Shown in pieces: positions 1 to 64,000 of a DNA stretch of 64,000 bases. Location: positions 3,100,001 through 3,164,000 of the forward strand of contig JAPYYK010000086.1 of the NCBI GenBank assembly GCA_028534125.1, read 5' to 3'. The notes below the pieces were generated by a model. That model was not told where the DNA came from. It was given only the letters and a program-made list of their open reading frames with translations, and searched no databases. The stretch is from Lama glama. Lineage: Eukaryota. How positions within the stretch are numbered: position 1 is the stretch's first letter; every line of letters begins with the position of its first letter. The position numbers and the translations under genes were made by a program.

Positions 1-130
1 TACAATGTGTTAATCTCTGGTGCACAGCACAGTGATTCATTTATACGTACATATTTTTCCTTTCCGTATTCTTTGTCATTAGAGGCTACTGCAAGCTGCT
101 GAAGATAGTCCCCTGTGCTGCACAGTAGGC
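1..130 (-). mobile_element. L1 3' UTR fragment (runs off the window edge)
   Basis: Resembles the reverse complement of the L1 3' ends at 55796 and 59766. Confidence 0.6.
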
Positions 131-3100
131 AATCACCATATTTAAAATTATTGTCACAAGCCAGGGAGAAAAGACCTCAGAAGTGGAGTCGGCTAGCCAT
201 ACCTACTAGATTCTAAGATTTTCTGGGAAAACAATGGATATTGCTAGAAAGCCCTGATTCAAAGCGTCAAAGAACTCAGGAGTCCACGTGTATGTGTGTC
301 TCGTGTCTGACGACACAGGAACAGAAACCCAGCAATGACTTTCCAAATCCTACACGAAAGCGGGCTGGAAAGCGGGTGTCAGTCCCCTTCTCCTCTGCAG
401 GAAGCAGGCCCCACACCCTGGGGGAGGTGTTTGTGAGCACAAGGGCCCTTCTGCAGCCCTCTCCTCGGACAGGCAGCCCAGTTCTGGAACCACGCAGCCC
501 TGCACTCCCCAGCGACCGCCCTTCCCACCTGTCACTGGGAAACAGGAATCCAGGGGCGCCCACCTGAGCCCAGACCGCCCTCCCTCCCTGGGCAGGTGAC
601 ACAAGACGATGAACAGGAAGCAAGAGCGGGCAGTGAGCCCTGGCTGGGACAGGACTTCAGCCATCAGTAACCGCCACCACTGCGGTCAGAATCCGACTCG
701 CACTAACCCCCCAGCTGCTCGTTTACTACTCTGAACCAGCTTCTCTAAGGCAAGACGAAACTGAGTCACTCCCTCTGGTGCTTCAGGGTGTCTGTCCTTA
801 ACTGGCCTGAAACAACCTGAATTCCTCACCATTTTCTCCAGAGAAAGAGACACGCGGGGCCAAGGGGATCTCACAAGTCAACTCCAGGCTACAATTAATC
901 TTCCTGGAACCACAAATCTCTAATGAGGCAGCGGGTGAGATGCTCCCAGCAGTCCCTGAGATCACAGGAGGAGAGAGGGGAGAGATGGGGGAAGCAAGCC
1001 GGCACTCAGGGCGGTGCGTCCCACCCTGGCGGGGGGCCCACAGGCCACCACACCCAGACCCACCCACCCACCCACGAGCACATGGGCTCCTCCGACAGAA
1101 AACAGCCCTGCTCCGGGAGGCTCAACGGCTAAAACTCCCTCGTGGCATTTCCTCTGCAGCCTGAGCATATGAGTAATGAATGTGTGAAAACACGAAACTA
1201 ATATTCACCATTACTTTACAAGATAAAGAACTTGAAGGAAAAACAGCTTCTGTGTGCCTTGCCATCACCATCAGGGGTACACTGTGAAAAACACGGCATC
1301 TTGCCAGAATCTCTGACTTCATCTTGCCAGCCAGGCTCGGCGCCGGCGGCCCTCAGCCCCCTCGAGCCCTCTCTTCGCTTCACGCTTCCTTAATTAACGG
1401 TGTCTTCTTGTGTCTAGTCATCCAGACTCTTTAAAGCCTCGAGAGCCAACTGGGGCTCCAGTATCCAATCAGGTGACACTCTGGCCAACGTGTATTAACT
1501 ATAAATGGGTCTAAGGCACCAGCCTTGAGTGGGGGGTGGGGGTTGGAGAGACTCCATTCATGACATCCTGCTGTAATCAGGTTCAGAATAGTTTTTCTCC
1601 CCATTTTTCTTTTCATTTTTTTTAATTGCCCATGTAACCACCACCTAGACCAAGATGTAGCACCAAACCCTCAAAAGGCTCCCTTCTGCCCCTCCTAGAA
1701 AGTAACCTCCCCTACCAGATGACTAATTCTATCATACACTCATTTTGAATTCAGGCTTTCATTAGCTCTCCTAAACAATTTCAAATTGACTTTTTAATTA
1801 TCGAACTGCCTCCCTCTAGGACCTGCTTTTCTCAAGTTATCTGTCAGATTTACAGTCCTACATTACAGCGCCGAGGCCCCTCGGGGTGCTTCTGGGCTAC
1901 TGTGTACAACTGCCATCACATCCCCAGTCCCCCTTCCACCCTCCTCTGCCTGTTCTGCTCACCCCAAAGGACCCAGTCCCCGCTGTGGGAGCATGTCTGC
2001 TCCTGCACCTCTGGGCCTCCTCTCCCATGCACCATGAGCGAGCCTCCCCATGTCCCAGCCATGTGCCCAAATCCCACCCTTCAGACCCCACACTCCTTCT
2101 TCAAAGTCCACCTCATCAAAAAACCTCCTATCAACGCCTCACACAGGTGTCGTTGCTTCTTCCTTGGAGGGTCCACAGTAATTTTCCTGCCTCTTGGATG
2201 GCATGACACATCATTCTGGAGACACAGCTCCCTACGTGCATGCATACCAAGTCTTAAATCTTTGCTAGATCATCAATTTCTTGAAGATTGGGCCTTTGTG
2301 ATTTCTCAAATTAGCAAAGTTTTGTTTTCTTTGCTTGTTTTTGAGGAAGGGAGGGAATAACCTAGGGCTTCCAACTTCTTATTTGGCCAGTAGAGGAAAA
2401 ACCCCAACTCCCATCCACTATCAATACCATTTCATCAAAGAAAAGACATCAGAGCTAAGAAAAACTGATCAGGATAGAACTTCAGAATAAAATGGCCAGA
2501 TGGTCCCTCAAACTGGCATATTTGGTTTATGAAAAACTGACCACACTGCCCTCATTTCCACACTTGGCTGTGCCTGGAGAAAATTCTCGTAGACCGATTG
2601 GCCCCAGTGTCTGGAAACCACTAACCTGAAATCCCCAGTAGAGCGCCGTGTATACAGAAAGTGCTCGAAAAATGTTTAGTCTGACTGCTCGAGTCACTGG
2701 AAATCACAGAGACCAGGAGCTTTCCAGCCCTGCTTCCATTCCAACACGCGCACCCAGACGCCAGGACCACGGCAGTGGGCGTGCAAATCCTGACGGATTC
2801 ACGTGGGACGAAATCAAACAGCAACCCCACACACTGCAGGTCACGTGTGCCCATGTGACAGCTCAGCTATGCAGCAGACTCTCCCGCAGGCACAACATTC
2901 AACTTCGGGCAGCGTATATAATGAACTTCGAGAGTGTGTGTTGGGGCAAGTGGGGACTGGAGGGCGAGGAGACAGGACCCCGCAGTCACTGTGCAGGCTG
3001 GGCGGGCACAGGGCACCTGGCTGAAGGGTGACCGGGGGCTGAAACCCAGGAGCCCTGGCTAGGGGCACATCTGCCAACAGGAAGAAACGCCCTTTTAAAA

Positions 3101-4112
3101 TTTGTACCAAGAACCAAAACTTCACTAATCCAGACTCTGAATTTAAACTCAAGACCAAGAGTATAAGGTCAAGTCAAATACATACATACAGGTGAATTTT
3201 ATGCCATGTAAATTATATCTCAATCAAAAACTATTATCAAAATGTGTGTGTGTGAAAAAGTTATCCCTGCGCAGAGGCAAAGAATGAAGAATGCATTAAG
3301 AAGGGGATACTAAAAATATTTAAAGGAATCATTTTAAGGGCCATTTATACATGAAAATTATATATGAAAATGTATATACTATTAAAATTCATTAAAATTG
3401 CTTTTTAAGAACGTCTAAGAATTCTACTTACTATTATTACTTTTAAATTAATTACATATTAATTTAATGAAAGTATTTTTAAATTTTTAATTAAAGATAA
3501 TTGAAACAGTAATTTAAAGTTATTATATTCTAAAATGGATCATACCCAGGCAACAAAAAGGCATTACTCATCTTTGACTCACCTAGCCTGGCTTTCCCCA
3601 GTTAGTTCCTATTATTTCAAACTGGTTCAGTTGTACTGAGCTTTTCAGTTAAAAGGCAGAGAAATTTATAGTCAGCAGGAACTATAGGGTCCATAGATGT
3701 AACAAATATAATTAGCACACAAAGTCCAAACTCCTTCTGGTCATCTTGTGATGGGATCCTCTGGGATCTTGGATTAAAAACTATACATATAATTCATTTC
3801 AATCATTCATCAAACCAACCTTTATGGATTACTCATTATGCCCCAAATCCTGGGCCAACTTGCTTTGCACAACCTCAGCATTCTACAAATTTTCAAAGGT
3901 AACCCATGTTTTAGAATCAAGCCTGAATTATGACTGAATGGCCACAGTACGATTTCAATAGAATGTGCTTTTTCGAACAACAGAATTTTGTGCCCTAAGA
4001 ATGAGCTATCCCCTATGCAAGAGTCTGTGCACCACCCGGGCACCCAGCCCCTAGAGGAGAGCCTCCTCCTATTCAGCAGGGCTGCCCACCAGCAGCCAAG
4101 CCACCCTCCTAC

Positions 4113-4303
4113 CTGTATGGTGGTGTTGCCTCCTTCCAGGAGGGCGATGGCCAGGAGGATGCTTTCATGAAACACTCGGTCACTGGACGCGTTCATGATG
4201 AGATCGATGACCAGATTGGAGGCGCCCTCCTTGTCGAGGTGGCACTGAACCTCAGCCAGGCTCATCTCACCCCTGCTCATGGAGCTGGACCCGGAACCTC
4301 CCC
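4113..4303 (-). CDS. ITPR1: ITPR1 exon GGSGSSSM...GGNTTIQ
   Basis: 191 nt; ttcttag| acceptor, CAG|gtagga donor; phase 1/0. Confidence 0.96.
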
Positions 4304-4344
4304 CTAAGAAGATGGAACAGTGCTCTTATTAACTACAATCACCG

Positions 4345-4530
4345 CAGCTAACATTTATTGCATTCCTTCTGCATACCAACACTTCATACACTGAACACTT
4401 TAACAGTACTATCTCCTTGAACCTTCTTAACAACCCCACAGAAAAGGTAATGATTATTAGCAGAGAGATGAAGTCACTTGTCCAAGGACACTCAGCTTAG
4501 CTTGTAAGTAACAGCAATGGCACTTGAAGG
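4345..4530 (-). mobile_element. MIR fragment
   Basis: gctaacatttattg...aagtcacttgtccaagg. Confidence 0.5.
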
Positions 4531-6268
4531 CAGGCAGGTAAGATGAAGGAAGAACAATACATTTTGAGCAAGAGATCTAAAGCTGTGTAGTTCAGACTCT
4601 TCCTTACATTAAAATGCAGTGATTTGGGGCAGAATTAAGAACTGATTTAAGACAAACCAAACTTGAACACTTCTTAGAACACTCTTAAGAAAGTGTAGCC
4701 TATGATGATGACTTCAGCCCTCTTTCTAAGAAGCCCATCCTGGCCCCAAACTCATCCTTCCACTAATTTTTATCTGTTCATTCATTCATTCAAAAACCAT
4801 TTACTCAGTGCTTGGTATGGAGACAAGAGCTGGGGGTAGCAGAGTGAACAAAACAAAGTTCCCACCCCCACTGAGCTTCAGATGAGACAAATACAATCAG
4901 GAGGAGATGGCCTACGCCATTCAGTGGGACACATCCCAACTGTGTTTAGATGGTGCCTATTTAAGACCTTGCATGATTTTTGGCAATAACCAAAATATTA
5001 ATGTACATGGGGAAATGGGCTAATCAATTTCAGAAAAACAGAAAACCATCTGTCAGTCCTTCCCTGCAGAGCTCAATTCAAAGGTACGTTACTTGTCCTT
5101 GACTTTCTAGATCTATTGCATCTACAGCACAAGGGAGACACTGGTTCCACATCAGAATCTGTCTCTGATTCCAACCCCCTCCTCATGATGCTCTCCAGGG
5201 CCTCACAGACTTGCTGAATGACCCCACCGTGGAAAGTCAAGAGAAATAATTTTGAGATGTGTGAGGAACCTCTGCTTCACAATCCCTGGGAACTTTCGGA
5301 TGAGATGCTAAGGTCCGCTTCTGGGTAACCTGCGAACGGCATCTTTGCCGCAGCTCCGTGAATTGAGCAGGTATGCCCCAGGTATTCCTCGGGCAAGACA
5401 CCCAAGATCCCTCCCCAGAAGTTGCCAGGATACATTTATCAAACACCCAGTGCTTCTGTGCTACCTGAGGAACCTCCAGGGACCAGCAGTGCCTCAGAGT
5501 CAACACTGTCGACAGGGAATCAGGCAACTCACATTTGTGCTTCGAGCACAGAGTTACTGGCCCCCCTTTAAGCCAACACCAGTACCCACAGTTCAGTTTG
5601 CAGCTTTTACCTGTACCTGTGTTTACAATGTTTTGGGACACCCCTCAGGATGTGTTTTTAAGCAATTCAATATAGAGGTTTTTTCCCGTGCGCCAACTCC
5701 CCTGAGACTTTTGGGGAGGCATAAGGCATGGGCATTAGGATCAGATATATCTGCTTCAAATTACAGACGAGTCACTAACTAAAGCGACCCTTTCCTCTGT
5801 TCAGCAGGGTAACAGCAGTCCCTACCACAGATAGTCAGTAACTTGGAGGAGAAAGGATAAAGAATGCAAAACAGTTGGGAAAGCCATCAGCTTAGTAAGC
5901 GTAAAATAAATGGTGGCTTTCACCCTCCTCACTCCCATCGTCATCCTCATCTTATGGGAAAACACTAGTTCTGATGACCGCAAGAAACGGTGCAACAAAG
6001 TCAAGTTCCTTGAGTCATTCAACTATCACCAGAGGGCTGCTGCGTGAGAAAGAGGGGCAAAGGCTTAGCCAATGTCTGATTGCTGGGAAATGTTTTCAGA
6101 CCTCAATTTGATGGTAGACCAAAGACAAAATAAGTTGCTAAAAAAAAAAAATACACTTGCAACCCAAATTCATCTGTTAGAGTTTCAACCTGCTGAGCAG
6201 AAACACGCAGCTCTCATGTGGCACACTCAGGTCACACGTGCAGCCAATTAGCACACCACGCAGCCTAC

Positions 6269-6401
6269 CTCCTCCCCCAGGCTTGCTGGGTCCTCCTGGT
6301 GACAGCGGGCCATTGCCAAAGCTGGTAAGGCTCTCTCTTCTTCCCGAAGGTCTGATGTTTCCATAGTAACGGTTGACCAAAATCTGCCTGAGGGCCTCAC
6401 C
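6269..6401 (-). CDS. ITPR1: ITPR1 exon GEALRQIL...SKPGGG(G) (PKA site RRES)
   Basis: 133 nt; aattaag| acceptor, GAG|gtaggc donor; phase 0/1. Confidence 0.95.
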
Positions 6402-9033
6402 CTTAATTCAAACAGGATAATGAAATCAGGTTCTGAATTTAATGCATAACTGAGCAACTAATATTGAAAAAAGAAAACCACAGGGGTAGTCAGTTCTAAT
6501 TGGCTCAGTCTCACTCAGTGAGAAGATAAATTATTGATAAAAGCATTTGGAAACTCTGAAGTTAAGTTCTTCAATATTTTCTCAGGAAACCAGATCATAA
6601 AAAGGCATCCATCTAGAATACGAAGTATCTGAAAGTGCTCTCTCTCACACACAGTGTTAAAGATAGAACATTAATTTGGAAGGGCAGCTAACAGTAACAA
6701 CAATGATACCAAAAAAAAAAAAAAAAAAACCCAAAAAGTCCCTTTGGGATAAGCCAAGAAAATTCAGACAAGATGAAAAATTTACAGGTCATCTTCCACA
6801 CAGCAATATGAAAATGTTACTCCAGCCACAGGACTTATTCCCAAGGTCCTAAGAAAACATTAAGATAGCAGAGTAAAATAAATAAATAAATAAATTACAT
6901 AAATGAAATAATAAGCCGGAAATAAGACTTTCTTACAGAAATAGTCAATGGACTAAATGGTAAAGAAAAAAAAATGCTACAGAAATTAAATTAGTGGCAG
7001 GTATCAGGTATGTCAGACAAGAAATAAGCAACGTGGATAAAATGACGAGGGGTTTGCTTTGAAATAATACGGGAGGAGAGGACTAGCTGGGTATAAACCA
7101 GACAAGAGTGAGCAAGAGCTGATAGCTGTTGAAGCTGCGTTACGAACGAGGGTTTGCAAAGCTCTTCAAAGTATGCATTTCAGATATATTATTTCCATGA
7201 TAAAAACTTAAAAAAAAATAAATATCAAAGGAATCCTGGGCAGGAGATACAACAACTCTTTTCCACAAATCCAATTAAAAAACAAATGAAACTCTGACTT
7301 GTTCTTGAATACTAAGGGCTACTGGTAACGCAGCGCAAAGCCGTAGGGCTGATTCTCAGCTCTGTCCCACCTGCGGTCATGCTGAGGGCCTCCCAGACCA
7401 CCTCTCAATCTGGAAGTTTCTAAAAGTCAAAGGCTGTGCGGATTGCCACCGGACCCTTTCCCAGGGACAACGTAGTAAGTCCTGGAGTTCCTCTGGTACC
7501 TCACTGCGAGGGGTAAGCGAGAAGTCTAGCAGAGGGAGGGCGTGTGGAAATACAGCAGGTCTCTAAAACAGAGGCTCAAGAGTTCCTCTGAAGAGGCGTG
7601 CAACTCTAACAGGAGTCAGGAGAATTCCAAGTGATTGGCTAATAAGCTCCAAGACTAGGTCTGGAGACTTCAAGGAGGGTGTTTGCAAAACAAGATGGGA
7701 AGGAGTAGACAGGAGGGAGAAGAGTGCCCTGAGGGTGTGGGGAGGCCAGGGCACCCTGAGGGAGGTGGGACCAGGATAAAGGCAGAAAACGCCTTAGTTC
7801 AACTGTCAAAATGACCTATGGGCCCAGGACTACACAGCCTGGTTCTTCTCGGTTACAGCCAAGCTGTGATTTCAAGACCCTGGGGACAAAAGGGGATAGG
7901 GTGGGAGGGAGGAGAGGGGAAGCAGTTCTGATTTTAAAATGAAAGTTCAGGAAAGAAAAAAAAAATCTTTATTTCCCCCTTCATTCCATCCACATATATG
8001 CGTCTCAATGTAGTTCCGCAAAGGAGAGCGCTTCCATTAGTACGTGAAACTCTTCCGACCTTGACCAATGGTAAATTCAAGATTTCGAGACTACTTCCAA
8101 AGGGGAAGCTCTTTGTGATTTCTAAAAATACTTTAAAAATAAACTGTTTGTGGTATAATATCCTTTAATGGCTTAGAAAATCGCATTTTGGTGTAAAGAT
8201 TGAGTTTTGCACCAGTACAAACACATCGACCGAAACTTTCCAAAGCTGTCACTGACAACATGGTGACTGTAAAAGGCTGACTTCATAAGACAAACATAAA
8301 TTTCAAAGGAATGTTCAAGAAAGCCTACTGAGAAAGAAAAAGGGGGACGACAAGGTCATGCCCATATTGAACAGAACAGGATATTAACTACCATTTCCCT
8401 TTGCTGACACAATGATGCATCTGTTTGATTTTCTTTCAAAAGGCACAGACTTTGAGTTCCCACAATAGGGATGGCTGGTGGGAAACCACCCCAATTTTCT
8501 ACTGGATTCTCATGGGCACCACAGAAACGGGTAAATGATTGAGAGGTAAATGGCTGGGCTGACACCTGCCAACTGCACCTCAGAAGACAGCCAATGGAGC
8601 CACAGTGTCAAGACTCTAGAAGGTCACAGGGCTGGCTGGTCAAAGGCAGGGTGACTGTCACCGGGCAACCAACACACGTGTCCTTTAAGGAAGTCTCAGC
8701 CAGAGCCTTCACACCTAGGATCAGAGTGGCTCTGCCAGATTCTCCGCTCCTCGTGGTTTTGAGGGTCATCAGCGAGAGCCTGGTCAGTTTGCAATCAAGG
8801 AAGCAAGAGGGCGAGAAAGGAGCACGTGCCGCTTGGGAACATGTGGACTCCAGGGACAGGAACTTCACATTTATGCAGCCTGGATGCCAAACTCAAGTTA
8901 CAAAGGGATCTCACATTACCATTTTGCCTCTCCTTTCACAGAAAAACCCTAGCAGTTACCATAGCAACTTATGCATCAAATGGTACATTTTTTCCCCTTA
9001 ACAGAATATCAGAAACAGTGTTCTTTATGGGAA

Positions 9034-9034
<1 letters not shown>

Positions 9035-9064
<30 letters not shown>

Positions 9065-9088
9065 CACACACTCTCTCTCTCTCTCTCT
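9035..9088. repeat. Compound (CA)n(CT)n microsatellite
   Basis: Directly visible. Confidence 0.9.
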
Positions 9089-9696
9089 CCACCCTACAAA
9101 CGAATTTTTTTCCCTCTTAACTGGAAGGTTTTTGGTACACATACACTTCACTTTCTCGCCACAAAATAAATAAATAAATAAAAATAAATTTTAAGGCAAG
9201 GGAAAAAAGAGAACATGTGGGATTTGCTTTTTAAAAAAAAATAAAAAAACAAGGTAAGATTCGTTCCTTTTCTGAAAAAATAAAGACTGAAAATTTAAGG
9301 TAAAAAAGGGACAGAAAGAGAACACGGATAAGCATTATTGAAAGTTATGCAAATCCCTAGTGTGAAAACTTAGGTTCAAGAAAAATGCTGTTTTTCTGAG
9401 CTAGTGGTTTAATTTAGGAAAAATTGAAATCTGCACAGAAAAGCCTTCCTAATCATCTTGATATAAAATTACTCAACGGCACTGAGCTGTTCACGGTGTA
9501 CCAGGCTGAGGAAGCGGATGGCAGAGAAGGAAAAAAAAAAAAGTGACTTCTCAAATAGCATCACTTCTCTGGCTGTAACATGTGGCCCGTGCAGTCCTTT
9601 TTTCAAGAACACTAGGTTTTCCCCAGCTGTTTATACCTACAGGATGCAAACAAAAGGTGTTTTGTCTCTGGTAAGAAATGCCGTGCACAATATTAC

Positions 9697-9702
9697 CTGA
9701 GA
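9697..9702 (-). other. Candidate 6-nt microexon (TCTCAG, Ser-Gln) or recursive splice site
   Basis: Minus strand ctctttacctttgtcttgtctcag|TCTCAG|gtaata, with about 90 nt free of AG upstream and ctgac branch-like motifs. Motif evidence only. Confidence 0.4.
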
Positions 9703-10194
9703 CTGAGACAAGACAAAGGTAAAGAGTTTCATTCGCAGTGTCAGGTGAGAACGGTGAAAACGGCAGGTCAGTGACGTGGAGTCAAGAAACCAAGCTCCTG
9801 CCCTGCAACTCGGTTCAGCCGAGTTTCATTCTGTCAGTTAGGCTAATGGCTAATTAACTGCTCGGGGACGCAGCCCAGCGTGGAACAAGGCACTCAGAGT
9901 TAACAGTGCCACAAGCAAAGGAGAGAAAAAGTGATCTCTAGGCTTTCCTGGTTCCAGCCACTTAAAAATCAGGTGCTTCAGGACAGATCACCCTCTCGTA
10001 TGAGCAGCAAGCCTCGCACACCTTAGTCAGCACTAAGGTAGCACCTCGATTTAAAAACACCTTCTTTTTCCTACACCTGGTGTCTGTCAAATCTCTGACG
10101 CATCTCAGTCTGCGAGGCAACCACCGCCATTAATACCCCTTCTCAGGGTCCAGCTGCTGTGCTGAGTGTTTCAAGGGCACAGCTCTGTAAAACA

Positions 10195-10340
10195 GTCCTA
10201 AGGGATGGAGACTCTTATCCCCACTTCACAGCAGGAGAAATTGAGGCCCATGGAGGTTAAACAATGTGCCCAAATCACACAGCAAGGGCCTGACAAAGGG
10301 AGGCTTGAAACTGTTTCTAATTCCAAAGCTCTTGCACTGG
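10195..10340 (-). mobile_element. MIR fragment
   Basis: ttatccccacttcacagcaggagaaattgaggccc core. Confidence 0.55.
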
Positions 10341-11712
10341 GGTGACCTCCAACACCATGTCCCCTGAGAACTTAGGCATGAGGGACAGTGATGTGCCTGG
10401 AACGGCTACCTCTAAGACTCTGGGAAATCCTTGAAGGACAGACAAGGATGGAAAAAACAGGAATGCAAGGTGCCCCTGAGCAGTGACCTGCAGGAGACAC
10501 TGGATGCTGGAGGCAAAGGGCTCAATGCCAGCTTCCTAGAAGCGCTTCTTTGGTCACAGTCCAAGAAATCAGTTGCCAGAGAGAGGAAAGGATTTGGGAC
10601 GTGGTGCGACTGGGCAGGGGTTGAAGGCTGTGAGCAGAGCAAAGGTGCACCAGGCACCCATTCGTCTCGGGCAAACATCCTCTGTGACCCTGATGACCCC
10701 AATTCCTTGACAGGCTTCTCCTTGACTGCTCACTTCCTAACCCCATGACTTGGGGAAGGTACCCAAGTTCTCTGAGTTTCAGTTTCCCAATCTGTGCAAT
10801 GGGGATGACGGCTGTGTCACTGGGTCAAAGTAAGCATTAATAAGGATTGATCTGTTAACATCTGTCAAAGTCTTAGCATATCATAAGCACCCAGAGAACC
10901 AGAGCATCTGGTATTTTCCAAAAAAGGAGGGTAACTTGAAGTCAGTGGTCAGCACGCTAATGATGGATGTAGCCTCCTAGGAAATGGTTCAGCAATGCAT
11001 AATCAGCACCTGAAGAAAGTATCTACCCTGTGGCTTAGAATCTCCCCTTTTAGGAATCAATCCACAGATGCACACCCTTGTTCATTTCCTCGTCAAAGGA
11101 AAACATTACAAAATACTTGTTAATTGGGGGAACCTCGGGCAGCTGTTAATGTTCAAAGACTTTCAAAGAAAACGCTCAGATACAATATTAAATGACAAAA
11201 GCAGGGAACAAAAGTCGTGCACATGGAATCATCCCAGTGACAAGGGAAGTGTGTGCTGGCCACACTCTCAGGTGTGTAAAAAAGTGGGAGAGAGTAATAC
11301 TAAATCAGCAGCTTTTATAGCTAGGTAGTGTCATTATGAACATTTTTATTATACTTTTTTGTTTATTATAAATTATCCCATAGTGATCATCAGTTACTCA
11401 CAGAAACAAAAGGAGAAAAAAAACCCAATTTTTTAAAGACTACACCTAAGGAGAAAGCCACCTCCAAAAAAGGAGGGAGGATGCAAAAAAGCTGACCTGG
11501 TCGTTATCTGGAGGCCAGCCGGGCGCAGCGCGTGAGCAGGTGGACGGGTGGGTGGAATCACTAGCTAGTTTCATTTAGATAAATGGCTGTGATTGGTCCT
11601 GAGCCAATTAATGCTTTAACAATGACAACGACAACAACAAAAACTATCCCTCTTTAAGTCACAGCGCGTGGCCAAGGGCGGTGTTATGGTCCCAACACTC
11701 AGAGCTACGTAC

Positions 11713-11760
11713 CCTTTTATGGTCTTCCAGTTGCCTCAGGGGTGGACTCGGCTCGACCTC
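11713..11760 (-). CDS. ITPR1: ITPR1 SII cassette exon 3, EVEPSPPLRQLEDHKR (48 nt; 51 nt to 11763 with the optional Q)
   Basis: ttag|cag|GAG tandem acceptor, AGG|gtacgt donor; SII-B/C peptide. Confidence 0.93.
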
Positions 11761-12952
11761 CTGCTAAGCATGCAGAAATTCCATTTAAGTAAGACACTAG
11801 GGAGACACGTCCAGCTTCAGGGTCAGTCACAAATAAGATGCACAGAGAGGGCGTGGACAGCGAAGACTTACACAGCAGGAGCAAAGGTCTGTTTTGGGTT
11901 TCCCCCCAAATACGAAGGCTCCATTCCTCCGGGTCCTGCTTCACAATCGCCCCATCGCCAACCCTACTGCACTGCTCAAAGTGAGCAGACACGTGATTTT
12001 TTGGGCCAAGATTATTTTTTGCAAGGATTATGAAAAGTAAGTTCGACATTCCATACATTTACATGAACCCAAAGGGGTTCCAATGCAAGACTCAACTGGG
12101 CAGGTCCCTGCGATTCAGACATGCATGACTGCACAGCACATGCGTGAGGACACGGATGCATACACTTCTGAGCAGACACACACATGGGACCTTGGCTCCC
12201 CCCAGCCCACCAGTACATGGCATTCTCATCCAGGCTACTGATGCTGAAGAGCGCTGACTGAGAATATTAGAGACCGATCATTGTAAACATCCATGCTGGA
12301 ATTCTGCTATTCCATCGTGTTTCAAATCTACACTCTTCTTTCAAATAAAATACATTTCATTTTAGCTTTGCCTCCTGTGGTTCTAGAACAATTTCTGCAA
12401 GGAAATTTTGATACTTGGAAATATGCCTCCTCCAAAAGCTTCTCTATGACTTTAGATGCCTTAGTTAATTTCAGTCCTTCATTTAGCAAGTTAGCGGCAG
12501 GAAGAACAGGAAGACTGCGTTGTGAAACCACTACTTGACTAGCAGCTCCCATCAAAACGATACATGAATATTCACAACTTCAAATTCACTTCATCTCTGC
12601 GCAGGACCCAGAGCTCTATTTTGTGTGGACCAGCAGAAAGGTCCAGACAGTCCAGCGTTTCTCAACTAAACACCCCAGGACTAAGACAAATGGTTTTATG
12701 TGAAAACCTTCTAAGAGTCACATCCCCTCTCCTGGAGCACACTTTGGTTTCAGCTCTAGCTGCTCAGAACTTTTCTTTCTGCACCAACAGCCACCCGATT
12801 ACAGCAATGACCAGGTCCCAGGCAGGCTAGAGACTCCCTCCGTCACCTGCCACCGGGACAGACACTCGACTACGACAGCTCGGACACTCAGCCAGGAACA
12901 CTGATAAGCACCATATTTGCTGGCACCGCAAATATAGGTGAGCAGCACACAC

Positions 12953-12988
12953 CTCGGTGGAATTCTCCGAGTCCGGAGCTTGGGGCAG
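12953..12988 (-). CDS. ITPR1: ITPR1 SII cassette exon 2, LPQAPDSENSTE (36 nt)
   Basis: actaac branch point, aaccag| acceptor, GAG|gtgtgt donor; SII peptide. Confidence 0.92.
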
Positions 12989-14915
12989 CTGGTTGGGAGT
13001 AAAATAAAGCATGTTAGTTACAGCATGTGCACCGCTGGACGAAGAACCCCAGAGACCAACACTCAAGGACAAAACACAGAGGGCGAAATGAAGTGACCGG
13101 CTGCCACACCCACTGAAGGATGCTTCAGCCCTGGAGGGCAGGAGATATCCTCTCTCTCTTTGAAACTGAACTGAATGTGGTTGTGCTGGAAGAGACAGTT
13201 GGCCTGACATGGGAAACATATTTAAATTCAGAAAAGAAACAAATCTACCACTGACCAAGAAGGAAATAGGTCTTAAAAATAAAAGAGATGTCAAAGGAAA
13301 AACTTCTGCACATCTATGTTTTTGTTCATCCACAGAGAGGAAAAGTGATACAGCACACGCCCCTGGAGGCTTGGGGAGGGGAAGTGGGGAAAGAAGACCG
13401 AGGAGGATGACAGCAAGGTCTTAGATGCAGCCCCCTGACAGGTCTGCACCACCAGCCTCCCGTGGGCACGTGCATCCTTCCGGGTCACTCCTTTCCCCAC
13501 ATCCTGCCTGTGCATCAGAGGGTGAGACCTGAGGCTCTGGCTTAGGGACTAAAAAAGCCTCTCCCCTCCAGCATCTCTGGGAGGAGAAAGGAAGGCTTCC
13601 TGGCTGCAGGGTTACCTGGCTGGTTCGTTGTCCCACCACACACTTACCCCAGGGCTCCCTAGCCCCACTCCTGCCATACCATGTACATACACACCCTGCT
13701 CCTTCACCTCCCGCTAGATTTCATTAGGTCCAACCCATACACGAGAGACAAGATGGTGGCCCCACAGGAAACACAAGGCAACTGTGAGGGTGCACCTGGT
13801 GGCTAACAAGCCAACAGCTCCATGTGAAGGTAGCACCGCGAATCCGTCCACCAAAGGACACGTGCTCGGAGCAGGGACTGATGTCAGATGTAACCGTCAG
13901 ACCCCACCCCGGGCCGCCCTGGACCAAAGTCATGCACCAGGCACGGCTGGCTGGTTCAAGGTGCAGTCTGGGGCCGTGGAACGAAGCCAAGGCTCACACT
14001 GCAACCGAGTGACCTTGGCCTCCTTTGGTGGGGCTCCAGGGACACAGCATACCTCTCGGGAGGCCAGAGCGTGGCTGTCAGGTGACGAGCCAGAGCAGGT
14101 GCTGAAAGCATGGGGGGCCCAGAGCTCCAAAATTCGGTGTTGTCTCAGTCCAGTGGAACGCCTTATACCCCTTTCATGGTCTGACCCCCAAGATGGAAAA
14201 AGGCTCTGAATATAAGACTGTTATCATGTAAGCTAACGGCTTCTGTCTTTTTTTCCATTTCCCAACAGGTAGAATGAAGTAAAGATATAGGGGATTCTCT
14301 TTAAGCACAAGGATTAATTTACCAAGGTCAAGGAGGCATATACAGAGGGTTGCTCACTCAATTCCGGACAGAAGAGCTTTTGGACACAAGTGCAAGTCCA
14401 CTAGCCTCAGGGAGAAAATTCCCCTCCGAAGCGTTTCACTTCCTGGTGGTGTGGGGAGGCACAGAGTGGGAGCAAGGACTCGAGCGCAGCAAGGAAATAA
14501 AACCCGAGCTCAGGTGTGTGTGTTTCTCGCATGATATAAATACAACCACGATCCAAGAAAGCACTTTAACCCTGTCCTTACATTCTGTATGCTTTAAGGT
14601 AAAGAATTACAACTGTGCAAACATTTGTGCCACCTGCCCTTAGTGCAAAAGGACACACAAGAAAAGGCAGAATTAAGGCAACTGCCCATGCACTTTAGAC
14701 CAGAGATAGAGGTGGAAGAGCGGATTATTTTTACCATTTGCACTGGCCACATTCCACCAACATATCCTTTACACTGATCCTATATGACCAGAACAAGAGG
14801 ATTATAGGCCTGGATTTACTACAGGAACCAACAGAGCTACCCTCTTACTCACTTGCCAATCAAAATAAAAGTTAAAGAAAATGAAGAAAATGGAACTTGA
14901 GCTGGTGTGTCTTTT

Positions 14916-15079
14916 TTTAAAAATATTTTATTTATTTACTATTGTATTATTTAATTATTTTATTTTTGGTGTCGGGGGGTAATTAAGTGTATTTATTTTT
15001 AGAGGAAATACTGGGGATTGAACCCAAGACCTCGTGCGTGCTAAGCATGCACTCTACCACTAGAGCTATACCCTCCCCC
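14916..15079 (-). mobile_element. tRNA-derived SINE, camelid Vic-1-like, with 13-bp target-site duplication (TSD)
   Basis: Minus strand GGGGGAGGGTATAGCTCTAGTGGTAGAGTGCATGCTTAGC...GGTTCAATCCCCAG with an A-rich tail; TGGTGTGTCTTTT at 14903-14915 and 15081-15093. Confidence 0.85.
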
Positions 15080-18000
15080 TTGGTGTGTCTTTTAAAAGCT
15101 CTCTTGTCTGAGACCTCTTTGTCAAAAGAAGCATCTTGAATTCTTTTAGAATGGTTACGGGCAGTATTCAGCTATTTCTTAAGCACTCCAAGATCAGTAG
15201 TTTCTGACATGTTTTCTAATTGAACTGACATTCTATTGCCTCCCTAAACCCCCTGTCATGTTGGTTTTAAAATTCGTTTAATTTTTTAAACAAAAATTAA
15301 ATTAAAATGAATGATCTTTTCCCTTGGAACATTTCAGGATGACTTTGGAGACAACAGAGGCTTTTTTTTTTTAACAGCTTCAGGAGTCACTATTTAAACA
15401 GAAAGACAATTTTTTAAAATGCTATCCATCCATGAAACAGAATGGAAAACTCAAGAGCAATCGACAGGTATTGTGTGACTGACTCACGCATGCACTGGCA
15501 CTCTGTGTGACCCTCAACCAGCCACTGAACCTCTCTAGGCTTCCGCCTCCTGACCTGTAGTTCAAGGAGACTGGAGCAGAAAGTATTTAGGATTCCTTCC
15601 AGCTAAAACATTAAGAAATGCTTGGTATATTTTCAGTAAACTTCACTTCATAATATCTAACAGGCAAGTTCCCTAAATAATACTACCCAATGGGACATAC
15701 AATAATTTCAGGCACGGCCAAGGCCACAACAAACCTGGCATGTCTTTTGGTAAAATAACCAACAGCTTTTGTGAGCGCTTTCTCCTGTGAGGGTTTTGGC
15801 TGTATTTCCATGAGGATGGTTGCTTTATGGCAGTAAGTCACAATTTTGAAAAATGTAATCATATTAATAAGTGATTTATGTTCAAATCAGATAAGAGCTA
15901 CACAAATACAATATATACTACCCAAAGCAAAAGATAATGTTTGGTAAACGAATGAACTGATTTTCTCAGCACTATTTTATTATCGAGGTTAATACATACA
16001 TATATATATATTTTACATGAAAGGTCATCTTCCATGACCACACATTAAGGGAGATGTTTTGAGAAAATCAGTATGTCTGAATTTCACAAGTCCTGTCTTC
16101 TACCACCTTCCTCCCAGGATCAGTCACTATATTCCCATGCTGGCACCTCCGGTCAAGGTGCAGCCTCCCCAAACCAACAGGTGACTGGCAGTGACCTGAT
16201 GTGGCTTGGTATTGAACTTGGAAACCAACTGGTGCCCACTACGTGCCTCTTCATATTTCTTCTTGGATCTTACATCTTCCTGGTGCTTTTAGACAAGGTC
16301 AGCAAAATCAAACTTCATATAAACAAGATTTCAAATGACTGCTTTTGAAATAGAAATTCAGAATGAGTCTCAAGTCACAGAATCCCAAGAAGAGGGCCAC
16401 GAATCAGGCCATCAAAAGTACAGCACTTGAGCAGTAACAAGCTACGTGCTGATACAACACTGAAACCCTCACTTTCTGTACCTAACATTTTATCCAGGGA
16501 TGAATTTCTACCACGAGTGAAGGAAATCACACTTTGTCATTCTTAAATAAAAAGAAACCCACAGACTTCCTTGGGTGACTCTTCGTGGTGCGTGCATAGA
16601 CAGCACACACTCACATGTATAATGTACGTGTGTACAGACGTTCGTTTCGTGTGTGCCTATTACAGCCAGCCCACAGCACGGCCATGGAAATACCCTCTGT
16701 TTTCTGCTGCCATCAATCTGAACCCTGCGACTCCCGGGCTTCTAGAATTTTCCTTCGAAATAAGATGTCTCCTTCCGTGGGGCACCCAGAGCAGAGGGTG
16801 GATACAGTTCATGAAAGGCAACTGTATTATAGATCCAGCTGTCAGCACATCAAGGAGAATTCGTAATTTCCAACCCCCTGAATCAGTCTTGAGTTCCTTT
16901 TCATTCACTCAATCTCAGAGGAGGGACAAAGTAAACAAACAGACAGCAAACGGGCTTGCAAACATGTTTGCCGGGCCCTGTCCTTCATGAGCTTTTCAAA
17001 ACCCACATTAAGAGAACAGAACGCTTGAAAGAAAACTGAGCTAAAATAGAAGTTGCCTCGCATTTTTTCGCCGAACAATTTAAAATCTTCACGTTTGCTA
17101 ACACAATGCCCTTTACTAACAGCATTTGCTTTTAGAAACAAAGTAAGAAAGAAACATTACTTTGTTCCCGTGCTGCAGGGTCACCTGTACATCAGAGAAC
17201 AAGTTCATCAGCTCTGAAAAGTGAAATTCATTTTTAAAAACGCATTCTGACTTGACTGAATTATACAACTTCAGTCATTATGGAATCATCTCAGCATTTG
17301 AGAAAAAGAAAACAGAAAGAAACAGGAAAAAAAAAAACTTTCCCAGATTCTGCAACAGCTCCTGTCTGCTCCGAGCTGAGCTTGCTTGCTCTATGGTTGC
17401 CAGTGTCTGACAGTAAACAGCCCTGCTGCATTTATTGGCAATTACTATTGAAGGTCACACATCAGCAGTGAGCCTAAATTCCAGGAAAAAAAAGCAGCTC
17501 TTATGTAACTGCCGCCTGAATGTTGGCAGGTGCCCAACCCAGCAGTTCACAGCAAAGTAAAAAAGTAGGACACCTCCATCCTGGGCTGGACGTCATAAGA
17601 ACGCCCCCTGAAGGTGAAATTCGATAATTCTTGTGTTTCTCTTCCTTTTTTTTTTCTCTCCCCTCTGAATTTCACTGTCGGTGGCCTCCTTTGCTGGCAG
17701 AAGCAGCTCTCTGGGGTAGAAGTTGAGGACGTGATGTCGGCAGATACGGGCAGGCTGTCGCCACCCTACTGAGTGGGAATGCCAATTCTGCCTCTCTGTT
17801 GCGATGCAAGAAAGTGAAGTTGCTGACACTGGGGGCTCTGGAGAGTTCACGATTCCAAGTGACAGTCATTAAACGGGGATCATACCTCAAATACACAGAA
17901 ATGCAGCCTGTTCACCGAGCTACGGCATAAACACGCCATCTCTTTCCTAAGACACATATATGAAAATGAGGTGAATTACTGCTCTGCCCACCACCTCAGT

Positions 18001-20924
18001 CTGACACTTGAGTATTTTATCAGAATCATCCCTTTGTTTAGCACAGGACTTTCCAGTTGCCAAAAAGTGACTAATGTGATCACTTGCCAGTGGCATCCAC
18101 CTGGTGTTACCAGGCCTCCCTGCTCAGGTACAAGCCCCTAAATTACATGTTCTCACGACCCTACGTACTTCACTTTTCTACATTTTTCATGACTGAAGGC
18201 TGTCATTTAACATTAGTTTGTACTACTGTCTACTCTCTTCCACAAAAGCGTAAACTCCAGAAGGGCAGATGCTGCGTCTGTTTAGGGGAACAAATCCCCT
18301 TAGCTACGAGCCTGGGACGCAAAAGGCGCTCAGATGTTAGTCACGTAAGTCAATGCTTCAAGCATGAGTTGGTGTCTGTTTAGAGCCAAGAATGGGTAGA
18401 TGAGGGAACTTTCTGGGATGATGCAAACACTCTCCCTCTTGATTCATGTGCGTCCAGAGGTAAAAATTCATCAAGCAACAAGCTTATGAATGAGCTGAAA
18501 GGACACTAAAGCAAGCAGCTCCAGTTCTTCTCCCCTCATCTGTCCTCTTCCTGCCCCCTAAGGAACAGGTACAGTCAGGAGGTAAGGATGGAGACCCTCA
18601 CTCTGTATCTGCAACTCGGAAGGCACTGTGCTTTTTTCCCAAGCCATTCACTGCCTGTCCCCTCTCTTGCATGGCCCAACTGGCCTTTATCATCCGAGGG
18701 CGCTGGCCCTTCCCCAGCAGGGGGTCATGGGTCCAGAGACATGCCTCACACTGCCTCAGGGGCTATTCCCCAGCACATCTAAAGTTCGGAGCACTGGTTT
18801 GCAATTTAGGTGGGAGGTTTTGGTGGTACCCGGGCCAGGGTGAACTCATTAAGTTTGTTAATGAAGGTTCTGCAGAACTCCAGCTGTGGGCTGCTGGCTT
18901 CCACCCGCACACATGAACAACAGTCTTGGTTGGGAGAGAAACCTCAGGAGCTGCAGTCTTTTCCAGAACAGCCACGGGGATGATAAATGCCCATCAGGCA
19001 TCTCTGCTTAGAGGGCCAGACCCAACACCCTGAGGGAATGGGCACGGCGTGCTGGTGTCCCAGGGCTCCGACGGTTGCCAGGGGTAACAGAAAGGAGGGG
19101 ATCCACAGTTGCTTCCTCAGGGAATTTTCAAAGAATCCAAGTGGCTGCCAGAACATTCTTCTTTTATAAACAGACAGTATTCTATTTCCTAGCGTATAAT
19201 TATAAACACACCTGCTCCAACTGTGGAATCTTTCCATAAGCGAGCAATAAACTCCCAGCCAGGAGACCCAAGTTCTATCTTGAGCACACAAACACATCAA
19301 CTGATTACTGCGCTGCAAAACAGTGTATTAATAACACTGCAGACTCCGATTAGGGGAGGTTCTCCTCCCCTGACTTACTTTGTACCTAAGCAAATAAGAC
19401 ACCCAACCTCAATATTTCAGAGGAAAAATTCAAATCAGAGAGGCATTAACAACTCTAGGTAGAGACAAGAATACCAAAGGAGCCAACATGCAAATTCAGC
19501 ATTAGATGTTTTGCTGGCATACAAATAACCTGGACGACAGAAGACTAAACAGGATGCTGCAAGAACCCCTGTAGTTAAAGCTATCAAGCCTCTGTACAAC
19601 CTTTTGTTTTTCTCGCCTTCTAGTCATGCTGGAGAGCACGGCCCCCTCACCTGTTGAGGTGTCGACTGATAGAAGGAAAAGTCTGTGTTTACAGAATTTA
19701 CCGTGGTTGAACAGTAAGGCGCTCCAGGCCGGCAGCTGAACTGGCAGCATGCTGGTTCTGGCTTAGCTGCTATCCAGCTGTGTGAGCTCAGGCCACTCAC
19801 GGAACCTCTCTGAGCTCCTTCGCTGAGGGAACTGGACCAAATTCACAACCGCTCAGGTCACTTTCAGTTTTAAGTCTATGATCAAACTCTCCTTAGGTAC
19901 ATCTGAACCATCTCTGAATACTCCTGAAATTGTGGTGGTAGAGCCGACCTCATATTCTGTTTGGAAGCTCCAACCCACCAAAATAAGGTATGAATGGTCT
20001 ACTAAAAGAAAGAGCAGAGACCTAAAGAAGTAGACCAGAAAAAGTAATTTTGAAAAGTCAGATAAAATTTTTTCCCATGTGCTCAATTTGCTAAAAATTA
20101 AACTCCCTCAATTATATCCATTAATTCCCCAAATTAACCCTTTCTATTATCATTTAGCAAACATTCTAAAAACATAGCAAGAAATGCTAAAAAGAAATAT
20201 TCACAGAAGAGAAAATATTTGAGAGACCCTAAAATCTCTGACAAAATGACCACTCCTCAGTCTCCAGGGTAATTCTCTGTAAATGAAACTGATCTGAACA
20301 GAACTACAGAAACCATCAGATGACATTTCAATTTCTTGATCTCTAGGTGGTTTTCCTAGAAGAGAAGCCATGGATATTGCACACTCCTAATCCCACCACA
20401 AGCCAGCAGCTGGAAAGTCTCAACTAGCACTGTGGAATTTGCACTGCACTTTGACCAAACTTTATATGACTACTTTCCAACATGTAGACCAAAAGAGCAG
20501 TGCTTTTTAATTTTTTTCCCCCTACTTTGAAACTACACCAATGTAGCTATTTCTTTCTGCATTGATGCTCTCCATACATTGAAATGCTCCTCATGGTCAC
20601 ATCAACGCTGAGTTTCAGAGATAGGTTAATGGTCAGCATCAACCACAAATTCAGCTGAGACTCTAGACAGTGAACAATTGAAATCTTATTGCAGTTGAGA
20701 AAATCTTTATCTAGACCCAGACAGGAACTCCAAGGACAAATGGCAAACAAACTCATGGGAAATGCTGACACAGACACAAAGGACTCGACTCACGCCCATA
20801 GGCACGCTACACAAAGTCAGATACTGGACGCTGCAGAGACTAGGGGACAGATCACAGCGTTCACTGGAAGAGGGTCACGGAAAACATCACCATGGGACAT
20901 TTAAGAAAGAAAAGAAATTAGGAC

Positions 20925-20957
20925 CTCAGCATTATCCAATTCATCTATGGAAATTAG
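20925..20957 (-). CDS. ITPR1: ITPR1 SII cassette exon 1, LISIDELDNAE (33 nt)
   Basis: cctaac branch point, long pyrimidine tract, ccag| acceptor, weak GAG|gtccta donor; peptide matches the start of the neuronal SII insert. Confidence 0.92.
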
Positions 20958-23900
20958 CTGGAAAAGAAAAAAAGGGGAGAGAAGAAGAAGGCAAGGTTAG
21001 GAAAGGAAATACAAGCGAGTGAAGTGTTAGAAACTGTGTCGGGGTACTCTTATCGCGGACTCAGGCTGAAGCCTGGTCAGAATGGGACGCCCTTAGGAGG
21101 TTCAGGCATTCTGGACATGACCGCCCCCACACTGACACCTGCTGTACACCATTCTGCTCCGGAACAGAACGGCAGGACACTGTTATGCTTTGTTGCACAT
21201 GCCAGGTATCACACCTCCCAGGTCACTTAACCAAGAGCCCAGTATGGCACCTTCCTACTCCCCTGCACAGGGAGCACGTGAACTGAGCTGGGGGCGAGGG
21301 CAGCTTCCCCAGCCAAGAAGCATGACCTTCAGAAGAGGATGGCAAGGAGCAGGGTAAAAGCCCAAACTTGAATCAGCCCAGCTTGGGAGAAAATTTTTCC
21401 ATTAGACTCATTTTACCATCCGGTGGGGGTGGGGTGGGGAGGGTCTGGGGTCCAAATTGCCATTGGGCTGAATCAGACCCAGCTTCAATTTCATCAGGTA
21501 GTAAGACCAAAATATCCCAAGCCCAGAAGCTCCCAATCCTGAGACTGTTGATTAAAGAAAATACTTTCCCCCCTAAGGTGACTAGTGCCAACCCCAAACG
21601 ATATGAGTAACAAGTAAATGATTTATTAGCATCAAGTTCAAGAAAAAAAAAAAGCAAGAGCAGTAATCCCAATTATGGTTGTTTAATGATAGATGGGTGA
21701 TCGTCAACTGATTTTTATCACGTTTCGTTAATAGTTAGTACATCTAGCAAATTTCAATCCCTATTAGAGACGCTGGTAGCTGGAAAGGTTAATAGTTTAT
21801 TCACCTAGAGAGAAGCAGCACTGGGCATGAACAGGGACTGACAATTGGTATGAAATGAAAACCCTGACATTTCTTGAGGTCAAAAACTCTCTAGCAATAA
21901 AATAGCTACTACTATTTAGAAGAAAAAAAAAGGATTTTAAATAAATTGAGGTATCGTTTTGCATTAATTGGTGGTATCTGAATTTCTTTCCAAAGCTCTC
22001 TGACTAATAAGTTGAAAGCAGAAAAAAATCCTTCATAAAAATCCTACAGTGGCCTACAGAGTAGCCAATATATAAAATGACTATGCTTTTTTTTTTTTTT
22101 AAAGCAGGGTCTAGGGGCTTGAAGATCTATGAATTACAGAGAGATTCAGGTTAAGTTTTAGAAATGTTTAGCTATGGGAGGCTGTTTTTTTAAAACATGG
22201 TTTAAGCTGCAGGTTAAAAGCAGAGTTTAGCAGGCATTGCACACACAGAATGGTTGCAAAGTCTGGATTTAAAGTTTATTAACTTTGAATTCACAGGATA
22301 GAAAGATGTAAGAATCATACAAAAATGTATTCCATTGTTATTCTGGTGATCCTTTTAAATGTCCTTTTATTTTTTATTTATCACTCTTCAGTAAATATTG
22401 CTGGCCCTTTGTATTTTAGAGACATTGAAGTTAAAGATGATTTCTTTAATTCCTGAATGATCACCATTAAATTTTTGTGATCATCTTCACCCAGCCCCCA
22501 CCTTATCATCATAGGTCAAGGTTCTGGGATGGGCACTTCTTAGGCAGTGGACCAGGACAACTGGACTGACCACTGGCTTCTCAAGGATATGACTCTTTAG
22601 TACAGGGACTGACCAAAATCCCCAAAATCTGGTGATGCCAGAGCCCAGCAGACCAGCTCCAACGACGACCATGAAGATTCAGGAGAGGGCAGGGAAGCGG
22701 AACAATCCAGGATGCCCCGGGGGGTGTTAGTCATGGGACAAGTTCCACTTAAGAGGCAACTAACAGGAGAATCAGGCCTGGAAGACGGCCATGGCATTAA
22801 CACTTGCCCTTGCATCCTCAGCACCCAGTCCAAAGAACATCTCATTTATTTTACTGACTAATGCCCACTGGTTTGCCTAAGAAAGGTTAATTCTCTGGTT
22901 CTGGGTTCCTTACATCCTTGAAAGCCCTGCCCCATATGCCATGCTTCTTTCGTCAAATAGGGGCAACCAATAAAGCATCTAAGGCATTTTCTAAAAGCCT
23001 TTGTGACATACAACAAAATTTATACCGACAACCAGACTGGAACAAACAGAAATTGTTTAGCGCCCCCACCCCCGACCCCAACTCCCTTTTAAAGTGAATG
23101 GTTAAGCAGCATTTTCACACTGTCAGAGGTTGGGGCCAGAAGTCCTGCACGCCTGTGCTCTCGGTGCTGGAGCTGCTGACTAACATGGGTTTCTAGAACG
23201 TCTTCTTTGGTTGCATGGCATTTCCCATAAATGCTTACAGTATTTTCACTTTCACGAAGGAGGATGACAGCTCCAAACAGACTGGAAAGAAATGTCATCT
23301 TGCATCCAGCCTGGATCTGCTAGAGTGTGACTAATTTCTTCAACAGCTGAAAGGGGATTTGAGCTACAGCCTAAGAACCTCTTCTAAAGTCTGATCATTT
23401 ACTCTTTCATAGTGACCTCCACCTACTGCCCTCTCCAAGTCCTGCCTCTGCCACTTTCTGTGAGCTTTCCCATAAACAGTGTTGCAGCATCTCAGACCCG
23501 CTATCTCCTCGTGTTCTCCCTGTGGACACTGACGGGGACAGAAGCCCATCTTCTACATGGCCCCAAAGACCTCGGTGTACTCGTCTGCCCAGAAACAGAG
23601 TCAGCCAACTCCTAGTACTTCTACTTTCTATGTTATAAAAGGAAAATTTAAGAGAAATGAAAGTATAATCACAATTTGCAAAATTCACTGGGGTAGAGAC
23701 ACCAAGTTTACCTTAAACACTTTGGTTTTAGAAATAAACAAATATTCTCAGGAAGAGTTAAGTGTGGTCTCCACATTTTAAAATTAAGTTTTATGCCTCA
23801 AAGGTGAAAATAAATTCACAGCTGATTAAGGCCCCTTTGGTGGATTGAATTTTATCTTATTGAGAGTGAATTTCTGTAACTATAATCATGTTTTTTAAAC

Positions 23901-24106
23901 ATTTCTTAAAGCTTATAAATTTAAGCTCACTTTAAGAAAAATAAAGATCTTGTGGAATAAAGGGTTATTATTTATATGCCTGGTAAGTGTAATTTTGGCT
24001 ATTACCCCCACCCGCATCCCTTTTTTAAAGCAAGAACTACCTGGGTGCCTACACAGGTGTTGTATGGACTGGCCATCTCATCATTCCCCCTTGTACCAGG
24101 GTTCTT

Positions 24107-24258
24107 TACTTTTATTTGAACTTTTTTTATTTTTTATTTTGGGGGGAGATAATTAGGTTTATTTTATTTTATTTTTTTTGATGGAGGCACTGGGGATTGA
24201 ACCCAGAACCTTGTGCATGCTAGGCATGCGCTCTACCACTGAGCTATACCCTCCTCTC
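24107..24258 (-). mobile_element. tRNA-derived SINE, Vic-1-like
   Basis: Same A-box/B-box head and A-rich tail as the 14916 copy; ends approximate. Confidence 0.85.
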
Positions 24259-25399
24259 TTAAATTTATAAACTCTTTCTCTGGCAGGTTTCCTCCATAAA
24301 ATTCCTACTGAGTTATAAACACTCGTTTTCTAATTAGGCAACATTTATTCATGCTTTAATTTATACAGTTTACAAGTTTAGAATGATGTTTAAAAGCCCT
24401 GTGGTTTGGGGACAGTGGAGAAGACTACACTGCAAAAAGGACTGTGTACTCTTCTATTTTATTTTTTTCTTATTCAAAGACTCTCACATGTTAAGCTGTT
24501 CTATTATTACTGATAGATATTGCTTAGGTTAGAAAGCAAGATTCCAACAGACTTACACTTGCAAAAGATCTGGTTGTCACTACCCCTTCTGACAAGGAGG
24601 CTGGGATTTAATTAGCCAGGCTTCTTCACAGAGATGAATAAATGAGTTACTGTGTATTCTGACAAGTCAGTGATATCACTGTTTTTACTGACTCAGAAAA
24701 TGCTGATGAAAGTGGCTTGGAGGCAACCAGCAAACATTATTACCTTTGAATGAAAACTGGAGAGATTTAAACTCAGGCCCATGCTTTTTTGCAGGGGGGA
24801 GGGAGGGGTCCAGAAAGGAAGAACAATAGGGATGTTTTTAATCCCACCTAGATCAAAATCGGGGGTGAGAGGAAGTGTTCTGTGTACATCACTCCTCAGT
24901 GCATGCGCTAAGAAGTCCCAGGAATGGTCCATTTCCCAGTCTCAATCAGAGAAGGTGATATATTTGCCCGCCTTAATTCCAGTTAGAACTGGAGGCAGTG
25001 TCTTTTTACACTGGAGGGGTTCTGTAACATCTCACCAGAAAGAAGTAAGTAAACCCACAGGCCTGCTTAGTTGGAACCCAAAATTCAGGAACACACCTTG
25101 ATACACAAGAAGCATTTGCATTCTCCTTGGGAACTTAAATAGAGGGAAAACCTTGGTATTATTTCTCTGAATAGAGATTATATGGCAAGCAGCCTGGAAG
25201 AGACAACAAGATCTATAAGACTTTTAAAGGAGACAGTCATATGATTAAGCTGCCTTTAGGAGCAAGAGAAAGAGCTTGGGAAAAAAAAAAGCTAACCCCT
25301 TCATCTACAGGCCTGAACTAAGGTGGGTTTCTAACTGCCTCCACTCCACTTCAATTTAACAGCATAACCTAGTTTTAACATGAAAACAACACGCAGTAC

Positions 25400-25511
25400 C
25401 TTTTCTCCATAGCCTCTGTCTTTGGTCATCATTTCTCTGAGGGTCTGTAGGACCTTAATGCAGAGTTTCTCCTCATTTTCCTCTAGCAGCTGTTTAGTAT
25501 GCTTTATTAAC
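25400..25511 (-). CDS. ITPR1: ITPR1 exon LIKHTKQL...DRGYGEK
   Basis: 112 nt; tattcag| acceptor, AAG|gtactg donor; phase 2/0. Confidence 0.95.
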
Positions 25512-26435
25512 CTGAATAGAGAGGAAAATCATGGGTTACTTCCCTGAAACACTTTTTAAATTAAAAAAAAACATGACAATAAACTTACTGTCACTAGTCA
25601 ATTAATGAACAAATATTTATCAAGGCTCCCAGATTAAACATGCTTTGGGGCATTCCCAGCACTGAGAACAGGCTGTTGATGTCTCAATAGTGACACCTGC
25701 TGGTGGTAACAGCAAAGGGCTCCCTGGCTACAGGTCCGCCCCACAGTGATTACAGGGAGCGGAGAACACACAGAGGCCCACTCAAAGCTGCTTGTTTATG
25801 ACATGTGGCTATTTATCCACTGAGGACGGCCAATGATGTGACTAGAAGATGCCAGCGTTGTGAAAAACCCCAGGAATATAAAGGCTGGGGCAACACACAC
25901 TGTTCCCCTTAACCACAGCCCTGTCCTTTCAGGGGCCCCCCCAAAATGAGGAACTCCAAGTCAGAGCCCACGCTCAAGTTAAACCACCAACTGACCTTAA
26001 GGTGAAAACCAGGGGGACATTTCTGGTCCTGGAACCAGTTGCTTCTCCATTATGCCCCAAGGCACAGACTAAGAAACTACAAAGTTGTTAGGAAAAGCTT
26101 GAGAGGCCCTAGGAGGTCTGAGGTCTTTGAGGGCACAGGGGTCACGACTTTGAAAGTCTGTGCGGCAGCCCGTGGTGGGCACCCGGTCCACCCTGGCTGA
26201 ATGGAAGGTGGATGAACGGGCATGCAGTTCAAAGGAGAGAAGCTTGCCAAGACAACAGTGTCGGTGGTGGGACTGCGCCGACAAACGCACTGTGGGGAGG
26301 TCCGAACCGGTCCCCAGCACCGGACCTGCACTCGCCCAAGTCAAAAACCAGGCCGGCGCCTCCTTTCAGACCCCAGTGCCGCATCTGGTCAGTGGGCGCC
26401 TGCCACCGAGCACCGCAGACAGGGAGGCTGCTTAC

Positions 26436-26584
26436 TTGCAAATGAAGCCACCACTTTCACACTTGCGCCTGGCGTCTGTGTTCTCCGGGAAAAGCAGCTC
26501 AGGCCTGTGGAGGACATCCACGAGCACGGATAACTCGGCCTGCACCAGGGGCCTGAGACGGTCCTCCAGGGCCGAGACGATGTC
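26436..26584 (-). CDS. ITPR1: ITPR1 exon DIVSALED...GGFIC(K)
   Basis: 149 nt; gttccag| acceptor, AA|gtaagc donor; phase 0/2. Confidence 0.96.
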
Positions 26585-27150
26585 CTGGAACGGAAGCACG
26601 GTCTTGGTGAGCAGCTCGGGCCGAAGCTGACCCCGGGAGCGGGAGAACATTCATTTCTGACCTAACACACGACCACACACTAGGCTGGGTTAGAGTAACC
26701 TTCGCACCGTCTGGTATCTGCCTCAAATGATTAGACACCGCCCAGTGGTTCCCGGAAGCATTAGTCCCTGATGCAGAAAACAAAGCAGGAACAAGTCAAC
26801 ATTCCCACCCACCGTTTGAGACGGTCCTTGTGCTATTCAAGGGATCATTCCATATATTTCAAAATATGATGCAAAAAGTACATTCAACAACATGGAAGGG
26901 TGTCTACAATATGACAGTAAAAAATGGTCAAACGATAGCATGGACTACATGATCCGCATTTTGTAAACAACACTTGTATCTCAAGGATACGCAGCAAATA
27001 TCAAACCATCACGAGTGGTTTTCTCTGGGTGGCGGGGTTACAGGTGGTTCTCATTTTCTTCTAGAGGTTGGTATTTGTGAGTATTGTCAAATTATTTCTG
27101 ATGAGCATGGATTAGTCATATAATAAAAAGTCATATAAAAATGAGAGCAC

Positions 27151-27298
27151 NNNNNNNNNNNNNNNNNNNNNNNNNNNNNNNNNNNNNNNNNNNNNNNNNN
27201 NNNNNNNNNNNNNNNNNNNNNNNNNNNNNNNNNNNNNNNNNNNNNNNNNNNNNNNNNNNNNNNNNNNNNNNNNNNNNNNNNNNNNNNNNNNNNNNNNN
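27151..27298. other. Assembly gap (148 N)
   Basis: Run of n. Confidence 0.99.
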
Positions 27299-29094
27299 CA
27301 AATGGCAGAAAACAGATGAGAAATTATCTTCAAAAGATGCTAAAGTCTGCTGTCTGGCTCGGGAACTCAGACCCTAACTGTCGGCATGCTGGCTGAGACT
27401 GGCAGAACTCAGCACTGGGTAAGGCGGAAAGGCTCGGTTAACCTGGGAGATTTGCATGGAAAAGGCCACTTGAATTGCATTCACCTCAGCTCAGGACTCA
27501 AATTTCACAGGCTCCCAAGTTCATAAAGAATTAAATGATCTTTTTTTTTTTTTTATCCAGAAGCTAAAACTGAAACATGTGAATGTAACTTTACTCAATC
27601 TTACATTTAACAAAATTCATCAGCACTCAACATTTAGGATGCCTAAAAAATGCATAAATGAATCAAAACTATTTCTTCGTGGGGGCAATTTTCCCAGTAA
27701 GATTGTAAGTGTCTATTGCAACACCCCTTAATTCAGATTGATTTTCACAGCACGGTCAGAAAGAGGGTCAACTCTGGCACAATTCTCCGAGGATTTTGTC
27801 AGTTTCCCTAATAGGTTCCTCTTTGAAAGCTCCCAATTCTTTTTTTTTCAATAGTTACTGGTCCTGACTCTGGCAAAACTTTACCTGCCTGCAGCACCTG
27901 CACGGAATCAAAGTAGTGCTTCGGCACCATGTTCATGGAATCTTGCATCTTTTGCAAGGTTTGAACTTCACATTGCAATCGATTTGCATTGTATTGTCAA
28001 ATGCGTAACATTCGGCAATCAGGGAGAGACCAACAGACAAGGATGGTGAAGCGATGGGCAGGGGAAGATGCTAGTGTTAAGTGAGGGAGATGTCTGAATG
28101 GGGGTTAATTATATAAGCACTTGGTTTGCAAATTAATGTTTTCACGTTCTGACAACTTGTGCTGTTCTGGGCAATCTCCTAACTCCAGGGACTCAAAACA
28201 ATAACTGAACAGATAATGAGGACCCTTTTAGCCATTGTCCAAGTCTTTAAAAAAGCATTACCTGAACTTATCTATTTTATTCCATTCCCCAAGAAGATGA
28301 ATAAGTCCAAGAAGAGCACTGGTGTGTTCCAGCAACCACAGATAATTTATTTAGTTTGAGCAGGAGAAAATCCAGTGTGTTCATATAGCTGTGGGTCTAC
28401 AATGCCCCTCCTCTTTCTAGAACATAGTAGGGTCAGGAACCAAAACTACCTTTGTTAAAGAACTGGTTCTGTTGTGATAAGGCTGAAATCCTTTCCTTGA
28501 CCTGCAAAGCCCTGCCCGCCCCCACCCCCAGTTGCATGGACTCCAACCTCGCTAACTTTCCTTTGGTCTTTGCATCATAGTCTCTCTTATAGGATGGTTT
28601 TTATATGTGCACTTTCTCTTCCTGCCATTCTGTTCTTTTAAAAAGTCCTACTGTTCCCTGGTCTTGGTTCAAATGTCACTGCGTTAGCAGTGCCTTCCTT
28701 GACGACCATCCCCAGTCCTCGGCAGCTTCCTCACCAGTGCCTTTCTTAGCACCACTCTCCTCTCCTCTGCACTGTTGGTCCCTCTCGCCATTTTACTTTC
28801 ATCTGCGTGGTGACTTGATTAAAGTCAGTCTCTCTTCCAACACTTGAGACTCTATAAAAGTAAAGACTATTTCTGGTTTTGGTCACCACTGTATCCCCTG
28901 TGTCTGGGGTGAGGCTGATGAATCAATCAGGGGACTTGTTTGTCTTTGGGTAACTCATCTAATCCCCAGAGATTCGTTTACTCCTTCTAATGGTAGTAAT
29001 GATTACAGTCATAACAGTAAGGACCATAACAGCAGCTCTCACCAGTCCACTGCTCACCACATGCCAGGCTCTGTTCTACGTGCTTTATGTACGT

Positions 29095-29630
29095 TGTTTT
29101 CCAAAGATGGCCATTACAGTATCAACTACCTCGCATGCTCTTCTTACAGTGTGTCCCTGACATGCCCCTCATGAAATGGTGGTCCACGTCCTCTCTCCTT
29201 GAACCTAAGTGGACATTTGTCGCTGCCTTGACCAACAGGACATGACAGAAGGGATGCCATGTGACTTCTGAAGCAAGGTCATGAAGGCAATAGAGCTTTG
29301 ACTCATCTCTGTCTAGACAGACTCTCGTTGGGACCCAGCCGCCATGTTGCGAGGAAGCCCAGACCACAGGGGGAGACTACGTGTAGATGTTTCAGGCAAC
29401 AAGTCCAGCTGAGGTCCCAGCTGTCAGTCTGCATCAGGTGCCCAACACGTGAGCAAGTGAGCAAGATTTTAAGGTAAGTCCAATCAGAACCACGATCTGA
29501 CTGCAACTGCATGAATGGACTTGAGCAAGAAACACCTTGCTGAGTCCAGTCAACCTCCAGAACAGCCAGGGAGAAAAAAATGATGGCTGCTGTAGTTGTC
29601 AGGTGGGCATAGATTAAGTGGAGCAATTTC
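29095..29630. mobile_element. MaLR (MLT1-like) solo LTR inserted into a MIR
   Basis: ccaaagatggcc...gccatgttgcgaggaagccc...ccagctgaggtcccagc; MIR halves lie on both sides. Confidence 0.6.
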
Positions 29631-29634
29631 AACT

Positions 29635-29810
29635 GGCTTAATCCTCACATCAACCCCATGAGGTAGGTGCTATTATTACACTACTTTACAAAATGGGAAA
29701 CTGGAGAAGTTAAGTAACTTTCCCAAGGTTACATGTTTCTAAGCAGCAGAGTCATGATTTGAACACAGGCACCGGCCTGAGATCACGTGCTTGATCCTTG
29801 TACCACCACA
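29635..29810 (-). mobile_element. MIR, right half (left half at about 29010-29094)
   Basis: ttaatcctcacatcaaccccatgaggtagg...aagttaagtaactttcccaagg. Confidence 0.6.
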
Positions 29811-30434
29811 CTGAGCTCAGAAAGGATCTGTGATTCTCAAACCACGGTCTACGTACCACCTGCGAGAAAAATCCCTTGGGGTGCTTGCTCAAAGATGTTA
29901 GTATTAAGATGTGTAAGTGTTTAACATCGTCTAGTTCTCATCACTCTCCCTTTCAAAACAGGGAGAGCACATCTCTTCATAGGTGCTAAGAACAAAAGAG
30001 TATAATCTAGCTAGAATTGAAAACGACTTGTATTTTGACTTGGCTCATTCTGATATAAAACTCCTCTCTCAGTCCTTATCACATTTGTTTATCGGCTGAT
30101 TCAAGAAGCTAAAAATCCCAAGGTGACGAAAAAAGATGGAGCTGTTATGCCCTTATTCTAAGCATTCTCTTTAACACGTATGGATTCCTTCAACAAGAGC
30201 AGAGGGGATTTTTCATAAAGAGATCTGTACATCAGTGAACCACCTTGAAAGACCATGGCTTTGTCACGAGCTTTCCTGGTCCCACATACATTACTGTGTT
30301 TGACAGTTCATTCACTTACACCAACATCTCCCTACGCCCAACCTGGGATTTTGTCTGACTCAAGGAGGCACTTCTGTGTGGGGGGACCACCTTAGGTCAG
30401 GCTAAAGATCACTTCTCTCAGCATCAGGCATTAC

Positions 30435-30619
30435 CTGCAGCCTCTCAATGATATTCCGGTAGTCTCTGGAGGCTGCCAGGACGGAGTCTCTGCGAGCTGC
30501 ATTGCGGGCCGTCAGCCGCCAGTTCATGGCAGTTTTCTGCACGATGTTGTGGGACTTGAGGAAGAGGTTGTTGACTTGGCTGTCCAGGTCCACAGGGATG
30601 GCAATGGCCCGGCTCTTGG
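30435..30619 (-). CDS. ITPR1: ITPR1 exon KSRAIAIP...IIERLQ (calmodulin-binding segment and PKA/PKG site RRDS)
   Basis: 185 nt; gtgcag| acceptor, CAG|gtaatg donor; phase 1/0. Confidence 0.96.
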
Positions 30620-30934
30620 CTGCACAGGACAGAAGGGACTCATGAGCCTACAGCTTTGATGGGAGGTGCCCTAGAGACAGACTTAACTCCCCCACCACCC
30701 ATCATCCATCAGGCAGGTTCTTCCATGATTGAAATGTGGGTGCGGATACAGAGAAGCTCAACTGAACTTTATCATCCGTTAGGTCAGGTTTTCCATCGCG
30801 AATCCTGAGGGGCAGCAGCGCTGAAGGCTGTAAAAATGCTCCAAGATCATATGGTTTAGGCAAGTCAAAGCTCAAGTCCAATGAGTTTCCTCAGTGAATG
30901 GCTTCTTAGGGTCTCAGATGTGCTCATATATTTC

Positions 30935-31044
30935 TGCGGGGTTTTGTTGGGGGGAAGGTAATTAGGTTTATCTATAGTTAACGGTGGCACTGTGGATTGA
31001 ACCCAGGACCTCGTGCATGCTAAGCACGTGAGCTATACCCACCC
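30935..31044 (-). mobile_element. tRNA-derived SINE, Vic-1-like, with a short internal deletion
   Basis: ggattgaacccaggacctcgtgcatgctaagcacg-tgagctataccc; lacks ctctaccac relative to the other copies. Confidence 0.8.
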
Positions 31045-31261
31045 GCTACATATTTTAAAAATTGTCAAGACAGGGGACTCGCTGGGCCAATACTGTTTTT
31101 CCTAAAATTCTCAAGCTTGTATTCTATCAACAATCTACAAAATGCTATCTTAAGCCAAACACAGCACGAAAGATACCGTTTATAATGACCTAAGGTCTTC
31201 TTTCCATACAGGCAGTTTCTCTTTTAACCCCCTTAAAAAAGGGATGAGTCCAGTCTCATTA

Positions 31262-31675
31262 TGTGAAACACGTCAGTCACATCCACAACGGGGGACATTC
31301 TACTGGACACCTGACCAGTACTCCTCAAAACTGTCAAGGCCATAGAAAATAAGCAAAGTCTGAGAAACCGTCACAGACCGGAGGAGACCGGGGAAGCAAA
31401 AACACTGAAAGCCATGTAGATGCCTTCGCTGAATCCTGGAGTAGAAAAAAGGGCATCAGTGGGAAAAGTGGTGAAACCCAAATCAAGTCTGGACGTTCAG
31501 TTCACAACAGACCAATGTCAGTTTCTAGTTTTGGCAAACATACCTGGAAACGTAAGAAGGTGACAGTGGTGGGGGGAACTGGGTGAGGGGTATGTGGGAA
31601 CTCTGTTATCCTGGCAACTTTGCAACTTTCTTATAAATCTAAAATTAATCCAAACTAAAAAGTTGATTTAAAAAA
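31262..31675 (+). mobile_element. L1MC-like 3' UTR fragment
   Basis: gggacattctac...tgaccagtactcctcaaaactgtcaagg...gcaacttttcttataaatctaaaatt-like 3' end. Confidence 0.6.
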
Positions 31676-32943
31676 AGGAAGATAACTAGACTAACAATTC
31701 TTTAGCCCGTGTGCGAAATCCAACACTATCCAAAAAGCAAGACGACTATTCCCTGTCTTCAAAGCTTCCAACCAGTAGAAGCAGAAAAGTGCTGGGGTTA
31801 ATGGGTGGTGAGGTTTTCATGCCCTGCTGCTTCACAGATGTCAGCTCTCCCTGTCTTTTCTCATCAGTGCCAAATCTATTAAAACATCTCATCTCTCTGA
31901 TGATTACTGAGCTAGTCAACGCAGCAACGTGCTCAAATTTGCATCGCCAACCTCAAGACGCATGGTCGTCTGTGGACAGGGCAGAGGTTTACCTGGGGAT
32001 TCCGTCCTGGAGCCCCATTTGTGAGAGACCACGTCAGGACCCTACAGTCTGTCATGGACACACTTTCAAAAGCCTTTATCTCTTATTGTGAAGTAGTGCC
32101 ACGTAAATAATGAAAAGACACAAATACCTATCATATGAGTGGGAAGGAAATCAGGCAGGGACACGGGACTCAGGCGATAAGCCCTAAAAACACCCTCTAT
32201 ACCTGCCGGACAGCTGCTCAACAGCGCCAGGAAGCCCATTTGTCTCTTCTGGTGTCTACAGGGCTCTACGTAGCTAATAGAGGCAGGTAATCTTCTCAGT
32301 TCAGGCAGGAAGATTATCCTTTGCATAGCAGGTACCAGGGGTGGGAGGGGGCGGAACAGGGCCAAGCAACAGAGTCTGACGGAGTCAGGGTGCAGGGAGC
32401 AGTAACGTCCTAACTCCCTTCCAAAGGGGCCTTGGAGAGGTGATTCGTGAGGGGAGGGGAGGAGGGGCTGGAGAAAGGGTCATCACCGAGAGGGAAATGG
32501 AGAGGTGCACCATTTCTGAGAAAGTGCGGTCCACGGGGTTGGACATGTGCTTTGCAGGGGGAGAAAAAAAAAGCTTCCAGACGGTCAAATATGTTTCCCG
32601 GATTAAACAAATTCTTTTCTTGAAGGAGGGGTTTCCCAGGGCCTTGAATAAACTTGCGTGCACTGTGCCTTGCCAAGGGTTGCCTAACATCTCACGGTGG
32701 AATCTTGTTTTTCAAAGCCTGTCTTTCTCTGGGCCTTGCTGGCCCTGAACTGTGGGAGGTGTTGGCTTGGCCAGATGAAAGCGAGGTTTAAGAGCCAAGA
32801 TCTCAGCCCCAGCTCTGGTTCTGCAGCCTTCTGTGAGCGGAACCTCAGGAGAGCTGTAGCAAGGGCTCCACCAAGGGTAGCCTTTACCAACACCGGGCAA
32901 TGCTTTTTCATCGTGGTAAATCCCTACTGGGCTGGTGCCTTAC

Positions 32944-33064
32944 CGACGTCGGAGAGCACCCGGATGCAGCTCTCCACTGAGGCCTTCTGGCTCGGCATCA
33001 GCCAGTTGCAGTGGTAAACCCTGAACACACCTTGCAGCAGCTGCACGAAGACCGGCTGGCGAGT
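32944..33064 (-). CDS. ITPR1: ITPR1 exon TRQPVFVQ...RVLSDV(A)
   Basis: 121 nt; cttgcag| acceptor, G|gtaagg donor; phase 0/1. Confidence 0.95.
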
Positions 33065-34080
33065 CTGCAAGAAAGAGAGGCCCAGAGAGAGGCGACGTGA
33101 AGACTTTTAGCCGTGAGTTACCAACACGCTGGTCAGAAACAGACATCACCGCGAACCACGGGCTCACGGACCCTTCAGCAAGAGTGGGGAGGGGTGACAG
33201 GGTGATGAACTTCATTCCAGAAGCTGCAGAGCCAAGCGAGAAAAAGTCAGAAGCATTTTAAGGCAAGGCACAAACTCGATGCTATCTCAGTCTGACCACC
33301 AGAAGGAGCCGTGGCATCGCAGCCTGAAAACCGGTATTCTTGTCTGGTTACCCCCTGGCTCTGTGGCCGTAGACAAATTACTTCATTTCTCCAAGCTTCA
33401 ATTTCGTGCTATACACAAAATACGTGGGTCGAGGCCGACTGATCCCCAAAGTTGTTTCCAGATGTTATGTCTTATGTTTTTCATCAGCATAAACAAGCTG
33501 GTAAGGATCTCACCTAGGATGTCCCTAACTTCTTTATTTCTGGCAGTGTCTTCAATGGTAGAAGGAGAAGACAGCTCTGACGGTTACTCTTTCTAACTGT
33601 TTACTTACTACAGATGAGAACTTGGCAGTTAACTGCAGAGAAGGGTTTGTTCCCTTCTAAGATGGTATCAATTTGTACTCATTCTAAAATAAAAGAACTC
33701 CAACGTCCACTTAATCAATTTGACCATGCCTTTTGGAGTGCATTTCAAAGTTATAATTTTGGTCTCCATCCCAAACTGCCTGGATCAGGGTAGCTTTAGG
33801 CCTGCAAGGCAAAGATCACTGTGTGCGGTGAGCTACTCCACCGCGCTCTAATTTTTAGGAGAAAGTACCTGCAAATCCCCTCCAAAAGAACAGAAGTCCA
33901 TACAGCAAAGAAGAAAAGTGCTGAAAAACTAGAGAAGTTTCTGAGATGAAAGAAAAACAACTGAAAGTGCCAGGGGAAAAAGGAGGTTTACTGTAAGAAA
34001 TTGAAACAGGTTAATAAAAGTCCAGACCTTCCCCTCTAAACACTGTTCAGATAATTTTACTTATTAAGTGCCACACACTT

Positions 34081-34226
34081 NNNNNNNNNNNNNNNNNNNN
34101 NNNNNNNNNNNNNNNNNNNNNNNNNNNNNNNNNNNNNNNNNNNNNNNNNNNNNNNNNNNNNNNNNNNNNNNNNNNNNNNNNNNNNNNNNNNNNNNNNNNN
34201 NNNNNNNNNNNNNNNNNNNNNNNNNN
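34081..34226. other. Assembly gap (146 N)
   Basis: Run of n. Confidence 0.99.
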
Positions 34227-34854
34227 AAATAAGACACAGGCTTTTCAACAGATAAATTAAGGCAGGTTATGACACCTTGAAAAACAGTATGCCTTGAAAA
34301 TAAATGTTCTCAAAATCCAGCTTGGACTTTGTATATTAAATAATGCCCAGACAACCTGGGCCTTGTTAGGGACTTACAACATTTACGTTGAAGCCTTATT
34401 TCTCTGACAATTCCTGCTTATTACTTGGGGCAAAATTGGTTTCAGAGCAAGGAAGTGGAAAGAGAGAGCCAAACACACAAATTTCCTGTTTAAGGGTCTC
34501 CAATTAGCTTGACTGATATACTCTGACATGTGGTTTTGCCAGACTGTTTCACAACCTATAGGAGAGTGGGCATTGCCGTAGTGACGGTCACTTTCAATTA
34601 CAAGAGAAGCAAGTCCAGCCTCACTAACCAAAGCAGCTGGCTCTGAGGAGAGCAGCACCTCGTAAGGAGCACATTCTGGCCTCCAGCAACACATGGGCTT
34701 GGGATGCAACAAGTTCCTCTTCCCCAGTTCCTCAAGAACAATATACCTTCTAAAGGTGGCATTCTAACTATAAAAGCTAGCAGTTAAGCTAAGAAGAAGG
34801 TTACCAACAGTCTCTGGGAAAACATACCTCACTAAAAATTCTGTAATTCAAATT

Positions 34855-35050
34855 TTAGAGTCAGACACAACTGGGTTGAAATCATGGTTTTGCCACTTAA
34901 TAACTGTGACCATGGCTGAGCATGGTAATGAAATCCTCTGAGCCTCAGTTTACTCAGCTGCAAAGTGGGGATAAAACCATATATACTAAGCTAATGTGAA
35001 CTCCTTTGCACAGCTAATGGAATACAGCAGCATCTAATAAATGTACCAGT
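34855..35050 (+). mobile_element. MIR fragment
   Basis: ctctgagcctcagtttactcagctgcaaagtggggata core. Confidence 0.55.
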
Positions 35051-35910
35051 GATATTATAATCATAATGAATCACTCGTCTCTTGGAGAATTTACCTTAAT
35101 TAAGATTATTTGTCTGTAATCCAACCACATTGGGCCACCCATCCATCCCAGGACAGCCTCCATCTATTTGCATGATAAGGATGGCAACTACTTCTCTTCT
35201 GGCCACGGGAGACCAAGTCCCGCTTTCATTTTGCAGGCTGTATACATGGTCCTGCAGCAAGTGACCCAGACCAAAGTTATAAAAAGAAGAGTGGTTTTTC
35301 CAAGTAAAAGAATAAGGAAAACATATCCTAGATTCATGGATTCAAATCTCTGAAACTCTCAGTCCACTGAGAATCACCACGCAGGGCTGCTACACTGTAC
35401 AACTCCAGGGGGCGCCATGAACGCGGGATTCCACGTGATCGGCGCCTGCAGGGGCTGGTAGCAGCCTTGCTCTCAAGGCTAAATGGCTTCTCATTCCTAC
35501 AAGTACCCCTTCTGATGAACTCTTGGCACACACTTGGAGTTAAAATGGAGATTTCCAGATATATATATATATATTTTAAGCGTTAATAGCATGCTAGCAT
35601 TTATTTGAAAGCTGCTTCTCTTTCTAAGATTGAAGGTGAGGAATCAAGAAGACTGAGGAGGAGAAAAAAAGACAGCGGCATTTGAAGGAGAAAATCAACA
35701 ACCAATGGAACCACTTGGTACAGAAAAATATCCTCAGGTACTTCATCATCCGAGGGACCCTGTAAAAACCGTTCCGCACAAGGAGAAAAGCATCGTGCAT
35801 GAATGCTTTGCAGAACAGCTCACCTCCAACCACTAACTCCCAAATCAGCACCCACGCCAACTGCTCAAGATCTACTGGGAACACCCTGCGCCTATGTTTG
35901 TATTCCTTAC

Positions 35911-36039
35911 CTGCAAAGTCGTGCTCTGGTCTGAGAAGGGAGAACTGAAGAATGTCGTCACGATACTCATGACAATTTCGGTGACGTACTTCTCCAAAAT
36001 CGAGTCTGCGTGTTTCCTGTCACTGGTGTTGTTACAGGC
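35911..36039 (-). CDS. ITPR1: ITPR1 exon ACNNTSDR...QSTTLQ
   Basis: 129 nt; cctccag| acceptor, CAG|gtaagg donor. Confidence 0.95.
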
Positions 36040-36874
36040 CTGGAGGACAATTGGACGCTTTAGACACTATACCTCAACCCGCACGTCAGCTGTTAAATTA
36101 AGAAATCTGTGACACTTTCCGCTAGTGAACCTTAACAAAGGAAAGGTAAACGCCTGCAGGTCAGTAATTGTCTCCTGAAGAGACAGCAACGATGAAAAAT
36201 AAACTGTGGAAAAAGAGAAGCAGACCAGCTTGGATAACACAGTCCAGAACCGCAAAATGTTAAACCCGGCCTGGGACCTACAAGGCCGTCACTTCCAAAT
36301 CCCTTCCCACTGGCGGCAAGTCTGAAACCCCAAGAGGCAGTAACAGGCACAATGACTCCAACTGTTCTTATTTTCCCTAAAAGGAAACCGTCCTGGTGAT
36401 GAAGCCATTCATCTCTCTGCTCGAGGCCACGGTTTCCTAACACGTATAATCAAGATCTCAAATCAAATACTATCCACTGAGCGTGACAGCCTCCAACCCT
36501 ACAGGACTCCTCCATTCAATAAAGTTTTCACTGGTGCGCAGTGCAGACGGCGGGCCGTGACTCAGGATAACCGACTGTGTTAAGTCCTGGGGTGAAAAGA
36601 GACTTCAGATTTCACTGTACACTTAACTTGGCTGCTGAGAATAAGATTAGACAGAAGAAAAGGTTTTAAAAATTCATTTTTAAGATCAAATTTTATTACC
36701 AAATTCTATAGTCCTATAATTTGAGATATAAAGTTTTTTCAAATAAAAAATTATGACATAAAGGGTAAAACAGTCAAATTTTACTATCATGTTCTGAGCT
36801 CAAGGTTGAGCCGTCTATAGACACATCCAGAAAAGAAGTTAGTAACTGATCTTACAGCATTTTTGAACAATTTC

Positions 36875-37081
36875 AGGCAGCAGTCAGCAAAGTTAAGCAC
36901 CGGCAGCTGTTTTTATAAATAAAGTTTTATTGGAACCCAGCCATGCCCATTTGTTTACATGCTGTCATGGCAGCTCTCATGCTACCAGGGCAGAGCTGAG
37001 TAGCTGTGACATACACCGGATGGCCCACAAAGCCAAACATTTACCATCTGGCCCCTTTACAAAAAGCTTTGCAGAGTCCTG
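36875..37081. mobile_element. MER58A-like hAT DNA transposon relic
   Basis: aaataaagttttattggaacccagccatgcccatttgtttac...tttaccatctggcccctttaca. Confidence 0.7.
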
Positions 37082-37970
37082 CTTTAAAGAAACAAAGTAG
37101 GCCTTCCATTCCAAGGCCCAAACCTCAGATTTACAGGATTAAAAGACTAGGATGAATCTGAGATTAAAATATATGTATATTTAAATTACACATAGATCTC
37201 TATGACACTAACACATGAGTATCATTAAACACAGTCTTTGGGTCGAAGTTCTTGCAGGCTCTTTGTCTCACACTGGTAATTGTATAATCAGGCAGAAAAT
37301 ACTACATTCTAGGATTCTACAATGCACCCCACTTTTTTTTCCTTTTTAACATCACAACAGTTCTGAAATTGGGATTCATGTCACAGTTATTCTGTTATTC
37401 TCTGGGAAGAGCTATGTTACTTTTCCCCCTGAAGACCCTCAACTCTACCACCACAAAACCTCTATTAAATCCACGATGTGCCCTGGTAGGTAGCCGTCTG
37501 ACGGCTTTGGAATGAGTATCAAGTTCAGGGCAAAACCAAATCAAGAGGACAGAAGGCCACCCCAACAACCGGGTCAGGAAGGAAACAGATGCAAAGCTGA
37601 ATCCTCAACACCAGACGGTGGGAGATAAATGCTCAGACTAAGGAAGGTGTCCTTGGAGGACAGATGTATTGTCAAAGCAAAGAAAACTTTATAAATTTGA
37701 TTTTAACATGTCCTAGGTTATCATCCACAAATCAATCCATAAAGGATGAAATGAAAACCAGAAATAACCTCTCTTCCCTGAAGCCTGATGAATCAAATCT
37801 ATTCTCAGGTAGAGAAAAAGGAGGCGTGTGGACAGGTTAGCGCCTCGGATCCCCCGGGCACCACGAACTGGCGAGTTGAAATCACACGACTGCTGACCTG
37901 ACGTTGGCACAGGGAGACCCAGACACACACGCACACCTTAACCCTGCCTCTGAGTTCCAGAAAGCCTTAC

Positions 37971-38096
37971 CCTGCAGATGTCGACAAGGAAGTTCTCAAA
38001 CAATTTCCACATGTGATTGCTGGTATAAATCTCCTTCATTTCCACCTCGGTGTCCACGTAGCAGTGATTCAGGAAGTTGATGTAGGCAATTTTAAC
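37971..38096 (-). CDS. ITPR1: ITPR1 exon VKIAYINF...FLVDICR
   Basis: 126 nt; cttccag| acceptor, AGG|gtaagg donor. Confidence 0.95.
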
Positions 38097-38621
38097 CTGG
38101 AAGAGAGAAACAGGCTTTCCTGAAAAACCACCTTAGTGTGTGTGGGATCCTTTAGTCCCCTTATGTCAACAGTGATGAGGACAAACCAAGATGGTCAATT
38201 CCCTTTTCCCCTGCCCGCTTCCATTGCTACGATTTTTTGATATTCAAAAGTCACAATTGTAAAATTCAAAAACAAAGCTTTTGGAAGAGAATGTGTTCAT
38301 GACTTCAAGGTAGAGAGTGAAACAAAACACTCTGGTCACAGAAGAGAAGATGCACATGTTTGACAACATTAAAATTAAGAATTTCTGTTCACAAAACAGC
38401 ACTGTTAGGAGACAAGCAAAGACTAACTTCCTCCCACCTTCATCTCGCACAAAATCAATGCTCAAGAAGATGATGTTTCAGTCACATGAATTCTCACTAC
38501 AAATAAGCTGCACGTCGCATCTGGGTCAGTCACCAGGGAGCCTCCCATCCAGCCACGGCCCCACACACCACGTGGAGACACACGAGCAGGGCCCACCCAT
38601 CCCAGGGATCTGGTCGCTCAC

Positions 38622-38873
38622 CTCGGGGATGCAGTCCTCGTGGGTCACGACGCGGACAATGTCATCCAGTGGGAGCAGGGAGTTGCACTTGATCTCTGTG
38701 TAGACGTTCTTGCCCTCTGTGCACACGGCCAAGAGCTCGACCAGGTGGATGTGGTACATGAGAGGGCTGTTCTCATCCATTCGGTCCCGCTCCGACCGCA
38801 TCATCTGGATCAGAGTCTGGAAGGACGCTCTGTCATTGTAGAACACGAGGACGTCCTCTCCTGAATTAACCAG
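38622..38873 (-). CDS. ITPR1: ITPR1 exon LVNSGEDV...HEDCIPE (contains the Bcl-2-binding segment [20 protein letters not shown])
   Basis: 252 nt; ttatag| acceptor, GAG|gtgagc donor. Confidence 0.96.
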
Positions 38874-40551
38874 CTATAATAAATCAAAGAGCAAGACTTG
38901 TTTATATTACAAGCTTCCAGAGATGTGGGAAGCATTAAAAAAAAAATCTATTCACAGAGAAAGAGATGTTTTGTTAGCATCTACCTTCCAAAACCAGTAA
39001 CACTTGTATTGCTGATCTCATCTAGATTTCATTTATTTCTATTAGTGAACAACTAAAAACCTTCAGCAGCATCGTTTTAACTCATAGATATAAAAATGTC
39101 ACAGCAAGGAGGAGAAAGTCTGCAAACAATCATTTATGTATCAAGGGGAAAATGTAGATTGCAAGCTTGTCCTTGTATTTCCAAACTAATAATTAGGCTA
39201 TGATTTTTCTTTATAAAAGTGTTTCCATCTTCTTTTCACACTTTATAAGTATTCTTACAACTCTTTCACACACTGCCTTATGTCTTCACAAGCACAAAAT
39301 CATCCAGGTCTGATTAAGACACACTTTCCTTCAACATTCAAACAGGCAAGGCATTCCTACTGGTAACTTGCCCCCCCCCCCAGGACGGGGGCTTCTCATA
39401 AATCTACTTAAGAAAGCTGATCAATTTTAGCACTGCATGAACTACAAAAGATCCAAAAAGGGCTGGCACCGAAGTGAGAATAAATATGGTCAGTAGTACT
39501 TAAAAACCACCAGCTTGTATGAAGTCTGGTTATGTGCCAGATACCATGATAAACACTTTAGATGGATTACTTAACCTCACTGTGCCAAGGATTTTCTATA
39601 AAACTGAAGACACAAATGATACCTAACCTATGGAGCTGTCACGTAAACAAATGGCTATATGTAAGAGGCTCAGAACAGTGCCTGGAGTTGCACAGCAGAT
39701 GTGGAGTAAATGTTAGCCATTACTGTCATCATAACCTCACTTAATCTGCTTATCAGCTCACCTGAGCCCTGCTATGCCTTCACTTACAGAAACCCACACT
39801 GAGGGTTTGAAGTCGAGGAACATGTCCCAAATCCCACGGCCAGTGACATGGCACAGCCGACGTTCATGTTCCAGGTCGAACCAACTGCGTTAATGACGCT
39901 ACACCACCTTCCACTGGAATCATGTATGTACATAGGATTATAAATCCAAGTATTAGGTGGCTTCACTTGAGATTGCATTTTTTTTTTTAAGGTGGAAAGA
40001 TGAAACCAAGCATACATGGAAGCCAGCGTCATGGGCGTGACAGAGGACCCTTCCTGGTCTGACAGCATCCACCAGACACCGTCTGATGTCCCACAGAGAA
40101 CCAAGGGGAACTTTACCCCAATTCCACTGGCCAGCTTCTCCTTGTGAACCATCAAGCAACGATTTTTCTAGCTAATTAATTAGGTGGATAATTAAAGAAA
40201 AAGTCACAGAATCCAAAAGAAGGGAGGCTGCTCTGGTTCACAGGATTCTATCCACATTTAATCTCCATTCACTGCATTTTGGTGCAGTATTTCGGGGGTG
40301 TTCTTCCCGCTCAGAAGAATCCAAGTCAATAATCCTTAAAACAAATAGATATATTGCTGTGACAAACTAAATCAGACTCTTGCCTGTATCTACAGTTTAT
40401 ACTCACAAACACAAGAACACACACTCACAATTACTTTTTGTCCCTTCCTATGGCTCCTGGAGAGGGTGCCAGCTCAGACAGATAAGATTAAACAATTTTT
40501 AAGTTTCTACAGAAAACCAGATGAAGGTATATAGAAATACACAGTTGTCAC

Positions 40552-40752
40552 CTCAGCCATGACCATGTCTTGGCACTTTTTAATGAATTTGCCTTCTGCC
40601 TTGACGATCGTCTGCAAGAATTTTATGTACTGGACGTTTCGACCGTGAGTCTCAATGCAGTGAACGAAGTGCTGGACGACCCTCTCGTTGATCTCACTGC
40701 ACAGCTGGAAATTGTTCATGAAGATGTGCTGCATGGTAACCGCCTCCAGGAT
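40552..40752 (-). CDS. ITPR1: ITPR1 exon ILEAVTMQ...DMVMAE
   Basis: 201 nt; tgccag| acceptor, GAG|gtgaca donor. Confidence 0.96.
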
Positions 40753-40999
40753 CTGGCACAGGAGCGAGGAGGGCAGGGGCACAGGGAGACAGCCAGAGAA
40801 AGGCGAGAGCAGAGCACCAAGTGAGAAAAAGGAGATTCTACCACACACCCGGAGAGAGAAGCAATTAAACCCATCAAAGTATCTGTCTCCATTCTCGCTT
40901 CTGTTCTGCCTTCCCTGTTACCGAACTTTTTCAATACCGTGTAATAAACACACAGGACAGTAAGCCAATGGGTTATTCTGTTAAATGAACTGCAGACAG

Positions 41000-41970
41000 A
41001 GCACCAGCACCCAGGTCAAGAAATAAAACAGGCCCCTTTATGCCCTCCCCACCATTTTAGTGCTATTTTGACTTCTACCACCATAGATGAGTTCTGCCTG
41101 TTCTTGAACCTCACGCCTTCTCGTCTACCTGGCTTCCTTCGTTCAATGAGAGTCTTGCAACGTTGTCACCCACACTGCTGCGTGTATGACTGTTTGCTCA
41201 CCGTCACTGACTGATACGTCCTTGTACATATCTTTCGGTAAACGTAACATACGCATTTCTGTTGGCTTTATTCCCAAGAGTGGAATTGCTGGGTTGCAGA
41301 GCTTAAGTATGTTTGGCTTTGGAAGATACTTCCCAACAGCTTTGAAAGGTATGTACAATTTATAGTCTACATCACAGCTCCTCCACATCCTTGTCAGTAC
41401 TTAGTACTGGTCTTCTGAGTCCTGTTCTGCTGTGCATCTTACTTAATTTGCATTTCTCTGACGATGAGGCATGTTGAGGACCTTGACATATTTATTGGAC
41501 ATTTTCATATCCTCTACTGCAGTGTCCCATTTTAAAGTTTTTTCGTCTATTTTAAAAAGTCAGCTGTCCTCATACAATGTGTAGAGTACGCCACCAATGC
41601 CACCATTTTTCTTAAAAAAATGCACGATATCTATTCAATATATTTGTAAAACATATTTAACTTCCGTACCGACTTTCCTGAGTTTGAGCCATATTCTGGG
41701 TGTGAACTCGTGGTTGGTTGGCCATGTACCTTCCAAATGTCTCCTCCCACTTTGCTCACTCGCAACGGTGCCATTTGATGAACAGAAGTTCTTACTTTTA
41801 AAGAATTCCAATTACTGATATTTTCCTTTATGACGAGTGCTCTACATACACTGTGTGAGAAAGCTTTGCTTTCCACAAGGTCATGAAGATATTTTCATGT
41901 TCTCTTCCAGAAACTTAATGTTCTACTTTTTAGCCAGAGTTGCTGATTGATTGGGTTTTATGATTGGTGC
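41000..41970 (-). mobile_element. Old degenerate L1M fragment(s)
   Basis: gagtggaattgctgggt, taatttgcatttctctga and tttgatgaacagaagtt are typical antisense L1 motifs; boundaries approximate. Confidence 0.55.
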
Positions 41971-42770
41971 GAGGCAGGGGGCTTTAACCTTTTCATCTTT
42001 TGCCTTTTCTTTCTCTTAACATGACAAAGAGGGACTATGACCCTACCATCCACCAGTTCTTTTCCTGGAAAGCTCCAGCAGAACCGATGACTCTGTGTGT
42101 GTGTGTACAAGGATGTCTTTTACAGAATTGTTTACAAAGCCAAAAATGAGACATTGCCTAATTGTCTGTTAATATGGAAATGGTTTAAAAAAAGTTTCAG
42201 CCATTCTACGGAATGCCATGAAGCCATCAAAACGAATGAGACAAGTTTATGTCTCTCTGACTTGCAAAGATAGCCAAGATGTCTTCAGTGAAAAGCAAAA
42301 TGCAAAACAGTGTGTAGAATGTGCCACAATTTTTCTTTAAAAAAGGCATAATACCTATTTAATATATTTTAAAACCATATTTAACAAACTAAAGTGTAAC
42401 ATAATTACGTTTTACATAGATACACTGTGTTTTGTGTAAACGTAGAGAACTTTATGCACGACCTTCAGAGGATGTAGCCAGACAGTGAGACTTAGTACCT
42501 CTCTGTTGCTGGAGTTTGACGTAATGAGGAATGTTATTAAGAAAAGATACTAATTTATCTTACTTTGCTCTAGCACCTCTTGCTTCCTCCTCCCATCTTT
42601 TTCCCCAAAAAGACAGGGAGTATTTACATCCTCCTAAGAGTTAATCATGGAATAAACGCTGTGTTATAACAAGTCCCAGTGGCCACAACGGCCAAAGAAC
42701 GAGGTGTTCCCCCTTTCTGCTTCCCCGCCCACCTCCCTGCACAGACTCCCAGACAGTCCTCCAGTCTCAC

Positions 42771-42896
42771 CCCTGGGTTGAGGAACAGGTTGATGTGTTT
42801 GTGGAGCAGAGCCTGATTCTGCTGGTTGCCGGCGCAGAAATTCTGCAGAAACTCATGAGCCAGCCTCATTATCTCCTGCATCTTGGTATCTTCAGC
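42771..42896 (-). CDS. ITPR1: ITPR1 exon AEDTKMQE...LFLNPG
   Basis: 126 nt; cacacag| acceptor, GGG|gtgaga donor. Confidence 0.96.
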
Positions 42897-43459
42897 CTGT
42901 GTGGGAGGAGACAGATGAAACCCAGGTTGAAAACTGGGCTACGCCTTAGAGGAGAGATGGTCCCCAGGAGAAAGCACTGACCTCCAGGCCAGGAGACCAG
43001 GTTCTGTGATGCCCCCACCTCCTCCTCCTAAAGCGGGGGGCTCTGGAGGGAGGGGTTTGCTGGGGGCCCGTTGTGTGGAAATATTGAGGGGCTGCCGTGC
43101 TGACCCTGAAAAGAAGCCAGCGACTTGTGTATGCATCATAGATAAAAATGAATTCTCTCCCACTAGCCTTGGGCAAAAATGGAAAGATTTTATTTGGAGA
43201 AAAGGCAATGGAGAATAAAGACTAAGAGGAAGTCTGGGATTTCACTGTCTAGTGATAGCTGACATTTCTGAACCCCCAACTTCTGAAAATAGGACTGACG
43301 GCAGAGCAGGGGCTGGCTTCATCACCAGTGGTGAGCCCACACTTCCCCAGCTCTCGGGCACACCTTTTTAAGCGATGTAACCTAAGACACACTGGCTTGT
43401 GGTGACATGACAGAGTGGAAATCTCCTTAGAGTGTAAGTTAGCGCAAATACATCTGCCT

Positions 43460-43610
43460 TACCTCATCACCTCAGGCACATTATTTCAGTTTCCTCATCT
43501 GTAAAACGGAGCTAATAAAAGTGCACACTCTATATTGTTGTTACGAAGATTAAATGAGAAAATTCATGTCAAGTGTGTAGACAGTAATCACTCAATAAAT
43601 GTTAGCTATG
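43460..43610 (+). mobile_element. MIR fragment
   Basis: tcagtttcctcatctgtaaaacgg...gattaaatgag...ctcaataaatgttagctat. Confidence 0.65.
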
Positions 43611-44509
43611 GGGACTGGTCTAGACTAAGTACTAGTGTTACCTACCCCTGCCAAACTTAAATATATATATATTTGGGGGAGAGGGAGATAGAGAGAGACT
43701 AAGTGTTAACAGACTTTTTTCTTAGCGACCCAGACACATACTTGAAGGCTTTATGGGCCAAAAATCAAAACAGAGGACATTAGGCACAAACTTATAAAAC
43801 TGCTAACAATTTAACTATTCAAAAACGCAGCCACCACTGAGCTCATATGCTACATAAAAACAGGTGGTGGGCTGGCTGGAAATACCATGACCACCATACT
43901 GGGTTTTAGGAGCTTAAACAAACGCTTTGGAAAGGGCCACCCGGATGTAAACGTTATCCCACGTCCCTAAATCCTATCACTGTCAATGACAGATGACAGA
44001 TGAAACCTGAGAAGTGGGACACACGGTCTAACTTCTAGCAACAGAGGAGAAGCCTCAGAGCCAAGCATCATCCGACAGATCCAACTCAACCAGCTGTCAG
44101 CACGCTGGGGAGGACCTCAAAGGGGGCCATGTCCCGCATCCCCACACACATTTAATAACTTGTGCTGTTTATGCTGCCTGCGTGACAAACAGCACGGCCG
44201 AAACTGCACGGCACAAGCCCACGTGCATAGACAGCAGAGACAGCTCGGTGCACCTGAGCTGTGTATTCAGGCCAAGCCGACCACACCCGCCGTGGTGTGG
44301 GAGCAGGCGAGCGCAGACCCGCGCCTCCTTCTTCACAGAATCTTACAAGTGGAGGGAGGTGCTGGGGGGTTTGACTTGATTTTGATGATGCTCTGTTGGG
44401 TTCACATAAATCACCTCCGGTGGCTTTAAAGCCACAATCGTCACATCGGCGTCATTTCTTCCCCCGCAGCCCCCTAGGGTGAAGGGTCCGGGGAAAGCCA
44501 GGAACGCTC

Positions 44510-44556
44510 GCGGGGGGCACGGGGCGCGCGGGGGGCACGGGGCGCACGGGGCGCAC
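44510..44556. repeat. GC-rich 9-bp-period tandem repeat (GGGGCGCAC/GGGGGGCAC variants)
   Basis: About five degenerate units abutting the exon donor. Confidence 0.8.
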
Positions 44557-44560
44557 CTAC

Positions 44561-44698
44561 CTTCTCGTAGGGGATCTGCAGCAGCTCCAGCACCACGGCG
44601 TGCGCGCCCATGTTCCGGAGCAGCCGCTGCTGCTGCTTCCTGCTCTTCCTCACAGAGGCGCTCTCCTGGACGCAGAGCTTGCTGAGCCGAATCAAAAT
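44561..44698 (-). CDS. ITPR1: ITPR1 exon ILIRLSKL...QIPYEK
   Basis: 138 nt; tactag| acceptor, AAG|gtaggt donor. Confidence 0.96.
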
Positions 44699-44764
44699 CT
44701 AGTAGAAAGAAAGGAGGAATCAAAGCCTCTCCTTTGACCAGTGGCTCAGTTCTGCGGCGCTAGC

Positions 44765-44995
44765 TCACAGCCTGGTGATTACAGCTCGTGATGCTACGCG
44801 GTATGCCTGGAGTTTGCTGAGGGTGGATCTTAAGCATCTTCACCTCCTCCCCCGCCAAAAAACCCGAGGTGAGTGATGGACGTGTTATTAACTTGACTGT
44901 GGTAATCATTTCACAATGCATATGTCTATCAAATCACCACATTGTACACTTTTAGTACATTATCATTGTATCAATTAAACTTCAAAGCTGGGGGG
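44765..44995 (+). mobile_element. Old L1M 3' end fragment
   Basis: gtggatcttaagcatctt...gtggtaatcatttcacaatg...atcaaatcaccacattgtacac resembles L1MA/MB 3' ends. Confidence 0.6.
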
Positions 44996-45633
44996 GCGGG
45001 CAAAAAAACTTTTTTAAAGAAAAAGAGAAACCAACCTCAGAAGACTAGGAACCATAACAGGAAAAAGATCGCAGGGGGTAGGTGTGCGCAGGGAGACAAA
45101 AGGGATCACAATACATTAAGAATATAAAACAAGCGAAATTCCTCCAACAAACAGTATCCCCACTGATTGCATTAAACCCAATCCACACACAGCCAAGAAC
45201 ACGCCTTCCAGAAGACCCAGCGGACTGTGGCTCCACCAGCCGGTGGGATGACGGCTTCCGATCTCTTAAAATGGGGTGACTCAGCGTCATCGCCAAGGAC
45301 CCGGGAAGGGTTTGCTCCAGTGTGAAAACCACGAAGCCCCCAGTCTCCCAACTTTGAACCAGCGTATGCAACGATTCCTACAGAATTATAAGCTCTCGTT
45401 AGTGGGAGGTAAATCCTAGAGTTTCATCATTTACTCCTTCATTCGACTGTAAACTTTGAGAAGTCTAGGTGCCAGGAGCACCTAGAAAAGGTGCGGAAAC
45501 TGAGGACACACAACTAAGTGGCAGAGCTGGGTTCGAACCCAGATCTGACGCTAAAACCCACGCACTTAACCCCAGAGGTGGACCTTCTGTCTGTGAAGCT
45601 TCCCGCAAAGGAGGTGGCTGGGGGCTGACTTAC

Positions 45634-45699
45634 CTCCTTGACCACCCTGTAGTTGTAGCTGCTGGTGCTCTCGTGCCTTTGTGACTTGTTGTTCCCCTC
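45634..45699 (-). CDS. ITPR1: ITPR1 exon EGNNKSQRHESTSSYNYRVVKE
   Basis: 66 nt; ttcctag| acceptor, GAG|gtaagt donor. Confidence 0.94.
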
Positions 45700-46197
45700 C
45701 TAGGAAGCAGAACGAGTGTGAGCGGGGCTTGGGCGACACTTGGGCCCCTGGCCGTTAGCTGGGGTTAGCATCACACTTTAGGGAAGACCCGGCATCTTGC
45801 GGTGTTTTCCAACAGTTAGGCTGGGCGTACGCCCGCGTCATTCACCTGCTCACACTCAGCTCCCGACGGGCGCTATTTCACTGACGGGGGGTAGGATGGA
45901 GGGCCAACAGGGCAGGAGGACAAGTGCTCTCCCGAGTGGGTCTGCAGGGAAACCAGGTGCTAATTCCCTCATCGCAAAGCCTGTCCCACGTGGGCCGAGG
46001 GGGCGCGCGGGGGGGGCAACCGAGCTTCTACTTGAAGCTCATTTCCTGCGAGAATGGCTGTTACCCTGTTAACAAGATCTCTTGAGAATAAAGCCTATCC
46101 CACAGTCTGCATTTTTACCTAAAACCAGAGGAGGACGCTGACTTGTTCTGGGGAGCCCATCCACCTCCTCCAGCAGCGTCACCTGCATGTCACCCAC

Positions 46198-46368
46198 CTC
46201 TGTTTTCTTATGTTCGTTTTCACCAGAGGCACCGTCCATGGCCTCGTCGGGCCCCTGGCCTTTGTACACCCAAAGCTCTGACTTCTCCACGATGGACCGC
46301 AGCTGATCCAGGTCCTGTTTGATCTGTTTGTAGTTGTCGACGTCTTGGCTGGTAACGAGCAGTTGAAC
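46198..46368 (-). CDS. ITPR1: ITPR1 exon VQLLVTSQ...NEHKKTE
   Basis: 171 nt; cattcag| acceptor, GAG|gtgggt donor; preceded by an 87-nt intron. Confidence 0.95.
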
Positions 46369-46455
46369 CTGAATGAACGCAGTCCATCAGCGGCAGGCAG
46401 CAGCCTCTCGGACAGACGATGACACCAACAGCACACACCCAACCACCCAAGCTAC

Positions 46456-46621
46456 CTGTTTGAAGGCCTGCAGGACCTCCTGCCTCTGGCTGAAGTGTCG
46501 GAAGAGCAGCTGCAGGGCCCCTGACACCAGGGGCGGGTAGTCGTGCATCGTCAAGTGGAGCAGGACCCGGAGGAAGGTCCTGCCGCCGTGATCGTCCAGG
46601 TCCAGAGGGGTGTTCTCCTCA
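46456..46621 (-). CDS. ITPR1: ITPR1 exon EENTPLDL...LQAFKQ
   Basis: 166 nt; ccctcag| acceptor, CAG|gtagct donor; phase 2/0. Confidence 0.95.
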
Positions 46622-47559
46622 CTGAGGGGGCGCGTGGAGGGGAGGGGCCAGGTGAGCCACAGACGACCTCTCTCGTGCCCTCGGCCCACACACACCTCCC
46701 CAGTGAGCTTCCCGACTCCCGCGCCGGCCTCCGACAGCCTGGCTTTTAACTAGCTCCCTCAACAATGCAATCTTGCTTGATCGTCAACTCTATTGTGAGG
46801 GGAAGGGACAGTGTCAAATGGCCACCCAAGGGCCTGAATGCTCACTGTCGTCTTCTGTACTTCTCTTGCCACAACTGGTAGCAAGCAGTTCGACCCCAGA
46901 GACCCCCGCTTTGAGGACGGTTGCCACAAACCATCACAACCCAGTGCTCTTTGAACTGGGGTTAATCAGTATATTGCCAGGGCTTCTCTCAGTATCTATC
47001 ATAACGTGACTGTGTGTTATTTACACAATTACAAAATTAATAAGCAGGCTCTGGATCACAGGGCAGGTCGCCACGCACCTGAGCACTGCCACGTAGTTCC
47101 TGTGTCTGCGCCTCTATTGTGTTTACGCTAGAATGAAGGTCAAAGGGAGACCCCTGTGGCTGCAGACTAGCAAGGAAAGCACAGACAGGACTTAGCACCT
47201 GCATCCTCTGTGCTCCATGCTGTGTGAAGCTGCTTCCACTGCTGCTCTACATTAGGAAGGCGGTGGGAGAGCTGAGACACTACAAGGTGGACGAAGTGTC
47301 ACCGTGCCGAACTCAAAACACCCTGAGCTTCAGAACCACCACCTCTTCCATCAGAGTAAGTGACGCTGCTAGTTCAAGTTTCACAGCTTTTCCATTAAGC
47401 ACCGAGGTATACTGTTAACATCAGTCGCCCCCAGTCAACTGGGCCGTCTGGTCTAGGCTCTCGGCCAGGCGAGTTGCTTTGACCAATAGGACATCAGCAA
47501 CATGATGCAAGCAAAGGCTTCATTTGTGTTTGCACATGGCTGGTCTCTCTTCTCGGGGC

Positions 47560-47860
47560 CTTTGTCCTTAGAGCCAGTCACCACACTATACAGATGGCCA
47601 AGGTATTTGTGTGCAGAAAGCGAGAGGTTCAGGCCTTACGGATATCCCCACCAAGGAGCCAGAAATGTGAGGACAGCATCTTGGATGCGTCAGCCCCAGT
47701 CACTGGCTCGCTAGAGTCACACATGATAGACTCCACGGTGACCAGAAGAACCATCCAGCTGAGCCCCAGTCAACCCACAGAACCATGAGAGGCAACCAAA
47801 TGACTGTCATTTTAATCCATTAGGTTTTGTGAGTATGTGACACAGCAACAGACAGTGAAC
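47560..47860. mobile_element. MaLR (MLT1-like) LTR fragment
   Basis: ccagctgagccccagtcaacccacagaaccatgaga; similar to the 3' part of the 29095 element. Confidence 0.45.
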
Positions 47861-48255
47861 CAAGTGTGAACCTTCCAAGAGTTATGCGCACAGGGCGTTT
47901 CTCCCAAGTCTGCAGCTGTTTGAGGCGTATAGGTATTTGAGTCTCACAACAACGTTTTGAGTCAACACTGAGCAATCTCACCTCTTAGGAGTTCAAACGT
48001 TAATCTCACGTTAGGGACAATGAAAGAACAGAGTGTGTGCCTGTGTGTGTGCGTGTGCATGTGCTTGTTGGTGCTGAATGGCTTCTAAAAGCCTCAGGGG
48101 TAACTGCAGCCCAACAGCAGCAAAGTACAGAATCTTGTGAATTCCACTGTTTTGAGCCCCTTCTTTCTTTCAATCCTATTTCCTCACCATTTAAAAAAGT
48201 CTTGCAATATGCGTACTTTGGGAAACCTCCCTAAATCCTTTCTCTTGTAGGCAAA

Positions 48256-48303
48256 ACACACACACACACACACACACGCATGTGCGCACACGCACATACA
48301 CAT
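48256..48303. repeat. (CA)n microsatellite with imperfect extension
   Basis: Directly visible. Confidence 0.85.
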
Positions 48304-48484
48304 CAAACCAACTAAGATCTCTCCGACCCGAGCAGTAAGAGTTATAAAGGCAGCAGGCACACAACCTAAACGCAAAGCCTCACCCTTTCCTAGTCCAGTC
48401 AAGGAGGAGCCTTTGAGAGCTAGGAAAGAGGAGATTCCCCAGTCTGAGAACCACCTACAAAATAGGAACTGAAAATATACTTTC

Positions 48485-48539
48485 CTTCCTCCAAAGATGC
48501 CCTCGGCTTGCTCTTCAATGTGCTCGAAGTCAAGAGCAC
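48485..48539 (-). CDS. ITPR1: ITPR1 exon ALDFEHIEEQAEGIFGG(S); non-canonical GA donor, or a GT donor extending the exon to 48470
   Basis: 55 nt; tttgcag| acceptor. The GIFGGSEENT junction requires AG|gaaagt. The GT alternative CA|gttcct gives GIFGGRKVYFHEENT. Confidence 0.9.
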
Positions 48540-49216
48540 CTGCAAAGTTAGAGAACAGAACTTCAGATGCAGAAAGGGGGGAAAACACGCTGCTGGTGAA
48601 CGTCCCCTGCCCTCGGGTTCACCTCGAGTCCTCCACAGTCTTATACTGCAAAGCTCGGCAGCCAGTCACACTGTCTACTGGCCCTGGTGAGCAGGGTTCC
48701 TCACTTCTGCTGGTTTTCTCCTCACTGCATGGCCCCTTGTTCTAGGAGGGGGATGACCTCATTCCAAGGAGGCCCAGGCCTCGAGACGTGGGGTCCTTTC
48801 CACCACCACCCTTCTCCTTGTCCATCACCACTGCCTCCTGGGCAGGGAAAAGCTCCCAATGGGAGTAAACGTTGCTAGTGTACAATATATTTTCTTGGAG
48901 AGTTTCGTTTTGGGCTTTTTGTTTGCTTGTCTGTTTTTCGGCATTTCATATAACCACAACCCTAGAAGCCTCAGCTGCCTTATGACTAAGAACCTCCAAG
49001 ATGGAAGGAAACAAGCTCTATCCCAGAAGGGGTCTGGGCTCGTTCAATTATTCCCCGGCCCTGAAACACTAACTCCAAGGATCTCATTCTCAAATACAAT
49101 AATCTTCAAAAACATTCACATTTTACCCTTGTTCTAGAACGTGCTGCCTGAACTCGCAGTTTTCACTAGACCCGAGTCTCATTCCCTGGCTGAGATCCCA
49201 TTCTGGAATCACTAAC

Positions 49217-49355
49217 CTGGTACGTTACTTGGCCCTTCTTGGCTGCTGCTTCCGGACGATGTTTCCGAAGTCTGGGAATTGCTTTCATCAAACTCCCGCT
49301 TAAATATACACAGGAGGCAGGAGATCCTATAATCCAGCCTCACATTCAAAATAAA
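49217..49355 (-). CDS. ITPR1: ITPR1 exon FILNVRLD...GPSNVP(G)
   Basis: 139 nt; ctgcag| acceptor, CAG|gttagt donor; phase 0/1. Confidence 0.95.
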
Positions 49356-52300
49356 CTGCAGATTCAAGTGGAAATGGAAACAGACGGGTTACATTAGCAT
49401 GCCACCTGGAACACCGTGCCAAGCCACTGCACTCTGGCTGGGCCTGGTATCTGCTGCATCAATTCCCCTAAACACTGAGTGAGCCAAATATTTGGCTTAG
49501 ATTTCTCCAGTCCCTTTAACAGAAGACTTCCACGGGGTCCATCACGTCTGCCCCCAGCACCTTAGCTTCTAGTGTAAATTTCAGCATCTCGGCGATTAAT
49601 GTAATAACTGGAACAATCCATCACTCCCTCCCCGCTCCCTCCTCTATAAAACATTACTTAATTTCAGTGCTGAAGGCCAACCCTGGGCCTTAAGAAAGAT
49701 GAAGCTGGGTGCTTTTAATTTAAGAGAACTGACAGAGGAAAACGTGTTTTTAGTACAGACAGTTCCCTCAGTTCTTATTTTCCATTCCTGATCATTTTCT
49801 TTGATTTAGATACAAACCCTTGGGCTCACTTACTTCACTTCCTGTGTCCCCTCCCCCTCCCCACATCTACCCCAACACAAGGTCACGTCTTCCACGATTG
49901 GGGCCAATGCCAAAAACAAAGACCAACCACCTGGCATTGTGTAAGGACCTTACTGACACTCTCCCTTCCAGCCTCTCCTTGTCTCTGCCCCGCCCTCCTG
50001 GTGACCTCACCCAGTCCCAGGGCTGCCACCTCTGTTGTACCGAGACAGAACTTAGCTTCCAAGCTCTCGGTGCACATTTCTTACTGACTCCGGATACCCC
50101 ACTTGGTGTCTCCCCAGTCTCTCACTCAGTATTGTACCAAACTAACGGTGTCCATCCTCCCTGGGTTCTCTCACCCTCAGTCAGCCTCAGTGTCATCACC
50201 TCTTCCTTCCGTGATGCACACATCTCATCAGTGACTAGGTCCTGCTGGTTCTATGTCTGCCCCATTCTCACGGATCCCTCCCCGCCGTCACTTACCCCTG
50301 CTCACGTCCTCTATCTCCTGCCTCGGCTGTTACAGAACCACATCTACCAGCCCCACCTCCCAAAGGTACTCATTCTTATGTTAGTCCCCTGCTTGAAAAT
50401 GCTCAGACTCTCCTGAGAACAAAGCCCTAACACTTCAGGCACCCAGAGGCCCAAGTCCTCCTTTCCAACCTCACCTCTGGCCACCTCCCTTCAGCCCAGT
50501 CCACGTCCCTGCCCAAAGAGCGCCACTTACTGGCTCGTGCGCCGCGATGCCCTGGTTCAACCTGCTCCATCCACCTGAGAGTGTCCCCTTGTTTCTGTAC
50601 AAATCCTGGCCATGCCTAAAGGTTCAGATAGAACCTCACCTCCTCTTTAAAACTTCCTCTGGTCCTTACTAAGTGGGACCACATGACCCACTGGTATCCT
50701 AGGAGACCCCTTTCTCGTGGTTTTGTTTCCATGTACACGTAGCTTCATCACACCTTATTTTCCTAGTAGACTCTAAACCCTTCGTAGATATAGACCCAGT
50801 CCAAATAAATCATCTGGGCATTCCTCGTGGAGCCCAGCAAAGTGTCTTGTACGTAGTGGGGAATCTGTAAGTATTTGGTGAAAGAATGAATCCATCAACG
50901 AACTGTTCTCAGGTTACTACAGTGCATACATCTCCAGATGTAACCCAGTTTCCCAGCACATCATTCCCGCTAACCATCCATGACGCTAACATCCTTAGGA
51001 CCTGTAAGTCATAGCCTAAGAAATCCTTGAAATCCTTCTCTACTTTTGGTCAGGCAGAAATTCAGTGAGTTTTCTTCTTTGCTTCAATCACTCTTTATAG
51101 CCTTAAGTAATCATTTTGAGGAGTCCCACTGATGCTTTCAAACCATTAATTAGCTGTGATTTCAGAATAAAAAAAAAATCCTTCAGTCTGTCAACGTTCA
51201 TAGTTCTCTACTCCACGTTCTGGAGCTTAGATTTGGCAGCATGGGACAAAAGAGAAAGGTGGTAACAAGATTCTCTTCATTAAGAAGCAGGTGATTTTGC
51301 TAATGAATAAAAATTACCAAGGAGCAGAAAGAGGAAAACACAGGGCGCTAGGAGGCTGGGAGGATTCTCCTACCGAAGACCAAGCCCTCCCCAGGAGGCT
51401 GGCTCCCACTCCTTCTTGCCCAGGAAAGGACTTTGCTCCTACAATTGTCCTTTCCCCTCTATGTCAGAAGGTTCTCGCTCTCTACGCGATCACTCCCTTC
51501 AGCATACAAATGTGCCACCATCTCCCAGCTTAAGTATTACAAAACGTCCTTGGTACCAACAACCACCCTCCAGCCACCTCCCCACTTTTCTCTGTGTGTC
51601 TTAACAGTCAAAAGAGTTGCATGTATTTATTCCCCGATTCATCTTCTCCCATTCCCTCTTGAACTTGACCTGTTCCCAGACCTCTCCTGCCTCAGGGTCT
51701 TTGCATTTGCTGTTCCTTCTCGGAGCCACAGAGACTCTTTCCCTAGGTGTACACATACTGGCTCCCTCGCTTCATTCAGGCCTCAGATCACATAACCTTA
51801 ACGAGGAGGCTTCTCTGACAACCCCATGAACCAAAGGACCCCTGACCTTTCCCCACAGTGGCCTCCAAACCGTCTCGACCCTCGTTCATATTTTAACACG
51901 TTCAGTAATTCTCAGTATCTGACTCAGTATATACAACTATGCCTCCTGTCAACATGTAATCTCCAGTGTTTAAAAGCACCTGGCACAGAATCATTCTCAT
52001 AAATATTTGCTGAATAAAAGAATGAAAAGGGGAAGGAAGAAGGGATGGATGGAGGAGGGAGTTACAAATTTAACAGAACCTTGAACTGAGTTGTGAACCA
52101 AAGCAGGGCATTCAGTTATGTACAGAAGCACAAGTGCGTGAATTCTAAGCAAAGGGAACAGTGTGGGTGAAGACACAGAGTTCCATGGTCATGGAAAGCT
52201 AAGGTACCTGCAGAAAGCTTCGACTTGACAAGGGCATGTTGGGGAGGGACCGGAGATGACAGCTCAGGGATTAAGAGGGCCAGTTCAGAAAGGGCACTGG

Positions 52301-52433
52301 AGGCTGAGCTAAGAATTTACCTCCACTCTCTTCCCAGAAAGCCTAGGGCCCCATCAAAGTGGAGACACTGGATCCGAGGGTACCCCTGAGAAGCACACGC
52401 CCACCCCCACCCCCACCTCTGAACGATGGCTAC

Positions 52434-52621
52434 CTGGAGTATCTCGATGATCTTCAACTTGGTGTCCATGACCATGATGTCCTCCTTCTCCGGCTCTGCT
52501 TGCTTCACATTGCCTTCGGGGGCAGCAGCTGTGGGAGTCATGGGCAGAAAGCCGCCTCCGCGGAGCACCACCTGGGTCATCAGCTCCCCCACCCCGTGGA
52601 TGGACCGCATCACGTTACTGC
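52434..52621 (-). CDS. ITPR1: ITPR1 exon SNVMRSIH...KIIEILQ
   Basis: 188 nt; ttcccag| acceptor, CAG|gtagcc donor; phase 1/0. Confidence 0.96.
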
Positions 52622-53650
52622 CTGGGAAGGGCCAGGGCAAAGCCCGGTCATGACAGATCTCCAGGGAGTGCGCCAGGGCCAGGGGCACGGGCCCTTCGGG
52701 ACAAATTACCTAACACAACTCCTCTAAAACATCCTAAGACCCTGGGAACCTGCAAAGGTTGATACCTATCAAAAATGTGGGGCCTCAGGGAGTAGGGGAG
52801 AGAGCTCTGAAATCCCCAAAGAAGCATTTTTGTTCGTTAATTCTCCCGCCAAATTTTACTTGTTGCTGTGCACAGAACTAGGGATACAGGAGTTAACAAG
52901 TCACACATCTAGGGCTGCTCCCAGCAACCACTGGATCTTGAGTACATTGTGTTCCCTCTGAGGGTCAGTTTCTTCACCTATAAAGTGAAAATAATGAAGC
53001 CCAAAGACAGGATTAGGTGGTAAAATGCACATGAAATGACTAAGCAAAAAAGGGCCTAGCAGGTGGAGGCATGTAAGTCAGCATACTTCTTCTGTTCTAG
53101 CTGTGGAGACCAGCTAGACAGTCATCCGCACGTGAGTCCCTAGTACGTGTCTACTCTGACCCCAAAGCGGGGGGAAAATAAACATTTAAAAGCAGATTTT
53201 CCTATTCCCAAATTAGAAAGAGGATACCCAGACACAGCCTGGATTTCACTGACTCACACACTAACATAAACATGGAGGACCTCAGGACACATCAAGAACA
53301 GTGAAGGGACATGTATTTTTGAGACATAAGCCTTCAAGCCGTCAGGGAATTTTCAAGCGGTTTGGCAAAATATACAGACTCACAGGTAAATATAAAGAAC
53401 ATGGTAAGATGTTAAGAATCACTGCCTCTAGGTTGTGGGTCTATGGGTGCTGAATCTACCGTTCTTTCTGCTTTTATTTATATTTGAAAACGTTCACAAG
53501 GAAAAGTCAAGAGGGACAGGACAGAGCAAGGACAGCACGTCACTTGGTAAGGAGGACCCGGGCGGTGAGAGGAGAGGCTGGGGGAGCATGTCCGGGACGT
53601 GCGGGCATCAGCAGACCCCCCCCCCCGCAGCTTCTCCACGTCGCCCTCAC

Positions 53651-53804
53651 CTTTGTTCTCCTCTCCTTTCGCCATCTTGCTAATGGGGAAGATCGTTGTC
53701 ACGTGCACACAGTCCAGGATGGCCAGGAGGATCTTGGTTAATCGCAGAAGGTCGGAGAAGTTGTAGAAGCCAAAGTATATGAGATTCCTAGCTAAATTTA
53801 CAAC
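53651..53804 (-). CDS. ITPR1: ITPR1 exon VVNLARNL...KGEENK(G); SIII-minus donor
   Basis: 154 nt; caatag| acceptor, AAG|gtgagg donor; phase 0/1. Confidence 0.95.
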
Positions 53805-54521
53805 CTATTGTATCAGAAAGAGAGAGAGAGGAAAATGGCTTTAAGTCATCTGTACCCTTCAGTTCCATTTTATGTCGACTTGTTCATCAACGGCTGACTC
53901 TGACCCTCCTTACGGCAAGAGAAGGCATACATTCTACTTGCAGTTTCTGATCAATTTTCATTTTGTTTCATCATGAGAAAAAATATGAAGTGAAAACCTG
54001 CAAAGCTACTGGTTAATGAAAAACGGACCGAATCATTGGGTCTGTACAGCTTCCCAAAGATAACACAAGGCGACCCAAGTTATCCCAGCAAGGACGCAGA
54101 TAACACTGCGATCCTTGGAAATGTAAGTCCTTACAAGGAAAAATGGTTTCCAAGAGAAATATTCAACTCAAAGGTAACAAGGACTTATGCCCCTCAAATG
54201 ATTAATCTCTAACAGGTCCCACGCACCGTCTTTTTCTTTCTTGTCACTCAACATAAGGTATCAAGTATACACAATGTTCTACCATTTTGCACGATTCAAT
54301 GCACCACATGAATTTCTTCTAAGAGCATAACTACCAGAAGCCAAGTGACTGGTATTAGTTCCGTTTTATTCTGCAGCAAAACTGAGCTGAATTCCTCGTC
54401 GTTACAAAGCCACAGTACCGTGATAAAAAAAAAAAGATCACCCCACGTTTTCTATTTACCCCGTAGAAAAATAATCGATAAAACGCAGATAAAACACGCA
54501 GATCACTTCGCCAGGAGTTAC

Positions 54522-54663
54522 CTCAAATGTAAGTTTATTTTTCTCCTTGTCCGTGAAGGGAAACCTCTGACAAACCACATCTCTTAGATACTCCTCCACG
54601 AACTCCATGGTCTGCGCAAACCTCTCCTTAATTTCGTCTTTGGACGTCCCACTACTGTCATAG
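54522..54663 (-). CDS. ITPR1: ITPR1 exon YDSSGTSK...KNKLTFE
   Basis: 142 nt; gtttag| acceptor, GAG|gtaact donor; phase 2/0. Confidence 0.95.
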
Positions 54664-55175
54664 CTAAACGGAAAGGAGAAAAGAAAAAAAAGAAATCACA
54701 TTTCAAGTTCTTCCCAGGGAGGTCTCCCCTGTCTGCTCAGCCTCAAAAGCCAACCCCGCCGTCCCCAACACTTCCCACCCTCCTGCCCCTCCTTCCATTT
54801 CCCCTCCGAGCACCTGTCACCTCGGCACGCGCTTTAGTCATTTATTGCTTCTTGCCTGTCTTTCCCCACGAATGCAGAGACAGTTTTCTTGTTTGTCCAC
54901 AGATGCCGTGAGCCCGGCATGTGGCAGGCACTCAGATGTTTGTTGAGAAAACAAGATATAAAAGTACCATCGTGCCATCTTTTATTCTTGAGAAAAGAAA
55001 TACCTGCCACCCCTTACTTCGACGTTGACTTTCAGGAGAAAACGACTCCCTCCTTCTCTGACTGAGCTACACTTCACCTGAACCTAAGCAGCGTGCCTAG
55101 TGCTACAGAGAACCATGTAAATTAGAAGTTTCAAGGCAACGTGAGGTCTTAACAGGGACAAGGGGCCAGGCTCAC

Positions 55176-55427
55176 TCGTCAATGGCGATCTCGGACGGGA
55201 TCTCGGACCAGAGGCGGGCGTATTTCACGGGAGTGACTTGCTCCTGGGGGTCTCGGTCCACGTGCATGTGAAGCATGAGACGGCAGAAGGACGCCCTCAG
55301 GTCGTAGGGCAGGTTCTCGTCAGACATGCAGCGGAGAATGAGGTCCACGTCCAGCTGGCCTGATATTTCATTGATGGCGAGGTACTGGCGGTCCAGGCAC
55401 ATCCTCGCGAAGAGGTTCAGCTGGTAC
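55176..55427 (-). CDS. ITPR1: ITPR1 exon YQLNLFAR...SEIAID(D)
   Basis: 252 nt; ttctccag| acceptor, GA|gtgagc donor; phase 2/2. Confidence 0.96.
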
Positions 55428-55795
55428 CTGGAGAAAAGGCAAGTCACAAGGAGCTCATCCCATGGGAACGCACGGCAGGAGGGTCTCAGGGCCCCACCTC
55501 TCACAGAAGTGACATCTAGCCGTCTGAACTTTTACATCAACACCCGTGACTTGCTTTTGTACGCCCAACTCTGGCTTCTGTACCAAGTGGAAAAGGGAAC
55601 AGTTCAAGCCATGCCAACAGTCACACGTGTCTACCCTGCTGTGAGGAATTAATTATGTACCTAGGTGATTCTATTTTGGCCCTTGTTTATTTTTTAAAAT
55701 GGGGGAAAAAATTAGGCTGAGAATGGACATCTATTTCTTTAGATGTACACACAGTACACTAAAGCACATTACACAGTACATTAAAGACCACATAG

Positions 55796-56044
55796 AGGCG
55801 AACAGGGGTGGAAGGTATAAATTGGGAGTTCGAGAATTGCAAATATTAACTATTATCTATGAAATAGATAAACAACAAGTTTCTTCTGTATAGCACAGAG
55901 CTCTATGTTCAATATCTTGTAATAACCTATAATGAAAAAGACTATGAAAATGGATATATATGTCTATGTATGACTGAAACATTATGCTGTACACCAGAAA
56001 TTGACACATTGTCACTGATTATACCTCAGTAATAAAAAAAAAAA
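55796..56044 (+). mobile_element. 5'-truncated L1 3' end with poly(A) and TSD
   Basis: ctgtatagcacag...gctgtacaccagaaattgacacattg...aataaaaa; aaagaccacatag/aaagatcacatag flanks. Confidence 0.75.
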
Positions 56045-56510
56045 GATCACATAGGAAATCATAAAGGTTTCACCTTTACTGAGTCTATTCAGAAATCTTA
56101 TGATACTTTTAGGGTCTTATCTCAAACAGCTCTATTCTTTGACTTTTACCACATGTGAAAAATGGTGTAAAAAGTAGGAGACTCCTCAAAATGTCTTAGT
56201 TTCGTCATCACGCGATTACACGTGATCCTTGTTAACTTCCAAATGTGACCAGTGAAGCATTCTTTCTCATCCATTCTCAGGAGAACGATATATCAAACAT
56301 TAAAAGGGTAACCAAACTTACAATGTGAAGTAAGAAAGCCGTAAGCATCCACAGGGGCAAATTCTACCCTCCGACTTTAAAGCCCTATTTCCTACTGATA
56401 ATCATGACTTGGAGCTGTTCTCAACCCCACGAGGTATCAGTGAAATGCAAATTAAAATAGGGCCTATTTCATTCTCCTAAGATTAACAGAAATTAAAAAC
56501 AATTTAATTT

Positions 56511-56569
56511 AGAGATAGCAACACAGCATTCAGAGATAGCACCACAACATTCAGAGATAGCACAAACAA
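56511..56569. repeat. 21-bp tandem repeat, about 2.8 copies (AGAGATAGCAMCACARCATTC)
   Basis: Units start at 56511, 56532 and 56553. Confidence 0.8.
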
Positions 56570-56576
56570 AAGTTCT

Positions 56577-56840
56577 AATACAGACTTGTGGTTACCGCGG
56601 GGGGGGGGGGGTAGAGGGTGGGAAGGGATAGACTGGGATTTCAAAATTGTAGAATAGATAAACAAGATTACACTGTATAGCACAGGGAAATATACACAAA
56701 ATGTTATGATAAATCACAGAGAAAAAAGTGACAATGAGTGTGTATATGTCCATGAATGACTGAAAAATTGTGCTGAACACTGGAATTTGACACAACACTG
56801 TAAAATGATTATGAATCAATAAAAAATGTAAAAAAAAAAA
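56577..56840 (+). mobile_element. 5'-truncated L1 3' end (different subfamily) with poly(A) and TSD AAAAGTTCT
   Basis: cagacttgtggttacc...ctgtatagcacagggaaatata...caataaaaaatgt(A)n; TSD at 56568-56576 and 56837-56845. Confidence 0.75.
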
Positions 56841-58149
56841 GTTCTCACTGACAACTTTGACAACCGGTGGGAATGTACACCAAAATGTCCAATTTAGGAC
56901 TCCTTAATCAAATTTAAAATACTCATACCCTCCCAATCTCAAAATTCCCCTCCTGCTGTGCAATGGAAACTTCTATGCATACACTCAGATTTGAACAAGG
57001 ATGTTTTCTGACATGAAAAACTAAATTATGGTATACACTGACTATCAAAGAGCGAGGAAAATGTGGCACGTTAGTAAAATGGAATAGCATTCAGAGGTCA
57101 AAATTAAAGAAACGGACCCACCACCATTAGCATGAATATATTTCAGAAACAACACTGAGTAAGTAAGGCAGGTTTCAGAATGGAACTCAGAGTATGGAGC
57201 CATTAATACAAAGTTTTAAGACTCATAAAATACTATGTATTACTTATGAATGCAAACAAATGTAGTAAAACATTAACACACAAAGAATGTGGAAGGTCAC
57301 ACACCACCTGCATGAATGCAGAGAACAGGATACGGGAGGTAATAAGGACATTGTAACTGCAAAGTTTTACTTATTTTTACTAAGAAATGCTGCGAGCACG
57401 TCTCTTATCTTTCCTTCCCTTCTCTTTTCTTTTCAAGGCATCTGTTGGTTCCCTTCCCTTGAGGAGGCAGAACCAGCAGGTCTTAGAGCTGGGACAGGGG
57501 AGACACTGGGATGGAGGAGGTGGCTGGCAGAGGGAGAGACTGAGCAAACATGTAAACACAGGGGGGGACAATGCCAGCCGGTTCTCACGGTCAGAGAGGG
57601 GAGTTAGTTATGAACACAGGAAGGGTGAAGGCTACAATAACCCTATGGTGTTGGAATGGAATTGGATGTGTTGAATGTGAATTCATGGTGTTTCATTCCA
57701 TGCACATAGATTGATAGAGAAATAGGATGTGTGTGTGGATGTGGAAAGAGAGACAGACAAATAGATGTGTGTACACACATACACACCTCTGTCTGCAAAA
57801 GTCCTACGAGGTTGGTGTAACTTTCTCTAATTTGTAGATTAAAAAAAAAAAAGAAACTGGGACATAAAGAGGTGGGTAAGTTGACCAAAGTCAGAAAGGG
57901 AGCACGAAGAGAACTGACCCCACAGCCTGGCTCTAAACTCCTGCAAAACATCCCTGTGCGGCGCTGTGTAAGGGTGAACTGGAACTAAGGGGAGACGCGG
58001 GCACTCGCCCTTCCTCTGATCGAGCCCCACCCAGCTCTCAATTTACTATCTAATTATTGATGAAACTTACAGTCTACAAGCTCCTAAAATACACACCTGC
58101 CTCCCTGTTAGGCGACCTCATCAGAGGACACCTTGTGACACCAGCTCAC

Positions 58150-58344
58150 CTGTAGTAGCTGAGAACGTCTCGGTCCTCCTTCTGCCCCTCCTTCGCGTCC
58201 TGTGCCAGCTCCCGGACACTTTTACTGCGAATCTCTTTGTTGCTGTCCCTCCAGAATAGCCATACCTCTTCCTCATCCTCTCCTGCCTCCAAGGCGTTCT
58301 CCCCAGTGGAAACCCCTTCAAATTCAAAACGAGAAAGCACCAAC
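58150..58344 (-). CDS. ITPR1: ITPR1 exon LVLSRFEF...DVLSYY(R)
   Basis: 195 nt; ttgcag| acceptor, AG|gtgagc donor; phase 2/2. Confidence 0.96.
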
Positions 58345-58525
58345 CTGCAAAGCAAGAGGAAAAATTCATTACGTCTGAAGTCCTTGCTAATCTCTGATCA
58401 ACTATACTCATGTGTGGAACTCCAGCTTCACTTTCCGCATAAGGACATATACAGATGAGCATTCTGTTCCTCCCGCTGGGAGGACCGCAAAGTGCCCAGC
58501 ATTAACTTCCTCATATGCCTGAACC

Positions 58526-58738
58526 CAGTGGTTCTCCACCAGGCTGACTGTGCCTCCCCAGGGGACGTGTAGTAACATCTGGAGACATTTTTGCTTGTCC
58601 CAGCTACATGGGAGGGGTCCTGCTGGCATCTGGTGGGTACAAGCAGGGATCCTGCTGAACATCCTACAATGCACAAGAAAGTCCCCACAGCAGAGAATTC
58701 TTCGAATCCAATGTCGAAATGCCAAGGTTGAGAAACTG
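58526..58738 (+). mobile_element. MER20-like DNA transposon relic
   Basis: cagtggttctc...ccccaggggac...tctggagacatttt...gccaaggttgagaaactg. Confidence 0.75.
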
Positions 58739-59354
58739 CATTAGCCCAAGCCCAAAATTAAGTTAATGAGAGAAACAAAACAAAACAAAGCAAAACTATC
58801 ACTATTTCAGGGCATAATTTAGTGTTTTTAAATAAATATTTCTTTTTTTTTAACATTTAAATATTACTGGCACTATATTTCTCAGGAAAATTTTTCCCTT
58901 GCTAAAAATGAATTACCACTACTACCACCAAAGCTGCTGTGGACAAATGAACACTTGTTGAACAGTGGTAACTGAACAAGCTCTTAATGTTGACTTAGTA
59001 TCAAAAGTGAGTTATCGCCTTTAAAATTTAAAATGGATGATCATAATTAGAGAACTTTAAACTCTTAAAATTAAACCCAGGGTGTGTGAAATACTCCCTG
59101 CTGAGTTCACATCACTTTTAAACCAGTAAGCAAACTGACATCACCGTGCAGAGGGCGCCACACCGAAAGCAAACCAAATAATTCCGCTAATCGAGACTTT
59201 TGCAAGAGGACGATCAAACGCCAGCCGACCCGATCTCAGAAACCAATGGGTTAGGTTTTATTACTCAACAGCCCAGACATCCCCTGAACCACACATGCTC
59301 CATCTAAATCCTGTTCTCTTCTTTCTTGGTCTTAACTCTCTGACCCCTACTCAC

Positions 59355-59474
59355 TTGGTCTCAATCAGGATGTCAGCGTTGGTTGGATTCAGCACCGCTT
59401 TACATATCAGTTCCTGGGTCACCGGAATTGATTTGTTCATGGACACGCAGAGGTCGGAGAGGTAATCTAAGAAT
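59355..59474 (-). CDS. ITPR1: ITPR1 exon FLDYLSDL...ADILIET(K)
   Basis: 120 nt; gatag| acceptor, AA|gtgagt donor; phase 2/2; not in the ORF track. Confidence 0.95.
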
Positions 59475-59645
59475 CTATCGAGAAACAGAAACCAAACAAA
59501 ATGTTTTCTGGAGACACAGCAGAGGCTGGGTTCTGGGAGCCTGGCTCTCCCTCAAGAGGACAGATCCAACATACCTTTAACAAAAGTCAGTGAGGCTTTG
59601 GGTTTTAGGGCTGATGTCCATGCAGCACCAGAAACCCAGACACCA

Positions 59646-59760
59646 GAGGGAGGGAGGGAGAGAGAGAGGGAGGAAGGAGGGGAGAGAGAGAGAGAAAAGA
59701 AACAAAGAAAAGAGAGAGAGAGAAGAAAGAAAGAGGGAAGGAAGAGCAAAAGAGGAAGGA
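59646..59760. repeat. Purine-rich (GA/GAA) low-complexity tract
   Basis: About 115 nt of almost only G and A. Confidence 0.8.
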
Positions 59761-59765
59761 TGGCA

Positions 59766-60190
59766 TTACAAAGAACAATAGCCATTTGCAACAACATGGA
59801 TGGACCCAGAGAGTGTTATGCTTAGTGAAATAAGTCGGGGAAAGCGGGTACTCTGCTAACACTCATACATGGAATCTAAAAAATAAATGAACGTATGTAA
59901 CAAAACAGAAACAGACTCACAGATACAGAGAACTAGTAGTTTCCAGTGGGGAGAGGGGAAGGAGGGGCATGCTAGGGGTAGGGGATTAAGAGATACAAGC
60001 TACTGTGCATAAAATAAATGTGCACCAAAGCCCAGGGAAATAGAGCCACTGTTTTGTAGTAACTTTAAATGGAGTATCATCTATAAAAATATTGAATCAC
60101 TATGTTGTATACCTAAAACTAATATTGTAAATCAACTATACTGTAATTAAAAAAAAATAAGGACCTTCCTAAGATTTAAAAAAAAAAAAA
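59766..60190 (+). mobile_element. 5'-truncated L1 (end of ORF2 plus 3' UTR) with 18-bp TSD and double A-tail
   Basis: ccatttgcaacaacatggatggacc...cttagtgaaataagtc; AAAAGAGGAAGGATGGCA at 59748-59765 and 60187-60204. Confidence 0.85.
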
Positions 60191-60334
60191 GAGGAAGGAT
60201 GGCAGTAGCTGTGGTGGGTGAAGAGGTGACGAGGGCGAAATGAACAGAAGGAACAACCCAGAAAGGAATTCATGTCAGGAAGAAACGGTACGGACGCAGG
60301 GTACTGGGGGTGGCGAGGGACAAGGCTCGGATGC

Positions 60335-60570
60335 TGGAGGCCCGAGTCAGAATCTCGGTTCCAGTTCCTGTCCGCTGCGTTTGGACATGTACTGCCATTT
60401 GGGGGAAATGGCTTAACCTCACTGTGCTTCAGTTTTCTCAGCTACAGAGAAGGGTAACATAAAGCCTTAGAGGGCTCTTCTGAGGACTAAACGAGCTACT
60501 TCGTGTAAAACGCTTACTTAGTTCACTCCCTGGCCCATGAGAATGGTCCATAAAGTGCTATTTATTTTAA
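60335..60570 (+). mobile_element. MIR fragment
   Basis: cttaacctcactgtgcttcagttttctcagcta core. Confidence 0.5.
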
Positions 60571-60582
60571 TGGGTGGGAGCA

Positions 60583-60718
60583 TTTTTAAAAAATTTTTTG
60601 GGGGGATGTGGATAATTAGGTTTATTGACTTATTTATTTGAATGGCGGTACTGGGGACTGAACCCAGGACCTCAAGCATGCTGGGCGAGCACTCTACCCC
60701 TGAGCTATGCCCTCCCCC
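60583..60718 (-). mobile_element. tRNA-derived SINE, Vic-1-like
   Basis: Same head; flanked by a gggagca direct repeat. Confidence 0.8.
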
Positions 60719-61390
60719 GGGGAGCAGTCATTTTTATAACAACACTTGCAGCTCTCCGGTGTCACTGCTCATGACACCCACAGTGTAAACTGTTTCCCAC
60801 TTCACCTGAAATGGTGTGGATCTTAATTACTTAAGAGGGAGAAGAAAAGAGGGACGAGTGTGGGGGAGGGGGAGGAGCTGTATGCACACAATAGATGGAC
60901 AGAATTCACTAACGTCTAAGAAAAATACTCATGTAACAACTCCGTGCCAGGGGCTTACTGATGATGTTTGGAGGCAGGGGATGGGGGTGGGGGTGGTTCT
61001 AACTGATCATCGGGGATGCTGAGAAGCAAATGAGTGACCAACAATCGGTGTCATTTACTTCGTATCTACCAGGTGCCAGGCACTTCACGTGTATTTATCC
61101 TCATTTAATTTTCATAACTACCTATCAAGCAGATGTAGAAATGAAAGCTCAGCGGGAAAGCCAAGGTCACCCAGCTGGTAAACGTTGGAGCTAGGACTCT
61201 ACCCGGTCTCATTCCAATACAATGTTCTTTCCACTGCTCATCCAAGTTGCCTCTCAAGACCCACTCAACCCAAATCGGTCACTAGTGGCCCCAAACAAAG
61301 GAAATCTAGTAAAAAGCACTAGGACCAGCTCAGTGCCTGCATCACAGACGCACAGACACCTTCGGCCGGTCAGCCCCACCTCCGCCTCAC

Positions 61391-61563
61391 CTGGGCTCCC
61401 TGTTCTTTCGCACCAGACTGACAAACGTGTCGATCTCCGCGGCGGTGATGTGTTTTTCCAGGAGTTTCCGATTATTGTGGAGCAGGGCGGTGATGGTGTC
61501 TTCGGCCAACACATCATAGCCAATCTGCTTCTGCATGAAGCCAAACTGCTTGGCTATGTACTC
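61391..61563 (-). CDS. ITPR1: ITPR1 exon EYIAKQF...RKNREP(R)
   Basis: 173 nt; ttcacag| acceptor, AG|gtgagg donor; phase 0/2. Confidence 0.96.
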
Positions 61564-62898
61564 CTGTGAAGAAACCAAAGAGAAGTCAGCAGGGAGGAAA
61601 ATGACAGCACGGTTAGGTTGAAAATAAGGAACGCAGCAGCATCCCCTGACAATGACTGTCCGTGAGGGAAATCACGGGGGAGCGCTCTCCACAACTTGCT
61701 AATCCAGGGCCACAGCTGCAAACTCCCTCCTGTGCTTTATTTTACTAAACCTGCCACACAGATGTAATTAAGTAAAATATCCTGTGTTTGCAGATGGGCA
61801 TTTTATTAAGTGCACAGCATAAATTTTAATGTAGTGACTTATTTTTTCTAAAAGGTCAAAAGCTGTTTTTCAGCTCTGATTTTATTACTAATTCAAGAGG
61901 ATTTAACTGTGCCTCACCGCCCTGTGCTGCTCTGTAAACACAGCTAATCCTATCCAGATATTTAGAACAATGTTACCCTACTGTGTTTTCTTTATCTGGG
62001 GTAAAAATACATTTTTAAAGCCAATAGGTAGCAGAAGCAAGTTGGGAATGCCTAAGCTAGTCAATCATATTCTTAGAACATATGAAAACATCTCTGGCTT
62101 CTCTCTGGGGATAAGACATGACATTCCACAGAACTATTTGAAAACTCAGCGAAGCCTCTTAGGAGTACTTGTTGGTTGCTATTCAAAGATATTTCCCTGT
62201 CCAAGATAGACTATTTGCTTGCCCCAAGTTCGAATGGCCCTTGAAACTTCGTTTACTTTTTTTTTCCTCATTAATTCCAAGATTCTAAACGTAACTCAGG
62301 ATTAAGACAGTGGACAGGGGCCACTTTTCAGCCCACACTTGATAAGGACACAAATTTGGGAATTTATCAGGGTCCATTAACAACCAAGGAGAGACACGGA
62401 AAGTGGCAGCAGGAAGAGGGACTGGGTTGGTCCTCTCGTGGAGAAGCAATGGACACGCTACAGGCTCTCAGAGATCCGCAACGGAAGATGGAAGAGAGGA
62501 GCAGAATAAAACTTCTCGGGCACCAGGCGAGTATGGTATTAATGCACTGCAGATGGATTTAAAGTAACCACAGTGCCCAAAGGCAACGTGTCCTAACGAA
62601 TTCACATAGCGTCACAGGCACCCGATGCCTTGTATCTTAACAGCAGCAAACGCAGAGTGAAAGGTTTGAAATACTTGTGAACAAGGTTACACCTCATACT
62701 TCAGAGCATTACTTATGATCAACGCTATCTTGAAGACACACACAAAAAAACTTTACAGAGAAGAGTTTAAATTAAAAGGTCAGACATAGTAGCAGTCAAA
62801 GCTTAAAAACAAAACTTCTTGTAACACAAAACAGGGGTGGGAGAACAGATTATAATAAACATCGTTCTCTGCACCTACAGTAGTTTATGTGGTGGGGG

Positions 62899-63113
62899 GT
62901 GGTTCTCAAGCTGAGCACTGTGTACTGACTTCTCGGGCCAGGTAATTCTTTGTTGCAGGGGCCCTGTGCTGTGCCTGGTTGGATTTTTACCAGCATGTCT
63001 GGCCTCTACCCACTAGAGGCCAGTAGGATCCACAAGTTGGGACAATCAGAAGGGTCTCCAGGCATTGCTGCCGTCCCCTAAGGGACAAAATTACTTCCAG
63101 GTGAGAACCACTG
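62899..63113 (-). mobile_element. MER20-like DNA transposon relic, opposite orientation
   Basis: ggttctcaa...tggcctctacccactagaggccagtag...gagaaccactg. Confidence 0.7.
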
Positions 63114-63417
63114 ACACAGCAATTTCTTTGAATCTCTAATTGTATGGAAGCCTCAGAGAGGTTAAAACATTTAGTTCGTGGACAGAATGTATACTTTGTA
63201 TGTGTGTTTACAGTCATGACATAGATGATGACTTACAATATCATAAAACATGAGCCGGAACGAAACTGAAAAGAAAGTCACCAGCAGAGACTGGAGGAAA
63301 TGGAAGGACCAGGAGGGAAAGACTTCACTCCATCTTCACTAAAAGCACATGGAATCATTTTGCCCCTAAGCATTAAGAGTATGAGCCATAAAAATACTAC
63401 ATATGTGACACCAGTGT

Positions 63418-63440
63418 CACACACACACACACACACACAC
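63418..63440. repeat. (CA)n microsatellite
   Basis: Directly visible. Confidence 0.85.
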
Positions 63441-63682
63441 AAATACCATTGAAAGGTGGCTGCAGGAGGAGGATTTCCAGGTGTCCGTCTCAAGGACTCC
63501 TAACACATCTTCTCCCCCACTTGCAAAACAATCTGTGCTTCCTTTTGAAGAGCAAACTTAACAATGGACTGCTCTCTAGCCATTCAATGAACATATATAG
63601 GACACTCAAAACTCACTCAGGAAAGCACACGAACCCCGGGGAGGAAACTGGCCGTCGCTTCCCATCAGTCCCCAGCCCCTAC

Positions 63683-63841
63683 CTGGTTCTTCCTGTAGTC
63701 TTGCTGCGAGTGCCTCAGGACCCTGTAGCAGAGCCGGCAGATGTGTCTGAAGGGCGCGTGCCGCTGGTCCCCCAGCTCCTCCAGCCGCAGCATCGGGCCG
63801 TCGCCGCAGTCTGTGAATGGGGCCTGTAACAACTTGAAGAT
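63683..63841 (-). CDS. ITPR1: ITPR1 exon IFKLLQAPF...QDYRKNQ (IP3-binding core, includes the YRK ligand-contact motif)
   Basis: 159 nt; aaacag| acceptor, CAG|gtaggg donor; phase 0/0. Confidence 0.96.
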
Positions 63842-64000
63842 CTGTTTGCGAGAAGAGAGGATAAAAACCGCCATCATCTGGTGCTCTCATGGCTAACCCT
63901 CTCCTTGGAAGTAGTGCAGCTGTAGAACCTGAAGGGTGGCTGAGCTCCACAGGAAAGTCTCTCCTTCCCAAAAACCATTAACCTGAAAACTGCATTCATT

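Follow-up and report, generated by a model that had tools for sequence, protein, structure and literature searches.

A microexon-like cluster of splice signals downstream of the SII cassette of ITPR1 in Lama glama

In the ITPR1 intron between the last SII exon and the constitutive exon starting GEALR, the genome of Lama glama contains an exon-like cluster of splice signals around the six nucleotides TCTCAG, which would encode Ser-Gln. The reading that we prefer, and to which we give about even weight, is that this cluster is a cryptic microexon skipped in nearly all transcripts, and not a fourth, regulated cassette of SII. The combination of signals is rarer than chance would usually give, which counts against a silent element, while the proteins and microexon catalogues examined provided no sign of its inclusion.

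Results

The minus strand of the window (the whole stretch of DNA that was analysed, 64,000 nucleotides) carries part of ITPR1, a gene whose SII splicing is well studied. Using the near-identical database protein P0149 as a guide, we mapped 56 introns across the window plus 160 kb of genome on its flanks. The resulting intron map is supported because it recovers an intron with a non-canonical GA donor (aag/GAAAGT, window 48484, minus strand), like the GA-AG U2 intron of ITPR1 described in excerpts of the TOGA2 preprint. The SII segment is an exact match to two Camelus dromedarius entries; its segment B is a single Gln that comes from the tandem TAG CAG acceptor of the last SII exon, and mouse SII-C is entered in VastDB as MmuEX0024736. 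Every intron involved is phase 0, whether it follows the GYGEK exon, follows one of the SII exons or precedes GEALR, so that the map and the translation bear out the proposal of the first-pass annotation that Ser-Gln (SQ) would be added in frame. The candidate lies 2.0 kb into an intron of 5,311 nt, the mouse counterpart of which is about 5.6 kb long, and the acceptor at the end of this intron is weak, with a score of 3.8 that exceeds those of just 4 of the 56 real acceptors. The intron end ahead of the GEALR exon (window 6402-6470, minus strand) has a near-identical, WFHYPVWIK-like reading in several mammalian and bird-type read-through ORFs (P0001-P0006, P0015, P0020 and P0027), and this similarity suggests deep conservation around the weak acceptor. 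An apparent second genome copy of the region was rejected as an artefact: the contig (G000:C916804) consists of a sequence, a 100-N spacer and the reverse complement of that sequence, with the two 10-kb pairs tested identical in mirror position, and matches therefore appear twice.

Table 1. Window coordinates of the candidate element, its flanking motifs and the neighbouring ITPR1 exons
Feature	Position	Strand	Basis or score
Candidate 6-nt exon TCTCAG (Ser-Gln, phase 0-0)	9697..9702	minus	letters, translation
First acceptor AG (AG1)	9703..9704	minus	matrix score 9.4
Second acceptor AG (AG2), zero-length AG/GT with donor	9697..9698	minus	score 10.3
Donor GTAATA (GT1)	9691..9696	minus	score 8.3
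AG-free zone, 90 nt	9705..9794	minus	four YCAC, branch-like motifs, pyrimidine tract
TGCACG, 10 nt after donor	9682..9687	minus	letters
Second TGCACG	9588..9593	minus	letters
Further AG/GT, 60 nt downstream of candidate	9631..9638	minus	acceptor 8.9, donor -0.3
Constitutive exon ending GYGEK	25400..25510	minus	intron map
First SII exon, 33 nt	20925..20957	minus	intron map
Second SII exon, 36 nt	12953..12988	minus	intron map
Last SII exon, 48 or 51 nt	11713..11763	minus	intron map
Downstream constitutive exon starting GEALR	6269..6401	minus	weak acceptor

The core of the candidate reads CAG/TCTCAG/GTAATA on the minus strand, and the motifs reported by the first-pass annotation were all recovered at their positions: the AG, the hexamer and the GTAATA of the core, an AG-free zone put at about 90 nt and found to be exactly that (the preceding AG sits at 9796-9795), two CTGAC branch-like motifs (at 9771 and 9744), four YCAC motifs (at 9779, 9774, 9757 and 9748) and two copies of TGCACG, which we take to be a secondary RBFOX-type motif here. 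The pyrimidine tract is about 22 nt long, and the nearest branch-like motif lies at about -39. Among 17,081 intron windows of 90 nt, 145 contained four YCAC, and among 16,973 of 110 nt, 2 contained two TGCACG. CpG content, at the 90th-94th percentile of intron windows, was not decisive. SRRM4-dependent microexons carry a TGC enhancer just before the AG. Within about 20 nt of the AG of the candidate there is no TGC, the only copies being at -35 and -63, and its downstream flank contains no TGCATG, only the two TGCACG; near the real SII exons, TGCATG occurs in seven copies between 19492 and 11774, all at or above the last SII exon. RNA folding, run without a control, gave only one perfect 7-bp hairpin with a 5-nt loop (about 9825-9807, minus strand), just upstream of the AG-free zone. 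The 9-mer AATGAAACT has three copies in 175 kb of introns, all inside 2 kb (window 11575, 9830 and 9733, minus strand), one copy following the last SII exon and two preceding the candidate; such clustering was seen for 10 of 9,975 three-copy 9-mers.

Splice sites were scored with matrices built from ITPR1's own sites (56 acceptors and 54 donors), a small set. On this scale AG1 exceeds 32 of the 56 real acceptors and the donor 24 of the 54 real donors, so that the two sites, first described as both strong, are of middling strength. When rebuilt behind the upstream exon ends, the donor scores from 4.4 to 7.9 (7.1 behind GYGEK, 7.9 behind the first two SII exons and 4.4 behind the last). Seven other AGs in the same intron, AG2 among them, outscore AG1. 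Counting the acceptor-like AGs that reach the lower quartile of real sites gives 30 in this intron, and counting the donor-like GTs that reach the tenth percentile gives 13; neither site is therefore special alone. Strong acceptor-like sites (10.5-13.5) also occur in this intron at window 7879, 8327, 9271 and 9505 (minus strand), all scoring above the real downstream acceptor. The AG-free zone exceeds those of all 56 real acceptors (maximum 83 nt), and a long zone, of 74 nt, also precedes the real 33-nt SII exon.

We defined a microexon-like pair as an AG and a GT separated by 3 to 27 nt, with both sites at the lower quartile of real sites. Such pairs are common, numbering 28 in sense and 31 in antisense orientation in the 175 kb of introns. 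In 975 kb of control DNA there were 130 pairs at the loose scores, with an AG-free zone that reached 60 nt in 4 of them and 90 nt in 1; at the candidate's own scores there were 17 pairs, and in none did the zone reach 60 nt. These counts correspond to about 0.07-0.26 loose matches per 64-kb strand, and 40 locally shuffled copies of the 175 kb contained no instance of the combination. Because the matrices are small and the thresholds were chosen after the candidate was seen, this rarity is to be read as uncommon, not as functional. A second microexon-like site, of 18 nt and in frame, with scores of 9.4 and 8.8 and a 75-nt AG-free zone, is located in an ITPR1 intron of 16 kb, some 77 kb beyond window base 1.

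The hexamer TCTCAG repeats in tandem, letter for letter, the six bases with which the acceptor ends. Exact copies were found in 47 of 6,892 AG pairs that lie 6 nt apart and after none of the 56 real acceptors, which suggests a micro-duplication of the acceptor end by slippage. Such a 6-nt duplication would have turned a plain AG/GT into AG-6nt-AG/GT. Removing one of the two copies leaves a clean AG/GT, and the 975 kb of control DNA contained no such site with an AG-free zone of at least 90 nt.

Inclusion of the hexamer was looked for in 245 ITPR1 proteins. None of the 203 that span the junction has SQ between a known upstream exon end and GEALR, whereas the other SII combinations all occur among them, the single-Gln B segment too; of the remainder, 18 are without the motif, and the other 24 comprise read-throughs of introns, fragments and odd models. 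This set is biased in that it was taken from the best 120 of 1,198 matches to a query without SQ and from at most 15 members per cluster. One of these 24, the fish-type protein P0036, has LLSQ before GEALR; it was rejected as an SQ isoform, the LLSQ being read as translation of the acceptor of its intron. The bird-type Logan protein P0022 begins MQ-GEALR, and none of the 14 other listed members of its cluster covers the junction.

Published catalogues were searched as well. The MicroExonator mouse table (PMC7821500, supplement 2; 2,988 rows), which is based on embryonic samples, has among the rows covered none on the plus strand in chr6:105.7-113.2 Mb, the orthologous mouse intron lying at about 108.38 Mb in mm9 numbering. 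The list of 310 novel human brain microexons in PMC4317164 has no 6-nt ITPR1 entry at its threshold of 5% inclusion in 15% of samples, its sole ITPR1 entry being of 33 nt. As 6-nt exons tend to be missed by gene models (PMC7821500, in part), the protein and catalogue negatives are biased against tiny exons, and for adult cerebellum they are weak. ITPR1 is also absent from the four supplementary files of PMC10156609. A search for sequencing runs listed 24, none of them with a neural label. Literature searches, the scope of which left out VastDB and some key papers, returned no description of the element, and it may for that reason be catalogued already.

A translated search of the intron gave three matches in one frame and none in another. 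Of these only P0247 is orthologous; P0246 and P0248 were rejected as repetitive chance matches. All three matches to a 19-nt pattern in metagenome contigs were rejected as unrelated, for want of homologous flanks. The translated ORF P0247 retains the reading LSQSQV, which is compatible with an intact core. Over the 26 codons that cover the element it has 3 differences, and an indel follows 40-45 nt downstream; the next 27, 13 and 12 comparable codons (52 in total) are all identical. P0247 looks like the product of a close relative, and related sequencing runs imply about 95-96% identity. The comparison, which covers this one close relative and is silent on distant mammals, shows no special constraint around the candidate.

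With regard to the protein, the AlphaFold model of the SII-minus fragment has a mean pLDDT of 46.8, too weak to use, and in it the junction comes after a short turn, where a helix begins; in this low-confidence prediction SQ, if included, would stand at the helix start between SII (or GYGEK) and GEALR. An insertion of two residues there may do little. The argument that SQ would break a GYGEKG nucleotide-binding motif is weak, as excerpts of PMC9663519 describe the Walker-A-like GXGXXG motifs as dispensable for ATP modulation of IP3R1 and place ATP at the ILD/LNK interface.

Discussion

The function of the element is undecided, with a silent one more likely. In favour of a mostly skipped cryptic exon, its acceptor and donor are too near each other to be defined as an ordinary exon, and enhancers of the kind that regulated microexons typically carry are absent or present only in secondary form. 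With the sites too close and the TGC enhancer missing, SII or GYGEK would be joined straight to GEALR. Occasional use of AG1 would add SQ, while occasional use of AG2, followed by re-splicing at the rebuilt donor, would leave no trace. This skipped reading is favoured by the lack of SQ in all 203 junction-spanning proteins and by the absence of the element from the mouse and human microexon lists, and further by the tandem copy, the distance of the nearest TGC, the lack of TGCATG near the candidate and the differences in P0247. It is weakened because the combination of signals is rare, the density of YCAC and TGCACG is unusual, the core is kept in P0247 and the negatives are biased, and also because the intron adjoins a known alternatively spliced cassette and precedes a weak acceptor.

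The first-pass annotation had offered the element as either a microexon or an AG/GT ratchet point, and the anatomy fits both and is less common than chance alone would tend to produce; what neither proteins nor catalogues supplied was an instance of SQ. A regulated, probably neuronal 6-nt microexon that adds Ser-Gln between SII (or GYGEK) and GEALR appears rather unlikely to us. In such an exon the long AG-free zone would steer the spliceosome to AG1, and the YCAC motifs above and the GCACG motifs below would set inclusion. The six nucleotides between AG and GT fall in the 3-27 nt class and preserve the frame, the zone is longer than that of any real acceptor, the core persists in a relative, and an unannotated ITPR1 microexon was found earlier elsewhere in the gene. 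However, excerpts of PMC4317164 describe symmetric alternative microexons as having flanks conserved over more than 75 nt and as enriched in TGCATG, while the flanks of the candidate vary even in P0247, TGCATG is missing downstream and TGC is missing near the AG, in addition to the absence from proteins and both catalogues. We consider it unlikely that the element is instead a recursive site, at which the upstream exon would be spliced to AG2, the donor rebuilt with GTAATA and the rest of the intron removed with no trace in the mRNA, SQ being a by-product of AG1 use. That reading would account for the absence of SQ; it agrees with the higher score of AG2 than of AG1, with the donors rebuilt behind GYGEK and the first two SII exons and with the clean AG/GT of the single-copy version, unmatched in the control DNA, and available parts of PMC10156609 report that recursive sites span a range of intron sizes and that cassette exons ending in YAG, at which re-splicing is described, are included less. 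Yet vertebrate recursive splicing starts with the definition of an RS-exon that has a downstream donor of its own (PMC6224609, in part), and the GT at 9636, 60 nt on, scores only -0.3, with no donor of at least 5.3 after the candidate until 8059 in the same intron, so that the donor required for a classical RS-exon is missing. Behind the last SII exon the rebuilt donor is weak as well, the intron is only 5.3 kb long, and plain AG/GT matches are frequent, with 18 in each orientation, sense and antisense, in 175 kb.

The microexon and ratchet readings are not mutually exclusive, because a 6-nt microexon can arise from a donor that lies 6 nt into a segment already spliced on (PMC6224609, in part) and because of the re-splicing described in PMC10156609 (in part). 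A two-way switch, in which a hidden fourth SII element would add Ser-Gln through AG1 and act as a silent ratchet point through AG2, the micro-duplication having made a microexon from a recursive site, seems to us decidedly unlikely. It is very unlikely that the acceptor belongs to a longer truncating exon, an unsupported reading in which the exon would end at the weak donor, as a decay target, or at the ATTAAA at 9413, as an alternative last exon, with loss of the channel domain. From either AG the frame runs for 19-21 codons (SQVILC...CIL) to a TAG at 9639-9637, exactly at the further AG/GT; the downstream constitutive acceptor is weak, and the products would not appear in full-length protein sets. 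On the other side, the donor directly at the acceptor should beat the weak one (8.3 versus -0.3), the frame is shifted by the indel in P0247, and stops and ATTAAA are frequent in introns.

Compared with neuronal alternative microexons, which are regulated by SRRM4/nSR100, RBFOX and PTBP1 and of which the 6-nt exon of the CACNA1 family (PMC4317164 and the TOGA2 preprint, both in part) is an example, the candidate is similar in its 6-nt length, its preserved frame, its place in a neural ion-channel gene, its upstream branch motif and tract and its downstream RBFOX-like motifs. It differs from them in that TGC within 20 nt of the AG and TGCATG are missing and in that it copies its own acceptor end. 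With recursive sites and RS-exons (Blazquez 2018, PMC6224609; distal exonic RS, Hoppe 2023, PMC10156609; both in part) it shares a tract and YAG followed by a donor, and in the available text on Blazquez's reporter a donor 6 nt inside the spliced-on segment likewise gave a 6-nt cryptic microexon; unlike these, it has no downstream donor that would define an RS-exon, and its intron is short. It adjoins the ITPR1 SII cassette (33, 36 and 48/51 nt), in the same region and phase, but whereas the SII exons are present in annotated proteins in many combinations, SQ is present in none.

IP3R1 is the main calcium-release channel of Purkinje cells and the product of an ataxia gene (PMC6981692, in part). 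If the candidate is silent, as we favour, it would be an ordinary pseudo-exon; if it is real, it would join classes that are already known, and an overlooked exon would add an ITPR1 isoform and a target for deep-intronic variants. A microexon born by duplication of an acceptor would also be a neat example of such an origin.

Follow-up and report, generated by a model that had tools for sequence, protein, structure and literature searches.

The GA-AG intron of ITPR1 and its probable removal by the major spliceosome at a non-canonical donor

The window, by which we mean the whole 64,000-nt stretch of DNA analysed here, carries on its minus strand a GA-AG phase-2 intron of ITPR1 (46622..48484, 1863 nt). 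It begins with GA where almost every intron begins with GT. This intron is real, rare and already published, and it is not new. We place at about 90% the probability that it is the known ITPR1 GA-AG intron, which the ordinary major spliceosome would excise from nearly all transcripts with its 5′ cut at AG|GA; use of the junction has been shown in human and is predicted here. The sequence-only reading had taken GA to be the working donor of a U2-like GA-AG intron, and this appears well founded given the GG-S-EENT sequence of ITPR1 proteins in the PDB, the human junction and a 9/11 match of the donor to U1.

Gene identity and the splice junction

As judged from its sequence, the window contains part of ITPR1. 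By tblastn of ITPR1 proteins about two dozen exons were placed along the minus strand, and the exon downstream of the intron is identical at 55/55 residues to the ITPR1 chains in the PDB. Separate ITPR2-like (81%) and ITPR3-like (75%) loci are present in the same genome. The identity of the exons and the closeness of the read-through peptides point to a mammalian sequence. The sequence-only reading had also named the gene as ITPR1, in agreement with the identity of its exons to the solved chains. Elsewhere in the gene, the exon ending near 53650 (minus strand) continues in frame as GDVEKLRGG to a possible second GT at about 53623, and we take this segment to resemble the short alternative ITPR1 segment called SIII.

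Upstream of the intron lies a 55-nt coding exon (48485..48539, minus strand) made up of ALDFEHIEEQAEGIFGG and 2 nt of a split Ser codon, with a purine-rich 3′ end. It ends in GGA GGA AG, its final base being 48485, and is followed directly by GAAAGTATATTTTCAGTTCC; the minus strand thus reads GGA GGA AG, then GAAAGTATATTTTCA, then GTTCCT, and the GA occupies 48484-48483. At the other end of the intron, a pyrimidine tract and CAG acceptor (46622..46645) precede the next coding exon (46456..46621), whose first base, 46621, supplies the T of the split Ser codon in cag|T GAG GAG AAC. The genomic sequence as assembled has the two ends of a U2-type GA-AG intron, with GA in positions +1/+2 and AG closing the intron. 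A 2-nt AG repeat would permit the junction to slide leftward to GG..CA or AG..TC ends, and on direct reading GA..AG is better than either.

Four GT dinucleotides lie downstream of the GA on the minus strand: at 48480 (+5/+6, 48479..48480, within the U1 match), 48469 (+16, 48468..48469, TCA|GTTCCT), 48458 and 48454 (+31, 48453..48454, TAG|GTGGTT), the last two of which were absent from the sequence-only reading. When the junctions were translated in silico, donor GA 48484 gave GG-S-EENT, and GT 48469 gave GG-RKVYFH-EENT, which is in frame and five amino acids longer. GT 48454 is in frame with 10 added amino acids, and GT 48458 is out of frame. Joined to acceptor 46621, GT 48480 gives GG-RK-stop; shifting the acceptor by 4 nt, to 46617, brings it into frame and gives GG-RK-ENT with no change in length. 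Rereading of the sequence and these translations reproduced the coordinates and products given in the sequence-only reading for the 48484, 48480 and 48469 junctions, including the immediate stop from AAA|GTATAT (48480).

All six distinct ITPR1 sequences in the PDB run from GG-S directly into EENT (e.g. S1044, E1045), and this requires the GA cut. The paralogs in the same genome have ordinary GT donors here, GGAAG|GTACGG in ITPR2 and GTAGG|GTGAGG in ITPR3, and in both of them the split codon aligns gaplessly with the Ser that the GA cut produces.

The text of Parada et al. (2014; PMC4176328) describes a human ITPR1 GA-AG junction (hg19 chr3:4723102-4725069), classed as U2 and supported by 2210 reads (1121 + 676 + 413), 5 cDNAs, 2 ESTs, 14 tissues and RT-PCR/Sanger sequencing; the sequence-only reading had mentioned a non-canonical donor noted for human ITPR1, correctly. 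There the GT-AG alternative is treated as a misalignment with three mismatches, and the Sanger-sequenced cDNA follows the GA-AG path (PMC4176328). The same TGAG with three mismatches is found here, GAAA against TGAG giving the RK-ENT model, and the human forward primer matches the exon upstream at 49245-49222 in 23/24 letters (compared by eye), so we regard the two introns as the same. They share the gene, the intron, the GA donor, the TGAG exon start and the 4-nt-shift misannotation trap, and differ in species and in length (1967 nt in human vs 1863 nt here), with use of the junction in the present case a prediction. In the TOGA2 preprint (bioRxiv 10.64898/2026.06.30.735536), too, ITPR1 "intron 24" is described as a GA-AG intron of non-canonical U2 type, which U12DB had at one time placed among the U12 introns. 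Among the literature matches listed (the best 20 of 83, and 20 of 22, from sources other than subscription journals), the intron is named only in these two papers, and none of the matches listed addresses its origin or function.

Recognition of the GA donor

The GA 5′ splice site (−3 to +8, AAG|GAAAGTAT, 48477..48487, minus strand) was compared with the complement of the U1 5′ end taken from this genome, of which the standard form is present in 26 of 30 top-scoring U1 loci (42 of about 38,500 candidates were scored). Nine of its 11 positions match, with mismatches only at −3 and +2. The sequence-only reading had called the site a U1 consensus match except for A at +2, and this description holds against the genome's own U1; +7A and +8T, an extension which that reading did not include, match as well. 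No other GA on the minus strand of the window, out of 4012, reaches 9/11, and this score is attained by 1 of the gene's 24 approximate GT/GC donors (2 of the 24 are probably mis-picked). At −7.8 kcal/mol, the U1 duplex energy computed for the GA site falls within the middle range of donors in this gene and is not the best. GT 48469, with 5/11 matches and −1.2 kcal/mol, is the weakest of the nearby GT candidates, those at 48480 (6 matches, −4.2 kcal/mol), 48458 (5 matches and 3 wobbles, −6.2 kcal/mol) and 48454 (6 matches and 3 wobbles, −5.8 kcal/mol) all being stronger.

The end of the 55-nt exon ranks 4/24 in purine content and is tied first with two others in GAR count, and the stretch from +9 to +40 (48445..48476, minus strand) is 50% T, rank 2 among the 24 donors, which makes it a candidate intronic enhancer. 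This composition, a purine-rich exon end followed by a T-rich intron start, is compatible with help from enhancers. We propose that standard U1 would bind over the single +2 mismatch through −2, −1, +1 and +3 to +8, with the extended match at +7 and +8 aiding its binding; the predicted pairing of the flanking bases with standard U1 would be good enough for the A at +2 to be tolerated. The exon end and intron start may act as the enhancers, and the major spliceosome would then cut at +1, while the nearby GT sites would lose, being weak, out of frame or not conserved.

A close experimental parallel exists. Erkelenz et al. (2018; PMC6280755) rank donors as GC > TT > AT > GA > GG > CT, and a GA donor in their reporter, CAG|NNAAGTAT, differs from the ITPR1 site at −3 only. 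In that work the donor was strictly enhancer-dependent: an SRSF7 enhancer placed upstream led to cutting at +1, and once TIA1 sites had been added and both enhancers were present, +5 was cut as well. The reporter is an artificial construct, and the enhancers of the ITPR1 exon are candidates by composition; ITPR1 is absent from the main text and the 11 searched supplements of PMC6280755. By analogy with the enhancer dependence and +5 cutting of the reporter, some out-of-frame ITPR1 product may be made.

The GA-AG introns of FGFR1-3 (Twigg 1998; Brackenridge 2003; as cited in PMC4176328, PMC6280755 and PMC7072748) are also similar in having a conserved GA donor in a U2-type intron of a vertebrate signalling gene. 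However, the GA of FGFR is an alternative site whose use is reported there to require a GT lying 6 nt upstream, whereas that of ITPR1 appears to be the main site and has its GT at +5. No GT of the FGFR type lies 6 nt upstream of the ITPR1 GA, the 55-nt exon having no GT past its first two bases.

Conservation of A at +2 and public gene models

A scan of metagenome contigs yielded three loci (L018, L019 and L020). L019, whose exon sequence appears amniote-like, has an identical 11-mer, AAG|GAAAGTAT, and reads CT at the position of the window's +16 GT. L018 and L020, whose exon sequence appears fish-like, have GGAAG|GTAAT and introns of about 95 nt. We also collected 32 proteins that read through the donor (29 matches from one search and 3 from another); they begin with RK in 22/32 cases and with RKV in 18/32, counts which show variety and not frequency, as the query contains the read-through peptide and there are many isoforms per species. 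An RKV read-through implies A at +2 and GT at +5/+6, and the RKV-bearing models are named from mammals, birds, turtles, crocodile and lizards. Fish read-throughs begin RY or RC, which decode as T at +2.

The GA position is thus conserved in orthologues (the L019 DNA and the amniote RKV models) and homologous in position in the paralogs. Conservation of +2A across vertebrates, a point raised by the sequence-only reading, holds in part: A is present in the L019 DNA and implied in the amniote models, and T is found in the fish-like loci and the fish read-throughs. The corresponding donor is GT in ITPR2, ITPR3 and both fish-like loci, so that GA is probably a derived state of amniotes; its most likely origin is from GT, in the amniote ancestor or earlier. 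An ancestral GT donor would have changed from T to A at its second base before the diversification of amniotes, and the A would have been retained since. The GT-GG intron of BANP (Parada et al. 2014, Fig. 2A; PMC4176328), as described there, is likewise non-canonical at one end in most vertebrates and canonical in fish, but it concerns an alternative 3′ site, and in ITPR1 it is the 5′ site that differs.

Other bases may occur at +2. Peromyscus models (P0210-P0218) and P0127 read RQV after GG, which implies C at +2, that is, a GC donor. The frog model P0139 reads RDV after GG, which may reflect G at +2 or a mis-spliced model.

Retention of GA since the base of the amniotes could be viewed as a selected brake, in which slow enhancer-dependent removal, or a switch to the +5 GT with its stop, would tune ITPR1 dosage by cell type; this regulatory role is conjectural and we consider it unlikely. 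If it were true, lineages in which +2 is not A, such as deer mice with their implied GC, would be natural experiments. ITPR1 is a dosage-sensitive ataxia gene, and a demonstration that GA is selected as a regulator of ITPR1 level would bear on this. Apart from any such role, a natural and efficiently used +2T>A donor could be useful in calibrating clinical judgement of +2 variants.

The main lesson of the intron is one of annotation: it is a trap for aligners and gene predictors, and in many of the public ITPR1 proteins of amniotes its junction is wrong or doubtful. Among named entries, an S junction occurs in 3/19 amniote, 1/4 amphibian and 28/31 fish models, so that 16/19 amniote models lack it vs 3/31 fish; clades were assigned from entry names, in a set limited to 2000 aa in which partial models are plentiful and species recur. 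Another search, whose query carried an insertion and so favoured insertions, gave 1447 matches; its counts too show variety and not frequency, and the 120 listed comprise 36 with +6 aa, 26 RK-ENT, 25 with +10 aa, 9 with +2 aa, 7 with +5 aa (1/7 exactly RKVYFH), 9 S (all fish) and 8 others. Within one mammalian cluster, 11 of the 15 RefSeq models listed read S and 4 read RK-ENT, and Logan proteins that join both exons read S in 4/4 cases, with a fifth reading through a short intron. The sequence-only reading had expected predictors to pick the GT form; they do stumble at this site, but the commonest wrong model named by this comparison is RK-ENT, a form that the sequence-only reading did not include, more frequent than the +5 aa form (26 vs 7 among the 120 matches listed) and including two old human predictions. 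Inserted lengths differ by lineage (0, +2, +5, +6, +10 aa and more), which is better explained as a fallback by the predictors than as a second, conserved isoform.

Many isoforms have +6 aa in turtle models and +10 aa in ground-squirrel models (P0149-P0169, P0172-P0178, P0185-P0203), and +6 or +10 aa are also carried by some bird RefSeq-type models, again in many isoforms. Judging from these models, a downstream donor could really be used in turtles, birds or squirrels; alternatively, they could be systematically misannotated.

Alternative explanations of the junction

The sequence-only reading had the GA in competition with the GT 15 nt downstream, which would yield the +5 aa RKVYFH isoform in some tissues. 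This GT is in frame, RKVYFH-EENT is found in two muntjac gene models, with related +5 forms in one bat and one duck model, and a figure on human ITPR1 labels a 12-read GT-AG junction near the 2210-read GA-AG junction, at a position not readable from the text (PMC4176328). Against this stand the U1 pairing of GT 48469, lower than that of the three other nearby GTs, and the scarcity of the +5 aa form, which occurs in 0/6 PDB sequences, 0/4 Logan proteins joining both exons, 0/15 sampled RefSeq mammal models and 7 of the 120 matches listed in the insertion-biased search. Nor do we find a conserved pair of alternative 5′ splice sites 15 nt apart, as the second donor is absent in L019 and insert length varies by lineage. 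The claim of competition is thus not upheld: the downstream GT is probably not used, and a regulated choice between the two sites seems quite improbable. A different shift, in which the true intron is a canonical GT-AG intron with both ends moved 4 nt (AAA|GT ... TGAG|GAG) to give GG-RK-ENT, has in its favour that it is in frame, canonical at its ends and neutral in length, and that RK-ENT stood out as the commonest non-S form named above (26 of the 120 listed, and 4/15 sampled RefSeq models). The PDB sequences, however, have S-E and never R-K, the paralogs put the cut at the GA position, and this path is the very three-mismatch misalignment from which the Sanger-sequenced human cDNA departs (PMC4176328); we hold it to be very improbable, and the RK-ENT product of acceptor 46617 to be false.

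Recognition by special machinery, whether a U1 variant that compensates for the mismatch or the minor (U12) spliceosome, appears no more probable than the 4-nt shift. The U12-type 5′ consensus is RTATCCTT, and the donor here reads GAAAGTAT, whose GAAAGT is a U2-type pattern. Although U12DB once classed the intron as U12, as the legend in the TOGA2 preprint states, both that preprint and PMC4176328 class it as U2. For GA-rich genomes a U1 variant has been put forward (Frey and Pucker 2020; PMC7072748), but of the 30 top-scoring U1 loci here, 29 have a readable 5′ end and 0/29 carry the compensating change at position 7. One U1-like copy, L044 (G000:C17:16801289-16801452), a possible pseudogene, has T replacing C at position 8, the type of variant treated in PMC7072748, which would not repair the +2 mismatch. 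Least probable of all is that A at +2 is an assembly error for an ordinary GT. The base is known here from the assembly alone, and the scaffold carries an evident artefact, but the same A is present in human (PMC4176328) and in L019, and RK read-through implies it in 22 of the 32 proteins from the biased query. The artefact is that the contig (G000:C916804, 4.53 Mb) is an inverted duplicate of itself about a central 100-N gap, so that the ITPR1 region appears twice; mirror tests over 5001, 3000 and 2801 nt gave 0 mismatches each, and the inverted duplication is likely due to scaffolding. We therefore rejected the second exact ITPR1 copy, with 0 mismatches over 5001 nt in a mirrored contig, as independent support for A at +2. 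Some of the U1 matches elsewhere, on other contigs, are also paired as mirrors.
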